From Paraspadella gotoi (taxonomy: Eukaryota; Animalia; Chaetognatha), in NCBI GenBank assembly GCA_051294375.1, contig JBJCIZ010001298.1:1-10196 (forward strand): DNA of 10,196 bases, given 5' to 3'. Below the pieces are notes generated by a model. It was given only the letters and a program-made list of their open reading frames with translations. It was not told the DNA's origin and searched no databases. The position numbers and the translations under genes are program-made. Shown here piece by piece: positions 1-10,196 of this stretch. Numbering within the stretch: position 1 is the first letter of the stretch; each line of letters opens with the position of its first letter.

Positions 1-50
1 ATCATATTCATCCATTAGCGACCCTCAGCCAATAAGAATTAACCAATTAG

Positions 51-274
51 GAGATGCTGAATCTCGATCTGCGCGCTGCGCTGACCACCAGATTCCGTTA
101 CCTTGAATCCTGCCCCCAAATCTCCTAAATCCAAACAGTGCACGACCACGTGCCCACCGCCTCACCAGCCCTATCGTGCCGCCACCGGCCGACCAGCACT
201 CCAAGCGCGCCCACAGCCGCTCAGCCTCTCTGCCCAAAAACGGAGGCCCTCTGACCCGGTCGGAGCTTTGTTAA
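51..274 (+). CDS. Possible terminal exon of an unidentified gene (may contain errors)
   Basis: GC-rich stretch after aattAG at 49-50. Frame 107-274 reads ILPPNLLNPNSARPRAHRLTSPIVPPPADQHSKRAHSRSASLPKNGGPLTRSELC*, followed by T-rich UTR-like sequence. Confidence 0.3.
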
Positions 275-354
275 AGAAAGAGTTTTCTTTTCTCATTTCG
301 AGGCGGCGAAAGCGATGCGTAATTATGTTTGTTTCGGTGGAAACGGTCCATCGA

Positions 355-442
355 ACGTCGTCGTCCGTCGTTGTGTGGTCGTCCTGTCGTCGCGTCGTCG
401 TCCAGATCGTCGGTCGTCGTCGTTCGTCTGATGTTCGTCGTC
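355..442. repeat. Degenerate (GTC)n microsatellite
   Basis: Repeated cgtcgtcgtc units. Confidence 0.75.
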
Positions 443-1119
443 TTGCGTTTCTCGCAGATTTTTTTTTTTTCCGTTTTGTTGTTGTGTGGCTATTTTCTGT
501 TGCCTATAACAGGATTTCCTTTTTTCGCCTTCTTGCATGCGTTTTCTTTTTTTTTTTTTTTTTTGAAACATTTGTTGTGTTTCAACAAGCGAATTTCTTC
601 ATTTCACGTTTCGACGTTTCGCTCCTTTCCGGTTTTTTTGTTATCTTTGTCATACGAATAATTTTCTTTGTCACTTGGAATCTTTCTTTTATTTTTTACG
701 TTTTTGCTCTCATCGAAGAGTTTCGGTTGGAAGTGATTTTTCATCCCTGTATTGATGTGACGGGGAACGGAGAAGGGCGACTTGGGTCAGGATTTAAAAC
801 CATATATAGAGAGAAACAAAAGATAAATGAGGTACTATTAAATAGAGGATAAAATTAAACTCTTGTTTAATTAAACTTTAAATTTATGCACGGTAGGATA
901 ACTTTTACGGGAGACGTTTTGTTTTTTTCAAATGGCCCGATGATTCTAATATTATAATTTAATGTCTCAGTGTTTGTTTTGTATATTATTATTATTGATT
1001 ATCTATATAAAAGTAGCGTGCTATCAGAAAATGTTCGTTCGTCGTGAATGTCGCGACTGAGGACGGCAATGACCTCGATTAACCATTGGTGAAGAGAACC
1101 ATCTCCAACATGGGGAGGC

Positions 1120-1322
1120 GCGAGAGAGAGAGACGGAAGAGAGAGAGCAGGGAGAGAGGAGCGAGAGTAGAGAGAGAGAGAGAGAGAGAGAGAAGTGGAG
1201 AGAGAGTAGAGAGAGAAGGAGAGATGGAGAGAGAGAGAGAAGAGAAGAGAGAGAGAGGAGAGTGAGTGAGAGAGAGAGAGAGAGAGAGATGAGAGAGAGA
1301 GATGAGAGAGATGAGAGGGAGT
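1120..1322. repeat. Imperfect (GA)n microsatellite
   Basis: Long gagagaga tract. Confidence 0.95.
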
Positions 1323-1455
1323 AGAAGAATATACAATAGGAAAAAAAATAGAAGGATGTTTCCTTATGGTTTTAAGGTTGTTAAAATATTTTAAAAATTA
1401 AATAATATAAATGGTGGGGAAAACATAGGATGTCAATATCTTAGGGAAAATCGCG

Positions 1456-1952
1456 ATGAAAAATATTTTGAAAGGACCGCGCTTCGTTGCCCGTTCGCTA
1501 GATGGAGAAACTCGGGAGGAAGAAAGGGAAGGTAAGGCGAAACATCAAGCAGAGGAAGAAGGCGAGGAAGAAACGACGCGTTATCCCGAATCTCCAGTGA
1601 TGATGGTCGTTGTTTCCTCATTCCAGGACTCAACAATTCGGGTCAAATGTCAGGGAATAATGGCGGTCCGCCGGCGCGAACTCGATTCAAAACTCAACAA
1701 CAAACAACAACAACAACGCTGACGATTTTTCATCGATCCTGGAGCGAGCCTCGTTCAACTCAGAGGAAAAGATTTCTGTATACGGAAGAACGAATTTACA
1801 AATCGAGAAAAAAACGAAAGTCGTGATGGAAAAGGCTAAGAAGCGATAAAGGTTAACGGGTACGGTTAATCGTGACGAATGGCCTTTCCTCACGAAGTCA
1901 TCCACCAGCGGAAAAAAAAAGATACGAGTACCGCGAACGCTAGAAATGTCGC
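1456..1952 (+). other. Coding-like GC-richer island, unassigned
   Basis: Short ORFs in shifting frames with splice-donor-like GTAAGG (about 1532) and GTAAGT (1953). No recognisable protein family. Confidence 0.25.
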
Positions 1953-3111
1953 GTAAGTCTAAGTCTGTACATGGGATAACTTTTCCATTTATAGGATAAA
2001 CGGCTTTAGGATTTTATAGGAGGTTGTCTGAGAGTCTGGCTATTGCCCATTTAAGCAGTTTTTCAAAAAAAAAATCCTAAACCACTTAAAAATTGGGTCA
2101 AAAAAAAAAGTTAAAAATTTGCATACCATGTATATTTTTTTAATTTTCTTCTTAAAATTTGGCTAAATGATACTCAAGAGGGTTTGTGAGCTTCTGTAGG
2201 AATATTGTTACTATCTGAAAATTTTTTGCCATTTTTATCAGTGCTGATATTTTTGATGGGTCATTTTTTCAATGATGCATAACTTCCTTATTAATGAATA
2301 TTATGGTTTTAAATTTTAGTAATAGGTGGGCCTTGGGTAGTCCTACAATACACATGAGTTTCAGTCATTTTAAAAAACATTTTGGCACAGGTCAAAATTT
2401 TTTTGACAAAATTCAATTGGTTATTATGCCAAAAGTATGACAGTAAATGATATAATTTTTTCGTTATAAATCAGTAAAAGCATGCTTTTTATAACCCTGA
2501 AGTAAAAAATTTTTCTTTGCGTTTCTAAAAACTCATTTGCATATTAATAGTTTTTTTAAATTTTTACAATTTTTTACTTTAAATCAATTTTTTTTCATTA
2601 GTTTTTAACACACGAGTAATATATTATATAACGCTTTAAAAAATAACATCATAGCTAAATTTGAATATATTCTAAATATTTTTATTAATTTTTAAATATT
2701 ACTAAAAAATGTTAATTTATTAAACATTTTACAAATTATTACAAATTTGGCAGCATTGAATAGAGGGCAACATAGGGATTCCAAATATATAATTTTTTTC
2801 TCAAATTTATTTGTTCAAAGTTGAGAAAATCCATGCCAAAGTGCTCAAAAATCGAAAAAAATGCCCTTTTTTGAAAGCCAATAAAAAATGTAACCATGAT
2901 AATTTTTTCTCAATTTTTCGGAAATAGGTCAAGTTTTATCTATATTTTGTAGTCGTCAAGTATTAGGTCAATCAAAGAAATTTTACTACCATATTTAAGG
3001 GGAAAGTTAAATTTTACCAGTTTAGAAAAGTTTAATTCGTGTTTTTAATAAGAAGGATACAAGTGAAGTTTTTTTAAAAGATAATTTCTTCTATAATGTA
3101 CAAAAGAATAT

Positions 3112-3600
3112 ATGAAAGAAGTACGGAAGGAAGAATGGAAGGAAGTACGGAAGGAAGGAAAGAAAAAAGGAAGGAAGGAAGGAAGGAAGGAAGGAAAGAA
3201 AAAAGGAAGGAAGGAAGGAAGGATTAAAAGAAATAAAGAGTGGAAAAAAGGAAAGAAAGAGAAAAATGAAGGAAAGAGGAAGATGAAATTAAAGAAAAAG
3301 GGATGTCAGGAGAGGAAAAAAGAAGAAAAAGGGTTTCAAGGAAAGGAAGAAAGAAAAAAGCTAGCAGAATTAATGATGGAAAACGAACGAACGAAAGATA
3401 AAAAAAGGGAAAAAAAGAAAAAAAAAGGAAAGACGGAAAAAAATAGGAGAGAAAAAAAAAAGAAACGGAATCTGAAAATGAATAAATGAATGAATCAACC
3501 AATGAATCAAAAATCAATTCAATAAACGCCAAAGGGAAAAAGAAATAAGTAAACAAGAAAGGAAACAAAGAAGGAAAGAAGGAAAGAAGAAAGAAAAATA
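3112..3600. repeat. (GAAG)n and A/G-rich low-complexity tract
   Basis: ggaaggaaggaa arrays grading into A-rich purine sequence. Confidence 0.9.
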
Positions 3601-3659
3601 GTTTTTACAAAAAGACTGAAAAACCAGCTAATACTGTGAAGTATACCTTAACAGTTGCA

Positions 3660-3910
3660 GCTGATTTTTGCCATTAAGAAATGTCTTGCGAAAGAGATAT
3701 TTGGAAACCTCCTAATCGCCATTTTTCAACGCCGCCAAAAAAGGAAAATCGTCCTCAACGTCTGGGTTCGAATCCAATTCCTTTCCTCGATAAAACTAAT
3801 ATTTTTTTGTCTTCAAAATGTAAAACCCCCTCTATCGAGATCAAGTGTTTTAAAGGCATCGATAAAACGACATCTTGCTTGTTACCAAGGTTGGTACTTC
3901 TTTTGTCTCC
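3660..3910 (-). pseudogene. Degraded EF-hand (calmodulin-superfamily, EFCAB2-like) coding fragment
   Basis: Across frameshifts: RQKKYQP..QDV.FIDAFKTLDLDRGG.LHFED.K..LSRKGIGFEP.VEDDF.LAALKNG, resembling the AFxxLDxxxxGxLxxEDLK EF-hand pattern. Confidence 0.4.
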
Positions 3911-4006
3911 TTGCAATTTTTGATAATTTTCAGCATCTGGACACTGGTTGCTCGTAACTTGTTTTAACAGGATTTTAAATTGTTTTTTTTTTCCCAAATA
4001 TATTAC

Positions 4007-4393
4007 CGTTTTATCACATCATTTGCATGTAGGTGGGACTTTCGTCCATTACTGTACAAGCACATATTGGCATTCGCTGTGTTAACGTGTAACCTTCAGT
4101 TCATCTAGTTTCGTCGTCGATTTTAACACTCTGATTTCATCCCAATAGGTTCATAAGTCTTTAATAAAAATTTTCTCGGGCTTCGATGACGTTCCTGGCG
4201 CCATGCCCGTCATAATAGATACCCTTTTTCTGGACATTGAGGACTAAATCCAGCGCGCGCATCCCAATTGGAATAGTTAGTTCTTTCGGATATTTGTCTT
4301 CAGGATTCAAGTTCCAGTTTCCATACTCATCCCTACCCAATTGGAAATATCATTTACATTTTAAAGCAGCTCGGTCAAATTTTGTGGATTTTC
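4007..4393 (-). pseudogene. Frameshifted duplicate of transposase exon 9086-9447
   Basis: Collinear with 9086-9447 and has the same splice sites, but carries many small indels that break the frame. Confidence 0.88.
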
Positions 4394-4413
4394 CTGTATG
4401 GGGAGAAAATAGA

Positions 4414-4696
4414 TTTTTAGCCGAGATCTGCCTAATGCCGTTCTCGTATCTCTTATGCTATATATCACTTGTCCGGTCGTCGGTCGCGCTCCACTAATTA
4501 AAAGTTTGTCGGTAAGTCACTTAAATCATGTCAGAACATCGAATTATGATAAATTAAATAAGTATAGGGACGATTGACTTGAAATTTTGTATATTAGTAG
4601 GAAACGTTGTATGATTGAGCTGGAAATCAAGTTTCAACGGAATCGTCTGAGTGGAAATGTAGTCGGGCATGGCCTAGGTTCACCCCGCCTATTAGT
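4414..4696 (+). mobile_element. HINE-like element B, duplicate copy
   Basis: Duplicate of 9464-9730, lying in the intron between transposase exons 5234 and 4393. Confidence 0.6.
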
Positions 4697-4699
4697 TGT

Positions 4700-4935
4700 G
4701 ACCCGGTGGCTCATTGAGTTAAGCCATCAGCTCATGGACCACTAGACGGGGTGGTACCGGTCAATCCCAACTCGGTACCTACCCTGCGGGAAGAGTGAGG
4801 CCGGCCGTAAGCCGCCTTGGGGGCGTGGCAAACCCTCAAGCCTGGTTCCAAGTCCAGGACCCGTTCCATGTCTGTCTAGAAGGGGTTATAGAAGTTATGG
4901 ATAGTCATCTTCTGCCCACTTAGCGCCTTATCCAC
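4700..4935 (+). mobile_element. tRNA-derived SINE-like element, duplicate copy
   Basis: Indel-rich duplicate of 9734-9970. Confidence 0.55.
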
Positions 4936-5233
4936 AGAAATTAAGTTTTTTAAATGGAAAAAAAAAATAATATGTTTTAATAATTGATTATGCTCTTTTA
5001 TATAAAATATATAAATGCAAGCTGCATTATTAATAAAATAATTATCAATTTATTATTTCATTAATCAGTTAATCCAATCAATCAATCAAATCGTCAACTG
5101 TTTGATTAATTAATCCATCAATCAATCATTTATCGTCTGGTGTTATCTTCGTCATCGTCGACATCATCGCCCGTCTATGCTTTTGTTGTGGTCAATTACA
5201 AATATTTTTAGAAAATCATCTCATTAAACACAC

Positions 5234-5724
5234 TTTTACAAATAATTTGAGCGCTGCACAAATAATCCGGATTGTCTTTCGGAGAAGGGGTTTTTCGGGT
5301 GGCGACCCCGTCGATCTTCTTTAATTTCCAATATTTTCTTCAAATTCCTTGACCCAACGTTCAATTGTTCTCGGATTAACATTGACAATGTTTGCAGCTG
5401 AAATCTCAATGCTCGATAGTTAAACCCCAAATTTCGGATTTTTCTTTTATGGTCTTGTAATAATGCGTGTTAATCCAATTGGTTTTTTTTCAATGTAAGA
5501 CATTTCATCGTAGGGTGATCCAATTTGTACCAAAGCTTCCAGAGCGAAATTTTTGTCGATCTGCCATTTTCGATGCAATTTTCATGGTAACTTTTTTGTC
5601 TCTGTTTCTTTTTTTGTGAACGCGAAAATTTTGATTTGTCCTGAATCTGGAGTTCATTTTTTGTTTTTGTCGCTTTTTTTTTTGGAAGCCAATAGCTGCT
5701 CTTCTGTCTCAGTCAGTAAATCTC
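5234..5724 (-). pseudogene. Frameshifted N-terminal (HTH-like) exon of the same transposase, copy 1; may extend to an acceptor at 6454
   Basis: Piecing frames together gives DKNFALEALVQIGSPYDEMSYIEK...YYKTIKEKSEIWGL...ISAANIVNVNPRTIERWVKEFEEN..IKEDRRGRHPK...LKLFVK. The phase-0 donor AAA|GTgtgt at 5233 matches the phase-0 acceptor at 4394. Several single-base indels are present. Confidence 0.75.
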
Positions 5725-6300
5725 TTGATCCCTCCGATCCATTCAATTCTCTCCGATCCATTCAATTCCTCTGATCCATTCAATTCCTCTGATCCATTCA
5801 ATTCCTCCGATCCATTCAATTCCTCCGATCCATTCAAATCCTTGATTCCATTCAAATCCTCTGATCCATTCAGTCCTCCGAATCTATCCAATTCCTCCGA
5901 CCATTCAATTCCTCCAATCCATTCAATTTCTCCGATCCATGGAATTCCTCCAATTATCCATTCAATTCCTCCAATCCATTCAATTCCTCCGATCCATCCA
6001 ATTCCTCCGATCCATCCAATTGCTCCAATCCATGGAATTCCTTCCAATCCATTCAATTCCTCCGATCCATGCAATATCTCCGCTCCATGCAATTTTCTCC
6101 GATTCTATCCAATTCCTCCGATCCATTCAATTCCTCCATTCCATTCAATATCCTCCGATCCATTCAATTCCTCCAATCCATTAAATTTTCTCCGAACCAT
6201 CCCAATTTCTCCGATCCATTCAATTCCTCCGATCCATGCAATATTCTCTGATCCATGCAATTTCTCTGATCCATCCAAAACCTCCAATTCATCCAATTCC
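5725..6300. repeat. 18-bp tandem repeat (consensus GATCCATTCAATTCCTCC), roughly 30 units
   Basis: Directly visible. It translates as (NGSEEL)n or (IEWIGG)n on minus and (SDPFNS)n or (IPPIHS)n on plus. Confidence 0.95.
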
Positions 6301-6527
6301 ACTTTCCGATGGTGCCATCAATTGGTTACGGGAATCACAGATTGATTGACGTCAAAGAGGGAGTCTTTCTATTGTCTGTAGTTATCTGTTCCGGTTTTTT
6401 TCTTTCTCAGCTGCCAACGATGAAGGAGAGCCAGATTTTATGATTTTCTGCGTCTAAAATTATTGTTTTTGCCGTGAGTTCCCTACTCTTTTTTCCAAAT
6501 TTCATCACTTCATATTAATTTTGTCAT

Positions 6528-6552
6528 NNNNNNNNNNNNNNNNNNNNNNNNN
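6528..6552. other. Assembly gap (25 N)
   Basis: Run of N. Confidence 1.
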
Positions 6553-7010
6553 ATCGGTTGCATTTAAAGAAAAAATTTTAAAAGAATAGATTTAACCAGA
6601 CCCTGTTCTTAACTGTTCTAATCTGCACTATCCTTAAAAATGGCTCTAATCGACACCGGGATTGAGCGCACGGTTTCTCGACTTAGAATAGTAGTTATTC
6701 CAATTCATAATAGCCTTCTTAATAATATACATACTGCTAGGGAACATTAACATATTTAGTAGTGGTTTTAAGCTCTAAACTGAGCAAATTCGACCATTTT
6801 AGTAGCGCAGCATATTGTCAGAGCAAGAGAAAAAAATAGCTATATCAGAAAGAGAAAACAACAGTGATTATTTAGTATATTATAAAAAGACATTCAATAA
6901 CATTTTGCCTATAAAATCTGATGGAAAATACCATTCTAAGTTTTGAATCACTACGGGTGTATGTTTCTTTGAAAAAACAATAAGCGTAATTAGTTAATAA
7001 TAATATTTAC

Positions 7011-7165
7011 CACGTGATTTTCCCGCTACATTTTTAATACGGAGGGTTTTGGCTACGTCTCTATAAGCACACTCGATTGGGGCGAGTTCTGGGTGAAACT
7101 TGGGTGTATATATCACCACATCTCCACGTTTCTCTGCTTCTTCTTCGACCATCGATTTTGAGGCT
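7011..7165 (-). CDS. Transposase exon carrying the third catalytic residue (PKFHPELAPIE)
   Basis: A 67-bp GT-AG intron (7232-7166) joins in phase (AA|A, Lys). It reads KASKSMVEEEAEKRGDVVIYTPKFHPELAPIECAYRDVAKTLR...; PKFHPELxPIE (7104-7072) corresponds to the IS630/Tc1 PxxSPDLNPIE motif. Donor G|GTaaat at 7010. Confidence 0.92.
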
Positions 7166-7232
7166 CTAAAATAATTTTAAACTTAATGAACATAAACGAT
7201 AAATAAGATTAAAAGTATTTGAAATTCTTCAC

Positions 7233-7383
7233 TTAAAATCTTCTTCTTTTTCAAGAAGGGCGACAAGGTCATCTTGTAAGAGACCCCTAACAGCTTCATC
7301 TCCAAAACGTTCGCGACAAATTTGCCGCAAACCTTTGGCTGTCCCAGCGTTTGCGCCATCCTCCCAAACCATTTTTTGGACAA
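7233..7383 (-). CDS. Transposase exon (insertion region between the second Asp and the Glu)
   Basis: AG| at 7384 and |GT at 7232. The frame is not in the ORF track: VQKMVWEDGANAGTAKGLRQICRERFGDEAVRGLLQDDLVALLEKEEDF, matching the QxMV...GxxKGLxQxxxER...LLxxxxDF motif of this transposase clade. Confidence 0.88.
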
Positions 7384-7518
7384 CTATTTAAAAAGCATCG
7401 GTAAATTGCATTTCAGGAATATTAAGGAAATTATTTCATGTAGATAAGACGCGATGTACAGTCCTGAGCAAAAAAATTGCGCCATTATGGTGGACTAAAA
7501 TCCACCAACCGTTCATCA

Positions 7519-7705
7519 GCGGCCATTGGTGCCGGAGGCAAGTCATTCGCCTCCCAACCCAAAGGTCCGGGGTTCTAGCCCGGTGGTCGTCTGGCAGTTA
7601 AGAGGGACGGGGCGCTTAACCCGCCTGTAACATGGTGTTACAGCCTGATCCGAAGCTCAGGGACTGCTTATATTGAACGGTTCTGTCACTAACACATAAC
7701 AATAA
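7519..7705 (+). mobile_element. tRNA(Gly-CCC)-derived SINE-like element or pseudo-tRNA with a structured 3' body
   Basis: 72-nt head: acceptor stem GCGGCCA (7519-7525) / TGGTCGT (7584-7590), TCGCCTCCCA as in tRNA-Gly(CCC), T arm CCGGG-GTTCTAG-CCCGG. The anticodon stem is broken. The body has several hairpins and ends in an AC/AT-rich tail. Confidence 0.6.
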
Positions 7706-7918
7706 TTACTGTCTCTTCATCATTTTATTTCAGAATTTTAAAAATCACCATATATACTTAAAAATTTTTAAAAATTGTAAAAATAAAGTTTATTAAAAAT
7801 TATGTTTGGTATAAATTTTATTAAAATTGGGCCATCCCTTAAGGAGTAGTAATTTTTTTAAATGAAATATTTTACCGCAAAGCTGATTATAAAAAAGCCT
7901 GACAGATTTAAGATTAAC

Positions 7919-8104
7919 NNNNNNNNNNNNNNNNNNNNNNNNNNNNNNNNNNNNNNNNNNNNNNNNNNNNNNNNNNNNNNNNNNNNNNNNNNNNNNNNNN
8001 NNNNNNNNNNNNNNNNNNNNNNNNNNNNNNNNNNNNNNNNNNNNNNNNNNNNNNNNNNNNNNNNNNNNNNNNNNNNNNNNNNNNNNNNNNNNNNNNNNNN
8101 NNNN
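7919..8104. other. Assembly gap (186 N), probably hiding the second catalytic Asp of the transposase
   Basis: Run of N interrupting the exon that starts at 8171. Confidence 1.
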
Positions 8105-8171
8105 CGCCGTCATAACAAGCGTTCCCAACGATTTAGGAGACGGAAAAATTCCGTCGCCGAGAGACCAGCAA
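8105..8171 (-). CDS. Next transposase exon, running into the N gap
   Basis: Acceptor ttttatttAG|T at 8172 completes CG+T (Arg) in phase with the 9086 exon. It reads R-CWSLGDGIFPSPKSLGTLVMTA, the W...PKxxGxxxMxx motif expected right after the first catalytic Asp. Confidence 0.85.
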
Positions 8172-8655
8172 CTAAATAAAAATCAATGATTACATTTTTA
8201 ACAGGATATGCTTACTGCAGATCCCGGCTCTACGATTCACTTTGTCAGTCAGTCAGTCACACCCCAAAATATTATCCCTGAAGTTATGTCAGAACTTCAA
8301 ATTATGATAAATTATGCAAAAAAATCGATGTCCGTGAAATTGTCCAAGTGGTAATAAGTTTAATGGAAAAAAAGCCATTTCATTATTTTATTTTGCTTTT
8401 TTTCTTTTTTATTAAGTAATTTATTTATTATCTAAATAATTAATTTATTAATTAAATGATTATCTTATCAGCTGCCTACCGCAAATGATAGTGAAACTGT
8501 TTCACTATTTGATTATGTAAGAGATGACTATTTGATATGATCCTAAATAAGATTGAGATATTGTAGTATTGAACTTGAATGGGCTTATTTTCATTCTGGA
8601 TTTCAATATTAGTTCTATTTTTCAGTTTTTAAGTAGTTATTTATAGTCTAGTTGG

Positions 8656-8827
8656 GTGGAGAAGGCCGTGCGGCTCTCGAGACTCGAACTCGAATACTAA
8701 ATGCGTGTGGGGAAACGTTGAGTGGCATGACGACATCGAAAAGTTGGATCTGGAGGCGAGGGTTGCTGCAGCAGTTTTCCTCGTCAATCTCATGCGGCAC
8801 ATGGAAACAAATATTTTCAAGCGTTGA
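8656..8827 (+). pseudogene. ATPAF2: Degraded 3' coding fragment of ATP12/ATPAF2 (mitochondrial F1-ATPase assembly chaperone)
   Basis: VEKAVRLSRLELEY*MR /frameshift/ VWGNVEWHDDIEKLDLEARVAAAVFLVNL...KR* parallels the ATPAF2 C-terminus as recalled (VEQAVLLSRLEEEYQIQKWGNIEWAHDYELQELRARTAAGTLFIHL). TAA at 8698-8700 sits where Gln is expected. Confidence 0.85.
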
Positions 8828-8965
8828 AGGCGGCGGAGAATTGGTTTAGACTTAGGACGGGTGTGGCGCTGCCGATTCGTCAATTTAGACTGTGATTCTT
8901 CACGTTATCGTCGGGGATGTACGTTTGATGTTTTTACAAAACGACCTCAAAAAATTGAAGTTTAA

Positions 8966-8996
8966 ATAATTAATTAATTAATTAATTAATTAATTA
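8966..8996. repeat. (TAAT)n microsatellite inside element A
   Basis: taattaattaattaaattaattaattaatta. Confidence 0.85.
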
Positions 8997-9085
8997 CTGC
9001 TAATGATCGTAGGCAGATCTGACACTGGTTGCTCGAACTTGTTTTTACAGGATTTTAAAATTTTTTTTTTTCCCAAATATATTAC

Positions 9086-9447
9086 CGTTTTATCACATCA
9101 TTTGAGTGGTGGGACTTTTCGTCCATACTGACAAGCACATATTTGGCATTCGCTGTTGGTAACACTTCAAGTTCATCAGTTTCGTCGTCGATTTTAACAC
9201 TCTGATTTCTCCAATAGTCATAAGTCTTTAAAAAATTTTCTCGGGCTTCGATGACGTCCTGGCGCTCATGCCCGTCATAATAGATACCCTTTTTCTGGAC
9301 ATTGAGACTAAATCCCAGCGCGCGCATCCAATTGGAAATAGTTCTTTCGGAATATTTGTCTTCAGGTTCAAGTTCCAGTTTCCTACTAACCCAATTGGAA
9401 ATATCTTTACAGTTTAAAGCAGCTCCGGTCAAATTTTGTGGATTTTC
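9086..9447 (-). CDS. Internal exon of a spliced IS630/Tc1/mariner-like DDE transposase (second HTH, GHER motif, first catalytic Asp)
   Basis: Acceptor ttttctctacAG|GAA at 9448 (phase 0); donor CG|GTaata at 9085 (phase 2). Open frame ENPQNLTGAALNCKDISNWV...SERTISNWMRALGF...KKGIYYDGHERQDVIEARENFL...VLVSMDEKSHHSND matches the KKGxYxDGHERxDVxxxR and DE..F/H..ND motifs of eukaryotic IS630-like transposases. Confidence 0.9.
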
Positions 9448-9463
9448 CTGTAGAGAAAATAGA

Positions 9464-9730
9464 TTTTTAGCCGGATCTGCCTAATGCCGTTCTCGGCTCT
9501 ATAATTCACTTTGTCGGTCCGTCGGTCGCGCCCTAAAAGTTTGTCGGTAAGTCACTTAAATCATGTCAGAACATCGAATTATGATAAATTAAATAAGTAT
9601 AGGAGACGATTGACTTGAAATTTTGTATATTAGTAGGAAAGTGTATGATTGAGCTGGAAATCAAGTTTCAACGGAATCGTCTGAGTGGAAATGTAGTCGG
9701 GCATGGCCTAGGTTCACCCCGCCTATTAGT
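9464..9730 (+). mobile_element. HINE-like element B, 5' part; same family as element A, 3' end not seen
   Basis: tttttagccggatctgcctaatgccgttctcggctctataattcacttt-gtcggtccgtcggtc aligns with 8195-8260, and atgtcagaacatcgaattatgataaatta aligns with about 8286-8314. Internal inverted repeat AGACGATT (9604-9611) / AATCGTCT (9675-9682). Confidence 0.65.
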
Positions 9731-9733
9731 TGT

Positions 9734-9970
9734 GACCCGGTGGCTCATTGAGTAAAGCCATCAGCTCATGACCACTAGGTACCGGGTTCAATCCCAACCC
9801 GGTACCTACCCTGCGGGAAGAGTGAGGCCGGCCGTAAGCCGCCTTGGGGGCGTGGCAAACCCTCAAGCCTGGTTCCAAGTCCAGGACCCGTTCCATGTCT
9901 GCTAGAAGGGGTTATAGAAGTTATGGATAGTCATCTTCTGCCCACTTAGCGCCTTATCCACAGAAATAAG
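9734..9970 (+). mobile_element. tRNA-derived SINE-like element (Met-like head); 3' end approximate
   Basis: A-box-like TGGCTCATTGAG, CTCATGA anticodon-loop remnant and B box GGTTCAATCCC (9785-9795). The anticodon stem does not pair. A GC-rich hairpin body is followed by an A-rich tract. Confidence 0.6.
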
Positions 9971-10196
9971 TTTAAATGGAAAAAAAAAATAATATGTTTT
10001 AATAATTGATTATGCTCTTTTATATAAAATATAAATGCAAGCTGCATTATTAATAAAATAATTATCAATTTATTATTTCATTAATCAGTTAATCCAATCA
10101 ATCAATCAAATCGTCAACTGTTTGATTAATTAATCCATCAATCAATCATTTATCGTCGGTGTTATCTTCGTCATCGTCGACATCATCGCCGTCTAT

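What the first reader, a model, noticed from the sequence alone, without database searches (positions are those of the whole stretch)
7011..9447. Hidden multi-exon IS630/Tc1/mariner-like transposase with open exons and TE-filled introns: possible domestication
Seen: four open exons with GT-AG boundaries, and matching phases at the two junctions that can be checked; copy 1 adds an upstream exon, so at least five exons. Established: typical Tc1/mariner elements are compact, with few or no introns. Inference: exons that stay open while introns gain HINE- and SINE-like insertions, with no flanking TIRs visible, suggest a host-domesticated transposase or an unusually large intron-rich transposon.
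Basis: partly seen in the sequence, partly recalled or inferred. Interest (0 to 1): 0.8.

Follow-up and report, generated by a model that had tools for sequence, protein, structure and literature searches.

The report
Spliced, single-locus long-spacer transposase gene
A gene for a jumping-gene enzyme of the IS630/Tc1/mariner kind is split here into at least six exons, appears spliced in a likely RNA data set and shows as one locus, so it is likely a transposase kept by the host, although its ends were not seen and distant relatives with introns are still bounded as ordinary transposons.

Summary
The four exons and their splice phases are real. One 2,090-nt contig, in a run that is probably RNA, joins them and adds the upstream exon. 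The 440 nt between the exons flanking the gap keep the frame and give a normal catalytic-core length. 'Copy 1' (3935-5178) is not a second copy. Three DNA runs hold only the copy-2 sequence, and copy 1 has 75 extra bases, so it is likely a raw long-read patch.

The protein has the mariner fold, and full-length relatives show a long D-to-E spacer of 111-129 residues. I found no name for this Sailor-like lineage. DNA runs show one contig per exon, and the introns hold high-copy repeats. That favours a host-kept gene (about 55%).

Against: neither end of the unit is in the window, so the missing TIRs prove nothing. Distant relatives with two introns are TA-flanked TIR transposons in several copies. 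Synteny was not testable. Precedent: bivalve TLEWI. The scan noted intron-bearing ITm transposases in other genomes; a sequence look-up with a close relative found none of this lineage.

The parts
5234..5725 (-). 3' part of exon 1 (first helix-turn-helix region and linker), present only in the misplaced raw-read segment; its frameshifts are sequence errors
   Evidence: X5 contig record 1578-2055 fits 5233-5725 with 3 substitutions and 15 gaps; DNA contigs of X1, X2 and X4 show the same kind of gaps; GT donor at 5233-5232; tblastn to full-length relatives
5728..6527 (-). Likely 5' part of exon 1: about 30 copies of an 18-nt unit that would encode an acidic hexapeptide repeat, then a possible start region; frame and start codon not established
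   Evidence: Repeat family D2 and self-blastn; the X5 contig has 35 more nt beyond 5725; no reads were laid on this stretch
9448..10196 (-). Intron 1 (about 0.8 kb, runs off the window) with a HINE-like and a tRNA-SINE-like high-copy insert
   Evidence: Equivalent stretch 4393-5233 has summed depth 1e5-1e6; AG acceptor at 9449-9448; class labels from recalled motifs
9086..9447 (-). Exon 2: second HTH, the DGHER motif and the first catalytic Asp (DEK.HHSND motif)
   Evidence: Open frame; HTH_33 E=0.012, below cut-off; 607 relatives at E<=0.001; X5/X6 contig with 0 differences
8172..9085 (-). Intron 2 (914 nt, GT-AG, phase 2) with a HINE-like piece (about 8191-8335) and a 281-nt piece of another repeat (8654-8934)
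   Evidence: (tables 2, 7, 8)
8105..8171 (-). Visible start of exon 3 (continues into the gap)
   Evidence: In frame with exon 2; bin depth 9.48 fits a depth-15 contig over 64 of 101 bases
7919..8104 (.). 186-N gap that must hide about 373 nt of coding sequence, including the second catalytic Asp; the gap size is underestimated
   Evidence: 440 nt of transcript between exon 2 and exon 4, 67 visible; an X4 DNA contig runs 257 nt into the gap (record 14)
7384..7918 (-). Intron before exon 4, with a very high-copy tRNA-SINE-like insert at 7484-7719
   Evidence: Summed depth 1-4 million, loose ends at 7484/7486 and 7719; A/B-box label recalled; Rfam and ARAGORN found nothing
7233..7383 (-). Exon 4: part of the long insertion between the second Asp and the Glu
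   Evidence: X5/X6 contig; tblastn to P0018 and P0041
7166..7232 (-). Intron 4 (67 nt, GT-AG, phase 2)
   Evidence: bin depth 5.04 fits a skip of this intron
7011..7165 (-). Exon 5 with the catalytic Glu (FHPEL..IE motif)
   Evidence: DDE_3 E=0.0078, below cut-off; family profile aligns this motif to the C-terminal catalytic region of Sleeping Beauty, E=0.15
6553..7010 (-). Intron 5 (GT donor; acceptor and last exon(s) not in the window) with mid-copy repeats
   Evidence: depth 2,000-11,000 at 6654-6956; 469 nt of the X5 contig left over
3935..5178 (.). False duplicate ('copy 1') of 9017-10196, likely an unpolished long-read patch
   Evidence: 75 extra bases, 11 missing, 23 substitutions against copy 2; covered in X1, X2 and X4 only by the contig type that fits copy 2 (7 substitutions, 47-48 gaps)
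6528..6552 (.). 25-N gap that ends the misplaced segment

Best explanation
This is one spliced gene of at least six exons for an IS630/Tc1/mariner-type transposase with an unusually long catalytic spacer, and it is likely an old insertion that the host now keeps under selection, predicted to make a DNA-binding nuclease that recognises transposon-end-like sites. Shown: exon structure, splicing in one contig, open visible frame, first Asp and Glu present, one contig per exon in DNA runs, repeat-filled introns, mariner fold of a close relative. Inferred: (a) the hidden 146 codons are open and carry the second Asp (length fits, letters unseen); (b) the gene has sat in this genome while SINE- and HINE-like families spread, and its exons stayed open without leaving sibling copies, which a mobile element rarely does; (c) the protein binds ends of related elements through its HTH domains and can cut DNA through a D-D-(about 120)-E site. 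Its most likely job is to bind, and so control or mobilise, related non-autonomous elements; that last step is a guess.
For: Spliced contig across exons 1, 2 and 4, with exons 3 and 5 implied by bin depths. Frame kept across the gap: 440 = 1 + 146x3 + 1. First-Asp-to-Glu distance is 240, against 225-247 in 12 of 12 close relatives measured. The longest listed DNA contigs of X1 and X4 (two samples) fit copy 2 with 0 differences, and exon bins show one depth level: X1 32-38 on exons and 36.9 on unique intron. At least five repeat-derived pieces lie in about 2.7 kb of visible intron. If the locus had decayed neutrally by about 5.7% (half the 11% divergence of the 8654-8934 insert from its relative), the 732 visible coding nt would stay free of stops and frameshifts about 4% of the time (rough simulation). 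Both introns flanking exon 2 sit at the same position and phase in L001 (57% identity; pS 0.97, pN 0.31), whose next intron runs at least 1.36 kb with no further exon found. The other 7 rows of the window's 9-row clade also stop or lose homology just after the same motif. Fold: Z 16.9-15.6 to SETMAR, Mos1 and Sleeping Beauty catalytic domains.
Against: Neither end of the unit is visible, so TIR loss is untested. Distant relatives in one other assembly are TA-flanked TIR elements with two introns and open exons (5 of 8 loci tested had paired TIRs), and the minimal span here (about 5.6 kb) is within their size range. Contig depth is no copy number, and near-identical copies would collapse into one contig. 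X4 shows depth 66.8 on part of exon 1 against 34-43 elsewhere, and X1 has one exon-2 bin at 105. Low pN/pS is also expected of live transposon lineages. Perkinsus has many diverged paralogues of the same clade, as transposon families do. No syntenic orthologue could be checked (no genome held). The RNA status of X5 is the tool's guess, and X6, with the same contigs, is listed as DNA.
Confidence: 0.55

Rival explanations
1. It is a low-copy, still or recently mobile transposon of an intron-rich lineage: a unit of 6 kb or more with TIRs outside the window, which carries its repeat-filled introns along when it moves.
For: Intron-bearing TIR/TA elements of 5.5-6.8 kb exist in the wider family, with copies 95-99% identical at different sites. 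The visible catalytic residues are intact. The clade has many diverged paralogues in Perkinsus and metagenome clusters of 13-41 members. The TLEWI paper reports that those elements kept moving after gaining introns (10.1101/656579).
Against: No sibling copy appeared as a separate contig on the exons at 85% likeness in X1 and X4, or at 80% in X1, X2 and X4. The TIR-bearing relatives fall outside the window's 58-row clade, and their two introns are short (62-242 nt). Only 1 of 52 motif hits in the 80 loci (L001) has this intron.
Confidence: 0.33
2. It is a young dead or dying transposon copy that is still transcribed and spliced, with the lesion hidden in the gap, in exon 1 or in the last exon.
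For: About 373 nt of core, most of exon 1 and the C-terminus could not be read. At 1-2% neutral decay the visible exons would still be open 30-55% of the time.
Against: The hidden stretch keeps frame and family length. A young copy implies sister copies, and none was seen.
Confidence: 0.09
3. There are two real tandem copies, one intact and one decayed ('copy 1'), as the window appears to show.
For: The window holds a 1.25-kb direct repeat at 91% identity.
Against: Differences are mostly small insertions (75 extra, 11 missing, 23 substitutions). None of 3 DNA runs listed a contig fitting copy 1 exactly, and their contig follows the copy-2 flank. The RNA-like contig links exon 1 of the 'copy 1' segment directly to the copy-2 form of exon 2.
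Confidence: 0.03

Closest known systems
TLEWI, Tc1-like elements with introns of bivalves (Puzakov et al., bioRxiv 10.1101/656579; parts 1-3 of 4 read)
   Same: ITm transposase split into several exons by GT-AG introns at conserved positions, low copy number, spliced transcripts, domestication proposed but unsettled.
   Different: TLEWI are DD36E Tc1-family proteins of 322-378 aa. Relatives of this protein are 530-740 aa with 111-129 residues between Asp and Glu. TLEWI were shown to lack TIRs; here the ends are unseen.
Sailor (DD82E) superfamily (Shi et al. 2021, PMC8533490; section 3.3, passages and a supplement term search seen)
   Same: ITm transposases with an enlarged D-to-E spacer and a similar motif before the Glu; elements up to 7 kb; ESM Atlas neighbours of this clade are DDE_3 and C21orf140-like clusters.
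   Different: Sailor spans DD78-111E, mostly has TATA target duplications and TIRs starting GT or CC, and has bacterial members. Close relatives here are DD121-129E; the mobile distant relatives have TA and TIRs starting CAGTG. The motifs DGHER, HDES and KFHCELN occur 0 times in the Sailor supplement as held (file cut when stored).
Mos1, Sleeping Beauty and SETMAR catalytic domains (PDB 2f7t, 3hos, 5cr4, 3k9j)
   Same: Same fold in the model of close relative P0018: Z 15.6-16.9, rmsd 2.7-4.0 A over 192-219 residues, well above the integrases at Z 11 or less.
   Different: 13-16% identity; about 85-90 extra residues between the second Asp and the Glu, compared with the recalled 34-residue spacer of these proteins.
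Intron-bearing TIR elements in loci L038, L045, L074, L079 and L080 (one public assembly; found here, not a published family)
   Same: Same protein family (DGHER, first-Asp and pre-Glu motifs; DD111E); introns with open exons; similar total size.
   Different: Outside the window's clade; two short introns at other positions; multi-copy, with TIRs and TA duplications.
C21ORF140/FAM243A, listed as a putative DDE nuclease (PMC11377751; one passage seen)
   Same: A vertebrate host gene tied to neighbouring DDE_3 clusters in the Atlas: a likely precedent for domestication near this group.
   Different: About 270 aa, against a full-length protein here with HTH domains and at least two of three catalytic residues; Atlas score only 0.86-0.89, a lead.

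Membership tests
IS630/Tc1/mariner (ITm) transposases | RNase H-like catalytic domain of the mariner type | tested here: met
   Model of close relative P0018 (pLDDT 80): Foldseek E 9e-6 to Mos1; VIA Z 15.6-16.9 to SETMAR, Mos1 and Sleeping Beauty. The window's own protein was not folded.
IS630/Tc1/mariner (ITm) transposases | D-D-E/D catalytic triad | tested here: inconclusive
   First Asp (exon 2) and Glu (exon 5) present at the family's positions; the second Asp lies in the gap, whose length fits.
IS630/Tc1/mariner (ITm) transposases | N-terminal helix-turn-helix DNA-binding region | tested here: met
   HTH_33 E=0.012 in exon 2 and HTH_23 E=0.0014 in relative P0009, both below curated cut-offs; exon 1 aligns to the same region of relatives.
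IS630/Tc1/mariner (ITm) transposons | Terminal inverted repeats with a TA target duplication | not testable with these tools
   Ends of this unit are outside the visible sequence and no genome is held. Met in distant relatives: 5 of 8 loci tested.
Tc1 family and TLEWI | DD34-41E spacing (DD36E for TLEWI) | tested here: not met
   Close relatives are DD121-129E; first-Asp-to-Glu distance is 240 in the window.
Sailor (DD82E) | DD78-111E spacing | tested here: not met
   121-129 in the 12 close relatives; 111-124 in distant ones, touching the top of Sailor's range.
Sailor (DD82E) | Mostly TATA target duplication; TIRs usually starting GT or CC | tested here: inconclusive
   Ends unseen here. In distant relatives the duplication is TA (TATA on both sides in 1 of the 4 printed with both ends) and TIRs start CAGTG.
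Sailor (DD82E) | Falls inside the Sailor clade in a transposase tree | not tested
   No Sailor sequences were in the tree. A term search of the paper's supplement found 0 hits for three motifs of this clade and 36 for Sailor's own (file cut when stored).
Domesticated transposase gene | Single copy | tested here: inconclusive
   One contig per exon and even depth in DNA runs, but contig depth is no copy number and identical copies would collapse.
Domesticated transposase gene | Intact frame and spliced transcript | tested here: met
   732 visible coding nt open; one contig joins the exons; frame kept across the gap. RNA status is the tool's guess; hidden letters unseen.
Domesticated transposase gene | Loss of TIRs and target duplication | not testable with these tools
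   Neither end is in the window.
Domesticated transposase gene | Orthologues at the syntenic position in related species | not testable with these tools
   No eukaryote genomes searchable; L001 shares two intron positions but is a 1,960-nt contig without neighbouring genes.
Domesticated transposase gene | Purifying selection between orthologues | tested here: inconclusive
   pS 0.97, pN 0.31 against L001 over 120 codons; saturated, orthology not shown, and also expected of live transposons.

The most novel reading that the evidence does not exclude
An old, catalytically intact domestication from an unnamed ITm lineage with a D-D-(about 120)-E site. The window's gene, L001 and the seven other members of its clade would be orthologues across related invertebrates, kept with the same introns for long enough to saturate synonymous sites. 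The host would use them as a working DNA-cutting enzyme, in the way ciliates use PiggyMac or vertebrates RAG1 (both recalled).
Probability: 0.15. Interest if true: 0.8.

Novelty: new variant of a known kind. Interest (0 to 1): 0.47.

Why it matters
Intron-rich, possibly domesticated ITm transposases are already described (TLEWI in bivalves; several Drosophila genes, PMC13548663, abstract and one methods section seen), so the idea is not new. Two things here add to it. First, the gene belongs to an ITm lineage with about 120 residues between the second Asp and the Glu, for which my searches found no name, and whose TA/CAGTG-ended mobile members could be defined here. Second, the lineage appears to hold both mobile intron-bearing elements and a single-locus, heavily intronised gene, so it could show how a transposase passes from mobile to host-kept while keeping its active site. 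The case also shows how an unpolished long-read patch can fake a second, decayed copy.

Tried and rejected
Whole genome: none held, so no direct copy count, flanks or synteny. No listed holder is on record as RNA.

Two real tandem copies: rejected. A processed intronless DNA copy as the source of the joined contig: not excluded, since X6 is listed as DNA. But X5 and X6 give near-identical tables and hold about 77 million letters against 230-394 million for the DNA runs, and X1, X2 and X4 show only the intron-containing form among the records listed. The lack of DNA-run cover at 3600-3880 is a hole that proves nothing.

Pfam: weak hits only. 0 of the 8 full-length relatives scanned reached a curated cut-off. 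Rfam (0 matches at E<=0.5) and ARAGORN (0) did not label the SINE-like heads. Viral contigs (128 pattern matches, 0 relatives) and prokaryote genomes (27 matches, 0 relatives) gave nothing; these scans used narrow patterns. TACAGT occurs twice in the window and its reverse complement once, with no TIR pair.

The first tree (196 rows) did not finish. The reported one used 66 of 291 rows (56 by score and length, plus named references) with FastTree, on the exon-2 region only. The script flagged 6 of 52 motif hits; four were cases with no stop at all and one (L063) stops at another place, leaving L001.

Literature: C21orf140 + transposase, 0 papers; DD111E/113E/119E/121E/122E/123E, only the Sailor paper; DGHER + transposase, 1 unrelated title; a six-term new-superfamily search listed 18 papers, none with a title pointing to this lineage. 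TcMar-Sagan and TcMar-ISRm11 appeared only as repeat-class labels in a listing of 22 papers that I did not open, so the lineage may already be filed under such a label in Repbase or Dfam, which I could not search.
Full report
Observation. The window is an AT-rich draft-assembly stretch with gaps at 6528-6552 (25 N) and 7919-8104 (186 N) and a direct repeat 3935-5178 / 9017-10196 at 91% identity. On the minus strand lie four stop-free exons: 9447-9086, 8171 into the gap, 7383-7233 and 7165-7011. All visible acceptors are AG and all visible donors GT, and the 9086/8171 and 7233/7165 junctions read through in phase 2. Pfam gave weak hits in the expected places: HTH_33 in exon 2 (E 0.012) and DDE_3 in exon 5 (E 0.0078). 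Earlier notes on this genome call it a likely invertebrate animal; I did not test that.

Splicing. No whole genome is held. Six of 8 listed runs hold the stretch. Runs X5 (guessed RNA) and X6 (guessed DNA, but with near-identical tables, so probably one data set) hold a 2,090-nt contig of depth 15. It lies on 7233-7389 (record 626-782) and 9086-9447 (record 1217-1578), and continues into 5233-5725 (record 1578-2055). Exons 3 and 5 are not in the cut table of pieces, but bin depths of 9.48, 7.11 and 5.04 equal 15 times the fraction of each bin that those exons cover. With the true acceptor at 7383, 440 nt lie between exons 2 and 4: 1 + 146x3 + 1, so the frame is kept. The first-Asp-to-Glu distance becomes 240, against 225-247 in 12 close relatives. 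About 373 coding nt are therefore hidden in an undersized gap, and 469 nt of the transcript's 3' part lie outside the visible sequence. The gene has at least six exons.

'Copy 1'. Against copy 2 it has 75 extra bases, 11 missing bases and 23 substitutions. That insertion-heavy pattern is what I recall of raw single-pass long reads. In X1 the contig that fits 9004-9520 with 0 differences (526 nt, depth 37.9) is also the one laid on 3940-4446, there with 7 substitutions and 48 gaps; X2 and X4 show the same. The apparent frameshifts in exon 1 are likewise gaps against both DNA and RNA contigs. The segment 3935-6527 is thus likely a misplaced, unpolished patch of the same single gene. The PBJelly paper (PMC3504050; passages seen) describes raw-read extension into gaps and 'overfilled' gaps; that this tool made this assembly is my guess.

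Family. A phmmer search with exon 2 found 607 relatives at E<=0.001 and 24 at E<=1e-10. The named close ones are Perkinsus hypothetical proteins; the rest are unnamed. Full-length relatives are 530-740 aa with low-complexity N-termini, HTH regions and a triad spaced DD121-129E in the close group and DD111-124E in distant ones. The AlphaFold model of relative P0018 (pLDDT 80) matches Mos1 best in Foldseek (E 9e-6). It aligns to the SETMAR, Mos1 and Sleeping Beauty catalytic domains at Z 15.6-16.9, with integrases at 11 or less. The ESM Atlas places P0018 and P0246 next to eukaryotic DDE_3 and C21orf140-like clusters (one source of evidence). Sailor is the closest named group, but its spacing (DD78-111E), target duplication (mostly TATA) and TIR starts differ (PMC8533490), and three motifs of this clade are absent from its supplement as held. 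My searches found no name for the lineage; Repbase and Dfam could not be searched.

Do introns mean domestication here? Not alone. The metagenome scan kept 80 of 461 confirmed relatives and stopped after 20 of 64 parts. I compared the 18 loci longer than 9 kb; 13 come from one assembly and share stretches at 95-99% identity with different flanks. Of 8 tested, 5 have paired 36-39-bp matches that include TA plus a TIR starting CAGTG, bounding elements of 2.5-6.8 kb. L079 and L038 splice into open frames through two introns each, of 62-242 nt, one of them GC-AG. So the wider family works as TA-targeting cut-and-paste transposons and tolerates introns. These elements fall outside the window's clade: in a 66-row FastTree of the exon-2 region they sit in an 8-row outer group, while the window sits in a 9-row clade (SH 95) within a 58-row clade (SH 99).

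Within that 9-row clade, L001 (57% identity) has both flanking introns at the same position and phase, and no further exon was found in the 1.36 kb that follow. Six of the seven protein-only rows end within 13 residues after the first-Asp motif, and the seventh runs on in unrelated sequence; two also begin at an acceptor-like position. I read these as shared introns, but only L001 was checked in DNA. Among 52 motif hits in the 80 loci, only L001 has this intron. Between exon 2 and L001, pS is 0.97 and pN 0.31: selection on the protein, which either model predicts.

What tips towards domestication. In DNA runs from two samples the exons carry one depth level and the listed contigs have no differences, while the intron inserts draw thousands of contigs at summed depths of 1e5-1e6. 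At least five repeat-derived pieces lie in about 2.7 kb of visible intron. A long-dead copy is unlikely: at 5.7% neutral decay the 732 visible coding nt would survive about 4% of the time, though at 1-2% they would survive 30-55% of the time (a rough model, and the 5.7% rests on one insert whose nearest relative may be unseen). A transposon lineage that stayed long enough to collect these inserts should have left sibling copies (general knowledge of transposon life cycles), and none was seen at 80-85% likeness.

What holds it back. Contig depth is no copy number, and near-identical copies collapse. X4 has 66.8 on part of exon 1, and X1 has one exon-2 bin at 105. Neither end of the unit is visible. 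The minimal span, about 5.6 kb, is no larger than the mobile relatives. Synteny could not be checked, and the second Asp is unseen.

Comparison with the literature. TLEWI of bivalves (10.1101/656579; parts 1-3 of 4 read; supplements closed) are the direct precedent: 3-6 exons, low copy, spliced, mostly TIR-less, with domestication proposed and movement after intron gain also inferred. PMC13548663 (abstract and methods section 20 seen) uses low copy number and absence of TIRs among its criteria; the second could not be tested here. PMC7325037 and 10.1101/2025.06.16.659975 (passages only) gave no description of this lineage. PMC11377751 (one passage) lists C21ORF140 as a putative DDE nuclease.

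Verdict. It works like a TA-targeting cut-and-paste transposase. It is not a Tc1 or TLEWI member by spacing, and probably not Sailor. Host retention is the best reading at about 0.55, a low-copy live element is at 0.33. It is a new variant of a known kind; interest 0.47.

Noticed in passing
window 3643-3933 (+): Exon of another gene: an X5 contig (476 nt, depth 27.4) fits 3643-3889 exactly and stops at a GT donor at 3890; a 44-nt GT-AG intron would end at 3933, right where the false duplicate begins. An ATG-led frame starts at 3681; no Pfam hit.
   Followed up: partly
window 5728-6300: About 30 degenerate copies of an 18-nt unit at the N-terminal end of the transposase gene; one minus-strand frame would give an acidic hexapeptide repeat. 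Relatives also have low-complexity N-termini (L079, P0017).
   Followed up: partly
window 8654-8934: A 281-nt intron piece 88% like part of a 6.6-kb DNA contig and a 5-kb contig in the RNA-like runs: probably a fragment of another, expressed mobile element.
   Followed up: no
window 7457-7484: A TA-CAGT start just left of the SINE-like insert resembles a Tc1-type TIR end (recalled); no inverted partner found in the window.
   Followed up: partly
L038 9038-15828, L045 9046-15762, L079 8955-14449, L080 8945-14708, L074 8944-11477: Two or more families of multi-copy, intron-bearing TIR transposons (TA duplication, TIRs starting CAGTG, DD111E) in one public assembly; L079 has a GC-AG intron; L019, L038 and L045 carry a long short-period tandem array after the gene. 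They are good reference elements for naming the lineage.
   Followed up: partly
P0246, P0254, P0244, P0247, P0019, P0013, P0154 (Perkinsus): Three Perkinsus species hold many 'hypothetical proteins' of this clade; P0246 and P0254 look full-length with all three catalytic residues (DD123E).
   Followed up: partly
P0168, P0170, P0171, P0172, P0174-P0176: Metagenome gene-call fragments suggest further intron positions inside the exon-2 region in sister groups, while their tree neighbours P0250 and P0255 are uninterrupted (possibly transcripts): an intron-rich wider clade.
   Followed up: no
window 2030-3000: A very AT-rich stretch with the look of a non-autonomous DNA element; not examined.
   Followed up: no

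What the first reader, a model, noticed from the sequence alone, without database searches (positions are those of the whole stretch)
8195..9046. HINE/Helentron-like element enclosing an ATP12/ATPAF2 fragment: candidate gene capture nested in a transposase intron
Seen: DINE-1-like 5' and 3' ends bracket 850 bp that contain a same-strand ATP12 C-terminal fragment with a stop and a frameshift. Excising 8200-9046 leaves a 67-bp intron, the same size as intron 7166-7232. Established: Helitrons and Helentrons capture host gene fragments and insert in T-rich sites. Inference: this was a single insertion of an element carrying a piece of a mitochondrial assembly-factor gene.
Basis: partly seen in the sequence, partly recalled or inferred. 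Interest (0 to 1): 0.75.

Follow-up and report, generated by a model that had tools for sequence, protein, structure and literature searches.

The report
Dead ATP12 piece inside intronic Helentron
A broken 285-base copy of the end of the mitochondrial assembly gene ATP12 sits inside a DINE-1-like repeat within a spliced-out intron of a transposase gene; it was likely pasted in once by template-switch copying and was not seen to multiply, so this is an ordinary, likely functionless case of a known kind of gene capture.

Summary
8650-8934 is the 3' end of ATP12 (63% identity to PF07542 proteins), with a real stop and 2-nt deletion: a DNA run matches the window exactly and holds a separate open-frame parent, 32 substitutions in 281 nt. 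It lies between DINE-1/HINE-type ends (subTIRs pair 9 of 11) in a 914-nt GT-AG intron that RNA-like contigs skip exactly; removing 847 nt leaves 67 nt. The capture starts mid-exon, ends inside the 3' UTR, has no poly(A) or target duplication, and replaces the body that other copies carry: a filler/template-switch pattern. Its decay (about 9% per lineage) matches this HINE copy's distance from its relatives (about 9%), so capture was likely near the time of insertion. But no second cargo-bearing copy, no empty site and no contig joining body to 3' end were seen, so transposition with cargo is not shown. Helentron gene-fragment capture is published. The host is a transcribed, multi-intron, Sailor-like transposase at sub-diploid depth. 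3931-5178 is likely an assembly artefact. Interest low.

The parts
8172..9085 (-). 914-nt GT..AG intron of the host transposase gene; holds the whole element
   Evidence: ends, in-frame join; table 5 (8171->9086 skipped in X5 and X6)
8197..9043 (+). HINE/DINE-1-like element, 847 nt with cargo; ends slide in T-runs (equivalently 8200-9046)
   Evidence: high summed depth at 8197-8335, 8473-8649 and 8979-9043
8205..8215 (+). 5' subterminal inverted repeat; folds back on a short inverted repeat at 8217-8225
   Evidence: 9 of 11 to the 3' subTIR; hairpin, -5.5 kcal/mol for 8200-8240
8244..8259 (+). (GTCA)4 microsatellite of GTCY type
   Evidence: sequence
8286..8335 (+). core block shared with a very abundant repeat family; other copies continue with (CCGT)n
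   Evidence: tables 2 and 7; also at 9552-9591
8336..8487 (.). AT-rich 152 nt not found in the other copy that joins 8335 to 8488; second internal rearrangement
   Evidence: tables 5, 5c; (21% GC)
8488..8649 (+). element body, moderately repeated; other copies go on past 8640-8650 with a different sequence
   Evidence: tables 7 and 8
8650..8934 (+). captured ATP12/ATPAF2 piece: coding 8650-8827 (starts mid-exon; premature TAA 8698-8700; 2-nt deletion behind 8704; natural stop 8825-8827) plus 3' UTR 8828-8934
   Evidence: protein; parent contig, flanks
8935..8996 (.). 27-nt spacer of unknown origin and (TTAA)n tract 8962-8996; no poly(A)
9009..9019 (+). 3' subterminal inverted repeat
   Evidence: 9 of 11 to 8205-8215, 10 of 11 to 9474-9484 of the neighbouring element
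9022..9042 (+). weak 3' stem-loop
   Evidence: -0.8 kcal/mol, DNA parameters
9086..9447 (-). host transposase exon (HTH region to first catalytic D)
   Evidence: matched with 0 differences by the spliced contig
8105..8171 (-). next host exon, running into the N gap
6994..7390 (-). last two host exons around the 67-nt intron 7166-7232; hold the catalytic E motif

Best explanation
The ATP12 piece at 8650-8934 is a broken copy lying between DINE-1-like ends in a spliced intron, and it was likely copied once into the interior of a single non-autonomous Helentron (HINE) by template-switch (filler) synthesis, likely at about the time this copy landed. Steps: (1, shown) the host intron is GT..AG, 914 nt, and is skipped in RNA-like contigs, so the transposase frame is unharmed. 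(2, inferred) a HINE inserted into the T-run of a 67-nt intron without target duplication. (3, shown) the cargo starts mid-exon, ends in the 3' UTR and stands where other copies have further body sequence; (inferred) a broken or replicating element end invaded the ATP12 locus, copied about 285 nt and returned to the element's 3' part. (4, shown) the copy has a stop, a frameshift and about half the synonymous rate at nonsynonymous sites against the parent; (inferred) it has decayed neutrally since. (5, shown within the runs laid) no second cargo-bearing copy. Whether the fill happened during the insertion or shortly after it is about even.
For: Parent flank before 8654 is the same coding sequence in DNA run X1 and RNA-like runs X5, X8, so the breakpoint is inside an exon; the window shares the parent's AGTT from 8650 and a possible 2-nt AG microhomology with the element body. 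After 8934 the parent goes on for 45 (X5), 94 (X8), 169 (X6) and 819 (X1) letters, unlike the window; no poly(A) and no flanking repeat above 7 nt, and that one starts 25 nt outside the cargo. All 6 other body contigs laid in X1 stop matching at 8636-8650; the 5 loose ends shown for them are not ATP12. One other copy joins 8335 to 8488 in X1 and X4, tying the 5' block to the body. Rough abundance of 5' and 3' ends: 220 and 227 in X1, 379 and 166 in X4 (from summed depths). Ages: pN 9.1% (4.5-16.1), pS 17.6% (6.0-36.5), UTR 15.6% (8.3-25.6); this copy against the majority of other copies 8.9% (7 of 79 sites; 3.6-17.4). Two mismatches in 11 subTIR pairs has probability 0.26-0.58 at this age. Cargo contig depth 36.9 equals the adjacent unique exon 37.9, so no collapsed copies. 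[quoted passage not shown]
Against: No contig was seen joining body to the 3' end; the tool dropped one joint and 15 loose ends at the repeats 8375-8462 and 8958-9003, where such a joint would lie. No empty site in 4 of 4 runs laid over it. The 3' subTIR matches the neighbouring element's 5' end (10 of 11) better than its own (9 of 11), and 8469-8479 also matches it at 9 of 11. The origin of 8935-8961 is unknown, so the 3' junction cannot be read for microhomology. Age intervals are wide, 5 of the 32 differences were not listed, and contigs drop rare variants. No genome was available.
Confidence: 0.6

Rival explanations
1. Classical transduction: the piece was captured in a donor element elsewhere, and the cargo-bearing HINE then transposed here as a unit; donor and sister copies are lost or lie on unsampled haplotypes.
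For: Cargo age matches element age; a Culex Helentron with broken histone pieces has 8 copies (PMC4067079, passages); haplotype-specific DNA is plausible at this locus (depth).
Against: Only window copy and parent laid at 80% likeness in X1; parent only in X4, X5, X6, X8; window-type only in X7.
Confidence: 0.17
2. Compound site: a 5'-part of one HINE and the 3' end of another, with the ATP12 piece brought in by a rearrangement between them (or beside one of them), all in the same T-run.
For: subTIRs not identical; two internal rearrangements; a second subTIR-like match at 8469-8479; ACAGGAT follows the T-run at both ends; no body-to-3' joint seen.
Against: The 5' block joins the body in another copy; end abundances are alike; the residue is a clean 67-nt intron; orientation and order are those of one DINE-1.
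Confidence: 0.12
3. RNA-templated origin: a doubly truncated retrocopy or cDNA patch of ATP12 mRNA landed inside the HINE.
For: The piece is purely exonic and spans no parent intron (one unbroken match in DNA contig), so an RNA template cannot be excluded.
Against: No poly(A), no target duplication, 3' end lies inside the UTR, body sequence is replaced rather than interrupted.
Confidence: 0.09
4. Assembly error: the stop and frameshift are read errors, or the join is chimeric.
For: The same window holds an error-rich duplicate (3931-5178) and N gaps.
Against: X1 contigs match 8105-8246, 8463-8957 and 9004-9460 with 0 differences; X4 (another sample) matches 8105-8309, 8463-8542, 9005-9460; X7 carries the window's version of the cargo; the parent is a separate contig. 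No single contig spans the whole element.
Confidence: 0.02

Closest known systems
DINE-1 / HINE non-autonomous Helentrons (Thomas et al. 2014, PMC4067079; passages and section 17 read, supplements not)
   Same: subTIRs, short inverted repeat beside the 5' subTIR, core, microsatellite, 3' stem-loop, T-rich site, no coding capacity of its own
   Different: subTIRs pair only 9 of 11, stem-loop weak, interior rearranged; that paper found no protein-coding fragments in mite Helentrons or HINEs; no autonomous partner could be sought here
Helentron-Cq-32A of Culex with histone H4 and H15-family fragments (PMC4067079, passages)
   Same: Captured gene pieces of similar size and divergence (244 bp at 84%) with stops and frameshifts
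   Different: That element is Rep/Hel-type and present in 8 copies; this one is non-autonomous and the cargo was seen once
Filler-DNA capture in insect Hel1 Helitrons (PMC6544945, passages) and single-copy Pack-TIRs (PMC8277862, passages)
   Same: Cargo internal to the element, mid-gene breakpoints, at most 2-nt microhomology, single copy
   Different: Hel1 are canonical Helitrons and amplified after capture; Pack-TIRs are cut-and-paste elements; distance to the parent gene (cis bias) could not be tested
Sailor (DD78-111E) IS630-Tc1-mariner transposases (PMC8533490, passages and section 15), for the host gene
   Same: Long D-E spacer in the closest relative found (P0001, 111 residues); E motif PELAPIE against HCELNPIEL; weak DDE_3 and HTH_33 hits
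   Different: At least four introns with nested insertions; the second D lies in or near the N gap; ends, TSD and tree not tested

Membership tests
HINE / DINE-1 (non-autonomous Helentron) | paired subterminal inverted repeats of 11-15 bp | tested here: inconclusive
   8205-8215 pairs with 9009-9019 at 9 of 11; expected decay at this age, but not the identity used to define families in PMC4067079
HINE / DINE-1 (non-autonomous Helentron) | short inverted repeat next to the 5' subTIR, core and GTCY microsatellite | tested here: met
   hairpin 8204-8225; (GTCA)4 8244-8259; abundant core 8286-8335 followed by (CCGT)n in other copies
HINE / DINE-1 (non-autonomous Helentron) | stem-loop near the 3' end | tested here: inconclusive
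   9022-9042 folds at only -0.8 kcal/mol; other copies stop matching at 9043
HINE / DINE-1 (non-autonomous Helentron) | insertion in T-rich site without target duplication | tested here: inconclusive
   T-runs on both sides and a 67-nt residue, but no empty site in 4 runs and a 7-nt repeat ACAGGAT at both ends
HINE / DINE-1 (non-autonomous Helentron) | interspersed multi-copy family | tested here: met
   summed depth about 200 times single-copy at both ends in X1 (rough)
HINE / DINE-1 (non-autonomous Helentron) | autonomous Rep/Helicase/endonuclease partner with the same ends | not testable with these tools
   no genome held; motifs absent from metagenome contigs
Helentron gene transduction (Pack-type) | host gene fragment inside the element, parent elsewhere | tested here: met
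Helentron gene transduction (Pack-type) | cargo amplified by transposition (two or more dispersed copies) | tested here: not met
   one cargo contig plus parent in X1; none further in X4-X8; contigs show presence, not strict absence
Processed retrocopy | poly(A) tail and target duplication | tested here: not met
Processed retrocopy | loss of parent introns | tested here: inconclusive
   the piece spans no intron in the parent DNA contig
Sailor / ITm transposase (host gene) | DD78-111E spacer | tested here: inconclusive
   window gap hides the middle; relative P0001 has 111; three exons align to P0001 at 33-39%
Sailor / ITm transposase (host gene) | TIRs and TA/TATA duplication; placement in the Sailor clade | not tested
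   5' end of the gene is not in the accurate part of the window; no reference Sailor sequences were in hand

The most novel reading that the evidence does not exclude
The mobile carrier today is not the HINE but the host: an intron-rich Sailor-like cut-and-paste transposon, present on only some haplotypes, that stays transcribed and in frame because splicing removes its passengers, so an old HINE with a captured ATP12 piece hitchhikes inside an active transposon; and the ACAGGAT after the 3' end is a rolling-circle read-through scar from the same replication round that picked up the cargo.
Probability: 0.15. Interest if true: 0.5.

Novelty: new member of a known kind. Interest (0 to 1): 0.25.

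Why it matters
It adds a well-resolved example of gene-fragment capture inside a non-autonomous Helentron, a group in which PMC4067079 found few captures, with parent, breakpoints and relative age readable. It supports internal template switching over end bypass for this element type. The cargo is dead and spliced out, so no new function follows. One search for ATPAF2 with Helitron gave 0 papers; no search was made under other gene names. The host transposase (multi-intron, transcribed, sub-diploid depth) may deserve more attention than the cargo.

Tried and rejected
Pfam does not hit the fragment (PF07542 covers the N-terminal half). PDB search: 0 hits. Word-based protein search with the 40-aa piece: 0 of 7 candidates. 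Atlas: only a 0.76 unnamed hit. Pairwise BLAST of the 14-aa upstream frame to P0002: no alignment (found against other ATP12s). The parent protein was not among 7 relatives of P0002, so its locus could not be fetched. Two HINE motifs: 0 matches in metagenome contigs. Rfam: 2 sub-threshold matches, neither in the finding. No RNA holder is on record; X5, X6 and X8 are judged RNA-like from depth ratios only, and X5 and X6 look like one data set. Rejected: that the 0.00 word share of X7 and X8 shows absence (X7 is C-to-T converted and carries the window's version; X8 is RNA-like). Rejected: that the AG before 8647 is the parent's splice acceptor (parent flank is coding). Rejected: GTTTTTA at 8625 and 8930 as target duplication (the first lies in shared element body). 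Earlier-findings look-ups near this place, by sequence and by words gave nothing.

Full report
Approach. No genome is held for this window. I used the window itself, protein searches, and contigs of public runs that hold the stretch (8 runs listed, 6 holding part of it; 6 of the 8 were laid, X1, X4, X5, X6 on 8105-9460 and X1, X5, X7, X8 on 8600-8957, both at 80% likeness). X1 may be the source of the assembly, so it confirms letters but is not independent.

The cargo is ATP12. The frame 8705-8824 finds 3 proteins at E<=0.001 among 1.84 billion; the best, P0002, matches at 63% over 38 residues, and P0002 and P0003 carry PF07542; members of the P0003 cluster are named ATP synthase mitochondrial F1 complex assembly factor 2. 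The frame 8656-8697 matches three further ATP12 relatives at 11 of 14 residues. In X1 one contig equals the window over 8463-8957, and a second (6622 nt) matches 8654-8934 with 32 other letters and 2 gap letters; it has CAG for the window's TAA and two more letters behind 8704. The same parent version is in X4, X5, X6 and X8; X7, a C-to-T converted library, carries the window's version. Stop and frameshift are therefore real, and the parent is a separate gene.

Breakpoints. The 30 letters before 8654 in the parent are identical in DNA run X1 and RNA-like X5 and X8 and read as coding sequence, so the capture starts inside an exon; the window shares four more letters from 8650 and has a G-run two shorter. 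Element copies continue after 8649 with TTAG, so at most a 2-nt microhomology exists. After 8934 the parent goes on as non-A-rich sequence for 45 to 169 letters in RNA-like contigs. There is no poly(A) and no target duplication. The piece spans no parent intron, so a DNA template is likely but an RNA template is not excluded.

The element. 8197-8335 has the DINE-1 layout described in PMC4067079 (passages): subTIR 8205-8215, fold-back repeat 8217-8225, (GTCA)4, and a core present at roughly 8000 times single-copy depth. One other copy, seen in X1 and X4, joins 8335 to 8488 through a (CCGT)n tract, which ties the 5' block to the body and shows that 8336-8487 is a private rearrangement. Six other body contigs in X1 stop matching at 8636-8650 and the loose ends shown differ from the window, so the cargo replaces body sequence. 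The 3' end has a subTIR at 9009-9019 that pairs 9 of 11 with the 5' one, and a weak stem-loop; other copies stop matching at 9043. 5' and 3' ends are about equally abundant (220 and 227 in X1; 379 and 166 in X4; summed depth, rough). Against one element: no contig joining body to 3' end was listed (rows at the TTAA tract were dropped by the tool), the 3' subTIR fits the neighbouring element at 9474 better (10 of 11), and 8469-8479 also scores 9 of 11. I put one element at about 0.85.

The site. 8172-9085 is a GT..AG intron on the minus strand whose removal keeps the transposase frame. A 2090-nt contig in X5 and X6 skips it exactly and stops matching at 9447, the next AG acceptor. X5 is a guessed RNA run and X6 a guessed DNA run; their near-identical depths suggest one data set, and the repeat's 5' end is at 7 times ATP12 depth in X5 against about 220 in X1, so I read both as RNA. 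Removing 847 nt leaves 67 nt, the size of intron 7166-7232. That shows that everything between is inserted, not that it came in one event. No empty-site joint appeared in 4 of 4 runs.

Copy number and age. At 8657-8932 the depth in X1 is exactly parent plus window copy (95.8 + 36.9), and the window copy equals the adjacent unique exon (37.9), so there is no further cargo copy, diverged or collapsed, among these contigs. Using the 27 of 32 differences that were listed, the cargo differs from the parent at 9.1% of nonsynonymous sites, 17.6% of synonymous sites and 15.6% of UTR sites, the pattern of a neutrally decaying copy against a constrained gene, and about 8-9% per lineage; the 5' block differs from the majority of other copies at 7 of 79 sites, 8.9%. 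The intervals are wide, but capture and insertion look about coeval.

Mechanism. Internal position, mid-exon breakpoint and loss of body sequence argue against end bypass and for filler DNA by template switching, the reading given to internal captures in PMC6544945 (passages). PMC8277862 (passages) reports that single-copy captures in animal TIR elements mostly come from gap filling without transposition; that is an analogy, not a test. The matching ages pull the other way, towards capture in the replication round that made this copy. I give 0.6 to a one-off template switch into a single HINE at about the time of insertion, 0.17 to capture in a donor followed by transposition, 0.12 to a compound site, 0.09 to an RNA template and 0.02 to artefact. 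The cargo has no start, is antisense to the host transcript and is spliced out, so function is unlikely (inference).

Host gene and window quality. Three exons align to P0001, a DDE_3-type protein with a 111-residue D-E spacer, within the Sailor range in PMC8533490 (passages and section 15); membership was not tested by tree or ends. The gene shows no second copy or allele at 80% and lies at 0.3-0.4 (X1) and 0.12-0.17 (X4) of single-copy depth. An earlier unchecked note calls the genome a likely arrow worm (e1-10588039; not tested). If so, haplotype-specific mobile DNA is documented (PMC2997562, passages) and a sex chromosome is unlikely, as chaetognaths are hermaphrodites (recalled). 3931-5178 repeats 9014-10196 with 91 gap columns and 6 substitutions and is likely raw-read gap fill; it does not touch the cargo.

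Novelty. Helentron capture of broken gene pieces is published (Culex histones, 8 copies; PMC4067079), although that study found none in mite HINEs. One search for ATPAF2 with Helitron gave 0 papers. No supplements were read; element tables in those of PMC4067079 and PMC8533490 could bear on family assignment. Verdict: real, new member of a known kind, interest 0.25.

Noticed in passing
window 3931-5178 against 9014-10196: Direct duplicate with 1164 identical columns, 91 gap columns and only 6 substitutions; the 9014 copy keeps the reading frame and matches X1 exactly, no second contig was laid and depth is not raised. Likely a raw long-read gap fill (25 N at 6528-6552); 5179-6527 is then likely the true continuation beyond 10196.
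   Followed up: partly
window 6994-9447 and 5150-6520, minus strand: Sailor-like transposase gene with at least four introns, spliced in RNA-like contigs, no second copy or allele at 80% likeness in 4 runs; contig depth 0.29-0.39 of single-copy level in X1 and 0.12-0.17 in X4 (rough). Fits a haplotype-specific insertion; domestication or recent movement not settled.
   Followed up: partly
window 5731-6300: 31 copies of an 18-nt repeat that read as a hexapeptide repeat (GSEELN-like) in the transposase N-terminal region, in error-rich sequence.
   Followed up: no
window 8698-8866 in run X7: A 175-nt contig at depth 4 has 27 differences, the window has 27 C there (11 in CpG), and all 22 counted changes are C to T: a converted library, with the cargo apparently unmethylated. 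Weak; of note if the animal methylates transposons as described in PMC12460157 (passages).
   Followed up: partly
window 8201-8207 and 9047-9053: ACAGGAT follows a T-run at the element's 5' start and again just after its 3' end; chance per position about 6e-5 before allowing for the search. Read-through scar, target mimicry, a remnant of an older copy, or chance.
   Followed up: partly
window 9466-~9730 and 9731-~9920: A second DINE-1-like element (74% identity to the first over 132 columns) in the next intron (acceptor at 9448), followed by a tRNA-like SINE-looking stretch (my reading of the sequence; no Rfam match).
   Followed up: no
window 7436-7700: Another SINE-looking GC-rich insert in the intron between exon 7233-7390 and the N gap (my reading; untested).
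   Followed up: no
parent ATP12 contigs in X5 and X6: The RNA-like contigs are 5060 and 5184 nt, with over 4.7 kb upstream of the matched end, far longer than an ATP12 mRNA; possibly fused or operon neighbours.
   Followed up: no
window 3600-3930: Coding-looking minus-strand sequence with frame breaks just left of the duplicate's junction; no Pfam hit.
   Followed up: partly
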